Shown: positions 1-64,000, counted from the first letter of the stretch. The stretch: 64,000 bases of DNA from Gracilinanus agilis (GCF_016433145.1 NC_058132.1:438041873-438105872); one strand, 5' to 3'. Notes: generated by a model from the letters alone, not told the origin. Program-made: numbers and translations.

Positions 1-256
1 CCTGCTATTTACCCCCTCTTTCCCATCCCCCACACCATCTTAGATTATTTAGTGTTCCACCCTCACCCTGTGAATTATTCTTCTGATTACTATAATAGTG
101 AATATTATAATAGTGAATAGAGTTCACTACAGAGAATTATACATAACATTTCTCTACATAGGAATACAGATAATGAGATCTCACTGAGGCCCTTAAAAAG
201 GCAAATTTAAAAATAATAAATTTTCTTTCTTTTCCCTCTGTATCTTATTTACCTTT

Positions 257-1210
257 TCAGGTTTCTCTCGATTTTTGTGGTTCGATATCAAACTTTCCAT
301 TTAGCCCTGGTCTTTTCTGTGCAAATACCTGGAATTCTTCAATTTTGTTGAATGCCCATACTTTCCCCTGGAAATATATAGTCAATTTTGATGGGTAGTT
401 GATCCGTGGTTGCAGGNNNNNNNNNNNNNNNNNNNNNNNNNNNNNNNNNNNNNNNNNNNNNNNNNNNNNNNNNNNNNNNNNNNNNNNNNNNNNNNNNNNN
501 NNNNNNNNNNNNNNNTCTATATTGCCCTCTTGTTGTAGGACTTCAGGGCAATTTTGCTGAATTATTTCTGTTAGTATGCAGTCCAGGTTTCTATTAATTT
601 CTGGTTTTTCTGGAAGACCAATTATTCTCAAATTGTCTCTTCTAGACCGGTTTTCTTGGTCTGTCACTCTCTCATTGAGATATTTCATGTTTCCTTCTAT
701 TTTTTCATTCTTTTGACTTTGTTTTATTTGTTCTTGTTGTCTTGAGAGATCATTAGCTTCTACTTGCTCAATTCTAGCCTTTAGGGATTGATTTTCGGCT
801 ATAATCTTTCGGTTTTCAGCTATGATCTTTTGATTTTCGGCTGTAATCTTCTGGTTTTCAGCTGTAATCTTCTGGTTTTCGGCCATAATCTTCTGGTTTT
901 CGGCCATAATCTTCTGGTATTCCTTTTCAATCTGGTCATTTCTGGTGTTCAATTGCAAGATTCTACCTTTTAAACAGTTATTTTCTTGCCAGATCTCTTC
1001 CATTTTCCTCAAAATCTCAGTTTTGAACTCTTCCATAGCTTGTGAGGAGTTTTCCTTATTTGAGGAGGGTCCGGATGCTTGTTTGTTCTCCTCCTCTGTT
1101 TGCTCGGTTGTCTGGATTTTCTCTGTGTAAAAGTTGTCGGGTGTTAAAGGCTTCTTTTTCTTGTTGTTATTCTTTCTCTTCTGAGCTTCCTGAGACTGGG
1201 TAGCCATCAT
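257..1210 (-). CDS. L1 ORF1p (coiled coil, RRM, CTD), interrupted by an assembly gap
   Basis: Motifs ENRSRRDNLRIIGLPE and LQPRINYPSKLTIYFQG..WAF are typical of L1 ORF1p; codons across 417-515 are N. Confidence 0.9.
   Translation of the reverse strand: MMATQSQEAQKRKNNNKKKKPLTPDNFYTEKIQTTEQTEEENKQASGPSSNKENSSQAMEEFKTEILRKMEEIWQENNCLKGRILQLNTRNDQIEKEYQKIMAENQKIMAENQKITAENQKITAENQKIIAENRKIIAENQSLKARIEQVEANDLSRQQEQIKQSQKNEKIEGNMKYLNERVTDQENRSRRDNLRIIGLPEKPEINRNLDCILTEIIQQNCPEVLQQEGNIXXXXXXXXXXXXXXXXXXXXXXXXXXXXXXXXXXLQPRINYPSKLTIYFQGKVWAFNKIEEFQVFAQKRPGLNGKFDIEPQKSRET
417..515. other. Assembly gap (99 N)
   Basis: Run of N. Confidence 0.99.
791..916 (-). repeat. 6 x 21-bp tandem repeat encoding (Q/R)KI(M/T/I)AEN heptads in the ORF1p coiled coil
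   Basis: Reads QKIMAEN QKIMAEN QKITAEN QKITAEN QKIIAEN RKIIAEN; DNA unit approximately CAGAAGATTATGGCCGAAAAC. Confidence 0.95.
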
Positions 1211-1873
1211 TAGCCCAGCAGCTTCTCAGGTTTATCCTCGCGCTCAGTGTCTGTCCGCGGTCTATTGGCTCCTGAGGTCTGAGTTCTGGTTTTTTCCAAG
1301 GTAAGCCCCCTGGTGGACCCCCTTGCTTGATCCTCTGCAGGAGGTTCCTTTACAAGTCTCAGGGCACTGCTTCCACAGTCGTATACTGGTCTGCACTGGT
1401 TCCCCACTCAGGTTTTCAGAGCTTTAGTTCCTGGCTGTGTCTGCCTCCACCCACGCCTCCGCCAGTGCCTGTGCTCTCAGCCCGTGCTCTGTGCCCTGCG
1501 TCCACTCTCTGCTCCAGCGCTCAGATTTTGCGTGCGTTCTTTGGCTTATTGGGGTCCTAAATCTTGCTGCTCTCAGGAACAGGCCCCGGAGCTGCCAATG
1601 ACTTGATGGGTGCCCCAAACTTGCTCTATTTCTTTTTAGCTGGCTTCGGCGCTATAGATGTGTGTGGAGGGGGTGTGGGTGGGATGGTTGCTCAGCCCGA
1701 GATTTAGTGAGAGCTGTTTCACCCCTTTATAGCATGGAAATGCCTCGATTCCACATACCTTCCACACTGTGCTCTATTGTGGGGTTCCTCCATTCGTCTG
1801 GACTTGTTTTTATGTCCCCTTGAGGAGTTTTGTGTGTTTCGGTCAGGAGAGGTTAAGAGCTGCTTCTTACTCT

Positions 1874-1884
1874 GCCGCCATCTT
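1874..1884 (-). promoter_or_regulatory. YY1-type motif (AAGATGGCGGC) at the L1 5' end
   Basis: + strand gccgccatctt, within ~20 bp of the L1 terminus. Confidence 0.75.
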
Positions 1885-2435
1885 AACCGGGAATCTGTTG
1901 TTTTTTTAAAGGAATGGAAATTTAGGATTTTCAATCTGGTAAATTCTACATGAGAGATCCTGTATTTAGAGAGTTCATAGTTCCTAATGAGGGATTTCTA
2001 CCCTAAAATGCCCATAACAAGGGTGTTTTATTTTAATTTGTTTTTGATAAAATATGTAATGATATTGTTGTTTATAAAAAGTTACTTATATGTCCTTCTT
2101 AAAACATAAAAAACATATTCTTGAAAGACAATAAATGAGTCAATATTCTATATGGCATATATGCCTGAAAGCCAAAAGACGTGTTCAGATCATGTCAGCT
2201 GCGTGACCTTGGGTATGTCACTTAACTTCTCAATGTTCTGGAAAACTCTCTGAGGTAACATACTGCTGACTCAGTGACATCTATACTTGTAGAGGGAAGT
2301 ATCCTTACCTAGAAGTTCTCTGTACAAATCAAAACATAAATCCAAATCTTAACTGTATCTACTTAAAAACAATACTGGTGAATTGTTAGCAAATTACAGT
2401 AATTACCTTTCTGCATTGTTTATTTTGATATACAT

Positions 2436-2703
2436 TGTTCTTTTTCAGTTCAATAATTTTTCAGTCATGTCCAACTCTTCACAACCTCTTTTGGAGTTCT
2501 AAGTGGCAAAGATACTGCAATAGGTTTCCATTTCCTTACTCAAGCCATTTTAGAGATGAGAAAACTAAGGCAAACAGGATTAAGTGACTTTTCCATGGTT
2601 ACATAGCTAGTAAGTATCTAAAGCTAGATTTGAACTCAAAAAGATGAGTCTTACTGACTCTAGTCCTAGCACTCTATAGATATAGAGTGACATCAACCTG
2701 CCC
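2436..2703 (-). mobile_element. MAR1-like marsupial SINE (MIR core with RTE-like tail)
   Basis: cagtcatgtccaactcttc...ggcaaagatactg...gagaaaactaaggcaaacaggattaagtgac...gatttgaactc. Confidence 0.8.
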
Positions 2704-4274
2704 TTTTACCTTCAATTTAATGCAGTCCTTTCATCATGAATCATAGGAATAAGTAAAAAAAATTCTATATAATTTAAGCAGGTGGCTAAGTTCAGTACAT
2801 CTAAATAATAAATTTGGGAAATGTCTAATTCATTTTACTGCTTTACTTAAGTGCCTTGGAAATAATATGACTTTTTACTTGTATGATTTCATATTTTTAG
2901 TAGAACAGATTGTATGAGTCAGTTTTTATTTAATTCTCAGCAGGAATATTGTATCAGCACTAACAGAAGGAATCATGTAGAAAACATAGGGAATAAAACA
3001 ATTAAGTGTAACTGCAAGTTCTTTCTCAACCAATTACATAGATGATAATTACATAAACTAAGTCAAAATTTTTTAAAGAGTAAAATGAAGGGAGGTTTGG
3101 AAAAGGTTTATTTTAATGAAACCATTTGGAAAATTTTACATGGTGTACCTTAGAAAAACAGTAACCAAAAAAAGTATTATTTGAAAACTGGCATAGAATT
3201 GATACATAGAATAATCTAGATTATCATATCATTAATTATTTCCTTAGGTGATAATGAATTTAAATTATGAATCATTTAAATACTTATATCCCAATGTAAA
3301 AGAAAAGAAGTTTTAAATTAATAAATACTTGTTATGAAATTCAAATGTGAGCAATAAAAACATATCCATGAGCACAAAAGCGCAGTGCCATAATTTGCAT
3401 GTTTAAATGAGATCAATTAGGTTAATGACGGATGAAAATAAGAAATCCATTATTTAAATGCAAAATAACTTTTAAAACTTGTGGGTTCGTTTGCTTCCAA
3501 AGTTTTATCTATCAAAGCAGCTAGCTGGTTCAAATGGTTAATATATAGTCATAACCTTTATCATGCAGAGACATTTCAAATTGGATCTGCATGCAAAATA
3601 TAATTGATTATAATTTATTTTTTGCTAGCATCCATCAGTCAAAATTAACATAGAGTATTCCTACACGAATTTCTCTGTGTTTTTGTTTTCTTTATTTTCT
3701 TCCTCTTGCAACAAAATTGCTACTTATCTTAAAGTGGCCTGTGATTGAAAAAAAATGACACCAGATATTTCTTGGGACTTTCTAATGTGCATTTTACAAA
3801 TTGGCAACTTGAACACTGTAGATTATTTGACCACTGCTTCTCTCTTACTGCTATGGGCAAGAGAAGAAGTCACAAATTTGGTGAAATACAATGTTCTCCA
3901 AAATATTTTCCATTTAGGTCTATTTAATCCAAGAAAACATTTTTTTCAAGTCTGATTAGAGTGGAATGGGTCCTAAGAAAGATTTCTTACATTCTTACAT
4001 TTCTTACATTTCCACAGTAGTCATAATTAATCCTTCAAGATAAGGATTGGACCTGTGCTTTCATAAGTGAAGGGAATTCCTCAGGAACAAAATCTTCATC
4101 AGCGAGGGTCACCCTCTTCTCTGCAACTTAGAGTGCTAGAGAATTGCTTAGAGCTGGTTAAGTGATGATCAAGTTAGGACATGAACCCGTGTATTCTAAG
4201 TCAGCTCTATCCACTAAGCCACATAGCTCCTCTAACAGAATATCAAATTTAAAACACTTGGAATCTGGTCAGAT

Positions 4275-4456
4275 ATCAAAAGGTTTTACCTGCTGTCTTG
4301 ACTTTTGTCTTGCCACTGGACTTCAATGAGTCTGGAAGAGTGAGATTGAACACTCTATGCAACTCTGCCTCTCTTCAATACAATTCATGAACAAGTCAGT
4401 CCATTACCCCTTGAAGTCATTGGTTCTCTTTGAAAATGAAAGGTGAAGTACAACTT
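4275..4456. mobile_element. Fragment of an RTE-related marsupial repeat (WALLSI4-like)
   Basis: gtcttgacttttgtcttgccactggacttcaatgagtctggaagag...; homologous to part of 38238-38745. Confidence 0.6.
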
Positions 4457-5574
4457 TAAAAATAAAGGCAATAGGTGGTGTAGTGAAGGTGATGAACAAT
4501 TGAGGAAATTGGGATGTGCTTCTCAGAGGTTATACTTGAATTAAGCTTTTAAAGTGTATGAAGGGTTCCAAGAGGTAGAAGGGATGAGGGAAAAGAGTAT
4601 TATAAGCTTGGGGACTGACCATGGAAAAAACACAAGGAAATTACATTCAAGGAACAGCCAAATATGCCAGTTTGGCTAGCTCATGGAATCAACAAGCATT
4701 TAAGCAAAGGTGGCTATCTCCTAGGCATTCTGCTAAGAGCTATTCTAGTAAGAGAATACAGAATGGAAAAAGGATCTGAAAAGTAAGTGAGAGGGAGTTG
4801 GTGCATACATTGTGACACAGTGGAGAGAGCAGTGAACTTGGAGTGCTGAGTTTTGAAGCCCCAGGACCAGAATGTGGATCCTGACTCTACAGTTTCTTGC
4901 TTAATTTTTTCTAGACCTCATTTTATTTACCTGTAAAATAAAAGAGTTTAAACATATGACATCTAAGGTACCTTTTTACTCTAGATATATGATTCTATAA
5001 TCTTTAAGATTTCTGGCAGCCCGTCAGAAATCCAGGACAGTAGCAAAGAATAACAATTAAAAAATACTGGTCAAATATATTATTGTATAGCAGAAAGAAC
5101 ATTTCGTTCTGATGCAGAAGTATGTGGATTCAAATCTCAGCTCAGCTGCAAGTACCCTGGATGACCTTCAGAAATCCCACCAAACCCTGTTTCCTCATTT
5201 GTAAAAAGAGTAATTTAGATTACATGATCTCTCAAGTCCAGGCCAGAAAAAAGAAAATAAAGTCAGGTTTAAGTTAAAATTTCATAAAATTAAATAAGCA
5301 TTTCCATTGGCTAATAATGTACTTCTTTTTTGAAAAAACAAAACAAAACAAAACAATGTATTTACTTGTTAGATTAATAATGTACTTCAGAAGAATATCT
5401 TACCTCTTGGCCTTAAATAGCTATGAATCATGTCTATGATATTGGCCCTTCAGATTCTTAAGGTATAATTTAGAGTAAAGTATTCATTAATTTATTCAAC
5501 AAAAATTCACTGGACAAGGACTGTATACAAAGTGTTATGTTGACTTTTTTTTTTCATAACAACCTTATGAGATA

Positions 5575-5829
5575 GGTGGTTGTTGTTTAGCCATTTTCAA
5601 TTATGTCCATTTTTGTGAACCCATTTGGGGTTTTCTTAGCAAAGATACTGGAGTGGTTTGGCATTTCCTTTTCCTGCTCATTTTACGGATGCAGAAAATG
5701 AGGCAAACAGGTAAGGGACTGGCCAGGGTCAGCCAGCTAGTAAGTGTGTCTAAGTCCAGATTTGAACTCACAAAGATGAGAGTTCCTGATCCCAAGCTCA
5801 GTATTCTATTTATTATGCCACCTAGCTGC
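5575..5829 (-). mobile_element. MAR1-like SINE
   Basis: cccatttggggttttcttagcaaagatactggagtggtttg...gaggcaaacagg...atttgaactc...gccacctagctgc. Confidence 0.85.
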
Positions 5830-8712
5830 TTCTGTGGTGAGCTTTTTAGAGAATTTTTTTAAAGATGTATATCTGTACATGTGTCGTGTGTGTGTGTATA
5901 TACATATATGTTTGTATATATGTGTAAATACACATATATTTATTTATAATCTATTGATATTCTGGAAGCTATAAACACTTAAAAGTACAGGGGCTATATA
6001 TATGTATGTATGTGAGCGTCCCTTAGAGCTATTAGGTATTTAATAATTAGAACTTTTAGTATATATTTTTTGACTATGGCTTAAATCTAAGGGAAAGAAA
6101 GCTTGATTTTAAAAATGTTAAATACTGTTATAGTGTAAAAGATTATAAATGGCATAATATTTGGCATTATATTTGGCATAATATTTGGCATTTTCTATCA
6201 GAAAAATATAGGGAAATTCTAGTCAAATTTTTCTCTCTAGATATAGGCAAATTATTTATCACATAATTAATATATCTATTGAAATATTAACTGCAGAAAG
6301 AATTACAACTGCATCATTTCATTTCTGATATTTCTGTGGAAATAGAGAAATGAATACTATGAAAACATAAAATTCATTTTGCATTTATGAAATCAATTTA
6401 ATATAATGTCAACAGATTATAAAAAGTAGTTGTTGCCCTGATGTCTGCATAGATGAAAATAGATCCAATATTTTTGTAGAGTTGGAAAAATAGTTTAAAT
6501 TTATTTCATAGTTTAAGAAACTCAAAATAGAACAAAATCACGAAACTTAAAGGTAATATAAATATCAGCTTGTCATATAATTGCTAGGAAATAAAAATTG
6601 GTGGAGAAAATGAGACAAAAATTCATTTGATAAATGGAACATCAACATTTAGGGGAAATATACAATGAACTACCTATATTAAACAGCCAAATTAATGACT
6701 TAAAAGCAGCTTAAATAAATTGCATGCTGTATTGGATTTTGTAACAGTGGGAAACTTATAATAATCCTGGTCCAAAATGTGTTTAGTTATTATTTTTAGT
6801 AATGTCTTTTAATTCCACAGAAAATAAATAGTTCCTTTTTATTTTCTCCCTCCAATATTCTTTGAGAATATATTTTATCTCTCTCCTTCTTTGAATCCCC
6901 TCTGCTCCCTCTTTCCCTCCTTTTCTTTCATATAAGAAGTTAGAAAATGAAAATCTTTACTGTTTCGTAGTTGCATACAAGACATTATATCCAAATGGAC
7001 CCATTCATTATATAATGAGTTTTCCGTTTCCATGTTGTACTTAACTTAAGGGAAGATTAAAAATAGCAACTAAAATTACTCATATGTGAAAGCACAAAGT
7101 AGATTTTTAAATAGTATTTTTCTATAATAGTTCATCTGTTTTTCATTGAGTAGCCATCACATATCTACCTCAGAATACTTCTAATAAACTTTCAAATATA
7201 CCCTCGGGGGGAAAAAACCAAGGTTTTAGAAACATGATGGATAATTATTTTTCTTTTTTATTTCCTTTGGAAGGTAGAGCAAAGATTTTTAATAGGTCTT
7301 CATAAATGTAAAAAAATATTCCCTCTAAAGTTGAAAACTGAAAAGTACTTTTCTTTGTGTCTTAGTAATAAGTTACTCCATTGAAGCTATCAAAATAAGA
7401 GTTCTGAAATGACCTCTCTGCTCTCCTAGAAATATGAATAATTTCTGTAATTATCTTAAATTTTGAGCCTTGCATTTTATATTGACTTATCTGATCTTTA
7501 AAATAGAAGACCACACACATTACAAATCAATATAATTGCATTTTATCTAGGGTATTTTTTCCTCTTGGAATTTCAAAATGAATAAAGAATTGGAGAACAA
7601 AATAATGAATAAGAAGGAATGTCAGTAAAATTATATTTCTATGAGATTTGAAAATAGAGAATGAAAATATAGTTTCTGAAATACTGAAAATCATAAAATA
7701 TAAGAATTGAATATTTAAAATATCTATATAGAGAATAAATTATTGGAGGATTTTGAGCTAAAATGATACAAAGAGATTAAATATGGAATTATTTATAAGG
7801 ATGCCAATATTAACATCATATAATGAGGAAAGGAAGAATGTGATATTTGGTCAAATAATTATGAAAAAATTAGAAGTAAACGAGAGAACACACACATATG
7901 CATATATAGATGTGAATCAAGTCAGTATGAAATAGAAGAATGAATGAGATATATTTTCATTGTCAAAAAATGTACTTATTAAGTTTGGGCTTTGGTGAGG
8001 AAAAAGTTGAGCTGAAACAAAATAGAAGCTTGAATTACATGTCTAAAATATAATGAATAAAAGGAGAAAGTTGAAATGAAAAAAAAAACAAAATAAATTG
8101 ACATTACTTTTAAAATACTAATATTGCCTAATACCATATACAAGAACCTATAATAAAATGATTAACATATTTGGCCTAGTTTTAAAGTTCATATATTTTA
8201 ACATCAACCTACTGTGGAATCATTCTTCATTACTTTCAAAACAAAAATAGAAAATCCAATGAGTCTCAACAAATTAGTTACCCATAAAAGTTCAGAATAT
8301 TTATCTTGTCTTTATGTTTCCTAAATAGGAAATTAATTAAAAGTTATATGTGTGTGTGTAAAGAACTTGTAAATAGACCACTAGACCACTATCAAGATTC
8401 AGGGAGGAAGCACCTCCTCATCACTTTTATCCTGAATTCTGTAGGAAATTTGGAAAGAGACATGGATAGAATGTTGGCCTCAAGGTCATGAGTATATGTT
8501 CAAATCATGACTTTTGTATCATATATTCCTTGACAAATTAGTTAATTCTCCATGGCCACAGGGAACTTTTTATAAGACTAACAATTATGGATGAGTTGTT
8601 AATCTGTATTAGTTGTAATATCATGAAGTCATTGGTACAGACTTATCTAAACATGTAAGGCCTTAGAGGTCAACTAGTTAAATCCTTTTCTTAACAAAGA
8701 AACTGAGAGCAC

Positions 8713-11700
8713 AGGAGAAACTGACAGAGCTCAAAAAGGAAATAGATAGTAAAACCATAATAGTGGGAGATCTAAATATTCCTCTTTCAGATCTAGATAA
8801 ATCAAACCAAAAAATAAATAAAAAAGAGGTAAGAGAGGTGAATGAAGTCCTAGAAAAATTAGATTTAATTGATATGTGGAGAAAAATAAATAGGGACAAA
8901 AAGGAATACACCTTCTTTTCAGCTGCACATGGCACATTCACAAAGATTGACCATGTAATAGGGCATAGAAACATTGCAAACAAATGCAAAAGAGAAGAAA
9001 AAATAAATGTAACCTTCTCAGATCATAATGCAATAAAAATAATAATTAGTAAGGGCACCTGGACAGGCAAATCAAAAACTAATTGGAAATTAAAAAATAT
9101 GATTCTCCAAAACCAATTAGTCAAAGAAGAAATCATAGAAACAATCGACAATTTTATTGAAGAGAATGACAATGATGAGACATCCTACCAAACTCTGTGG
9201 GATGCAGCCAAGGCAGTACTCAGGGGGAAATTTATATCCTTAAATGCATGTATTAACAAATTAGGGAGGGCAGAGATTAATGAGTTGGGCATGCAACTCA
9301 AAAAACTAGAAAGTGAGCAAATTAAAAACCCTCAGATGAAAACTAAATTAGAAATACTAAAAATCAAGGGAGAAATTAATAAAATCAAAAGTAAAAGAAC
9401 TATTGAATTAATAAATAAGACTAGAAGCTGGTATTTTGAAAAAACAGATAAAATAGACAAAGTACTGGTCAATCTAATAAAAAAAAGGAAAGAAGAAAAC
9501 CAAATTGACAGTATCAAAAATGAAAAGGGAGACCTCACCTCTAATGAAGAGGAAATTAAGGCAATCATTAAAAACTATTTTGCCCAATTATATGGCAATA
9601 AATATAACAATTTAGGAGATATGGATGAATATTTACAAAAATATAAACTGCCTAGATTAACAGCAGAAGAAATAGAATACCTAAATAATCCCATATCAGA
9701 AAGGGAAATTGAACAAGCCATCAAAGAACTCCCTAAGAAAAAATCACCAGGACCTGATGGATTCACAAGTGGATTCTATCAGACATTCAAAGAGCAACTA
9801 ATCCCAATACTATACAAATTATTTGATATGATAAGCAAAGAAGGAGTCCTACCAAATTCCTTTTATGACACAAATATGGTACTGATTCCAAAGCCAGGGG
9901 GATCAAAAACAGAGAAAGAAAACTACAGACCAATCTCCCTAATGAACATAGAAGCAAAAATCTTAAATAGAACAGTAGCAAAGAGACTCCAGCAAGTAAT
10001 TAAGAAGATCATCCACCATCATCAGGTGGGATTTATACCAGGAATGCAAGGATGGTTCAACATTAGGAAAACCATCCACATAATTGACCATATCAACAGT
10101 TTAACAAACAAAAATCACATGATTATCTCAACAGATGCTGAAAAAGCCTTTGACAAAATACAGCATCCATTCATATTGAAAACACTAGAAAGTATAGGAA
10201 TAGAAGGACCTTTCCTAAAAATAATAAACAGTATATACCTAAAACCATCAATAAGCATCATATGCAATGGAGATAAATTAGAAGCCTTCCCAATAAGATC
10301 AGGAGTGAACCAAGGATGCCCATTATCACCTCTATTATTCAACATAGTACTAGAAACATTAGCAGTAGCAATTAGAGAAGAAAAAGAAATTGAAGGTATC
10401 AAAATAGGCAATGAGGAGACTAAGCTATTACTCTTTGCAGATGATATGATGGTCTACTTAAAAAATCCTAGAGAATCAACTAAGAAGGTTGTAGAAATAA
10501 TCAATAACTTTAGCAAAGTTGCAGGATACAAAATGAATGCACATAAATCATCAGCATTTCTATATATTTCCAACACATTAGAGCAGCAAGAGGTAGAAAG
10601 AGAAACACCATTTAAAATCACGCTAGACAATATAAAATACTTGGGAATCTATCTACCAAAACAAACACAGCAATTATATGAAAACAACTACAAAACACTT
10701 TCCAAACAAATAAAACTGGATCTCAACAATTGGAAAGCCATTGATTGCTCATGGGTAGGACGAGCTAACATAATAAAAATGACCATTCTACCCAAATTAA
10801 TTTACCTATTTAGCGCCATACCTATCAAACTACCAAAAAATTCTTTACTGAATTAGGAAAAACTATAACAAATTTCATTTGGAATAACAAAAGATCAAGA
10901 ATATCAAGGGAAATAATGAAAAAAAATGTGAAGGAAGGGGGCCTAGCAGTACCAGATATTAAACTATACTATAAAGCAGCAGTCATCAAAACAATATGGT
11001 GCTGGCTAAGAGACAGAAGGGAGGATCAGTGGAATAGACTTGGGGTAAATAACATCAGCAAAACAGTGTATGATAAACCCAAAGAGCCCAACTTTGGGGA
11101 CATGAATCCACTATTTGACAAAAACTGCTGGGAAATTTGGAAAACAATATGGGAGAGATTAGGTCTAGATCAACATCTCACACCCTACACCAAGATAAAT
11201 TCAGAATGAGTGAATGACTTGAATATAAAGAGAGAAACTATAAATAAGTTACGTGAACACAGAATAGTATACTTGTCAGATCTCTGGGAAAGGAAAGATT
11301 TTTAAAACCAAGCAAGAGTTAGAGAAAATTACAAAATGTAAATTAAATGGTTTTTATTATATTAAGCTAAAAAGCTTTTGTACAAACAAAAACAATGTAG
11401 TCAAAATAAGAAGGGAAACAACAAATTGGGGAAAAATCTTTATAACAAAAAACTCTGACAGGGGTCTAATTACTCAAATATACAAGGAGTTAAATCAATT
11501 GTATAAAAAAATCAAGCCATTCCCCAATTGATAAATGGGCAAGAGACATGAATAGGCAATTTTCAGGTAAAGAAATCAAAAGTATCAATAAGCACATGAG
11601 AAAGTATTCTAAATCTCTAATAATTAGAGAAATTCAAATCAAAACAACTCTGAGGTATCACCTCACACCTAGCAGCAGATTGACTAAAATGAAAGAAGGG

Positions 11701-12515
11701 AAGAGTAATGAATGCTGATGGGGATGTGGCAAAATTGGGACATTAATGCATTGCTGGTGGAGTTGTGAACTGATCCAACCATTCTGGCTGGCAATTTGGA
11801 ACTATGCTCGAAGGGCTATAAAAAATGCCTGCCCTTTGATCCAGCTATACCATTGTTGGGTTTGTACCCCAAAGAGATCATAAATAAACAGACTTGTATG
11901 AAAATATTTATAGCTGTGCTTTTCGTGGTGGCAAAGGACTGGAAAAGGAGAGAATGTCCTTCAATTGGGAAATGGCTGAACAAATTGTGGCATATGCTGG
12001 TGATGGAATACTATTGTGCTAAAAGGAATAATAACCTAGAGGAATTCCATGAATTCCATGTGAACTGGAAAGACCTCCAGGAACTGATGCAGAGCGAAAG
12101 AAGCAGAGCCAGAAGAACATTGTACACAGAGACTGATATACTATGGTAAAATTGAATGCAATGGACTTCTGTACCAGCAGCAATGCAATGACACAGGACA
12201 GCTCTGAGGGATTTATGGCAAAGAAAACTACCCACATTAAGAGGAAGGACTGCAGGAGAGGAAACATATAAGAAAAACAATTGCTTGAACGCATGGGTTG
12301 AGGTGGACTTTATTGGAGATGTAGACTCAAAACTACTACACCAATGCAACTACCAACAATTTGGAAATAGGTCTTGATCAATGATACATGTTAAAACCAG
12401 TGAAAATGTGCATTGGCCATGGGTGGGGGGATTGCAGGGAGTGAACGGGAAAGTGGGAGCATGAATCATGTAACCATGTTAAAAATGAATATTAATAAAT
12501 GTTAAAAAAAAAAAA
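8713..12515 (+). mobile_element. 5'-truncated LINE-1 (partial ORF2, 3'UTR, polyA), same orientation as CADM2
   Basis: ORF2 homology from mid-endonuclease to C-terminus; AATAAA at 12494-12499; A12 tail at 12504-12515; target-site duplication core actgagagcac at 8702-8712 and 12518-12528. Confidence 0.95.
8763..10856 (+). pseudogene. L1 ORF2p remnant: 697 aa open (EN C-half, Z domain, RT), then frameshift and stops
   Basis: [39 protein letters not shown] and LFADDMM motifs; frameshift near 10850; later frames at 10916-11209 and 11796-12149 continue ORF2. Confidence 0.93.
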
Positions 12516-12916
12516 GTACTGAGAGCACGGGTGCCTGGAAGGATGGTGGATTCCTTGTCCTTAGAAATTTCCAAGAAGAGACTGAATGACTATTTCTTTG
12601 GTAGATTAATTCAAGGATTCCTTTCCGACATTGAATTAGATGGCTCTAAAGATCCTTAAAACTCTCAAATTATGTGATTCTATTTGTAAAAGATATGTGG
12701 TAAAAATTATAAGCTAACCAGTCAATTTCAAATACGATTGAAGTGATCTGAATGCTTGTAATAATATTTATATAAAATTTTTCTTTAAACATTGTGCTGA
12801 ATAAATAAGTTCCCAGAAGTAAAAAAAAATACAACGTAAATTGGAATAGGGAATTGAAGATGAGTCAATATGTTGATTTGTCTAAAAATTCTGGGATTTA
12901 GTAATCTAATCCTTTT

Positions 12917-13634
12917 TTGTAATATTTTATTTTTTTAGAAACATTTTCCATGGTTACATGATTCTTGTTTTTGCTTTCCTCTTCACCTCCCCTTAACCAC
13001 CCCCCCATATCCAACATGTTTTCCCACTGGTTTTAACATATGTTATCAATCAAGACTCATTTACATATTATTGATAGTTACATTAGTGTGGTAGTTTAGT
13101 GTCCACATCCCCAACCATGCCCGCATCAACCCATGTGTTCAAGTAGTTTTTGTCTTCTGTGTTTCCACTCTTGCAATTCTTCCTCTGAATGTGGGTAGCA
13201 TTCTTTGCCATAAATCCCTCAGAATTGTCCTGGGTCATTGCATTGCTGCAAGTACAGAAGTCCATTACATTCGATTTTACCATAGTATATCAGTCTCTGT
13301 GTACAATGTTCTTCTGGCTCTGCTCCTTTCACTCTGCATCAATTCCTGGAGGTCTTTCCAGTTCACATAGAATTCCTCCAGTTTATTATTCCTTTGAGCA
13401 CAATAGTATCCCATCACCAACATATACCACAATTTGTTTAGCCATTCCCCAACTGAAGGGCATCCCTTTGTTTTCCATTTTTTGCTACCACAAAAAGCGC
13501 AGTTATAAATATTTTCATACAAGTCTGTTTATCTATGATCACTTTGGGGTACAAACCCAACAATGCTATCCCTGGATCGAAGGGCAGGCAGTCTTTTATT
13601 GCTCTTTGGGCATAGTTCCAAATTGCCATCCAGG
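12917..13634 (-). mobile_element. Short 5'-truncated LINE-1 (ORF2 C-terminus and 3'UTR)
   Basis: Reverse-complement homology to 11785-12475; T-rich tail at ~12917-12936; probable TSD atctaat(c/t)ctttt at 12904-12916 and 13635-13647. Confidence 0.92.
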
Positions 13635-15443
13635 ATCTAATTCTTTTGCTGTTTTCTGTAAATACACACAAAAGTCTAAAAGCTACAGTGATGTAATCAT
13701 TTTAATCTAGTATGTATTTCCTCCTAATAATAATAATAATCTGTCAAATCAAATAGTAACAGTAGTGCTGACATTTTTCAATAAGAGGATAACATACTAT
13801 TATGGGTATGTATGTGTGTGTATGATTATTTAAGTAATGATAGGGCTTTTGCAAAGGAACTGGTATAGTCCTCTTTTCCTTCATCTGTAAAGGTTTTAGT
13901 AATGTATACGTTTTTGACCCAATGACTTTAAAAGCTTAAGTACTAGTGCTTGTAAGATTGCCCATCAGGAAGTTTAATCTTGGCACTGACATAGATATTT
14001 TCTCTTTCCTAAAATATTTGTTAAAGATATGGAACATCAATTCAGTTAGATCAATATCTTCACTTTTACTCAAATCCTGGGTCATTCAAGTGTAAAATGA
14101 GGTGTCCTTACTTCAAAAGCTGATAATACTTTAAGAAATTCATAGAAAGAACAAAAAACCACACTTATTCATCAAAGATGTGTGACCATTAATTTAACCT
14201 TCTGCAACTTAAATTTTTTTCTTCTCATTAAAATAAGAATATTATCTTAGTAAATTTCTTGACACAAATAAAAAGCAAAAACCACCTGATCCTTTTACTG
14301 TTGAATATACTTTGCATAGTAAACTGTAATATTTATCAGGGGAATAATTTTCTTGCAAGTCTGACTATATCCAAATTTGCCTCCTAATTTTCTTGTTTTG
14401 TTGGAGAAAAAACCTATTTTCTATTTTTCTAGTAACACCTGTGCTCTTAGAGGAGAGGGACATTGTCTTCAACTGAATTTCTACACAATAATTTGTCATG
14501 CATTTAAAAAAATTTAAGCATACATATGTTTACACACATATATAAGAATTAAAGCATAAATTTCAAAGAACATATGGAAATCATATGTTAGTTGCCTGAA
14601 GTTACCATTTCAATACTACAACAGAAGTATGTTTAACCAGATTAATTGTAGTATAAGGAATAAATTACAGCAATAAATCGGATACCAAAAGAGGAATCCT
14701 AGGAATTCAGAGATGATTTTCTCTTAGGTGCTCTGGAACGACAAAATAGACAAGACTTGCTTCTGTATATGGACTCTTTTGCTTCCTGTCTATGTTTTAG
14801 GAATCCTGATATACAACATCTCTTATCTCAACATCATTAGGAAGAATCAACATCACATATGTTCATGTAAAATGTCTGATGATTAATTTAACTTTCTGGC
14901 GGTGGACTCTATGTTTCTCCTTCAATAAGGGATCAGTGGAACTTTTGTATTTTATTCTTATTATTTTGTTCTTTTAAGGAAATGTTACATGTAGACTCAT
15001 TGATGCAAATTAAAATTAAAATTCCAAGCTCCTGCTGTCTAGCCAGGAATACACCACCTCATTTGTACCTTCTGCTGAGGTAAGGCTTCCAGGGACCTAC
15101 ATAGAACAGAGCAAAAGAGAGCATCAGAAATCTGAAATCTGTGCTGAATCCTCTAAGAACCCTATTGAAATCTCCAAAGTCAACCTTGAAACTGCTAATC
15201 ATCTAACTTTACAGCACCGATATTCTTCCTAATTTCATTCTCCATTGGTGAGGATACTGTTAAATACTTACTAGTTCTATCCTCCTCATATTGAATCAAT
15301 CCTCTAATTCCTGAAGAACCAGCTTCCCTTCAGTTATTGCTTCTTCATTCTCATCTGCCTCAACCCTACTCAAAAATGTCCCATTCCAGGTATGCCTGTA
15401 CTTTCCTCTATTCTGTCATATAACTTAAATATTCCATTTATAC

Positions 15444-15642
15444 TTTTTTTAATCCTTACTTTCTATTTTAGAAATGATGCTAAGCATAAATTCCAAAGCA
15501 GAAGAGTGGTAAGGGATAAGCAGTTGGGGTCAAGTGACTTGTCTAGAGTCACACAACTAGGATGTATGTGGATCCAGATTTGAACCCAGGATCTTCCATC
15601 TCCAGGCCTGGCTCTCTATTCACTGAACCACCTACTTGCCCC
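15444..15642 (-). mobile_element. Older SINE1/MdoRep-like SINE
   Basis: aatccttactttc...gcagaagagtggtaaggg...gtcaagtgacttg...gatttgaacccagg...ccacctacttgcccc. Confidence 0.75.
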
Positions 15643-15756
15643 AAACTTTACTTAATCCTAATCATACTCTTTTATTTTTATTTCTATCTTCTAGCACTCA
15701 CTAAGAACTGGCTCCTTTGGAATAACATTTGTGGCTTTGGTTATTCTTTCTGATGC

Positions 15757-16003
15757 TGTTGTTGACTCTTCATGTTGTTATGTCCAACTCTTCAAGATCC
15801 CATTTAGGATATTCTTGGCAAAGATATTGGAGTTGTTTGCCATTTTCTTCTGTGGCTCATTTTATGCATGAAGACCTGGGGCAAATAGGATTAAATGTCT
15901 TGCCTAGGGTCACACAGTGAGTGCCTAAATCCACATTTGAACTCAGAAAAATGAATCTTTTTGACTCCAAGATCAGCACTCTATTCACTGTCTCACCCAG
16001 TTT
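15757..16003 (-). mobile_element. MAR1-like SINE
   Basis: tatgtccaactcttc...cttggcaaagatattggagttgtttgccatttt...atttgaactcagaaaaatgaatc. Confidence 0.75.
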
Positions 16004-16989
16004 TCCATCCTTTCTAATACTGGCTACATTCAATTTCATATCCCTCAATTTAGTTAAGGTAGAACAGTTGAATGCTCCTTGTTTCCCCATTTCCATTTTC
16101 AGACTCCCATATCTGTATTGCCATCACTTAGTCACCTACTAACTTAGCAGGTTCATGCAATCAAAATTCAATACATAATACAGACTCTGGTAATCATTTT
16201 ATGTACTGACACCTAGCCCAATCTACCTTCTTATTGATTCATTTGTTGCCTGACTCAAAGTCTCTATTCCCATAGCAACTCTTTTTCTCATTGTAAAGAA
16301 CTTTAAAAAACTCATCCTCACCTTCCATTCCAATATTCATTCTTTAATAACTTCTGTGTTTTGTGCACAGTTTTCCCATAAAAACTCTAACCTCCTACTA
16401 CATAGGGTCAACTTAGGTATGCAGTTCTTGCTTTTTCTTTAGACTTCTAGGTAAAGTGATTTTTTACTTAATTCAAATTTGCCCATGGAAGTGGAGAAGG
16501 GGAGGAAGAGAGACAGGAAGGTGGCTCCTTGTCTATGGAAGGAGGGGGCTAGCACTTAGTTCAAGGACATACTGGGGCTGAAGCCAGAGAAGGAGATAAT
16601 GAAGAAGAAAACATGAGGCTGGGGTCAAACACATGGGGACATGGTAGGAACCAAAGGAAGAACATGGAGGAAAGCAGCTGACAATGGAGGAATGATATAG
16701 ACATGGAAAGGAAAATATGTGCCACACACAGAGTCTGGGGACAGGCACAAAATTTGGAGGTGGCAGTACCTAAGGTTTCAAGCCAAAATCTTCAGCCTAT
16801 GGTAGTTGTGTCTGTCCATTCTTCTGCTTACCCCCACTGTTCTGCTTTCACTTGGAAGTTTTGTTTTCTTTTGTTTTTTTTTTCCTTTGGAAGAGGAGTT
16901 GGAAGTGATGGAATGCCAAGTGGAAGGGCAAGAGCAAGGAGAGAGAGGGCACATTACTATACACTAAAGCTAACATAAATCTTTTTTGG

Positions 16990-19000
16990 AATATGGATTT
17001 TTTTCAGAATTTCTTTAGGTAAGGTCAAATTTGTATAATGCAAATTTACATAAAGCAAGAGCTAAGTTATATTTTCACAAATACTCTAATTTCTCAGTTT
17101 CTCAATCTTTTCAACTCTCATAACTTACTCTTCCTCTGTATCATGCATAAATGGCTATACTCTCAACTTTGCCACCAACCACAAACATTCCGTTTTAATA
17201 TTCAACAATACCCAGTAAACTTTATTTGGTCATAATCTTTTACATTCCATATCTCTCATGCCTTAACTCACCTAAATCTACTCTTTATCCTCACCAGGAA
17301 CTCAGTTCCTCCTTATCTCAGTATTTTGGAAGGTTAACACCCCTCATATGGCTAGACTAGGTTCTCTTCTCAATCTCAACCCCTTTATCAACCTCTGAAG
17401 CTTTATTAACTCTACACTATCCTCTGCCCTCAAATCTTTTGTTCGCTACTATTGTTAGTCATCTTATGACAACCCTATTGTGTATAATGCCTACCATTTG
17501 CATTCCTTTATATCCATATCATGCATGTGCTACTGAATGAATCTAGAAGAAATCATGAAAATGTGTTTTCTAGGTCCACTGAAAACTTATAATAACTAAT
17601 CTTAAATGGGTCCTCTTCTTAGCAAGACAATTCTTTGATGTCTTTATGCCACTTCTTTATGCCACTCATGACAGACTATTCCAACAGAGAACAAAATGTT
17701 CCTTCTCCCTGTACTACTGTCTTCTAAGCGTCACAACTGAGTACCTCACCTCCTATTTTAGCCAAAAAACTGAGGCCACTCACTGAAGGCTTCTTTTTCT
17801 CCCCTTCTCATCATTTCTATCATTCTTTTACTATCTTCATTCTAGATTTGACAGCAAAGTAGGTGTACTTCTTGTCAAGGTGAATCACTCTCTGTGTTCC
17901 ATTGATCTCATTTATTCTTGTCTTCTCCAACAGATTGCCCTCCACTGGCACTCCTCTTTTTCAATCTAATGTTCTTTCCTTACTGATTATATTTTCCCCT
18001 GCCACTTACAAATATACCCATATTTCTCCCATCCTTAAAAAATAAATAAATAACTTCACTAGATCCTATTAGCTCAACTAGTGATTGTCTTTTATGTTTC
18101 TTTACTTTCACTAAATTATATTTACACAAGGTACTTCCATTTCATTTCCTGTCACTTCTAAACCTTCTGTACTCTGATTTCTGACCTAATCATTCAACTA
18201 CAACTGTTTTCTCTATTATTAACAAGGATGTCTTAATTGCTGATTCTAATGGACATTTCTCAATTCTTATTTTCTAAACTCATCTTCAACATTTGATATA
18301 ATTGAACAGCTCTTCCTAGTGTTATTCATGACTGATATTTACATTTTTTTTATAACCCTTACCTTCCATCTTGAAGTCAATACTGTGTATTGGCTCCAAG
18401 ACAGAAGAGTGGTAAGGGTAGGCAATGGGGGTCAAGTGACTTGCCCAGGGTCACACACTGGGAAGTGTCTGAGGCCAGATTTGAACTTAGGACCTCCTGT
18501 CTCTAGGCCTGACTCTCAATCCACTGAGTTACCCAGCTGCCCCCTGATATTTACATTTTTGAGTATTCTTCAGACTCTTTTTTATGGATCTCCTTCACTA
18601 ATTATGGATGTTCCCCAAGGCTTTGAGCAGGACTTTCTTTCCTTTTTCCTCTATTTATTCTCTTTTGGTGATCTCATTGGCTTCAGCGGTTTCAATAATC
18701 TTTTTTTTTTTATATGATACCCAGATTTCCACCCCCTGCCACAGATAGACATAGATATAGATAGCTAGATAGATAGACTATTTCATAATAGGTTTCATAT
18801 TGAACTCTGTTTCTTAAGCTCTTTCTATACCAATCCATTCATCATACAAAGCTGCCAACATGATTTTCCTAGAGTATGTCTAACCATTTCACTACCTATT
18901 CTATAAAATTCCTTACTACCTTTAGGATAAAATATAAACTCTTTTTAACATTTATATCCCTTCATAACCTGTCTCCTTTCAATTTTTCCAATCTCTTTAG
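16990..19000 (+). mobile_element. Decayed L2 LINE fragment(s), interrupted by a SINE1
   Basis: C/T-rich L2-like text (tcttctccaacagattgccc, ctctgatttctgacctaatcattcaactacaactgttttctc, ggatgttccccaaggc). Confidence 0.6.
18349..18544 (-). mobile_element. SINE1_Mdo-like young SINE
   Basis: Full element with tRNA-like head and 3' hairpin; 16-bp TSD tgatatttacattttt at 18333-18348 and 18545-18560. Confidence 0.93.
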
Positions 19001-19689
19001 AATCTTATGTTTGTTAGTTTGGATTATTCAGCCTATTTTAAAATATATGATATGTTTGAAAAGAATAATTCTGAAGTAGTTGGTGTTATTAGATGCAGAT
19101 ATCAGCTAGAGCTTGAGGTGACTTTTCAAATCTATTTCCCCACAAGTAAGTAACTTTCCTGCAAGAGTCAATTGATGAGAAAAAGCTAGTTTACAGATAT
19201 GTTAAACTTGTAACACAAAGGAAATTACCATTTTTATAGATCATAAGAAATTATATTTACCCAATGAAGAAAAAGTGGAAGTTTCATATTCAAGAAAAAG
19301 TTATAGAAGCAGACACTCAATTAACCTGAAATGTGAGCTAAGGTTAAAAGGACACGAATATTTAACTGTGGTTTGCTTTTGGGGAACATCTAATGAATTT
19401 CTAGACTGACCCTTTATTCTGGTGCTTAGTGAACCAAATTAGTGGTAATACTGCATATCAAAGAATTCTTTGTGTATCTTCTGGCAGCTATTTGAGAAGT
19501 TCTGTACACATGAGCTATGAAAGTTATAATAAAAATAATTTTATAGATTTCCTTGGGTGTATAGTAACTCAATACAAAATATTACTTCTGCTAATATTTC
19601 AATTCTTCAAAAGCTCCTTATTTTTGATACAGATGCTATTTTTGCCTCAGAAATCTTAACCTCTCCATGCCTAGAAATAAGCTTCTATA

Positions 19690-21200
19690 CTTTTTCATAG
19701 AATTATACAGTCACAGAATCTCAAAGATAGGAGACTGGTTTATGAACAAAAAGCCTTTTATGAGACAACTGGTCATCCTGTCTTTGTTTGGAAATCTACA
19801 CTCGAGGGGAAATTTACCATGTCCTAAAGTAACCCATTCCACTTAAAATAGTTCAAATTATGAGGAAGCATTTCTTTATATTAGTTCTATGTTTGATTCT
19901 TCAAAACCTAATTGTTTTTCTACCTCTTTCAAGCAATTAGGAGATCTAATCTTAATACATCTTCAGTTACTCCTAGTTCTGCATTCTAGAGCCAAATAAA
20001 ACAAATTTAATTTCTTTTCAAAGGAGCAGCCCTTCAGATAGTTGGAGACAACTATCATGGCCCCATTAAGTCTTCTCTTCTCCATACTAAATATCCTCAC
20101 CTCCTATCATTTTTCCTATGGCATATTCTTAAGGCTTTTCATTATATTAATGTCCTTCCCCAAAATATGGCATCCAGAATTAAACCTAACATTTCAGATG
20201 TGTTCTATCCAAGTTGAAGCACAAAGGGACTAAGAGCTTCCTAATCTTAGAAAATTCTCTAAATAAAGCTTAAGACAATTAGTTTTCTCAGCTGTTAGAT
20301 TTCATGAAAACAATTATCAAAAAATCTAGACAAAACATTTCTACAGCATTCTACTGATCTTTCAGTCCAGTTTCCCCATCAAGTAAAGAGTATTAAGATT
20401 TTTAAGATTTGCTTCTTTTGTTTTAAGTTTTGATCAAACATCCATTTAATATGTTTTAGGATTTTTCAAGGCATATAAGTGAAACTCATTGGCCTATGCC
20501 TTTGCAAACTTTATTCTTTTTCATGTGTAAAAGCTTGAATGGTGTTTTGTCCTTCCCCTCTTATATGGTGTCTCTACCATTCTCCAGAATATGCTAAATA
20601 TCAATGACAGTGGTGTCACCATTACATTTGCCAATTTTTTCAGTGCCCAAGGTCTATTTGGATCTAGGTATTTTCTTATTCACCTACTTAAATATTATGT
20701 TAACTCCTAGTTAATCTTTTTGGGCATATTTTTTAAACAAAAAATCTTTTTTCCTTTTGGGGAAAAAAACCTGAGCAGCCCTTTTTCTCTAACATTACTT
20801 ATCATTATATATAAAAGCAGAGATTTTTATACCTTTTTTTCATCTTCCTCTTTTCCTGTATAAAACATAAAAAACTAGTTTTCTTACTAACCTCTGGTAA
20901 TTCTGAGATCTGCTGTGCCTAACATTCTTACTTAACTGTGCATCATGTTTGTATTCATTTTCTAATACCTATCCTTGCTATCATCTTCTACACATGCATT
21001 CTTAAAAATCTAGATTGGTAGGTGAATGTCCAGTTTAAATTATTTCCCCTTTTCCTGTTCTTCAGAATTTCATCATAAGTGCTTTTCATACCTCTTTCTC
21101 CATAAAATTTTGGTTCACAGAATCTTATCTAATATTACCCTCAATCTTTAAAGTTTTCTCTCTCAAATTTTAGGATATTTATTTGACTATGATTGGCTTT
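19690..21200 (-). mobile_element. CR1/L3 LINE fragment
   Basis: cagcccttcagatagttggagacaactatcatggcccc..aagtcttctcttctcc; cccaaaatatggcatccagaatt; atcaatgacagtgg...acatttgccaattttttcagtgccc. Confidence 0.65.
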
Positions 21201-21357
21201 CTTCTCTTCTATCTCAAATAACCAAAAAAAGAGTATGCCCTTTCCCAAAGTTCCCCAGTGTTTATTCCCTTTTTTCAAGGATGATTTGTTCTTGATGAAG
21301 GCATACTTTTTGTTGCTTCTTTTTTTCTGAATTTTCACCAAACATCCATTTAATATG

Positions 21358-21551
21358 GTTTTTTTTTTAAATTTTTAACCCTTGTACTTTGGTGTATTGT
21401 CTCATAGGTGGAAGAGTGGTAAGGGTGGGCAATGGGGGTCAAGTAACTTGCCCAGGGTTACACAGCTGGGAAGTGGCTGAGGCCGGACTTGAACCTAGGA
21501 CCTCCTGTCTCTAGGCCTGACTCTCACTCCACTGAGCTACCCAGCTGCCCC
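21358..21551 (-). mobile_element. SINE1-like young SINE with a variant 3' tail
   Basis: Head and body match SINE1; TSD catttaatatg at 21347-21357 and 21552-21562. Confidence 0.9.
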
Positions 21552-21812
21552 CATTTAATATGTTTTAACATTTTCCAAGGAATGTAATTGAAGGTCATTC
21601 ATCCATAGTTTTCAAATGCTTTTTTTTTAAAAATTGGAACAATGTTTGCTTTCCCATCTTATATGGTATCTTTACCATTGTTTCTCATTAGTCTCTCCTT
21701 GTTGGAATCAGAATACAGTGAAACTTCCACCCCACACCCCCAACACATACACACGAATTGTTTCCTCTGCTTTTTGAAGGATGTAACAATAGGGTAAATG
21801 AAGAATTCTAAC

Positions 21813-22010
21813 GGGGGCAGCTGGGTAGCTCAGTAGATTGAGAGTCAGGCCTAGAGACCAGAGGTCCTAGGTTCAAATGTGACCTCAGACACTTCACAGC
21901 TGTGTGACCCTGGGCAAGTCACTTGACCCCCATCGCCTACCCTTACCACTCTTCTGTCTTGGAGCCAATACACAGTATTTACTCCAAAATGGAAGGTAAG
22001 GTTTAAAAAA
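21813..22010 (+). mobile_element. SINE1_Mdo-like young SINE
   Basis: gggggcagctgggtagctcagt...ggttcaaat...ggaaggtaaggtttaaaa; 12-bp TSD aagaattctaac at 21801-21812 and 22011-22022. Confidence 0.93.
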
Positions 22011-23329
22011 AAGAATTCTAACAGCTCTCTGACATACATATGACCTCTTGACAGGCCTCACAAATGCTTCAGCTGTTTCCTCTTTCTGTCTTCTGTGTAG
22101 TAGTAAAAAGATACTCTAAACAAAATGGCTGCCTCTAAACATGGAAATAGTTAAAAACACTGTGAGATATGTGATGGTATAGTGTTAGGACATAATAAAT
22201 GATAAATATGAGGCCTTTAAATATATATGGAATATATAAGAAGATTTACTCATCTAAAAATACAAATAAATAAATATCCATCCAATTGTTTGGGGTAGAA
22301 CATACACATTTAGAATTGTATGGTCAAAGGTCTTATCCCAAAAAGTCTCATTTATTCCTATAACATAAAATTTATCTACTTGAATTAGCATTTCTAGCTA
22401 ATGCCATTTGATGGAAAACATGAATTTTATTACTGTCAAAAATAAGCTACATTTTTATGAAGTAACCTTTCTAAAATATGAATTATTTTCTTTAAAAAAT
22501 TTCTACTAATTGAGAACAATTAAGATTCTTTTGTTGATTTTTATTTTAACATTGTGGTTTAGTGATTTTATGAAGCTTATGAATCTTATAGTGGTGAAAA
22601 AATATCATCCAGCATACACATATCCTGATATATGTAAATATTATTTTCTGATTAGACTTGCATTATTTTTTTTGTCAAATTGTTCTTTTTTGATGTAAAA
22701 CAAAATAGCTGAAATTGTAGAAGAATGGTATTTAAAAGTTTTAACAAGATGCTAGCTTTATTGGCTATTTTAAAATGATCTACTAACTTTAGTAAAGGAC
22801 AGACTCTATATTCTAAATGTTGTATTGTTGCATTTTCAAAAAGATTTCTGCCTAATGTTTGTAAGAAGGTGGTTTAACTATCAGCCCATTGTTGGATGCT
22901 CATTATGGGTTCCAGATTACTGCAACAATGAAAGTGTTCTTATTCAAATGTGCATTAATGCATTCAGTTCTTAATAACAGCATTCATAGATATCTATAAA
23001 TAGAAAAAGAAACAATTGTATGGAATGCTTGATATTCATCCTAAACACTTTTTGGCATTTTACTTTTAAATTCAGCAGTAATGTAACTGCTGTACTCATA
23101 AGTTATTCAGGTACTTTTCTTAGCTTTGCATGAACAGGAAGTTTTGTTCTTACAATTGCAGAGACCATTTTAGCAACTAAGAAAAAATGAGTTTTTTTTA
23201 AAAAGTGTGCAATTATAAGTCTATAATTGGAGAAATTCTGCAAATAGAGAAATTATAAAGTTAAACAAAATAAAATTTCTATTAGCATGATTTTGCTAAT
23301 ACTTTTTTTTTTTACTTTTTTTTCTCCAG

Positions 23330-23420
23330 ATACACCATCGGTTAAGATTATACCTTCTACTCCATTTCCACAAGAAGGACAGCCATTAGTTTTGACTTGT
23401 GAATCCAAAGGAAAACCCTT
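23330..23420 (+). CDS. CADM2: CADM2 internal coding exon, 91 nt, N-half of Ig-like domain 3 (..TPSVKIIPSTPFPQEGQPLVLTCESKGKPL)
   Basis: Polypyrimidine tract and ctccag acceptor; GTAAGT donor at 23421; peptide matches CADM2 as recalled; phase 1 start and phase 2 end join in frame with 55442. Confidence 0.93.
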
Positions 23421-25634
23421 GTAAGTGACTTAATGAATAATTGATTAGATAAACTATTTTAATAAAAGCATTTAAATATGGAAACTTACTCTTTAAAAAT
23501 CTTTTCATAGTGTAAAAAGTGATCTCATAAAATCTTTTGGACTGAATCTTGATTAAGCATCTATGAGATATTGGTCATTTACTTTGTCTTCTAGTGAAGT
23601 TTCTGGGAAAAATTCCAAGCGTGAAAGACTATTTATTTTGACATTCAATAAGATATTTTAAGTTGAAAGGATTTAATTGGTCACCATTTGCAGGATAAAT
23701 TTGATAATAGGTATGTGTTTTTGGAGATAATTTCATTGAGAATTTTCTTAAATTGCAAAGCAATCCAAGCAGATGCTAATTTTTGAGTTACTTTCTGAAG
23801 TTCTTTTCATTATAAGGGGAACATTGGTAATATGGTGATTGTGAGTTAAGTGATCATTAACCACCAAAACCCTAACAAAGATCTGGGAGGCATCAATTGA
23901 ACCAAAAAGCAAGTGACATAGTAAAGACCAAGAGAGTTTTGGCTGTTTTTTCTATTCCCATGTACTCCTAGGACTCATAGTTAGAAAGAGTAGAAATCAC
24001 AAGTATTTAACCTGAAGACGTAGATCTTAAGAAAGGCCTGATTGTTTACCAAAAAAAAAAAACTAGAAGCAAAATATTGTAAAATTTCCCATACCTAGAA
24101 ATAAATAATTATAATTATTAAAATAAATTACCTTAAAATAATTTTTGAATGACAAAACAAAACATCCAGAAATTATTCTAATCAGGCATTGATTCTAGCA
24201 ACTTGCAGTGAGACAGTGATTTTAAAAATATCATCACTTGTCCACAGTATCTTCATATGTAAAATGAAATAATACTAAATCATCTTTTAAATCCCTTTTA
24301 CCTCAAAAATTCTTAGTTTTATGGTTACCTATATAAGCATTCCTAAACATCCATCTTAACCTTGTTCCCTGATGATGCTTATTTTATATATAAATGTTCA
24401 AATATTGAGGAAACAGACTAATAAAGGACAAAAATGAATGATAATCTTTAAGAGCTATCATTTTTTGAAGCTATTAGAAAAATAAATTTGTAATTGATTC
24501 ATATTTTAATTTAGATTTTAACAATTAATATAATTGAATTACCTTCTGAATATATCTCCTTATGGGATAGCTTCTGCAATATTAAGATTAAAGTATTATC
24601 TTTTTTATACTATATATTTGCTTCTAATGCAGCGTAGGTTTTTCAAGTGATAAATTTTGCCTGAAAAAATTTTTCAGGTTATTGACTTGAAATTTTATGT
24701 TCGTCCATTCTATTATGTCATTCAACAACTCAATAATATTTTTACAAAATTAAATCTGTACCCTTTGAGAGACATTCTTTATTACAGATGTGTCTTAATA
24801 ATAAATATTAATATTTCTTCAATAATCAATCCATTAAACATTTTTGCAGAACAAATTGATTTTTCTTCTGCCTTGAATATAGGCCATTGTTGTCTCTTGT
24901 CTTAACATAAACATCCCATAAACTTGAATATTTCCTGTCCCTTGCAAATCTTAAATTACATATGGAAAAGATTTCTTAATAGTGAAGAGTTCATGAAAGC
25001 AAATATATTTAATCATTATGCCTTCAATTCCTTTTTCTTTTACCCTAAGTAAAATACTTAAGAAAAAAGGAAAGGGAAAAACATCATAGTTCTTCAGTTA
25101 GCATCTTTAATTATACTTACCCAGTTGTGAGTAAATACTTAGTATTCCAAGTCTAGTAATTTAAAAATGGTGATAAAGGATATGGACAAAATGGCAGTAG
25201 GAATTTCTGTCACTATTGCTATTAGTTTTACAGTTTTGAGACTAAAAGCAATAACGAAGTTATGTCAAAATTTCATCAGACTGGAAAGAGGCTAAAATTC
25301 CTACTTTTTCTGTCCTTAAATGTTGGTAGCAATCCCCTCTTTCCAATCACTTAAGCTAATAAACTTGTGCCACCTTCAATTACTTTTTCTTTCTTGCTCT
25401 GCCTTTGTTTAATTAGTTGCCATTTTCTGTCAGATGTAGGACTTGAATGTAAGTCCTTCTTTCTCCAAGTCTGGCCTTCAAACTACTACACCATGCTGCC
25501 TCAGGTCTTGCATAGAGTAAGCATTCAACAAATGTTTGTTGAATTACTATTGAAATGCCAATTCTGTCCCCTTTATCCCACCTTGCTTGGATTTTCTCTT
25601 TATTATTTTCCTCCCTCTACTTATTTTGTCTGCA

Positions 25635-25833
25635 TTTTTTAAAATACCCTTTCTGTCTTGGAATTAGTACTGTGTATTGGTTCCAAGGCAGAAAAATGGT
25701 AAGGGCTAAGCAATGGGGGTTAAGTGACTTGCCGAGGATCACACAACTAGGAAGTGTCTGAGGCCAGATTTGAACTTAGAACCTCCCATCTCTAGATCTG
25801 GCTCTCAAACCACTGAGCTATCCAGCTTCGCCC
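25635..25833 (-). mobile_element. SINE1-like SINE
   Basis: ttggaattagtactgtgtattggttccaaggcag...gtgacttgcc...gatttgaactt...ccactgagctatccagc. Confidence 0.85.
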
Positions 25834-26056
25834 TTGTCTGGAAATTTTTTTTTTTAATGAATGCATATCTATTTTTGATAGTAACTACTCTTCAAAGTTA
25901 AATCCAACCAGAAAGGATCTTTTTCCAAAAAGAATGCAATATTTTTATGGGCAAGGACTGTGTCTTCTATCTCTTTTATATCACTATGATACATAATACA
26001 TAATTTGAAATTTTGCATTTAATTTACTAATTTGCATTGCATTTATTAAATTCTTT

Positions 26057-26262
26057 CTTTTTTTTTTTTTAACCCTTACCTTCAGTGTTGGAGTCAATAC
26101 TGTGTATTGGCTCCAAGGCAGAAGAGTGGTAAGGGTAGGCAATGGGGGTCAAGTGACTTGCCCAGGGTCACACAGCTGGGAAGTGTCTGAGGCCAGATTT
26201 GAACTTAGGACCTCCCATCTCTAGGCCTGACTCTCAATCCACTGAGCTACCCAGCTGCCCCA
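26057..26262 (-). mobile_element. SINE1_Mdo-like young SINE
   Basis: Near-consensus copy with long T tail; no TSD evident. Confidence 0.92.
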
Positions 26263-28150
26263 GATCATGTGGTATAATTAAAAATGTAATGACCTACTGG
26301 CAAGGTACACATGACTTCTGTTCTAGCCTCTGAGAAGTATAAGCTCTGGCAATAGAGAAGCGGGTCAGCTGGGGTAGCACCCAACTCTTTAAAAGGCCTT
26401 ACTCCTTGACTCTTGGAGAGGGGGAGTTTGAGCTTTCTCTCCCATCCCATTACTACCTCCCACTCCTATGGTTATGAAATATTTTGTGGAATTATTTTTC
26501 CAGTGGACTCCACACCCAGCAAGGAGATGGCCCAGTCAGTCAAGGCAAAAAAACAGAGTAACTCTTTGGATTGAGGTTCAGTAGCCTTGGTGAGCAGGAT
26601 TGGAGGGAGCAGCCTGGCAATACCAGGGGGAATTGATCCAGAAGGCACTTATCGATGGATCATCTCTCCCAGCCTAAGTGAGGAAATTTAAAAAGAAAAC
26701 AAAAATCCATTCATCAGGATTTTCCTAATCAATTCCCTCCTCTCCAGAAATCAGTGGGGGGAGAAATCTGAAAAATTATAGACAAAAGGAATATCACAAA
26801 CTGAATTGAAATTACCTTTTCAAATAAGGCTAATATTATTGTAGGCAGATACTCCACATCTGCCATTACTGCATTTGGGCCTGCTTGCTCCTTTCTTGAT
26901 TTTTACACTCATGAAAACAAGCTGAGGCAGCACAATGTAAGCATAGAGATCTTTTTCCAGGCTCCCTTTATCCTCTTTCTCTTGCTTTAGTCTGATCCAT
27001 TTCTAGTCTTCAGGTAAGGAACAAAGATGGCCATTTATTTTTACCCTGTAGCAGACTTTAACCCCATCTGTAATCTGTGGTAAATTTCTTCTTAATCAGA
27101 AAAGGCCAAAATTGGATTTTGTCTCCCACCCTGATTTTAGATGGAATAGCCATATAGATAGCTTTGAAATAAATTACATGGTGGTGTGTTTAGATGAGCA
27201 ACTATTGAAATTCCTGTTTCTAACCTGCCCTCCTAGATGCTAATGTTGTTTTGCTTGTTTTGAATGTGAGGACCCTAGTGACTGTTTATGAACAATCATG
27301 CCTTATTTGGCTGCTTTGGATTGAAGCCTTTTTGCCATTTTCCTGTGGAACAGCTGCATAACTTGGTACAGGACCAAGTTGTTCCACTTGACACTGCTGC
27401 CGAGGCATACTATTCTTCCATTAAAAGAGAGATTACTGTACATGTCTGCCTATTGTTTTAATTTTAATTTAAAGTGAGGATCAGGCTAATGCCAGCCACT
27501 TTTCTTTTAAGTCCACTATATTTCATCTCTCTTTTCTTCCTCTGCTCTTTTTCTCTCCATCTTCCAGGATAGCTTTTAGGTCATTTCATTCATCCATTAA
27601 AAAAATGTACCTATATCATAGGCACATTTAAGAATCATGAACTTCCCTCCCTACAATCTCTTATCTCAGACAAACTTTGACATTCACACAACCAATTATC
27701 CAGAGAATAAATTTTCCACCTATCTTTGTATTGAAGAATTAGCTTAAAGATTTTGTAAAGAGTAAGACTGTGAAGCAGTTTTTCCCAAAGGCCCCAGAGA
27801 ATTCACTGCTAAGTAAATATTTCAGTATTTCAAAATTCTTGGTTTCTTTTGCTGTGGGTGCTCTACTGACTTGGAGCACAAACCCACTGTGATTAAATAG
27901 ATGGCCTTTGAGATTTATTTTCTGTGGCCAAAATGTTCCTCAACCTACAGCCAGCCCTGGGATGAGGCTTCCTGAACTTAACAAGGCTGGCCCTTGGACA
28001 ATGCACATACAGTCTGTCACTGGGCTTCTACCAGAAGCCTGATAGTACCTGGCAGAGCTTGTGATGTGCTTGCATAGCCTTCCGAGAAGATGAGAGTCAC
28101 TACCAATTCCTCATGGAGCATCAGGAAAGGATTTTAATGGAAGTTTGAAT
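26263..28150 (-). mobile_element. Possible degenerate LTR-retroelement block
   Basis: Less AT-rich than flanks; PPT-like AGGAGTGGGAGG on minus near 26455-26470; Cys-rich knuckle-like remnant CLHCAASACFHEC near 26900-26945; no pol recognised. Confidence 0.3.
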
Positions 28151-28351
28151 AAATATTACATCTTAAATCTATTTTTCATCAAAAATAAAATAACAAAGAA
28201 TAAATAATTGCTTACACAAATAAATAATTGCTTACACTAGGATTATTTTCAGCATATGAGTCTAACTATTTTCAGAGACAAACCAATGAACCAAAAGATA
28301 AAAATACATTCTTTTGGGGACTTTTAACTACAATATGGCAAACCTGGTGTT

Positions 28352-28470
28352 TCTCTGTGTGTGTATGTGTGTATACATATATTTATGAACATTTATGTTA
28401 TACACATATATACACATTTATACATTTATACACATATATACACACATATATACATATTCACATATATAAA
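28352..28470. repeat. (TG)/(TA)/(CA)-type low-complexity microsatellite
   Basis: tgtgtgtatgtgtgtatacatat...tacacatatatacacacatatatacat. Confidence 0.85.
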
Positions 28471-29410
28471 ATATTCCTATAAATATTCATATCCTTTAAT
28501 ATATTGAAATAAATTCTCTACTTGCAAGCATAGAGTTTATAACAATATAGAAAGATTTTTATTTTATGAAAGAAGGAAAATAAATACAAATCATGCAGTG
28601 AACAACCATTAGTCCAAAAAATACACATAAATTTCCAGTCACATTACTGAAGACAACGTCCCCTTCTCCACCAATTCTGCCTTGGTTCCTTGCTGTTCAA
28701 AGAAAGCAGACATAATGATAGGGATGACAATTTTTCTGTCTTCCTGACATTCCTTATAATGCTATATAGCACACAGTCCTCCACTTTCTCAGGTCAGGCC
28801 AAGAAGAATCCGAAAAATTTTTCTTCTCCTTCCATGCTCTCTCCCACTAAGAGACATCAACAACCAAACAACAGACAACTGACCATTTTTTTTTCTCTTT
28901 CCCCCTCTTTTCTTATTCTGCCTGTTCTCTCTCTCTCTCAACTTAAAATCTACAAAGAAACTTTATTTTCCTCTTTGCTGAGATGAGAAAGAGAAGGGAG
29001 AAGAGGAAAATGTTCTAGCTTTTGATACATAAAGCATTACATTTAAATATTTTATTCACATTTATTCACATTATTTTAATCTCCCATAATTTTTCTTATT
29101 TAGAATTGTCATAAAACTAACTTGCATGATTGTACAACATATAATATTGCCATTTTGCCCAAGATAGGAAGGTCTTTATTTTTAAGAGAAACTATTACAT
29201 AACCACCAGAAAGTTATTTTAGAAGAATAAGTATGCATCCATTGTGGAAGGTGACCATGAATGAGAAAGATTTTTGATAACATATTTAGCATGATTTTGT
29301 TAGTAAAATATAGATTTCTTAATTACTTTGTTTTTTTAATTGAACATATAATCATAAATTCTTTTAATTTTTAAAACATTTCTTTATCAGTATTTGCCCA
29401 ATTTAGTTCA

Positions 29411-29618
29411 TTTAAAAAAAAAACAAAACCTTACTTTCTGTCTTAGAATCAATACTGTATATTGGTTCCAAGGTAGAAGAGCAGTAAAGGCTAGGCAATG
29501 GAGATTAGGTGACTTGCCCAGGATCACATAGCTAAGAAGTGTCTCAGACCAGATTTGAACCGAGGACCTCTTGTCTCTAGTCTTGATTATCAATCCACTG
29601 AGCCACCTACCTACCCCT
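29411..29618 (-). mobile_element. Older SINE1/MdoRep-like SINE
   Basis: aaccttactttctgtcttagaatcaatactgtatattggttccaagg...ccactgagccacctacctacccc. Confidence 0.85.
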
Positions 29619-29679
29619 CCAATTCAATTTTAAAAACATATTTTAAAAGTTATTTTGTTATTCTGTGATAGCTACTAAA

Positions 29680-29875
29680 GATGAATTAAAGAAAGTAGAT
29701 AGTGGGTTGGGCTTGGAATCAGGAGGACCTATGTTGGAATTCTTTTTTAGATCCTTACTAGCTGTGTGACCCTGGGAAAGTCCATTAACCACTTTAACCT
29801 CAGTTTTCTTATTTGTTAAATGAATATAATAAAAGCTCCTATATCACGTGGCTGTTATGAAGGTTAAATAGATAG
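29680..29875 (+). mobile_element. MIR SINE
   Basis: ggcttggaatcaggaggacc...tagctgtgtgaccctggg...cctcagttttcttatttgttaaatg. Confidence 0.75.
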
Positions 29876-30045
29876 ATAGATAGATACATAGATACATACA
29901 TACATACATATATACATACATACATAGCTACTTAGATAGATATATATATATAAATACAGAGATAGACTCAGATACAAAGACAGAAAGACAAATGTGTGTG
30001 TATGTGTAGGGGGGAAGAGAGAGAGAGAGAGAGAGAGACAGAGAG
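29868..30045. repeat. Compound microsatellite (GATA)n(CATA)n...(GA)n
   Basis: atagatagatagatagatacatagatacatacatac...gagagagagagagag. Confidence 0.9.
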
Positions 30046-31849
30046 TGCTTTGGAAACATTCAAGTGTTATGTAAATATTAGCTACTCTGCTATATTTCAG
30101 AAATATATAAATTATGTGTAATAATAATAGTTAGTATTTATATAGCACTTTAAATTTTACAAACTGTTTTACAGGCATTATCCCATTTGATGAATGCATG
30201 AGAGGTGCAGAGATCCTATGAGAGCACTGAGGGAATTGGACCACTTACATACACAAACACTTATGCTTTGTTGCTGGGTTTGTTCACACTGCCCTTCCTT
30301 TGGAAGCTTTATTGTGCACTGAGAAAATCATTAGGGGTTCAGTTCTGTGCCAGTCAGATACCTAACATCTAGAAGAGTTTATCATCACAGCTCTCAAAAT
30401 ACTTATAATACTCCATGGGGACTGGCACTAGGACTCAGGGTCACACAATCTATTTAGTCAGCAGGTAGTCCTGGTTCTGTATCACCCTAGAAACCACTCT
30501 CTCTATGCAAACAAATCATGATAATCAGTCTGAACAACAGGACCTGCTCCAGGGCTCCACACATAAAATCTGAAAATATACCTTTAAATTGCCCAGGAAC
30601 CCACACATGAACATCCTCTTCTCTCAACAATATACTTACCCTTTATCTCATAAAACTAATGACTTAGTGGAATAATAACCCTCTCTTTTGGCTACCATAT
30701 TGAGAAGCAGCAAGTCTAAGACCTAGGAAGTTCTGAGTTCAAGTCCTGATTGTGGGACATGCTCTGTCTGTCACTGACCAAGTTCTAAGGGTACTAAGCA
30801 AATATCTAAGAAAATAAAAAGAATTCATTCTTTTAGGAGTACATTTTACCAGTAAAAACAGAGACAACTATTTTCTCTCTTGCCAGTGCACAGGCAAGGA
30901 ATTTCACTTCCACACAGATACTAAAACCAAACCCTAATTTATCATTTTCTGCAATTCAAACTCTATTCTGTCATTCATAAATGCACATGGCACAGATTTC
31001 TAACATGCCCAGTTCACAGATTACAAATAACAGGAGAATATCCTGAAGTTCTCTTTCAACCTAGTGGGTAATTTACAACTGTGGACAGCCATGAACCTTT
31101 TGCAGAGCTCACAGCTGTGGTCTCATCAAATTCTCATTCAACAGGAAAAGATCATTGAGTGAATCAGCAAAGGTTTCACAGAGAGAATGCCATTTCTGCT
31201 CTCCTTTGAAAGACAGAGAGGATTTTAGAATGTAAAGATGAAGAGGGAGGGTTTTACAAATGTTAGGGACAGAGGGACAAAAGGGAAAAGAATATGGAAA
31301 TGTTTCATAGAGTCAAGGAATTGCTTCTAGACCTATGATTACATTGGTGGAAGGAAAAAGCAGGTAAGGGGACTTTCTTTGTCAGTGGAAATTGGAATCT
31401 TCTCTCCAACTTATATTCTTATGGAGTTTCATAGAATGCAGAGATTGCGATTTTTTCCCAATATCATATAGTATATATCAAAGGTGGGGCTCAAAAGCAA
31501 ATCTCTTTGGCTTTGAGGCCAGCTTTTAGTCCACTAGAGTTTTTTTACTCTCTATCTTGGAGTCAAAATAAATCTAAATAAAATGGCAAGATATACATTT
31601 AGTCAGGTCAGGCTATCTTTATGAAAACAAAGGAGTGAACTAATTAGTATGCAATTTTGATTTTGAAATTAGGCTTCAAAAATAATAAACTTTATAATAA
31701 CAATTCTCTATTTAGCAAATAAATAAATGAAAAGCTCCATATTGGCTAGAGGGGACTGGAATTGTGTGATACTATCATTCTACAACTACAACTACAACTA
31801 CAACTACAAAACTACAAAAATTTAAAATAGTACTACATAAAACTACATA

Positions 31850-32340
31850 AATCTAAATTTGGTAGAAGCATGAGTAGATGATAATTAATATGGAAAAGAT
31901 GTAGTTAGCGAAACTAAAGCTGCATATGAATCAACAGTGTGACGTGGCAGATGAAACAGTTAACACAATTCTAGACTACATTGAGAGGTACAGTGTCTTG
32001 GACAAATGATCAGATTGAATTTGGAAAACTGTTTAATGCAACATTTTAGGAAGGAACTGACAAGCCAGAGTTTGCCCAGAAAAGGTTATACAAGGAACGG
32101 TAAACTAGGAACCCTCTGACATGAGAATTTACTGAGGAAAATAAAGATTTAGGTTGGAATTGAACTACAAGCAATGAGTAAAAGTTGCCTAGAGACAAAT
32201 TAAGGTTGATTTAAGGAAAGGCTTTCTAACAGTTAGACCTTTTCAGAAATGAAATGGACTGCTACTATAGGTCTTGAAATAGATGTTACTTGATCAATTG
32301 TTGGGGATAACGTGGAGTGAATTCTTTTTCATATGTTAGT
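31850..32340 (+). mobile_element. CR1/L3 3' fragment
   Basis: atgaatcaacagtgtgacgtggcag...attctagactacatt; cattttaggaagga; ttgatttaaggaaaggctttctaacagttagac. Confidence 0.65.
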
Positions 32341-33559
32341 TAGACTATATGTTCTTTGAGCTGTCACTCAATTCTGTGAGCCTATAATCTGTCGTGTTCA
32401 TTATTACTTTGCTAGTTCCTTCTTGCTCTGAAGGAGCAATTTAGAATTGGTGGAAGAAGGAAAAGAAGACATGACATGTGTGTAATATAAGGGGGAAAGT
32501 GATAAAGGAAAAGAGAGGGTCTAACCTAAAAGATTACTTTGAACTGGGTCGTTTAGAGAAGCCTTCATGAAGGAGTTATTACTTGAGCTAGAACTTAAAG
32601 GAAGGGAGAGATTTAAACAGGCCGGTTCTGGAGGTACTGCATTATAGATGGGAGAGTATAAGATAGATGAAGAGCCAGATGTTTAGTCTGTCTGGAATAT
32701 AGAGTGCTAGAAGGAGAACATTGTGAAAGAAGTCTAGATGGGTAGGTTAAAGCCAAATTCTATGGGCTTTATATCAGTCACTTAAGTAAGCAAGAAAACT
32801 TAAATTTTTTTTTTAATTTTTCACTTCCAAATCTTTTCCTCTCTCTATCCAAGAATCAAAATTTGCATTGTGCATATGAAGTCATGCAAAACATATCAAT
32901 GAAGCATTTTAAAACACCTAATACGTACTACAATACTTATCTGGTGCTATAAATAGAAGAGAAAAAATGTGAAATAGGCTCTGGACTAAAGATGCTTACA
33001 TTCCATCAGAATAGACAAATACATATTTAAATGACAAGCAAGAAATCTGTATATTGTCCAAAATATAAGAGAAATACACTAAAGTTTTTTTATTCATAAC
33101 TGTTCATTAGAAAGAATAATTTAATTGCTTTGGGACGGATAGTTTGGAAAAGGCAGAGATTAGAAGCAGGTAGTCTAATTAGGAGGCTATTATAGCAGTT
33201 TGGTTGAGAAATAATCATAACAGTTAACATGTCTGCAAATTTTTAAAAATATCTTAACTCATTTGCTCCTCAGGACAACCCTTTGCAATAGATAAATTTC
33301 ATAGCTTATATTGTTGTATTTGTTGATTGAAGGTAGAGAATATGCCATCAGACTTTGATCTTAAACTATTGTTAGAGAATTGGAGAGAATAATTACAGTA
33401 ACATTTTAGAGGCAGAGGTCAGATCACAAAGCTGAGAGGAGCGAATGAGTATTATGGAAATAGACAAAAATATAGAGTAGGCTACTCATTTTAGAAGTTC
33501 CTCCAAAAGAGTGAGCTTGAATTTTTATTGCATTGTACCTACTGGCATAGGAGAATTGG

Positions 33560-33836
33560 GTCTCTTCATGTCCCAGTAAAAATCTAATCTTTTACAAAAT
33601 CACATTTCCAATCCCTCTTAGTTCTAGCACTTTCTCTCTGTTGATTATTTCTTATATATTTTGTATATATCTTCTTTGTACATAGTTACTTATATGTTGT
33701 TTCCCCTATTAAATTGTGAGCTTTTAGAGAGAAGCTATTGCCTTTTATATATATATTTTTTTATACCTCCAAGGCTTAGCACAGGGCCTAGCACATGGTA
33801 GGAAAATTAATGTTTATTGACTGACTGACTGACTCA
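33560..33836 (+). mobile_element. L2 3' end
   Basis: ttgtgagcttttagag...ggcttagcacagggcctagcacatggtagg...aatgtttattgactgactgact. Confidence 0.75.
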
Positions 33837-35828
33837 GAAAAAGAAAACCCCACCACCAAGTGGTGAAAACTTTAAACAATAGAAATTATTGACCTAAGAG
33901 TATAAAAGCAGAATACAAATTTAGTCATCTGGAAACATTTAAACCTATACTTAGGTTTCCAAATATATGTCATGACCTGGCTTGCAAAAATATATTTGCT
34001 ACTAAAACCAAAACTGTGAATAGGGAACGTCAAAATGAATCTACATTTGTTAGTTACCTTTTGTTCTTTATGTGAATATGCTTAGTAAATTGCAATTCAT
34101 GGCATTGTGCCACATATATTCTTTATTTTTCTTTATTTGCTCATGAAGATATACTACTTGGTTATGTGTGTGTATTAAATTGGTTCTGAGTTATCTCATT
34201 CATTTTTCTTTTAATTACCCATATGTTGAGGTACCCATGTGAATTTCCTTTCGAGGTTAGACCATATGGCCTTTTTCTTCCACCTCATGGATTCACAATT
34301 CAATCACACGTTTACTCCCTGGAACCACATAAGTGGTTATCTTGGAAATGGGACAGGATATATTTGGTTTTGTTTTTGAAACAAGAAGTTGAATCTCAGT
34401 AATCTCCACTGCTGTTATTTATGCTGGGCATCTGTGGTATGCTGGGCACTCAATCATTTTCAATTAAATGTTCAAATGTCTTGTGAAAGTCCCACAAGAG
34501 CATGCAGAACCAAGATTATAGACCCATAGAGGAAATGTACTTTCTCAACATTTCCAGGTAAGCAGTTTTCTTGCAACAAAAAGCCAATTATTTTGAAGGA
34601 TTATGTAAATGCTCAATGAGTAACCTTACACAAAAATGTCTCAATATGTTTAAGACTCCATTGTGGAAGTATTTCATTGCACACACTGAATAGAATTCAA
34701 GGGGAAAATGTATTTTTCTGCTTATGCTTTAAAATGGTAGAACTTATTGATATATTAAGGGTCAAATTATAGTAGCTCTGTTCTTTGTATGTCTAAATAT
34801 CCATGTCATCATTGTTTGTCTTTATTTAAAGAGAAACAAAAAGAGAATCATAGGATGTAGAGCTTGAAGGGTCCCTAGAAATCATCTTGGTCAAGTCCCC
34901 CAGACCATTATTAGCAGATAAATAAACTGAGGCTCAAAGAAAGTGACTTGCCCAAGTTTATATATTTCAATAATCAGTATCCATGTTCTGTGCTCTTTTC
35001 TTACATAACAGGCTGTATATACACACAGTTTTCTGAATATGGAATGTGTTTACATGTAAACATATCATCAAAGATGACTACTCCATCTAATAATGCAGAT
35101 TATACACATATCCTGTGTGACTTGTCAATAACATCCCATAAATTCACTGTAGTGACTTCTTCTATCATGCTAGAGGGCTTCCTTGCTTTTCTTGTTATTG
35201 TGAGTATATTAGTAGAACCCACAGGCTGTCCATTTAATGACAGGTGGTAGAATACTGGGTAGAGCTTTAGGTTTAGAGTTAGAAAAACCTGTGGTCAAAT
35301 CTAGCCATGAACTCTATCTGTGTGAACTTGGGAAAGTCAATTGACCTCTATCTGAATTGTCCCAGTTGCAAAATGGAGATAATAATAGCACCTACCACAC
35401 AATATCTGCAATATAATAGGTGCTATTAGGTTTCTTATTCCTCCCTCTTTCTTTCCCCCCTCACCACTATTTGACCATCCTCATGCCATCATATATTTAT
35501 ACATATGTATGTGTATGTGTGTTTATTTTATGTGTATATATAATATGTGCATGCATATTTACTTCAAGAATCTCCAATTTTATTAATATGGATTCTGTTC
35601 TACTATAATTCATAGCAACTTTTTCTTATTTTAGTAGAAATTTTTTCTAGGCTGAGGAAATTGAAAAAATTCAATACATTGTAGTCAACTTTTTTGACAG
35701 ACTTCTCTAAATATAGTTAAGGTAGTCCTTGAATAATAGAAACAGTTTGTTTCTTGGCTCACTCTCTAATTTCTTTATCTCCTTGGGTTTGGTTTCTACT
35801 TACACAGCTAAGGCAGTAGATTTATTGA

Positions 35829-36066
35829 TGGTAGCTAGATGATGAAATGAATAGAGCACCTAGAACAGAATCATGAAGATTCATCTTCCTGAGTTCAAAT
35901 TTGGCCTCAGACACCTACTATCTGTGTGACCCTGGGCAAGTCACTTAGTCTTTTTTGCCTATAAAATGATCTGGAGAGGAAAATGGCATACTACTCTAGT
36001 GTCTATGCCAAGAAAACCCCAGATGAGTTCATGAAGAGTTAAACACAACTGAAAATCACTGAACAA
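35829..36066 (+). mobile_element. MAR1-like SINE
   Basis: gagttcaaatttggcctcagacacctactatctgtgtgaccctgggcaagtcac...gccaagaaaacccca...cacaactgaaaatcactgaacaa. Confidence 0.8.
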
Positions 36067-36160
36067 TATAGGCTTTGGGAACATAAAGTAACATCTACAG
36101 TACCAAAAGGCATTAAAGTAATAATTCGTTTATTATGAGTGTGTGTGTATGAATAACATA

Positions 36161-36340
36161 GCTGTTATTCAGTCATTTTTTAGTCATTTCCAATTCATTG
36201 TAACCTCATTTTATTTTATCGGGATTTCCTTGGCAAAGACATAAAGTGGTTTGCTATTTCCTTCTCGAGTTTATTTCATAGATGAAGAAACTGAGGCAAA
36301 CAGGGTTAAGTGACTTGTGCAGTGTCACATAGCTAGCAGG
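36161..36340 (-). mobile_element. MAR1-like SINE (partial), inverted relative to 35829-36066
   Basis: ttccttggcaaagac...agtggtttgctatttccttctc...gaaactgaggcaaacagggttaagtgacttg. Confidence 0.75.
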
Positions 36341-37151
36341 ACAGATTAGGACTCTATGTGTTCTAGTATGTATATGTATATATTCATCCACATATGTGTG
36401 TACACATATGCATACATGCATGTACACAGGCTTTTGTATTATTTATATGCATATGTAATTAATATATTATTCGTAGTGAAATGACAGAATAAATGTATCC
36501 TTAGCATTAAAATACATTTGTGCAAGGAATTCTCCGCTTAATTTCATTCATGTGAACATGTTGCTCAATGAATACAATTGAGTGAGATTTTTCTATTTAA
36601 TTTGTTTTCTCTTGTGTTTTTATCATGAACAGATGCAGGAAATAAAATGTAAAGAACAAGTATAATCAGCATCTTCACGGTTTATTAGAACCATTTCTAA
36701 AATATGTAAAATGTAATGTAGTTTCCCTGTTTCTGGGAGCATTTTCCATAAAAGATTAAACTAAAATGGAAATATGTTCTTATGTTCTTTATTTAATTTC
36801 TCAATTCTTTTTTGGGGTGCTTATCCAAAAGGCTGGCTTTTGATAACCTTCTTAAGCCTCAGTTTCTTTATCTGTAAAATGGTGATAATAGTACTTTACA
36901 TTGCCTGCCTCACAGGGTTGTTATGAGGAAAGTGCTCTATAAGCCCTGAAATATTATATAAATATGAGATTATTTGAGCAGGATTCCAGGAAGGAAGGAG
37001 CTTGAGGAGAAAGCAACATTAAAATTGGCTAAATATGTAAAGATCACCAAAGATACCATTTGGAAGAAATAGCTGATAATGATATTCAATAAAATCTGCA
37101 TCTTGCTAATGGGGAAAGTCTAGGATTATGGGGAAGTGTCTGAAAAAAGTT

Positions 37152-37353
37152 ACTAGTTGGCACAGTATATAGATAACTGATCCTGTAGTCAAGAAGACTA
37201 ATCTTCCAGAGGTTCAAATGTGACCTCAGACGTTTACTAGCTGTGTGACTCTAGAGAAGGAAAAATGGCAAACCATTCTAGTATTGTTGCAAGAAAACTC
37301 CAAATGGTGTCAATGAAGAATCTGATAGACAGAAACAACTGAACAACAGCAAC
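37152..37353 (+). mobile_element. MAR1-like SINE with internal deletion
   Basis: ggttcaaatgtgacctcagacgtttactagctgtgtgac...aaaatggcaaaccattctagtattgttgcaagaaaactcc. Confidence 0.7.
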
Positions 37354-37521
37354 ACCTGAAAAAGGAAATAGAAGAAAAGGTGTTCTTGCTTAAAGAACAG
37401 AGATCTGGGTGTCACAGGATGTAATTCTACTGAAGCTGAATGATATTTGGTAATTACTTAAATTTCTGGGTTTTAGTTTACTCATCTCTTAAATAGAGCT
37501 AGTCTATAGTATCCCTCCAAC

Positions 37522-37717
37522 TTTTTTTTACCACTTATCTTCTCTCTTAAAATGGATACTATTGTTTCCAAGGCAAACGAGCTGTAAAGGATGGGCTATT
37601 AACGTAAAGAGACTTGTCCAGAATCACCCAGCTAGGAAGGGTTTGAGGTCACATTTGAACCCAAGATCTTCCATCTCCAGGGCTGGCTCTCTATCCACTG
37701 AACCACCTAGCTATCCC
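37522..37717 (-). mobile_element. Older SINE1/MdoRep-like SINE
   Basis: ccaaggca...cacccagctaggaag...atttgaacccaagatcttccatctccagggctggctctctatccactgaaccacctagc. Confidence 0.7.
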
Positions 37718-38237
37718 ATCACTTCCTCTTCTTAAAGCAAATCAATGATATGTATTAATCACTTTCATCATGCAAACATTGTTCTAGAGATGTAGAAGAT
37801 ACAAACTGAAAAGTAAGGTAGTTCCTCCTATCAAGGAACTTACATTCTAAAAGAAGAGAACACAGTTGCAAATCTAAAAAAAAAAGTCTCCTTAAGGTAC
37901 AGCTGCAAAGAGGATGTAATTGCATTTTCTTTCATTTAATTTGCAATAATGAAATCATTTTAGTTTATGATCTGAACCATCTGACAGTGTCAAGGATGTT
38001 GTAGCTGTAGTACTGGCAGGATCAGTTTTCAAAGAGGTTGCTTTCTAGGATGATGGTTACAGGTAGTGGGCTACAAATATCACTATTACCATGTCCCTTG
38101 GGCTCATCATTCTGAGCTGTCTCAGGATCTGATGGTTGATAGCTTAAGGTCATAGTGGTTTTTTTATTTGCCTGGCACATTCTGCTTCCTATTTCTTCCA
38201 CAGTGTATCTTGTTACTTCAGCTAGACAGACTTGCCA

Positions 38238-38745
38238 TGATGTCATGATATATGTGGTTTACAGGAAGAACTAGCACTTCTAGTGTGTGGGATTGCTAAA
38301 TCCTTTTCAAGGCTGCTTATTCACCTTACTTGTGGTTCCAAGATGTTATAGCATGTGTGGCAGCTATACCCAGGTAAAACAATCTCCTCAGACTGACTAA
38401 ACTAGGTTTAGGAAATTAACAGGTCTCAAATCCATCTTAAGGGGATGACTTTTCCAAGCATGTGAATACTTCCTCCAGTGAATGGGTAGATAAGAACAAT
38501 ATGTTTCAAAAGCCATGAAGATGACTGAAGCAAGTACTGTGAATTGCCTAGAGCTTTGTCAAGACATAGAAGATGCCAATGTCATCTACAGCTCTCCAGA
38601 TGTCACCAGTCATCCTAAGTTTTGTTTTACCTTTGAATTATAGTGACTAGAAGAGAGGATGAGGTTGATAACTTTGTGCTGTTCTGCCTCACTTAAATCC
38701 AATGCATGTGCAAGTCAACATATGAAGGGCAAACAACAGCAAGAT
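38238..38745. mobile_element. RTE-related marsupial repeat (WALLSI4-like)
   Basis: ccaggtaaaacaatctcctcagactgactaaactagg...ccaagcatgtgaatactt...gccatgaagatgactgaagcaag...gttctgcctcacttaaatccaat. Confidence 0.6.
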
Positions 38746-39920
38746 TGGCTTGCCTGCCCTATGTATGACATTTGGTGTGAGAAGCTAGTCACTTCTCCAC
38801 AGGAGTTGGTTCTCTGGATGGTGACTGTGAGGATTGAACAAGAAGCAAGACTAGTGAGCTGGAGGTTAGAGATAGAATTGGTGCTGTCCCTCCCAGGATT
38901 CCTATATATCTGCTTGTTGGTGACAATTAGCAGCAGTTGTTGCTGGAGGTGATGAAAAAAGTGCATACCTCTCTAGAAATAATTTCTCCCTCAGTGATGG
39001 AAATAAGGGATATGCTGCAAGTTGCTCTGAAGGTTTGCTTTATTCAGGGCTCTTTGTCTCAGAGTCCTATGCTGTCTTCAATAGGATCCCAGAAAGAATC
39101 ATTAATTTGGCTAAAATAAAGTTTCATTATTAATTTTTGGTTGTCTGAAAATTTCATTTTAACCATTTCATTCTGGATGATAGTAGGTAAATGAGGTGTT
39201 ACTTATCAAATAATTTTGGATTGTATTTTATAGGTGAAACATGACAGACAAAAGTACTCTGATAATTGTCAAATTATATTTGATGTAAATTATAATATTC
39301 TCATTGCTTTGTTTTATAATAAGGTGAGTTAATCCTTTCAAAGAGCAATTGAAGTGACTTGGCAAAGCTGATATGAAATTAAACTAAGACTTTTTCTCCC
39401 TAAGTTTGAGATTCTTTATCTTTATTATATAAGATTGACAGTTGTCTAAAGTAGAAATTGAGTAAAATAACTTAAGACCATATTGCTACCTGTGACATTC
39501 TCAAAAAGCATCCCAGAAGCTCGGTTTGTTCATGTTATTAATAGCTGAGACTCACATTACTGGAAATAAGGAATTTTAGAAAGAGAAATAAGAAGTGAAT
39601 TATAGCTTATAGAATTTTTGTAAATGTGGATCTACACATGAACTAATGACTACATGTGAGATTTTTATGTTTACTAAAGGTGTTTTGATCTCTCAAGTAA
39701 AAATTTAATAATAAATCTTTTATAGTCACCATAGAAATGCTAATTATAGATAAGGCAAAGGTAATTGTTTCTGCTTTTAACACAGAGTCCTTGAGCTTGA
39801 AAGTAAACATTTTTATCAGACTTGCATGTTTTTCCCTTAGTACTAAGATCTGCCAGTGTTTCTGGATTGCTGCAATCTGATCTTTTCTTAGAATAATCTT
39901 TTATTTGTTGTGAGGCAGAG

Positions 39921-39990
39921 TGGTGTGTATGTGTGTGTGTGTGTCTGTGTGTGTGTCTGTGTGTGTGTCTGTGTGTGTGTCTGTGTGTTC
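39921..39990. repeat. (TG)n microsatellite with periodic GTCT interruptions
   Basis: gtgtgtgtgtct unit repeated. Confidence 0.9.
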
Positions 39991-40800
39991 AGATCCAATA
40001 AAATCATCAATTAATACCACTCTTATCAGTAAAAACGTGGAAAAGAATTTCACGGAAACCATTAAGAATGCAGTTATATTCATGCTTTCTAAAGAGCTCT
40101 TACTTATTGAAAATGGGAGCATTTCCTGTTTCAAATACAACTGCTATACTTTGTAATAAAAAGGGTCTAAAAAAATCAGTCAAGTAGAGTATCTCTGGAA
40201 TAATCAAAGTTAGAAGTGAAGTGCTACATTTTCCTAGTTGCTATTGAGGTTTTAACTCTAATGCTTATGTCATCTCCTAGTGCTATCATTTCATCTGTAT
40301 ATAGTCCTTAATATAATGAGGCTCCTCCCACTTGAAAGTGTGTGTTATTTCAATAACTGATTTTAAGAATTAGATGAGCAGATAAATTCAGAATCACAGT
40401 TTCAACTTTCAGTCTAATGGAACAAGTAGGATTGAATTAGCCACTCTACATGGACTCCATTGATTGCTAATTCTAAGAAGCCTATAACCCAGCTAGATTA
40501 AAGTACAAATGATGATACTCAAATATGGTTTTGTGCTTATCTAAAGTAACCAAATTGCTTGAAGATGGCTGTAAGAATCATTGGGATTTTCAAACCACAA
40601 ACGGAAAAATAAATTCATTGATTTTCAGGGGGAATGAATTACATAGGGATAGGAAATCTCATAATACATCCTGAGTGGTCAGGAAATTAATATAACATCT
40701 AATGGTTTTAAGTATGAAACAGTAGATTGAAAAGAGTATATAATATGATCCAATGGAAAACTAAAGCACATGTACACTTTAAAATAAATTAGAACTAGTA

Positions 40801-40985
40801 GGGGGCAGCTGGGTAGCTCAGTGGATTGAGAACCAGGCCTAGAGACAGGAGGTCCTAGGTTCAAATCTGGCCTCAGACACTTCCCAACTGTGTGACCCTG
40901 GGTAAGTCACTTGACCCGCCCTTGCCCACCCTTACCACTCTTCTGTGTATTGGCTCCAAGACGGAAGGTAAGGGTTTAAAGAAAA
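40801..40985 (+). mobile_element. SINE1_Mdo-like young SINE with rearranged 3' hairpin
   Basis: 15-bp TSD aaattagaactagta at 40786-40800 and 40986-41000. Confidence 0.93.
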
Positions 40986-41449
40986 AAATTAGAACTAGTA
41001 ATGTCAACATTCAATGAACTGAAGATTTCTGCTGAACAGGACCAGCTACTCATCTCGCAGCTTCCATCCCATATCGAGTGAGTTCTCTAGCCAGATCTGG
41101 TGGTCACCCCCGAGACATTTCTCTGGGCACTTGTCAAGGGATTTCCACTCCTCTTGGCTTCCATGTTAGTTCCCATATATTCTTCAGTGTCCAAAAATAG
41201 TGAGAGAAATTAATACCCCCTTATATTGCCATCTCCTTGTATTCACCTTATCTAAATGATTCTGAACTTCATTTAACAAAGTATAAATACCAGTTCTCAT
41301 CCCCAACTGCCTACTTCCCTACTCCTTTCCCCTTCAGACATATATCACCAATGTCCCACCCCTTCTTAAAATCTCTTATTCCTTTTCCATGCCTTCCATT
41401 TTCTGGCACTAAGATCTGTTTCCCTTTTGTTGACACTGATTCTCTCACT

Positions 41450-42870
41450 ACCACTTCCTACCCTTTCCTGCACTGGCTATACTTTATTCCATATCTTTAA
41501 ATAACTGATCAATTTGTTCTCCACTGAAATTTCCATCATTCAGCAATTTATCTTCCTCTAGGGTCACATCATCCAAATTTATCAATCAGTTCAGATCATG
41601 ATAGTTATCATCTACTGATTCCATGGACATTTTCTTTTCTCACTGAATGCAGTGCCTGTCTCACAGGCTTTCTCTCCAACCAAAATTTTGACCTCTTGCC
41701 AGGAGACTTCAATTTACATACTGATGGGATTTTTTTAATGCCTTAACATCCCAATTCATTTATCTACCCAATTTTTGTGAGGAATTCTATTAAGTAGTTA
41801 GGTAACACAGGTGGCCTGGAGTCAGAAAGACCTGAGTTCAAATATAGCCTCAGCTCTTACTAGCTATATGGCCCTACGGAAATCAATTAACCTCTGTTTG
41901 CATAACTTTTCTCAATTGTAAAATGAGAATAATAATTGTACTATAGTATAATCATAATTATAACAGCATTATTATAATTATAAAACTCAGAGCACAATGC
42001 CTGGCACATAGGAAGTTCTAAATAAATGTTAGTTATTATTGTTATCATTCCTCCATTACTCCACCTCAGCTATCTGTTCAGAATCTTGATCTTGCCATCA
42101 TCCACAAGAATTTCACTTCCATATTCAGGAGCTCTGATATTTCTTTGTTTGATCATGATTGTTACTCCACCTTTTCCTATTGCTTTAAGATGCCTAACCC
42201 TATTTACACGGACTTCAATTCCATTCAACCATCATTTCTTTCCAGGCCTTCCCTCACCTCTTCCCTGTTTATGCTCATTCTTTCCATATCTTAATTCCTC
42301 AGTGAATCATTTATACTCTAAACCACAGCCTACCTTCAGATCCTTTGCACCCTTGGCCTATTGCTAAACATTCCTTACCAAACCCTGACCTGGCATTACT
42401 CCGTTATCTACCTCCTTTGCTACTGTTCGCCTACAACTACAGAGAACTGGATAAAGCCATGACACCAAGCTACAAATTTTTGCTCTCTCTTCCAAACTGG
42501 GCCCTTACTGTAGCAGGCAATCACCCTCTTCTTGAATAAATTCCCTGTCCTATTCTCCATAGTGCATATTCTGGTCACCACTTTTCAGATTCTCTTATCT
42601 ACTGACTTCTTTCCTGCTGCCTATAAACATGCTCATCTTCCCCTTTCTGTCCTTTAAAAAACAAAAAAAAATCTCATTTTTTTCCTACCATTGCCACTAC
42701 CAAATATTTTAGATTTCTTTATTCCTTTGTGATTAAACTCTTTGAAAAACCACCTAGATTAGGTGCTTCCATTTTGTTTTCTCCATTTCCTCTTTTTAAT
42801 TAACGTTTTGTAACCTTTTGTATGCTGATTTATGACCTCATCATAACTGAAACTTCTCTCCACAGACTTA
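41450..42870 (+). mobile_element. L2 LINE internal fragment (endonuclease region), split by a MIR at ~41790-42045
   Basis: ggagacttcaatttacatactgat = GDFNLHTD; cttgatcttgccatc = LDLAI; C/T-rich L2 text. Confidence 0.65.
41790..42045 (+). mobile_element. MIR SINE
   Basis: ggcctggagtcagaaagacctgagttcaaat...ttgtaaaatgagaataata...agcacaatgcctggcacatagg. Confidence 0.8.
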
Positions 42871-44784
42871 AAATACTGAGGTTTTAAAAATCAAATTTGC
42901 ATTTTGTCAATACAAACTGGCTGGAGTTTCAAGACATATATTTAACTGAAGAGTTGTTTACTAGAAAAGAAAAAGTGAATATTATTGGATCCAGATTATT
43001 TGACCAGATTATTACAAACCTGTAAGCAAGTAACCCAGGCTACTAAGGAAGAAAACTACTGACATTTTATTTACTTTTAAATTCTCTCTTGGCTTCAGTC
43101 ATTTTTGTGTTTCAGATTTTAAAACAAAGTTCTGACTATGAGGAAAAGTGATTTGGAATAGGGTCATACCTACACGAAGAGAAAAGGAAGGATCTCTATC
43201 CCCCTCTACCATCCCCAACATGTTGATACGAATTCAGCCAGATAAATAAATATACAGTAATAGAAGTTTTGTTTTTATCCCAGTAATCAAATGTGTATGG
43301 AGATATCCCAATATATAAATCAAATCAATATTATCATCACTTAGATTCTATGACATATTGTGCTAAGTGTATATTTTCAAAATAAAGCTTATAGATATTA
43401 GAGAAAAATGATTCTTCAATTCAGATACTACCTAGGGATTTCTTTTTAAAATATAATGAGTCAAATGAAAATTAATCACATTTAGGTGAGCAGTAAAAGA
43501 AGTTAGATGATGGTTTTATGTATCAATGGCTGTCAGTACACGTCATGCACAAGAAATGGAGGCTGTTTAAAATATTATATTTACTCACATACTTGTTCCC
43601 TTTCACATTTGACAAGAAAATCAATAATAAAAAAATAATTATCTAACTCCCCAAATAATCAATCCCCTACAACCTTTTTCCCCCTCTTGCTTTGAAGCAA
43701 CATCCATGAATGCCAACAGAGGCTCCTTAGAGGCTTTAAGAACATATATCAGCTTCCTTCACAGCTTTAGGAAATACTTTTTTCCACCACAAAGTTTTAT
43801 GTGCTTTGTCTTTGTCAGTTCAATCACAAAAGCAGCAAGCATTATCCTGCTGCTAGCCACTGCTGAGATTAAGGAAATAGTGAATGAGTCAATACTCACT
43901 CTCTCCACTTGCCTCTCTCCCTCTCCTTTCTTATCTCCATCTCCCTTTCAGTTCTCCTGAGCTGATATTTGTTTGAGGGTACAGGATACTTGCAGCCCTT
44001 TGGGGAAACTGCCTGCTGACAGAGCAGTCTGGACCAGCTTCTTCTGAACCTAAGACAGTTTTAAAAAATGAAAGAACATAGAGAGGAAAGGAGATGGGGA
44101 ATTTTTTTTTGAAAATCATCTTTTAATCATGTTGTAAAATTATTTTGCATTGAATTCATGTCCCTTATTTTCTCTTGCAAATACAGCAATGTACAGTAAT
44201 AGCTTTACATATAATTTCCATTGCATTTTATCTGTAATTTATACAAACATACACAGGAAAATGGATTGCTTTATTATTTGTACTTTGATCCTCAATGTAT
44301 AATACAATGTGGTGTCACAGAGTAAGTACTTAATGAATATTTGATTGATTTATTAATTGATGCAAAAATGCACATACGCATATGATACTTACTCTAACCA
44401 TTCATAGCAAATATATGCATGTTCAACATATCATATTGCTAGTCGCAATTACACACGAAGTGCACATTATCCAATTGCAATCAGTAAAGTCTGGCTGCAA
44501 CCACTTCTTTTTATGTGCTTGGCCCTTTGCCTAAGAGGCCTAGTACTCCTGCCATGACCTTCTGAGTTCAGCAATCGCTCAAATTCCCTTTCAGAAGTCT
44601 CAGAACTATTGTGTAGCCTCAATCCCAAGCTTGTAGTTAGCTCAAATTCACTGTTTCTGGCTTTAGGCTCTATGAAAGCTCACAATCACAAAATGTCTTT
44701 AAAACTGGAATGTTTGGCAAGAAAGAGGCTTCCTTTTTGCATCCTGAGGCCTTATGACTTATATTGTCTATCTAGAATTTACAA

Positions 44785-44985
44785 AAACAACAGTAGCTAA
44801 TATTTATATAGCCTGTGCTAGGAGACATTATGCTAAGCTATTCATATTATTATCTCGCTTGATCCTCACAACAACCCTGGGACAGGTGTTATTATTACTC
44901 CCTTTTTATAGATGAAGAAACTGAGGCAAACAGAAATTAAGTGACTTGGCCAGGGTTACACAGCTGATAAGTCTCTCAAAGGTCT
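44785..44985 (-). mobile_element. MIR SINE
   Basis: tgatcctcacaacaaccctggg...gaaactgaggcaaacagaaattaagtgacttggccagggttacacagc. Confidence 0.8.
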
Positions 44986-45299
44986 CTGAGTTTTCTCTGT
45001 TCCCTAGATGACTACTCAACTGAAATACTAGGCAAGGTAGGGAAAGCCTTTGTGTTTAGCCCCATTGCTCTCTAACAGTTAAATTAAACGGTCATTTTTC
45101 CAGGAACTGAGACAGACTCAGTTGATCTTTCTGACTTTCTAGAAGGTTACTGGTGACTTTTTTTTTCATCTTGGTAATCATCATTTGAGCTTACATTGAG
45201 TTCTGATGTTCTCTCTGCCATTAGTCAAAGGGTTCTTCTCAAAATCTACTTGGCTGACTCTCCATTATTCTTTTTCCTTTTTCTCCTGAGGGTGTCTAA

Positions 45300-48280
45300 C
45301 TAACTTCCCAATAGGCAATAGATAGATGCAATGTATTGTCTTTGTAGGGTCCTGACTGTTCTCTGTGGCTCTCTTGTAAACTGGCAGGATGCCCAGTCTT
45401 TCAGCAACTTGATAAGGAATGGCTTTTAGTCAATCTGCTATTTCTTGTGTTCCTGCACACCAAGATTTCTTCACAGAACTCTATCACTATGCTGAAGATC
45501 TTGTCAAGGAACTCAAGCACCATACTGTTACTTATTCTATCAGAGCATCTCTGACCTGTAGCTGCTGGGCAACAACTCTCTTTTTTCTGATCTTTTAGCC
45601 AAGAGAAAAACTGGTTGTGGGTCTCTAGGTCTTGTTCATCTTCTGAACCTCTAAAGCATAAATTGATAGGTAAAGATGGCTCTCACTGGAACACCAGAGG
45701 ATACAGCATAAAGCCTGTGACTCCATTTGGGCATAAATGCAGTAAGAAAGTTCTTTTCTTCAAATATGCCAGAATTTTCAATAGTGTGCCACTAAAGCAT
45801 TCAAACAGTAATTTCTCTAAGGGTGGTAACCTTTGAATCTGGACTTCTGTATTTCTGACAAAGCCAAAACCTCCTTAAATACCTCCAAATCTATACCTTG
45901 GTCAAAGTGGATCCTGACAAGGAAGCCATTTACAAAGAAGTACCTTTCTTTAGCAGCTGAAAAGGTTTATGCTTCCTGATTGGGGAAGCTTGTGCATACT
46001 GAAATTGCAAGTTTTAAGAAGGAGTTGCTTATTTAAAAAAAACTGTATATGAGAGTCCCTGCATTTGCCAATGTTTATATTCTCCAAGTTTGCTGCAGGA
46101 TTTAGTAGTATTTTCCTGGGAACAGGTTGGGCACAAGTCCATACTTCAATTTAAATGTCATTTGTTTAAAGTGCTGGAACTAGAGTCAAGAAGACCTGAA
46201 TTCAAATCCAGCCTCAGATACTGTGTAACCATGAGTAATTCATTTAGCCTATTTGCCTGAGTTTCCTCATCTGTAAGATGGGCATAATAACAGCACCTAC
46301 CTCCTAGGGTTGTGAGGATTAAATGTGATGACAATTATAAAGCACTTAGCACAATCATAGCGTCTGGCATATAATGCTGCATAAAATATTAGCTTCTTCT
46401 ATAGTTATTATATGCTGCAATTTGGGGTCAGCAAAATCTATTCATTAGTGTCTCATATTTTATTTCTTGACCCGAGTCCAAAATCATCCTATAGTGCTGA
46501 CAGTGAAATATTTTAGGGAGAATGCACTGCTTCTTGATATGACTTTGTTCAGCTAAAAACAGATGCAGTACTGCACTAAATTGCTCCAACTCCTGCCAAT
46601 TGTCTTCACAGTAAGATAACTTCTAGAGAACAAAGTTTAAGTCTTCAAGAGATCTCTCACTTCATGACTTATATCACTTCTTGCACATATTATTCATGAA
46701 ATTATTCCTGCCACAAGTCATCCAAGTACAATGGGGGAACTGGCCAATGAGCCCAGTCTCTGAAATTATACAGAGTTCCATCAATGGACTTCTCCACATG
46801 GTAGAGCCATGAAGACATAAAATGGAAATGCCTTGGAGAAATTTTGGAGCATGTGGTAAACGTTCTCTAATTGATTCCATCTGGCCAACCACATAGTAAA
46901 TAGAGGAGTTTTTATTTGCTACAGAGATATTCAAAAGGAGATTAAATCAATAAAAACATTACCCCAGACCCTAGGCATATCTCTAAATCTCTGAGGAGGT
47001 GCAGCTAGACTTTCTATAAGAGAATGAGGCCAGAGTACATACTCACTTCAAAAGGGTAACTAAGGAAAAGGGAATTAGGTAAATATTAAAAAAGTTCACT
47101 TCCTCTGATGGCACAAAAGGTAAATAGAAATTCCAAATTTCAGCTACATTTCCATTTAATTGTCTACAGGTAGTATTATATTTTTGGACTCATGGCTGAT
47201 GAGTCAGAGGATTTGCATACAAAGTATTCTTAATTGACTGATATTCACTGAATCCGTAGTCATAGTTTGCTACTCATTTCTGGTAAGTAGTATATGATTT
47301 GGCATTCATCAGAAACAGTGTGCTGTTTTCTGTCTATATGTTAAAATTTTTGATCTTCTTAATGCAAGTCCACTTCAAAGTCAAGAACTTATCTTCTGGC
47401 TTCAGATCTGTTAGTATCTACTACTATACGTAAACTCAATACTAAAACTGCTTACTACCCAGTAAATACTCCAAAGTATCTTGGATTTCAGTATGTTATA
47501 CTGTTCCACCTCAATTCTTTTATTCATTATTTGGACAGGCTGGATATTTCAATTATTTTTTAGTACCAAGAAAAAAGGGTAAAGCATATGGCCTTCTAGA
47601 CTCTGTGGTGATGCCATTGAATAATAGTTCTTTTAAATGATTTTGGAAGTTTTCCATTTATCTTCTGAAATATCTTTTGAAAGGGTCAGAAATTGTTGAG
47701 TCCAACTTTTTGCATTCCCCAATCATAGCCCACAACTCATACTCATTCAGTGAGAACATACCAGTCTTTGCACTAAGTTTCATCCTCAAATGATCTTTCT
47801 ATTCCTCAGACACTACAGAGTCACAGAAATGGGAATTTTTTTAGATCCACTGTTTAGGGCAGTCATCATTCCTGAAATGTTCTCTGACACCATTAACTTC
47901 GATTTTCTCATGGCTTCTGAACAATAAATATGGATTTTCGGTGTTTTGACATATTGAGTCCCAGTTTGCTACTTTGAGTTTTTTTATTTATACTTTGAAC
48001 AGATTTGATGGAGTTGACCCAATCAACAACTGACACAACAGAGTTGTTAAACAGAACCACAGTGTCTGTCATTCTGCTGAGATTAAGGAACTTCATTAGG
48101 GAACTTCAAAAACTATGTATCCCAGATATTGGTAGTTTTTCCTATGATGCCCAAGAGTATAGAGTTAGGAAAACATGATGGTAATAAGCACATTGGCTGA
48201 AACTAGGACATATATACTTATCATAGTGTAAAATCCGAATAATATATTTTCTATGACCAGTCTTTTCTGGGTGTGGTGAC
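45300..48280 (-). mobile_element. Ancient Ty3/Gypsy LTR-retrotransposon pol fossil (PR, RT N-terminus, RNase H, integrase); RT core deleted
   Basis: Colinear degenerate motifs read by hand on the minus strand: YLGYI (48114-48128, protease region); FCDSVVSEE*KDHLRMKLS..FSLNE; HLKELLFNGITTESRRPYA (47584-47639); IQDTLEYLLGSKQF; KFLTLKW (47367-47390); NAK..ANYD; L*DDFG.LG; RFC*PQIA; YAQASP; YFFVNGFLVRIHFDQG (45895-45942); KSR..YHP; LPINLCF; DRVL*RNLG; IPYQV..LPVYK; KTIH..LLPIG (45307-45342). Confidence 0.88.
46160..46410 (+). mobile_element. MIR SINE inserted into the Gypsy integrase N-terminal region
   Basis: gtgctggaactagagtcaagaagacctgaattcaaatccagcctcagatac...cctcatctgtaagatggg...aagcacttagcac. 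Confidence 0.85.
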
Positions 48281-49083
48281 ATTTCTGCTAGACTTGTTCC
48301 TTACTGAGTGTGGGGATTCCTCTTTTGGACCTTTAGTTTATTTGGCTTGAGTTTATGACTATATCCTTCCCTGAAAAGAGGGATGAATAATTTTTTAGTC
48401 AAAATCAACACACTGAGATAACCAAAGCTTGTCCTCAGGCTAAGATTAGATCCATCTTTTTGAAAATCAAAACCTACTAAACTACTACTCTAGAGGTCAC
48501 CTCCATCTTCTTAGTCCTTTAAATTGGAAATCTGGGATTACTCACTGTCTCTCATCCTTCCATAATCCAATCTATTGCTGAAATCTGTCAAGTTAACCTT
48601 TGCAATGTCTCTCAAATATGCCATTTTCTTTCCACTGACACTGCCACCTCTCTAGTTCAGCCCCTCAACACTTCATACCTGTAACCAACTGGTGGGTCTG
48701 TCTAACTCAGGTTAGACACTCCACTCCAATCTCTCCTCTAATCAGCCATTAAAGTGATTTTTCCTAAAGTTCTCTGGCATTCAGAGTTTTTTGTTACCCA
48801 ACCCTTTCCTACCTTTTCATTTTACCTTACTCCCCAACATGAACTCTTTAATCCAGTGGCACTGGCCTCCTGACTATTCTAAAAAAGGACAGTCTCTGTC
48901 TTGGCTCCAGGAATTTTTTCTGGCTGTCCTCATACCTGGAATACTCTCTTTCCTCTGTTTCAACTGCTGGCTACTTTGGCTTTCTTTAAGTCTCCAATAA
49001 AATTTCACCTTTTAAAGGGAACTTTCCCTCAGCTCCTCTTAATTCCAGGGCCTCCCTCTGTTAATTATTTCCTACTTATCTTG

Positions 49084-49103
49084 TATACAGTTTGCTCTGT
49101 GTG

Positions 49104-49152
<49 letters not shown>
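49084..49152. repeat. (TG)n microsatellite
   Basis: About 33 near-perfect TG units. Confidence 0.95.
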
Positions 49153-49154
<2 letters not shown>

Positions 49155-49167
49155 TTATGGGGAAACA

Positions 49168-49917
49168 CTTGTGGGAAAATTAAATATTACTGGGTTTAGA
49201 GAAAGAGGAGAAGGAGGACTGACTAGACAAGGATAACAGACTGGACTAACAAACTAGGAAAACACAAACCCCTCCAAAGAACAAAAAATGGGAGATTATG
49301 GATTGGCAGTTGAGACCGACTGCCACCATTGATCCACCTAGCCTGGGAGTCTGTGAAACTATCAAGTGAGTAGACTGGGACCAAAGATTTATAAAGACAG
49401 GTTTAATTAGATAAACTTTGGGTTTGAAGGAAGGGAAAGGGATGTCTATTCTAACAACCTATGGGCAAGTCTCTGGGTTAGGGAAGGAACTTATCTACAC
49501 TAAGCTAAAGGCAATATCAAGGCACAGCTGGACTTCAGGGAAGGAAGCGGGATCCTCACTGCCGAGTCCTGTCCAAATCCAGCGATGATACAGCTCTCCC
49601 ATGTCCTCAGCCAGTAATCCTTGAATGGGTAAGGTTAGGGAGTTAAAACAGCCTGAGATGACCAGCAGCCCAGGTCAGGTTTGACATTCTCAACCTAACT
49701 TCCCACAGGCAGATTATTATTTCTTCAGGATACCAGGATACAAACTCCACTTTGTCTGAGGTCTCCCACTGAGTCAGTTGGTCAGCAGCAACTTGCACTC
49801 AGCCAACATGGAGTCCATCCCAGGAGAGAAAGCCACTTCCTGCTTCCCCATTCCATTTAGAATTCTCCAGCCTTGCTTGATAAGCCTCCTAATAGTACCT
49901 AATCTTAAACATTTACA
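49168..49917 (-). mobile_element. Probable solo LTR (~750 bp)
   Basis: TG...CA ends (tgtggg...tttaca); ATTAAA on minus near 49405; GC-richer with residual CpGs; interrupts an L2. Confidence 0.5.
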
Positions 49918-50399
49918 CCCTACTTTATTAATTTATCTATAATATATATACATATATGCATATATATATATATATTTGCATGTTATCTTCCCCATTATTT
50001 TGTAAACTCCTTGAGTCAGGGGCTATCTTTTGCCTCTTTTTGTATCAATAGCACTTATTACAGCAACTAGCAGGTAATAGATGCTATCTCCCTGCTATTC
50101 AAACTCCCATTTCCTAAATTTTGAGACAGAGAACAACTTCTCACACATTTATATCCTAATTGTTACCTAGTTACTATTAGGGAAATTCTTGTGGAAGGAA
50201 AGAACAAAACACATGCTTATCCCTTTCCCAGTCATCTCATGGTCATATTCAGTCACCTTTCAAAGGCCCACTCTGTGGTGGGACTGGTAAAAAAGGTCCC
50301 TGTCTTTCTTCTTTTTTATTTTGGATTGAACAGAGTGAATTACACAGAATGAATAATACATGATACGCAAAAATATGCATATGCTATCACAGTATTTTT

Positions 50400-50790
50400 C
50401 TCCCCAAATCTACCCATCTTACAAGCTCCTATATTACTGTTTAGGGTACCACCATTCTTCCAGTCACTGAAGTTCAGAAAATTAGTGTTGTCATTGACTT
50501 CTCATTTTCTTTCACCCCTTATATCCAGTCAGTTGCACTTTTTTCCTTCTCTATCCACACCTCTTCCATCTGACCCCTTCCCTTTCCACTCATCCACCAT
50601 TCTAGAGAAGGTTATCCTCACATCTTGCCTGGACTATTAGAAATAGACTTCAAATTGGTCTCAAATCTTTTCTCTATATTTCACATAGCTGCTAAAATGA
50701 TTTTCCTAAAGCAAAAATATCACTCTCTCCTTCTCAGTAAAATCTAGCATTTCTCTATGTACTCCAAGATCAAATAAATTCTCTACTTTA
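50400..50790 (+). mobile_element. L2 fragment
   Basis: ttagggtaccaccattcttccagtcactg...cttgcctggactatt...catagctgctaaaatgattttcctaaagc. Confidence 0.65.
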
Positions 50791-51329
50791 TCTTATTCTT
50801 TTTTAAATATCATTTTTGTATAAGTTTTATAGGACTAGAGTATCTTTCATACTCTATGAAGTATGAATAAAATACCTCTACTAATGCAGGTTGTCACCTT
50901 CTCTGCAAATTACTGTTATTAGCCATTTAAAATATTGAACATATAAGTTGCTTGCCTAGAGTCATACAGCTAATATGTAGCTGAAGAAAGACTTGTAGTT
51001 AAATTTTCTGGCCTCATAGGCCAATCCTCTGTGGTGCTATGTGCCATGCTGCTTTCTGTAAGTTTCATAATGTATGTAACATATACAACTATTATTATTA
51101 TAATATGTTCATTGAATTTATAACAGTAAATATGCATATATTAGAGAACATATTTAATTTTAACTGATAAGGATTTATAGTCAAAAAGTTTAGAGACCAC
51201 ATGTTTAAAACATAGGAGAATGAAAATCATATATGAAGCCCTAAGTAATAAATAGAATAAAGAAATTCATGGTCTAAGTCAACTAACATTCAATCTAGCT
51301 TCTACCAAAGGCTTAAATAATATAAAGAT

Positions 51330-51330
<1 letters not shown>

Positions 51331-51374
<44 letters not shown>

Positions 51375-51392
51375 ATGTGTGTATGTGTGTGA
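51331..51392. repeat. (TG)n microsatellite
   Basis: Direct reading. Confidence 0.95.
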
Positions 51393-54074
51393 GTTAATGT
51401 GTATGCATCAAAAACTTCCAAAAAATGCAATATCAGGTAGAATGAGAGAGAAAATACATTTTTAATAATGGTAGTGGTGGTGGTAGTAGTGGTAGGGAAA
51501 TTAGTTTTTTTTCCTTTGGAGTATTCTACTTTTTCAGTTATATGGGCTTATAATGAGTTTTCTGGAATAACTGTGCTAATTTATTAACTTTAGAATCTTA
51601 TTAATTTTCATCTAATACCTACCTAATAACTTGTTCATTTTCTACTTATTCCTGGTGCCTGGCTGCTATTCTGTCTTAAGCCTTCTCAAAAAAGAAGCTA
51701 CTCTTTAAATGATAGGTTTTGGCCATATTAACAGCAGGGAAGATTGTTATTCATTTGCAAGAAGGAACTTGATCATTCTTGGGTTCCAATTAGAGAATGC
51801 CTTAGGGCCCTCTAGGGCTAAACACAAATCGTATCACAACCTGGTAGATCATTTCACATTTCTGTACAAAAAAATTGAGGCTTAAGCATTTTAAGCACTA
51901 GGTTGAAATACATGTACTTTATTCTTTATGTTTAAACTATAACCCCAATTCCAATCTAATTGCATTTCCCAGGGTTAATAACCTTTGTTACCTTGAAGAT
52001 TTTGTCATAAAGAGAACAATGAAAAGTTCTGCTCTGGTTAGCTTGAACATTGATTTTTACTATGGAATTCCTGTGATTATTTTCTTCAGTTCTATGCTAT
52101 TTTTACCCAAGAGAAAAGAGGCACATGCATGGACAATAAGCACATGTTTACACATGTACACACACATGCACACTTTTTTAAACAGGAAGAGAATGGACTT
52201 TTACAAAAATTACATATGGAAAGTCAACCAGAATCTTCATTTTAGATGCATTATGATATAACGGGGAAAGCAACAGTACAGGTCTGCATTTAAGTGTCAG
52301 CTCTGTTACTATGTATTGGGCAAACTATGCAACTTTTCTGAGCTTCAGTCTCCTTATCAATAAAAATAGGAGGAAATTATTTTCTATCCCTCCACTACTG
52401 ATGTAGCTCATTAATAACTACTCCCTTCACCTGCGTAAGATGGCAAACTATGCCCACTTTCTCATATGTTATAACTAGTCTCCATGTCTCCAAAGTCTCC
52501 ATGGAGTACCTTACCAAATGTGATGGATGCCTTCCTCTGGGGTTCTTTTAATATTTCATGAATAGCAGTGCAGCATTCAGACTTTAAATCTGTTATTCTT
52601 CACTTTTTCTACATGACTGACCCACCAGCTCTTCTGGTCATGCTTGTCCTTAGTGATAGCCTGCCTCACCATTTTTCATGTGCAAATCATTGATGGAAGT
52701 CTGCTGCAGCCCACTTAACAGCCACTATGAAATTAAGGTTGTTTTAATCAATCAACAAGCTTTTATAAAGTGACTACCAAGTGTCAGTCACTGTGCTAGG
52801 AGCTGAAGATATAGATACCAAAATCTAATGCGATCATACAAAAAATGTGTTAAAGTTGGAAAACACTCAATATCCAACTTAAACTAAACTGTATATTGGT
52901 TGCTATAGATGCAAGAAATATTGGGAGGTGGCTTTAGTTTGTGAAGAACCCAAGAAATCAATTGTGGTTTGATGCTGTCTTATAATAATTCTGATTATAT
53001 CTATTTGTCTATATACGAATACATATATAGACATATTCAAATTCTTTTCAAATTCAAATAATTTTTCAAATGTATTTATGGCAGCATATATGGGCATATG
53101 CATATATTTAAATAATGTTCTTGTACTAAATGATCCCTAAGGTCTTTTCTAGTTTCAGACATTTTTGTAGAACTATGATTTTTAAGGATTTTTACTCTAT
53201 GAACTGTTCAGTGTTGCAGTCTTTAAGTTTTAAAATGTAAATGGCAATTATTAAATAAGGGATATGAGATTGGCTTAGAAGTATTAATGGTTTGAGACTC
53301 TGACTCTAAATAAAATGAATATGAGTTATTTGCACAATGGGATTATCTTAAAGAGCTTTCCCCAAACTTTGCTTTCTGTACAATGAATGCCTTCATTTAG
53401 GATTTTGCCATATGTCTATTTATTCAGACACTGCTTAGTAATAATGATAAAAATGTGCATACTTTGTTCCATTTTCTCCCATTTCCTTTTCCACATACTT
53501 CCTTTCCCCTAGTTTTACTCTAACTTATTTAATCACATTTTCTAATATCTAATCATGTTTCCAGCCCTCCATTTGGCTCTAATTCCTACTTTCATTTGGT
53601 TTCTCAGTCTACAATCTTGTCAGAAAAACATTTTTCTTTAACTTTGAGAAAGGCATTCTATGTAATATATGTGATTGATGATAATATATATCATATAAAT
53701 ACATGTTTATACAAACACTCAATAGAATATTGTGTAATAGGTAATATATGAATATATGTATTTATTCATGTATATTCTTTATTAATAAGTTGTATACACT
53801 TACAAATATATCCCTTTGTCCCATGAAGGTATTCATGTATATACAAATGTGTATATATACACATTAAGCCTAATTAAGCCCTCCATAAGTTTTTGTAATA
53901 TATAAATTTGAAACTTTCTTACTAAATAACAAGTCATGTATAAAGATAACCTCCAAGGAGCATTATATTCTACAGGACATAGAATAATAACAGGGCTTCT
54001 CTTTGCAACAAATTCATTACCTTATGACAGTTTAAACTTGGTAAAGTAGAATTAGATAAACATTGATTTTTGCT

Positions 54075-54990
54075 TTATTTCTTCTAGTTAATTAATTAAT
54101 CCAAGTCAACTAGCATTTACTAAATGCTTACTTCATGCCAGGTATTTTGCTAAATGCTAGGAATATAAAGCGATGTAAAATAGTCTTTGCCTTCCAGCTA
54201 CTCACATTTTAATAGGAGAGATAAAATGCAAACAGCCATGTATGTATAATATAAAAATAATGAATGGAAGGCTATCTCAGAAGGAAGGCTCTAGCATTGA
54301 GGGGGACATGGAAAGGCTTATTGAAGAAGGTAGAATTTTATCTGAGACCTGAAGTAAGCCAGGAAAGTGAAACAGAACAAACTAGGAAAGCAACTTTTAT
54401 AGGTATATTGAAAACCCAGTGAAAAGGTTGGAAGGGGTACATATTTGAGGAATAGTAAGGCCAGAATTTTTAGATCATAGTGTACATGGAAGAGGGGAAA
54501 GTGTAAGAAGACTGAGAAGATAGGAAGTGCAAGGCTGCAAGGGGTTTGAAAAACCCATTTTATATTTGATCCTGGAGGTAATTGAGAGCCATTGTAGTTG
54601 ATGGAATAATGGGATGATAGGGTCAGATTTATCTTTTAGGAAGATAACTTTGGTAGCTGAATAGGAGGAGATGAAGTTGGGAGAAACTTGAGGAAAGGAG
54701 ATAAAGCAGAAGGTCATTGTATTCCAATAATGGAATAGTGAGAACCTTCACCAGAATGTTGATTGTGACTAAGGACAAAAGGCAGCATCTATGTAGTAAA
54801 GTGAGAAATAATAAGATGACAATAGATCACCTATATGGGATTCATTAGTTAGGAGTTGGAAATGACACTTTGGTTTTGAGCAAAAGAGTCTGGGAGCATG
54901 ACTTGACAGTATGAGAGAATTTTGGAAAATGAGAGGATTTGGGGAGAAATGTAATAAACTATGTTTTGGACATGCTTAGTTTAATATGAA
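54075..54990 (-). mobile_element. L2 3' region
   Basis: caactagcatttactaaatgcttacttcatgccaggtattttgctaaatgctagg...; gggtcagatttatcttttaggaagataactttggtagctg. Confidence 0.7.
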
Positions 54991-55259
54991 TAGAGAGCAT
55001 ACAGTTCCAGATTCATTTTTATCTTTAATAATTCTCTGAACCACTAGCAACCTCACAAATGGGAGTCATGTATGATAGGTTTTTTATACCCTTTATCAAC
55101 TAGTGTTGCCTTAAAGAAAGTCAGTTTTCAGGGGATTCAGAGTGACTCCAAAAGAAGTTTAGACTGGTAAGCAAAAAACAAAAACAACTAGTATTGGTTA
55201 TGCAAAATCTATTATCTATGTGCAAAAGTGTATGTGTATGTAATTAAAACTAATTTTTT

Positions 55260-55375
55260 ATAACCCAGTGAAATTACTTGTCAGCTCTGGGAGAGGGGAG
55301 GAAAGATGGAAGGGAGAGAACATGAATCATGTAACCATGGAAAAATATTCTAAATCAATCAATTAATTTTTAAAA
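55260..55375 (+). mobile_element. Extreme 3' end of an L1
   Basis: ccagtgaaattacttg...gggagagaacatgaatcatgtaaccatggaaaaatattctaaa matches the tails of the L1s at 12400-12480 and 12936-13060. Confidence 0.75.
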
Positions 55376-55441
55376 ATACTTTAAAAACACCCTAATTTTT
55401 CTTCATTCTAACATATCTGTATACGTGTTTATATTCAATAG

Positions 55442-55620
55442 GCCAGAACCAGTTTTGTGGACAAAGGATGGTGGAGAATTACCAGATCCAGACCGAATGG
55501 TTGTGAGTGGTAGGGAGCTAAATATTATTTTCCTAAACAAAACGGATAATGGTACATATCGATGTGAAGCAACAAACACTATTGGCCAAAGCAGTGCAGA
55601 ATATGTCCTGATTGTACATG
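55442..55620 (+). CDS. CADM2: CADM2 internal coding exon, 179 nt, C-half of Ig-like domain 3 (PEPVLWTKDGGELPDPDRMVVSGRELNIIFLNKTDNGTYRCEATNTIGQSSAEYVLIVH)
   Basis: caatag acceptor; GTGAGT donor at 55621; Ig W and D-x-G-x-Y-x-C motifs; phase 2 start completes the TT|G Leu codon from the previous exon. Confidence 0.95.
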
Positions 55621-57780
55621 GTGAGTACCCTTTTAGAATTATTATGAAGATGTGGACTTATAAATTATGTATATTTTATTTAAAGTCCAACTTAATTGTT
55701 ATCCAAATTAAAAGAAAAAATCAAAGAAGCAAGAATTTTTTCAGTAAAGCATTCTTTCAAAGAAATAGTTTGTTTTAATTTCATTAGTTGGATTAATGAG
55801 TCACTTTGCTCTATATCTTTGTATTCTAAATATAAGAGCATATAGTTCTAGTTAAGCATCATGAAAATTGTATTTCCAGCGGATTCTGTGTGGCCATTTT
55901 TTCATGTTTATTCTTTTTTATGTAAGTGGTTTCCAGAGGAATTATATTATTGATGCAGTTATTGATGCAGTGATTACAGAGGCATACATAATCAATAAGA
56001 AATGCTTTAATTTCTCATTAATGTTGGGTTAGAAACTCTTCCAAATGTGAATTGAAAATCTATTCTCCCCGCTCTGTCTCAGGCAATATTGCAGGAAATG
56101 TAGGAGCTTTATAACCCCCCAGGCAAATGCTAAAGTGAAGAGATCCTTTTATCTTTCTTACATCTTACCCAGAAACCAGTAACAGTGTGGTGACATTCTC
56201 AGGGATTGTCCTCTACATCATTGTACCTATAAAGATACACTGAATCCCCAAAATGTTCAGAAATATTTTGTCCATCCTACCTTCACCTTCTGGGGAATTA
56301 CATTGCATGTGGGTGAGGTTTTTTGTTTTTTTCCCTTGGTGGTGTATTTTAGTGAAGAGAATTCTGAACTTATCAGTCCACAAGGTTCAAATTCTATTGT
56401 ATTCACCTAAGAACAAGTCACTTTACCTGCCTGGGACTCAATTTCCTCAGCAAAAATGAAGGCTTTTTCTATCTATAACATTCTATGATCTTGTGATTCT
56501 ATGACTTACCACTGAGTGTAGGTCTTCTACAAGGCAGGGCTCATTTTGAATTAAAAGATTCTTTCAAAAATCATAATTTTTACTTGATATGGACAGGTTC
56601 TTTACATATTGGTTTTGTTCCAGTAAGCATCAGAACTTCCAGAATGTGCAAATCCTCATTTCTTTGACCCTCTTGTATTTTTATTTTTTAATTCCATCTA
56701 ATAGGACCAGGTCTATATGGTCTAAACTCCCAACTTTTCACCTCCACTAAAAGAATGGTATCAGTACACCATTTCAACGTCTCAAGAACAAAACTAATCT
56801 ATGGAATGGGGAACTAGAATACTGGCATCAGTAGAGCACAATGAGTTAGTTCTACCCATAACTTTTAAATGTCCCCTTTACTTAATAGCTAGTCACTAAG
56901 GTTTTAGGGGCATGTTATGTAGCATGTCACAGTGCTGTGAAAGCAATATGCTACAGAAATATAGAGTTAAAAGGGAACTGACAGGAATACAATATAGCTT
57001 TGTGAAAAGTATGCCATCTATATTTTTTTAGTAAGTAATTCAAGTGGAGAAAATGTATATGTTTTTCTAGTGTTTGCAAGCTGGCCAGCAGCATGATTCC
57101 CTAAATAGCCAAGTTACCTTTAGGTAGTTTGGCAGTTGACATATTTCTAATAAATACTTCTCTAAGCACTTTGTATGTAGTCATTTTTGGCTTTGCTTTT
57201 TGATCTACAATTCATCAAAAGCACCCCGTGGATTAATGTTATTCATGCTGCTAGATCAATGCTGTGAAGTTCAACAGTAGTTTACCTAGGATTATTGACA
57301 CAAGTAATGAGAGGCTCATTGAAATACTAAGACTATATTACGTGGTGTTTTTTTTTAAGACTTCATTTAGGTTCATTACAAAATAAAGTTTTCCCCTTTG
57401 CACACTGGGTATAATGTTTCATTAGACACTAGTTGTATAAATATGAAACACTATTCTTTCCTGTTAAAGGTTTAGCCATTTCAAACCCCCTCTAAATGCT
57501 GAAATTTGAGTGGCATTTTAATCTATAATGAATGCTGTATGCATTTTGGAATGGAGTGATAAGTGATCATTTGTGAGAACTTTACCCTTTTTTATCTTTT
57601 ACACCAAGGTTGCTTTTGCATTAGCTGTGATCATTTAATATACCTCCAGCATAGAGGGTTATTTCATGAGCTGATACCCTGTGTCTTTTACTTTCACACA
57701 GTTGCCCAGGCCCTATCGATCCTTAACTTGATGGAGGTCTGTACACTTCCCTATAATACTATCTGTTATCAAGAGCTATT

Positions 57781-60700
57781 CTGTTGGTGAGGTTTTATCT
57801 TTTGGGTTCCAAAGGAAGTTATCACATTTAATTGTATCATGGCTGGCATTTTGTGTTACAAATACTGTAGTAAATCCTAATTACACCTTTGCAAATTCAG
57901 CTTTACAACCACAGCTCACAATTTGAAGCTGTAATCTAAAATTTGCTGCCAGCGAAAAATCTTATGAAAATCAGAGTGCAAAATCCTTTAGCTTGATATT
58001 AGTCACTTATAAAACATTTCCATTGTAGATCTTGAACTAAGTGAAAAACTGGAGATTCTATACTTTTACCAGCATCACTATACATTGCCATCATTTATTA
58101 ATGAGTCCAGAAATCCAAAGCTGAATTTGAACAAGTTCCTTCTAATGACAGGAGAAGCTAGGGACTTTGTAACAATCCAGAAATGTCCCAAAAATTATTA
58201 AAGTAGTCATTTTTAATACTTAAAGAAAAAAGTACAAAAATTTTATACTATATCAGTTTGTTCTTTCTCTTTGTTACAATGCACAATGATGGAATATGTA
58301 AGTGTATTTATTTGAGGTGAGGAGAAAGGAATAAGCACTTATATAGTGGCTACTATATACTAGGCAATGTATTTAGTATTTTAAAAATAATATCTTATTT
58401 GATCCTCATAGCAACTCTTGGAGGTAGATAGTATTATTATCCCCATTTTATAGTTGAGGAAACTGAGCCAAATAGAGGTTAAGTGATTTGCCCAGGGTCA
58501 CAAAGCTAGTAATTGAGGCTGGATTTGAACTTGGGTCTTCCTGACTCAAATTTATCCATTGTGCCACCTGTATGCTTTGTTTCATTCCTATTCTGAATTT
58601 TTGGAAAATCTTGAACAAAGAAATAAGGCTACATACAAGTTTTTTCAGGCATCTGGCATGGCAAAGACTGATAAAACTACATGTATAAGATTAATCCAGA
58701 CCAAAAACACTGAAACAGAGTTTTATTTTATGCAATACACACACACACAGTTTGACTTTATGCACACACACATATTATATATATATATATATATTTGTAT
58801 ATATACAGTTACCTACTGAATATTATCCTCAAAATGTATGTGAAGGGCTGAGACTGATTAGTAAGTAATAATGTACTAAATCAAATTCCCCATAGTAAAT
58901 GCAGGTAGAAAAAGCACATCAAGAACACACAAGCACTTGCATTTTGTTGACAAAGGGAACATAAAACTTGGAGACTGAGGAATTTGTGATGACTTGGCTT
59001 TCATCATAAATAAAATACATGACAACATTTCATTGTGGTTTAGGCATTGGCCTTGAGTCAGGAAGATCTAGATTCAAATGATGCCTCAACCATTTATGAG
59101 CTATGTGATTCTACATGTCACTTAACATCTCTGTTTCTCAGGTTCCTCACTTAAAATGAAAGTATTGGACTCAGTGTCCCCTAATGCTTCTGTCGGTTCC
59201 AAACCTATTACTAGATAGTTGCTTTGAAACTCTAAGACACATGTCCAGTACGAAAGTTTATGATGCTCACAGAAGAATAGAATGTCAAATAATCTGGTTA
59301 CTTCAATATGGTGTTGAGTTCTGAAAGCTTTGGTACACCAGTTTTTCCACAGATAAAAGAAGTTACAGACACATCTTCCACAAATAACATCATAGGAAAT
59401 ATTCTCGATTCCATAAGGATACCAATATAAAAGATAGCTTCATGAAGTCCAACTTTTATTCTTATCTGAAGCAATTATATTTATGACCTAAAATTTGTAT
59501 TTATTTCTGTGTAACTTGGCACAAATGCCAGGTACTGTATATGCATTATTTTAAAAAGTGTGTAAATGGATGCATGTGTGCAGGTATGTTTGTGTGTGTG
59601 TGCATTTTCATCAAAGCAGTGAGTATCAAACTCTTTCCTACCTGAGGAGATATTGAAAGAATCAAATGTAGAACCCAGTGGAGAAATAAAGGTAACAGAG
59701 TAAATTAGTGTTGCAGTAGCAAATTTAAAGTCCAAGTTTAGGAAATACATCTTAGTAGTAGCTCACTTAAGATTCACTCTNNNNNNNNNNNNNNNNNNNN
59801 NNNNNNNNNNNNNNNNNNNNNNNNNNNNNNNNNNNNNNNNNNNNNNNNNNNNNNNNNNNNNNNNNNNNNNNNNNNNNNNNNNNNNNNNNNNNNNNNNNNN
59901 NNNNNNNNNNNNNNNNNNNNNNNNNNNNNNNNNNNNNNNNNNNNNNNNNNNNNNNNNNNNNNNNNNNNNNNNNNAAAAGGAAAGAGAGAGAGTGAGAAAG
60001 GGAGAGGAAGAGGGAGAGGGGAAAAGAAGATTTTTCTCTCACTTGGCATGCCAATTTATTTTTCCTATGATTATGAACTTGAAAAATGTGTTGAAATAGA
60101 TCCTTTAAGGATGTCTGCCTAGTTCTGCCCCAATCCATTCAAATTTTTAAAATATTTAACAAATAAGGACAGTGGTATATCTATATACTTACTTCAATGA
60201 TGTGATAGCAAAATCTTGCCTGTTCTTTAACCAAACTCCCATTGAGTGTTACCCCAACACTCGTGTTGATTCTCTTTAAAAATATATTTAGGAAAATAAG
60301 CATGTAGATCAGTGATTGCTAATCTTTTTCTTTACCATTTGGGGATATTACTAATAAGGTCCAAGATCCTCCCCCCATATATAACCCTTCTGTATTTTTC
60401 CTTCCTTCAGAAAATTTGTGAATTGTTCTCTTAATATCCTCACTGCTCAGATTTCCTCTCTGAATACTTTTCTTCTAATGCAGATACTGCTCATCCATGT
60501 GTTCTCTTTAGTGCCATTTCTACAAGCATATACAGGATTGTAATATTAGTGGTGTTACTACTGTCTTTGACGATGAAAAAGTATGCTTGGAAAATCTTTT
60601 CAGATGTTTTTAATTTTTCTTCTTTTAGCTGTCCTTCCATTTGCAATTGCAAATGCCTTTGGAATGGCTGCTTAATTGGTTCTCTCACTAAATTTTACAT

Positions 60701-60822
60701 TAAATTGTTTTTTCCCTTCACTCCTTCTGTTTTATGTAGTGATACTTCTCACATTCTTCTATCATCCTGTTCTGTAAGATTTTTTACAAATGAGTTCATA
60801 TTCTAACATGGCGTTGACTTTA
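57781..60822 (+). repeat. Copy 1 of a ~3.04-kb tandem duplication (contains a MIR at ~58325-58570 and a 194-N gap)
   Basis: Starts ctgttggtgaggttttatc and ends ggcgttgacttta; near-identical to 60824-63858. Confidence 0.95.
59781..59974. other. Assembly gap (194 N), probably a (CT)/(GA)-rich repeat
   Basis: Run of N flanked by actct and aaaaggaaagagagagag. Confidence 0.97.
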
Positions 60823-60823
60823 N

Positions 60824-63800
60824 CTGTTGGTGAGGTTTTATCTTTTGGGTTCCAAAGGAAGTTATCACATTTAATTGTATCATGGCTGGCATTTTGTGTT
60901 ACAAATACTGTAGTAAATCCTAATTACACCTTTGCAAATTCAGCTTTACAACCACAGCTCACAATTTGAAGCTGTAATCTAAAATTTGCTGCCAGCGAAA
61001 AATCTTATGAAAATCAGAGTGCAAAATCCTTTAGCTTGATATTAGTCACTTATAAAACATTTCCATTGTAGATCTTGAACTAAGTGAAAAACTGGAGATT
61101 CTATACTTTTACCAGCATCACTATACATTGCCATCATTTATTAATGAGTCCAGAAATCCAAAGCTGAATTTGAACAAGTTCCTTCTAATGACAGGAGAAG
61201 CTAGGGACTTTGTAACAATCCAGAAATGTCCCAAAAATTATTAAAGTAGTCATTTTTAATACTTAAAGAAAAAAGTACAAAAATTTTATACTATATCAGT
61301 TTGTTCTTTCTCTTTGTTACAATGCACAATGATGGAATATGTAAGTGTATTTATTTGAGGTGAGGGGAAAGGAATAAGCACTTATATAGTGGCTACTATA
61401 TACTAGGCAATGTATTTAGTATTTTAAAAATAATATCTTATTTGATCCTCATAGCAACTCTTGGAGGTAGATAGTATTATTATCCCCATTTTATAGTTGA
61501 GGAAACTGAGCCAAATAGAGGTTAAGTGATTTGCCCAGGGTCACAAAGCTAGTAATTGAGGCTGGATTTGAACTTGGGTCTTCCTGACTCAAATTTATCC
61601 ATTGTGCCACCTGTATGCTTTGTTTCATTCCTATTCTGAATTTTTGGAAAATCTTGAACAAAGAAATAAGGCTACATACAAGTTTTTTCAGGCATCTGGC
61701 ATGGCAAAGACTGATAAAACTACATGTATAAGATTAATCCAGACCAAAAACACTGAAACAGAGTTTTATTTTATGCAATACACACACACACAGTTTGACT
61801 TTATGCAACACACACATATTATATATATATATATATATTTGTATATATACAGTTACCTACTGAATATTATCCTCAAAATGTATGTGAAGGGCTGAGACTG
61901 ATTAGTAAGTAATAATGTACTAAATCAAATTCCCCATAGTAAATGCAGGTTGAAAAAGCACATCAAGAACACACAAGCACTTGCATTTTGTTGACAAAGG
62001 GAACATAAAACTTGGAGACTGAGGAATTTGTGATGACTTGGCTTTCATCATAAATAAAATACATGACAACATTTCATTGTGGTTTAGGCATTGGCCTTGA
62101 GTCAGGAAGATCTAGATTCAAATGATGCCTCAACCATTTATGAGCTATGTGATTCTACATGTCACTTAACATCTCTGTTTCTCAGGTTCCTCACTTAAAA
62201 TGAAAGTATTGGACTCAGTGTCCCCTAATGCTTCTGTCGGTTCCAAACCTATTACTAGATAGTTGCTTTGAAACTCTAAGACATATGTCCAGTACGAAAG
62301 TTTATGATGCTCACAGAAGAATAGAATGTCAAATAATCTGGTTACTTCAATATGGTGTTGAGTTCTGAAAGCTTTGGTACACCAGTTTTTCCACAGATAA
62401 AAGAAGTTACAGACACATCTTCCACAAATAACATCATAGGAAATATTCTCGATTCCATAAGGATACCAATATAAAAGATAGCTTCATGAAGTCCAACTTT
62501 TATTCTTATCTGAAGCAATTATATTTATGACCTAAAATTTGTATTTATTTCTGTGTAACTTGGCACAAATGCCAGGTACTGTATATGCATTATTTTAAAA
62601 AGTGTGTAAATGGATGCATGTGTGCAGGTATGTTTGTGTGTGTGTGCATTTTCATCAAAGCAGTGAGTATCAAACTCTTTTCCTACCTGAGGAGATATTG
62701 AAAGAATCAAATGTAGAACCCAGTGGAGAAATAAAGGTAACAGAGTAAATTAGTGTTGCAGTAGCAAATTTAAAGTCCAAGTTTAGGAAATACATCTTAG
62801 TAGTAGCTCACTTAAGATTCACTCTNNNNNNNNNNNNNNNNNNNNNNNNNNNNNNNNNNNNNNNNNNNNNNNNNNNNNNNNNNNNNNNNNNNNNNNNNNN
62901 NNNNNNNNNNNNNNNNNNNNNNNNNNNNNNNNNNNNNNNNNNNNNNNNNNNNNNNNNNNNNNNNNNNNNNNNNNNNNNNNNNNNNNNNNNNNNNNNNNNN
63001 NNNNNNNNNAAAAGGAAAGAGAGAGAGTGAGAAAGGGAGAGGAAGAGGGAGAGGGGAAAAGAAGATTTTTCTCTCACTTGGCATGCCAATTTATTTTTCC
63101 TATGATTATGAACTTGAAAAATGTGTTGAAATAGATCCTTTAAGGATGTCTGCCTAGTTCTGCCCCAATCCATTCAAATTTTTAAAATATTTAACAAATA
63201 AGGACAGTGGTATATCTATATACTTACTTCAATGATGTGATAGCAAAATCTTGCCTGTTCTTTAACCAAACTCCCATTGAGTGTTACCCCAACACTCGTG
63301 TTGATTCTCTTTAAAAATATATTTAGGAAAATAAGCATGTAGATCAGTGATTGCTAATCTTTTTCTTTACCATTTGGGGATATTACTAATAAGGTCCAAG
63401 ATCCTCCCCCCCATATATAACCCTTCTGTATTTTTCCTTCCTTCAGAAAATTTGTGAATTGTTCTCTTAATATCCTCACTGCTCAGATTTCCTCTCTGAA
63501 TACTTTTCTTCTAATGCAGATACTGCTCATCCATGTGTTCTCTTTAGTGCCATTTCTACAAGCATATACAGGATTGTAATATTAGTGGTGTTACTACTGT
63601 CTTTGACGATGAAAAAGTATGCTTGGAAAATCTTTTCAGATGTTTTTAATTTTTCTTCTTTTAGCTGTCCTTCCATTTGCAATTGCAAATGCCTTTGGAA
63701 TGGCTGCTTAATTGGTTCTCTCACTAAATTTTACATTAAATTGTTTTTTCCCTTCACTCCTTCTGTTTTATGTAGTGATACTTCTCACATTCTTCTATCA

Positions 63801-63858
63801 TCCTGTTCTGTAAGATTTTTTACAAATGAGTTCATATTCTAACATGGCGTTGACTTTA
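60824..63858 (+). repeat. Copy 2 of the ~3.04-kb tandem duplication
   Basis: Joined to copy 1 by a single N at 60823; I count 3 substitutions and 3 one-base indels relative to copy 1. Confidence 0.95.
62826..63009. other. Assembly gap (184 N) at the same position as in copy 1
   Basis: Run of N with identical flanks. Confidence 0.97.
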
Positions 63859-64000
63859 GCTGCCCTTTCTTTCCCTTTGACAAGAAAGAAAGCATTTATT
63901 AAGGGACTTTTAAAAGGGCACTTTTTATACAGATAGTCACATCTAAAATACATATGCATATACACATATATAATGGACTAAAATTGTAGTGCTTTCCACA

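Follow-up and report, generated by a model that had tools for sequence, protein, structure and literature searches.

A decayed Ty3/Gypsy pol remnant of the PNMA-gag lineage in a Gracilinanus agilis intron and its family of broken copies

A 64,000-nucleotide stretch of Gracilinanus agilis DNA (hereafter the window) contains, at 48152-45283 of its minus strand, a decayed Ty3/Gypsy pol that belongs to the PNMA-gag lineage. The genome has dozens of such copies, the window copy among them, all similarly broken and falling into at least two subfamilies. It is very probably a dead, neutrally decaying Ty3/Gypsy copy lying antisense in a 32-kb intron (23421-55441) and, as far as tested, it is unconstrained and has no present function. 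Taken alone the locus amounts to junk DNA, but its family preserves in fossil form the lineage behind the mammalian PNMA capsid genes. The intron is bounded on the plus strand by two Ig-domain exons, one upstream at 23330..23420 (AG/GT boundaries) and one downstream at 55442..55620 (GT-AG), which join in frame. The intron had been assigned to CADM2 in an earlier note made from the sequence alone. A plus-strand Ig-domain gene does flank the element, but the searches themselves returned only an Ig I-set domain and a match to CADM4; we take the host gene to be CADM2, in agreement with the human protein.

The evidence for the element starts from a chain of pol motifs that the earlier note had read across stops and frameshifts. 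All 22 strings of this chain lie on the minus strand in the order described, spread over three frames from 48128 to 45321. A minus-strand frame (47840-47211, stops written as X) was searched index-free among 1.84 billion proteins and matched 25 of them at E ≤ 1e-3 (best E 2.3e-14), which puts the motif chain beyond chance. Pfam scanning of 14 of these 25 proteins found RVT_1 in 14/14 and PNMA gag in 6/14, and the sources named among the 10 clusters of matches were sea turtles (best match), teleosts and Xenopus. One full-length turtle relative, P0052, served as the reference: its Pfam map comprises a PNMA gag, a weak protease, RT (residues 726-886), RNase H (978-1107), a zinc finger (1265-1320) and an integrase core (1334-1431), and in PDB it matches Ty3 Gag-Pol best (E 1e-95). 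The frameshift-aware protein comparison proposed in the earlier note gave a colinear alignment to P0052 with a score of 728, where three null strands (plus, reversed and complement-only) reached 70, 74 and 79; identity by segment, across stops and frameshifts, was 29-47%. When 45101-48400 was scored, two turtle references reached 722 and 734 and seven other Gypsy references (some from fish and frog) 214-480, with reversed DNA at 41-73. Seven long pol frames of the host, presumed but not typed as ERVs, scored 40-58, 7/7 of them like reversed DNA.

The Ty3/Gypsy call, the domain order and the domain labels are thus upheld by colinearity with the turtle polyprotein, by Pfam and by the score tests. 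The segments follow the Pfam-mapped reference in the order PR-RT-RH-IN, integrase last, and the copy groups with Gypsy pol over retroviral pol by score, while a tree composed of rows other than ERVs nests it among Gypsy references. The earlier note had named best matches to ERV or cellular proteins as grounds for refutation; such an origin is excluded, with the presumed host ERV pols at null level. Raw frames gave little: Pfam found no relevant family in six of them with X at stops (one chance holin, E 0.47), PDB returned chance CLIC4-type matches or none for two, a word-index protein search with the RT frame scored 0/198 candidates, and Rfam had 0 matches.

Segment by segment, with residues numbered on P0052 and pol segments on the minus strand, the copy opens with the C-terminal half of the protease region and a linker (47903..48152; residues 420-507; 46% over 81, 4 frameshifts and 2 stops). 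The protease reading of the earlier note is sustained for this half only: the catalytic half is at null level, the active site upstream of the aligned part scoring 37 versus a null maximum of 46 in 30 draws. At the following junction (47853..47903) residues 508-626 are missing, a gap of 120 residues over 52 nt. Beyond it lie the pre-RT linker and the N-terminal ~50 residues of the RT domain (47428..47853; residues 627-775; 44% over 142), a region that also has a profile match (E 6.8e-14). The frameshift-aware alignment then places a second junction at 47390..47428, where about 278 residues (776-1053) are lost, comprising the RT YxDD catalytic core, the connection and the first half of RNase H. 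This junction was not seen in any other mapped locus, and 11/40 mapped rows cover the YxDD columns in decayed form; the deletion is therefore private to the window copy, and the missing YxDD core is a loss after insertion, not a family difference. The proposed PR-RT-RH-IN chain accordingly stands in its order but had missed this heavy deletion, by which most of RT is gone.

The copy resumes with the C-terminal half of RNase H and the start of the RH-IN tether (47055..47390; residues 1054-1193), in which residues 1054-1140 (47390-47162) align at 38% over 77 and residues 1159-1193 weakly, at 26% over 35. A short, unrelated interspersed repeat lies in the tether on the plus strand (46799..46938) and is matched by 12 other loci over this stretch only (73-90%). 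This repeat is old and of no assigned class; past it, homology to a family copy picks up again at 46739. The end of the tether and the first half of the integrase zinc-binding domain follow at 46416..46739, up to residue 1302; here residues 1236-1302 (46601-46416) give 29% over 62, which is weak alone, and the DNA matches locus L104 at 60% over 365 nt. Exactly between residues 1302 and 1303 the zinc finger is split by a plus-strand SINE (46162..46416), presumably of MIR/CORE type, which supplies most of the matches in a DNA search of the animal's own genome (69-85%). The second half of the zinc-binding domain (46064..46162; residues 1303-1335) aligns at 42% over 33, and the integrase core and C-terminal region (45283..46001; residues 1366-1624) at 47% over 241 with 4 frameshifts and 7 stops, adding four profile matches (E 2e-6 to 2e-11).

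DNA homology to other copies runs 3' beyond the limits first given to the fossil, 45300-48280, to ~44970 and, weakly, to 44555. More specifically, the 3' tail of the internal region (44990..45282, minus strand) is an unbroken 64% DNA match to L094 with shorter matches to L095, L098 and L099, and a possible further piece beyond a second SINE (44555..44727, minus strand) matches one locus, L097, at 59% over 174 nt (E 4.6e-4). No gag was found in the window copy. A 13-residue gag-like match at 48931, which sits within another repeat, was dismissed as noise. An old interspersed repeat at 48540-49100, just upstream of the element and 62-74% identical to several unrelated loci, could have overwritten or concealed the 5' part. 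Neither an LTR nor a primer site nor a target duplication could be recognised, whether in the flanks (18 downstream, 39 upstream) or by genome search, and the direct and inverted repeats in 38000-56000 include no LTR pair around the element. A candidate for its own LTR at 49200-49930 was rejected as far younger, at 88-95% to 40 scored matches (of 3007 candidates); it is a young solo-LTR-like repeat of a separate family, unrelated to the Gypsy fossil. The repeat at 44260-44360, which we take to be an L2 tail, is likewise a separate short repeat and not part of the element.

The genome search for further copies suggested in the earlier note yielded dozens of related broken copies. An own-genome DNA search with the integrase end (45050-46150) found 15 other loci at 66-84%, and P0052 as query found at least 12 loci at 37-61% with stops inside, a floor set by a stricter first look. 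A PNMA model gave 60 matches genome-wide, 1 of them in a long open frame; searches with the H2C2 and rve families hit mostly presumed ERVs and yielded no copy number. The window copy carries 5.2 stops or frameshifts per 100 codons. Of the 34 mapped rows that reach 100 codons, 32 have a rate of 2.6-7.0; the two clean rows are the PNMA-MS1 gene and its recent copy. PNMA-type capsid and this pol occur together at L106, L107, L200, L173, L174+L208 and L178+L209, which links the capsid to the pol at the level of the family.

The jump over residues 508-626 is the same in 9 other loci and, being common to other copies, is a family trait. This PR-RT stretch of ~120 residues is filled in 45/45 references and absent in 10 marsupial loci, with L196 ambiguous (14 rows listed, comprising 8 well-scored segments, L196 and 5 noise-level rows that were dropped; L173 and L209 were added), and its loss is derived. 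In P0052 residues 508-626 are weakly dUTPase-like, below the Pfam cut-off; at loose thresholds the stretch scores weakly as dUTPase in 4/4 turtle-type proteins and 0/7 others. Two further loci have peculiarities of their own. L108 holds two pre-RT matches in opposite orientations (4764-4919 and 7123-7289), which suggests a local inverted duplication. L105 (L022) is an isolated 114-nt piece, 85% identical to window 47537-47650 (the RT start) and far closer than any other copy; its surroundings contain nothing else of the element, and it may stem from a local duplication or from chance low decay.

The phylogeny that the earlier note had called for places the fossils within the Gypsy references. 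In a turtle-anchored pol tree 25 fossils form one clade (0.98), sister to the turtle elements (1.0), and a non-turtle-anchored tree of 18 fossils returns the same clade in the same position; in the latter alignment the window copy shares 51% identity with turtle and 39% with the anchor. An IQ-TREE C20 analysis (quick search, 30/54 rows) gives SH-aLRT values of 99 for the fossils and 100 for fossils plus turtles. The trees hold no crocodilian, squamate, monotreme or eutherian rows, so the turtle sister position is valid among the found references. The turtle PNMA-gag Ty3/Gypsy elements (Caretta P0052, Natator P0001, Malaclemys P0050) share the colinear PR-RT-RH-IN order with the fossils, at the segment identities given above despite decay, and are their sister in both pol and gag trees; they differ in having long open frames (a cluster of 417 sequences) and in keeping residues 508-626, whereas the mapped marsupial retrotransposon copies are all broken. 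Gypsy12_DR-like fish and frog elements share lineage and domain order and supply most of the database matches, but are ~8-12 points below turtle in identity to the fossils and fall outside the turtle-plus-fossil clade. The description as "fish/amphibian type" was only roughly apt: the PNMA-gag lineage does occur in fish and frogs too, yet among the references a turtle element comes closest. In a word-limited search with another copy's RT, no named turtle protein appeared among the 120 matches listed, the best of which reached 51-57%, under the 61% to turtle. We take the Barthez elements to be of the same lineage as the Gypsy12_DR-like elements. Barthez is listed among the reptile Metaviridae clades in the available text of PMC3670739.

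Gag fossils connect the family to a living gene. Locus L155 is an intact PNMA-MS1 of 458 aa from Met, with a CCHC motif, antisense in a laminin-N gene; the length of opossum PNMA-MS1 from Met is likewise given as 458 residues in the accessible part of PMC3789554. The same locus (L204:3754-5151; G000:C1:540.6 Mb) has RRM-like, capsid and CCHC parts, with laminin-N exons 22-60 kb away. A PNMA-MS1 gene in this genome supports the marsupial origin of the DNA. The gag tree divides the fossils into two groups and joins PNMA-MS1 to 6 dead gag copies (99). A topology that holds 18 fossils together without PNMA-MS1 is rejected (AU p 0.0125; 32/45 rows, with 12 references and L157 left out and the grouping named after the earlier tree had been seen). 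PNMA-MS1 nests among dead gag copies of the family. Two loci of its group have pol downstream, which marks them as copies of the retrotransposon itself and not as retrocopies of PNMA-MS1. Overlaps of 18-117 codons did not assign the window copy to either gag group; among the usable ones, the shortest two favour the other subfamily over that of PNMA-MS1. PNMA-MS1, a domesticated marsupial gag (PMC3789554), is an intact single gene without pol, whereas the window copy is pol only. L157 (G000:C2:327414020-327414340) is a partial copy of PNMA-MS1, ~10% diverged evenly over codon positions, with a 127-aa frame, and may be a recent pseudogene.

Near-invariant pol residues are kept at 55% overall (2192/3986) and in the window copy at 84/159. 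By codon position, the p-distance of the window copy to its own group is nearly even (0.37/0.38/0.41); to the second group it is 0.41/0.36/0.50, and members of the second group differ among themselves by 0.36 overall. An excess at third positions between the groups suggests that the subfamilies diverged under selection while active. JC/2 per lineage comes to ~0.27 for the window copy and to 0.31 within the group it belongs to, while the younger second group has 0.24; these distances lean upward because misalignment is included. For the opossum lineage, substitutions per site amount to ~0.13 from the marsupial crown onward and to 0.34 from the therian split. Set beside these rates, the distances would place the family's activity on the marsupial stem and its older group close to the therian split, though a therian age is also plausible; the estimate uses approximate branch lengths and noisy codon alignments.

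The ancestor of such an element copied itself via RNA, using a gag capsid, a reverse transcriptase/RNase H and an integrase. In the history that we favour, the lineage would have been inherited vertically from the amniote ancestor and would then have lost the ~120-residue PR-RT stretch. Several subfamilies may have spread at some 80-160 million years before present, either near the time when marsupials and placentals separated or later, and one gag copy would have become PNMA-MS1 before the lineage died out. The window copy would meanwhile have lost its RT core and gained the SINE and the other short repeat.

How this family relates to those already catalogued is less settled. It could well be MamGyp-int (or MamGypsy2-I), a family that would have been active in the therian ancestor and under whose name this locus would already be masked, a reading that we place a little below even chance. 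MamGyp-int is a Repbase Gypsy internal sequence in human and MamGypLTRs are listed too (PMC5753468, available text), PNMA2 has been annotated as the gag of MamGyp-int, hence of the same PNMA lineage (PMC9934673, in part), the deep decay (JC/2 0.27 and 0.31) may reach the therian split, and Gypsy already stands in the marsupial repeat tables to which we had partial access. Counting against it are the younger second group (pairs down to p 0.29), whose mostly third-position difference from the first implies continued activity, and the eutherian LAMA3 intron, from which PNMA-MS1 is absent in the part of PMC3789554 available; human PNMA2 capsid also gives 134 bits to turtle versus 106 to PNMA-MS1, a weak comparison at unequal lengths. 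MamGyp-int and MamGypsy2-I, eutherian Gypsy fossils, are by those papers' descriptions mammalian fossils of the PNMA lineage. A marsupial sister family, rather than the catalogued MamGyp, is about as plausible, again short of even. The fuller form of this idea is more tentative: an uncatalogued family distinct from eutherian MamGyp and marked by the PR-RT loss, whose several subfamilies stayed active on the marsupial stem once the placentals had split off, and one of which gave rise directly to PNMA-MS1. If so, PNMA would have been domesticated separately in marsupials, from a live element, and the last active Metaviridae in marsupials would be dated. That outcome would support PMC3789554, which argues, in the text accessible, for insertion after the therian split, against the single therian PNMA progenitor from dead remains argued for in the available text of PMC3670739. 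These two sources differ over a single or a separate origin of marsupial and placental PNMA, and over whether the donor was still active; with dozens of gag and pol fossils, among which PNMA-MS1 nests, orthology and trees offer a way to test the question.

A horizontal transfer into early marsupials or therians, with a turtle-like reptile as donor, would account for the short stems (0.10-0.14 on the fossil side, 0.07-0.12 on the turtle side, with other references at least 0.5 away) and for loose linkers in which decayed copies match turtle (0.36-0.43) as closely as intact proteins of fish and frog (0.33-0.46). We nevertheless consider it improbable. The turtle element is slow-evolving: the elements of two turtle families are 0.06-0.08 apart, and if those families split about 100 Myr ago, the turtle stem fits an amniote-age split and no transfer is needed. 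A turtle Ty3 has already been named the closest non-PNMA relative of mammalian PNMA genes (PMC10945824), and alligator, turtle and anole reportedly have active elements of PNMA type (PMC11011659). That the window copy is kept as a regulatory element of the host gene is very unlikely: exapted Gypsy fossils lie near vertebrate developmental genes (PMC9004415, partial text), a precedent with nothing specific to this locus, and the copy has decayed like the others, in near-invariant residues as in the rate of stops and frameshifts, and is broken by two insertions. Least credible of all, to the point of being negligible, is an ERV remnant, a pseudogene of a domesticated pol (GIN1, NYNRIN, PEG10) or a chance run of motifs; ERV-like pols abound in the genome, but those presumed to be such score at null, 14/14 scanned top matches are RT polyproteins (the named ones from turtle, fish and frog), and the copies are dispersed and include loci with gag plus pol.

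Marsupial Gypsy remnants are already published at class level, and the under-annotated family suggested in the earlier note is unproven. Metaviridae in mammals are described as rare fragmented remains only (PMC3670739, available text); antechinus has 4842 Gypsy matches, or 0.04% (PMC9631953), and one Didelphis species 0.015-0.02% (PMC8056902), while TBLASTN with Gypsy12_DR gag gave 20 matches in tammar and 14 in opossum, mostly remnants (PMC3789554), each as given in the accessible parts. Our literature search, which covered few subscription papers and neither Repbase nor Dfam, found marsupial gag remnants and class-level counts but no account of pol fossils or a tree; the available portions of PMC9004415, PMC4350176, PMC4408412 and PMC9447858 are background and give no account of marsupial pol fossils.

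Three minor matches complete the picture. Two in the window, on the minus strand, are probably composition or chance: 710-1174 weakly matches a low-complexity polyprotein tail (E 1.7e-5), and 29727-29843 weakly matches turtle P0001 (E 0.007). Elsewhere in the genome, an integrase H2C2 match at G000:C2:551399720-551399890 lies in a 989-aa open frame and scores apart from the ERV-like mass; our guess is that it is possibly a domesticated pol gene such as NYNRIN.
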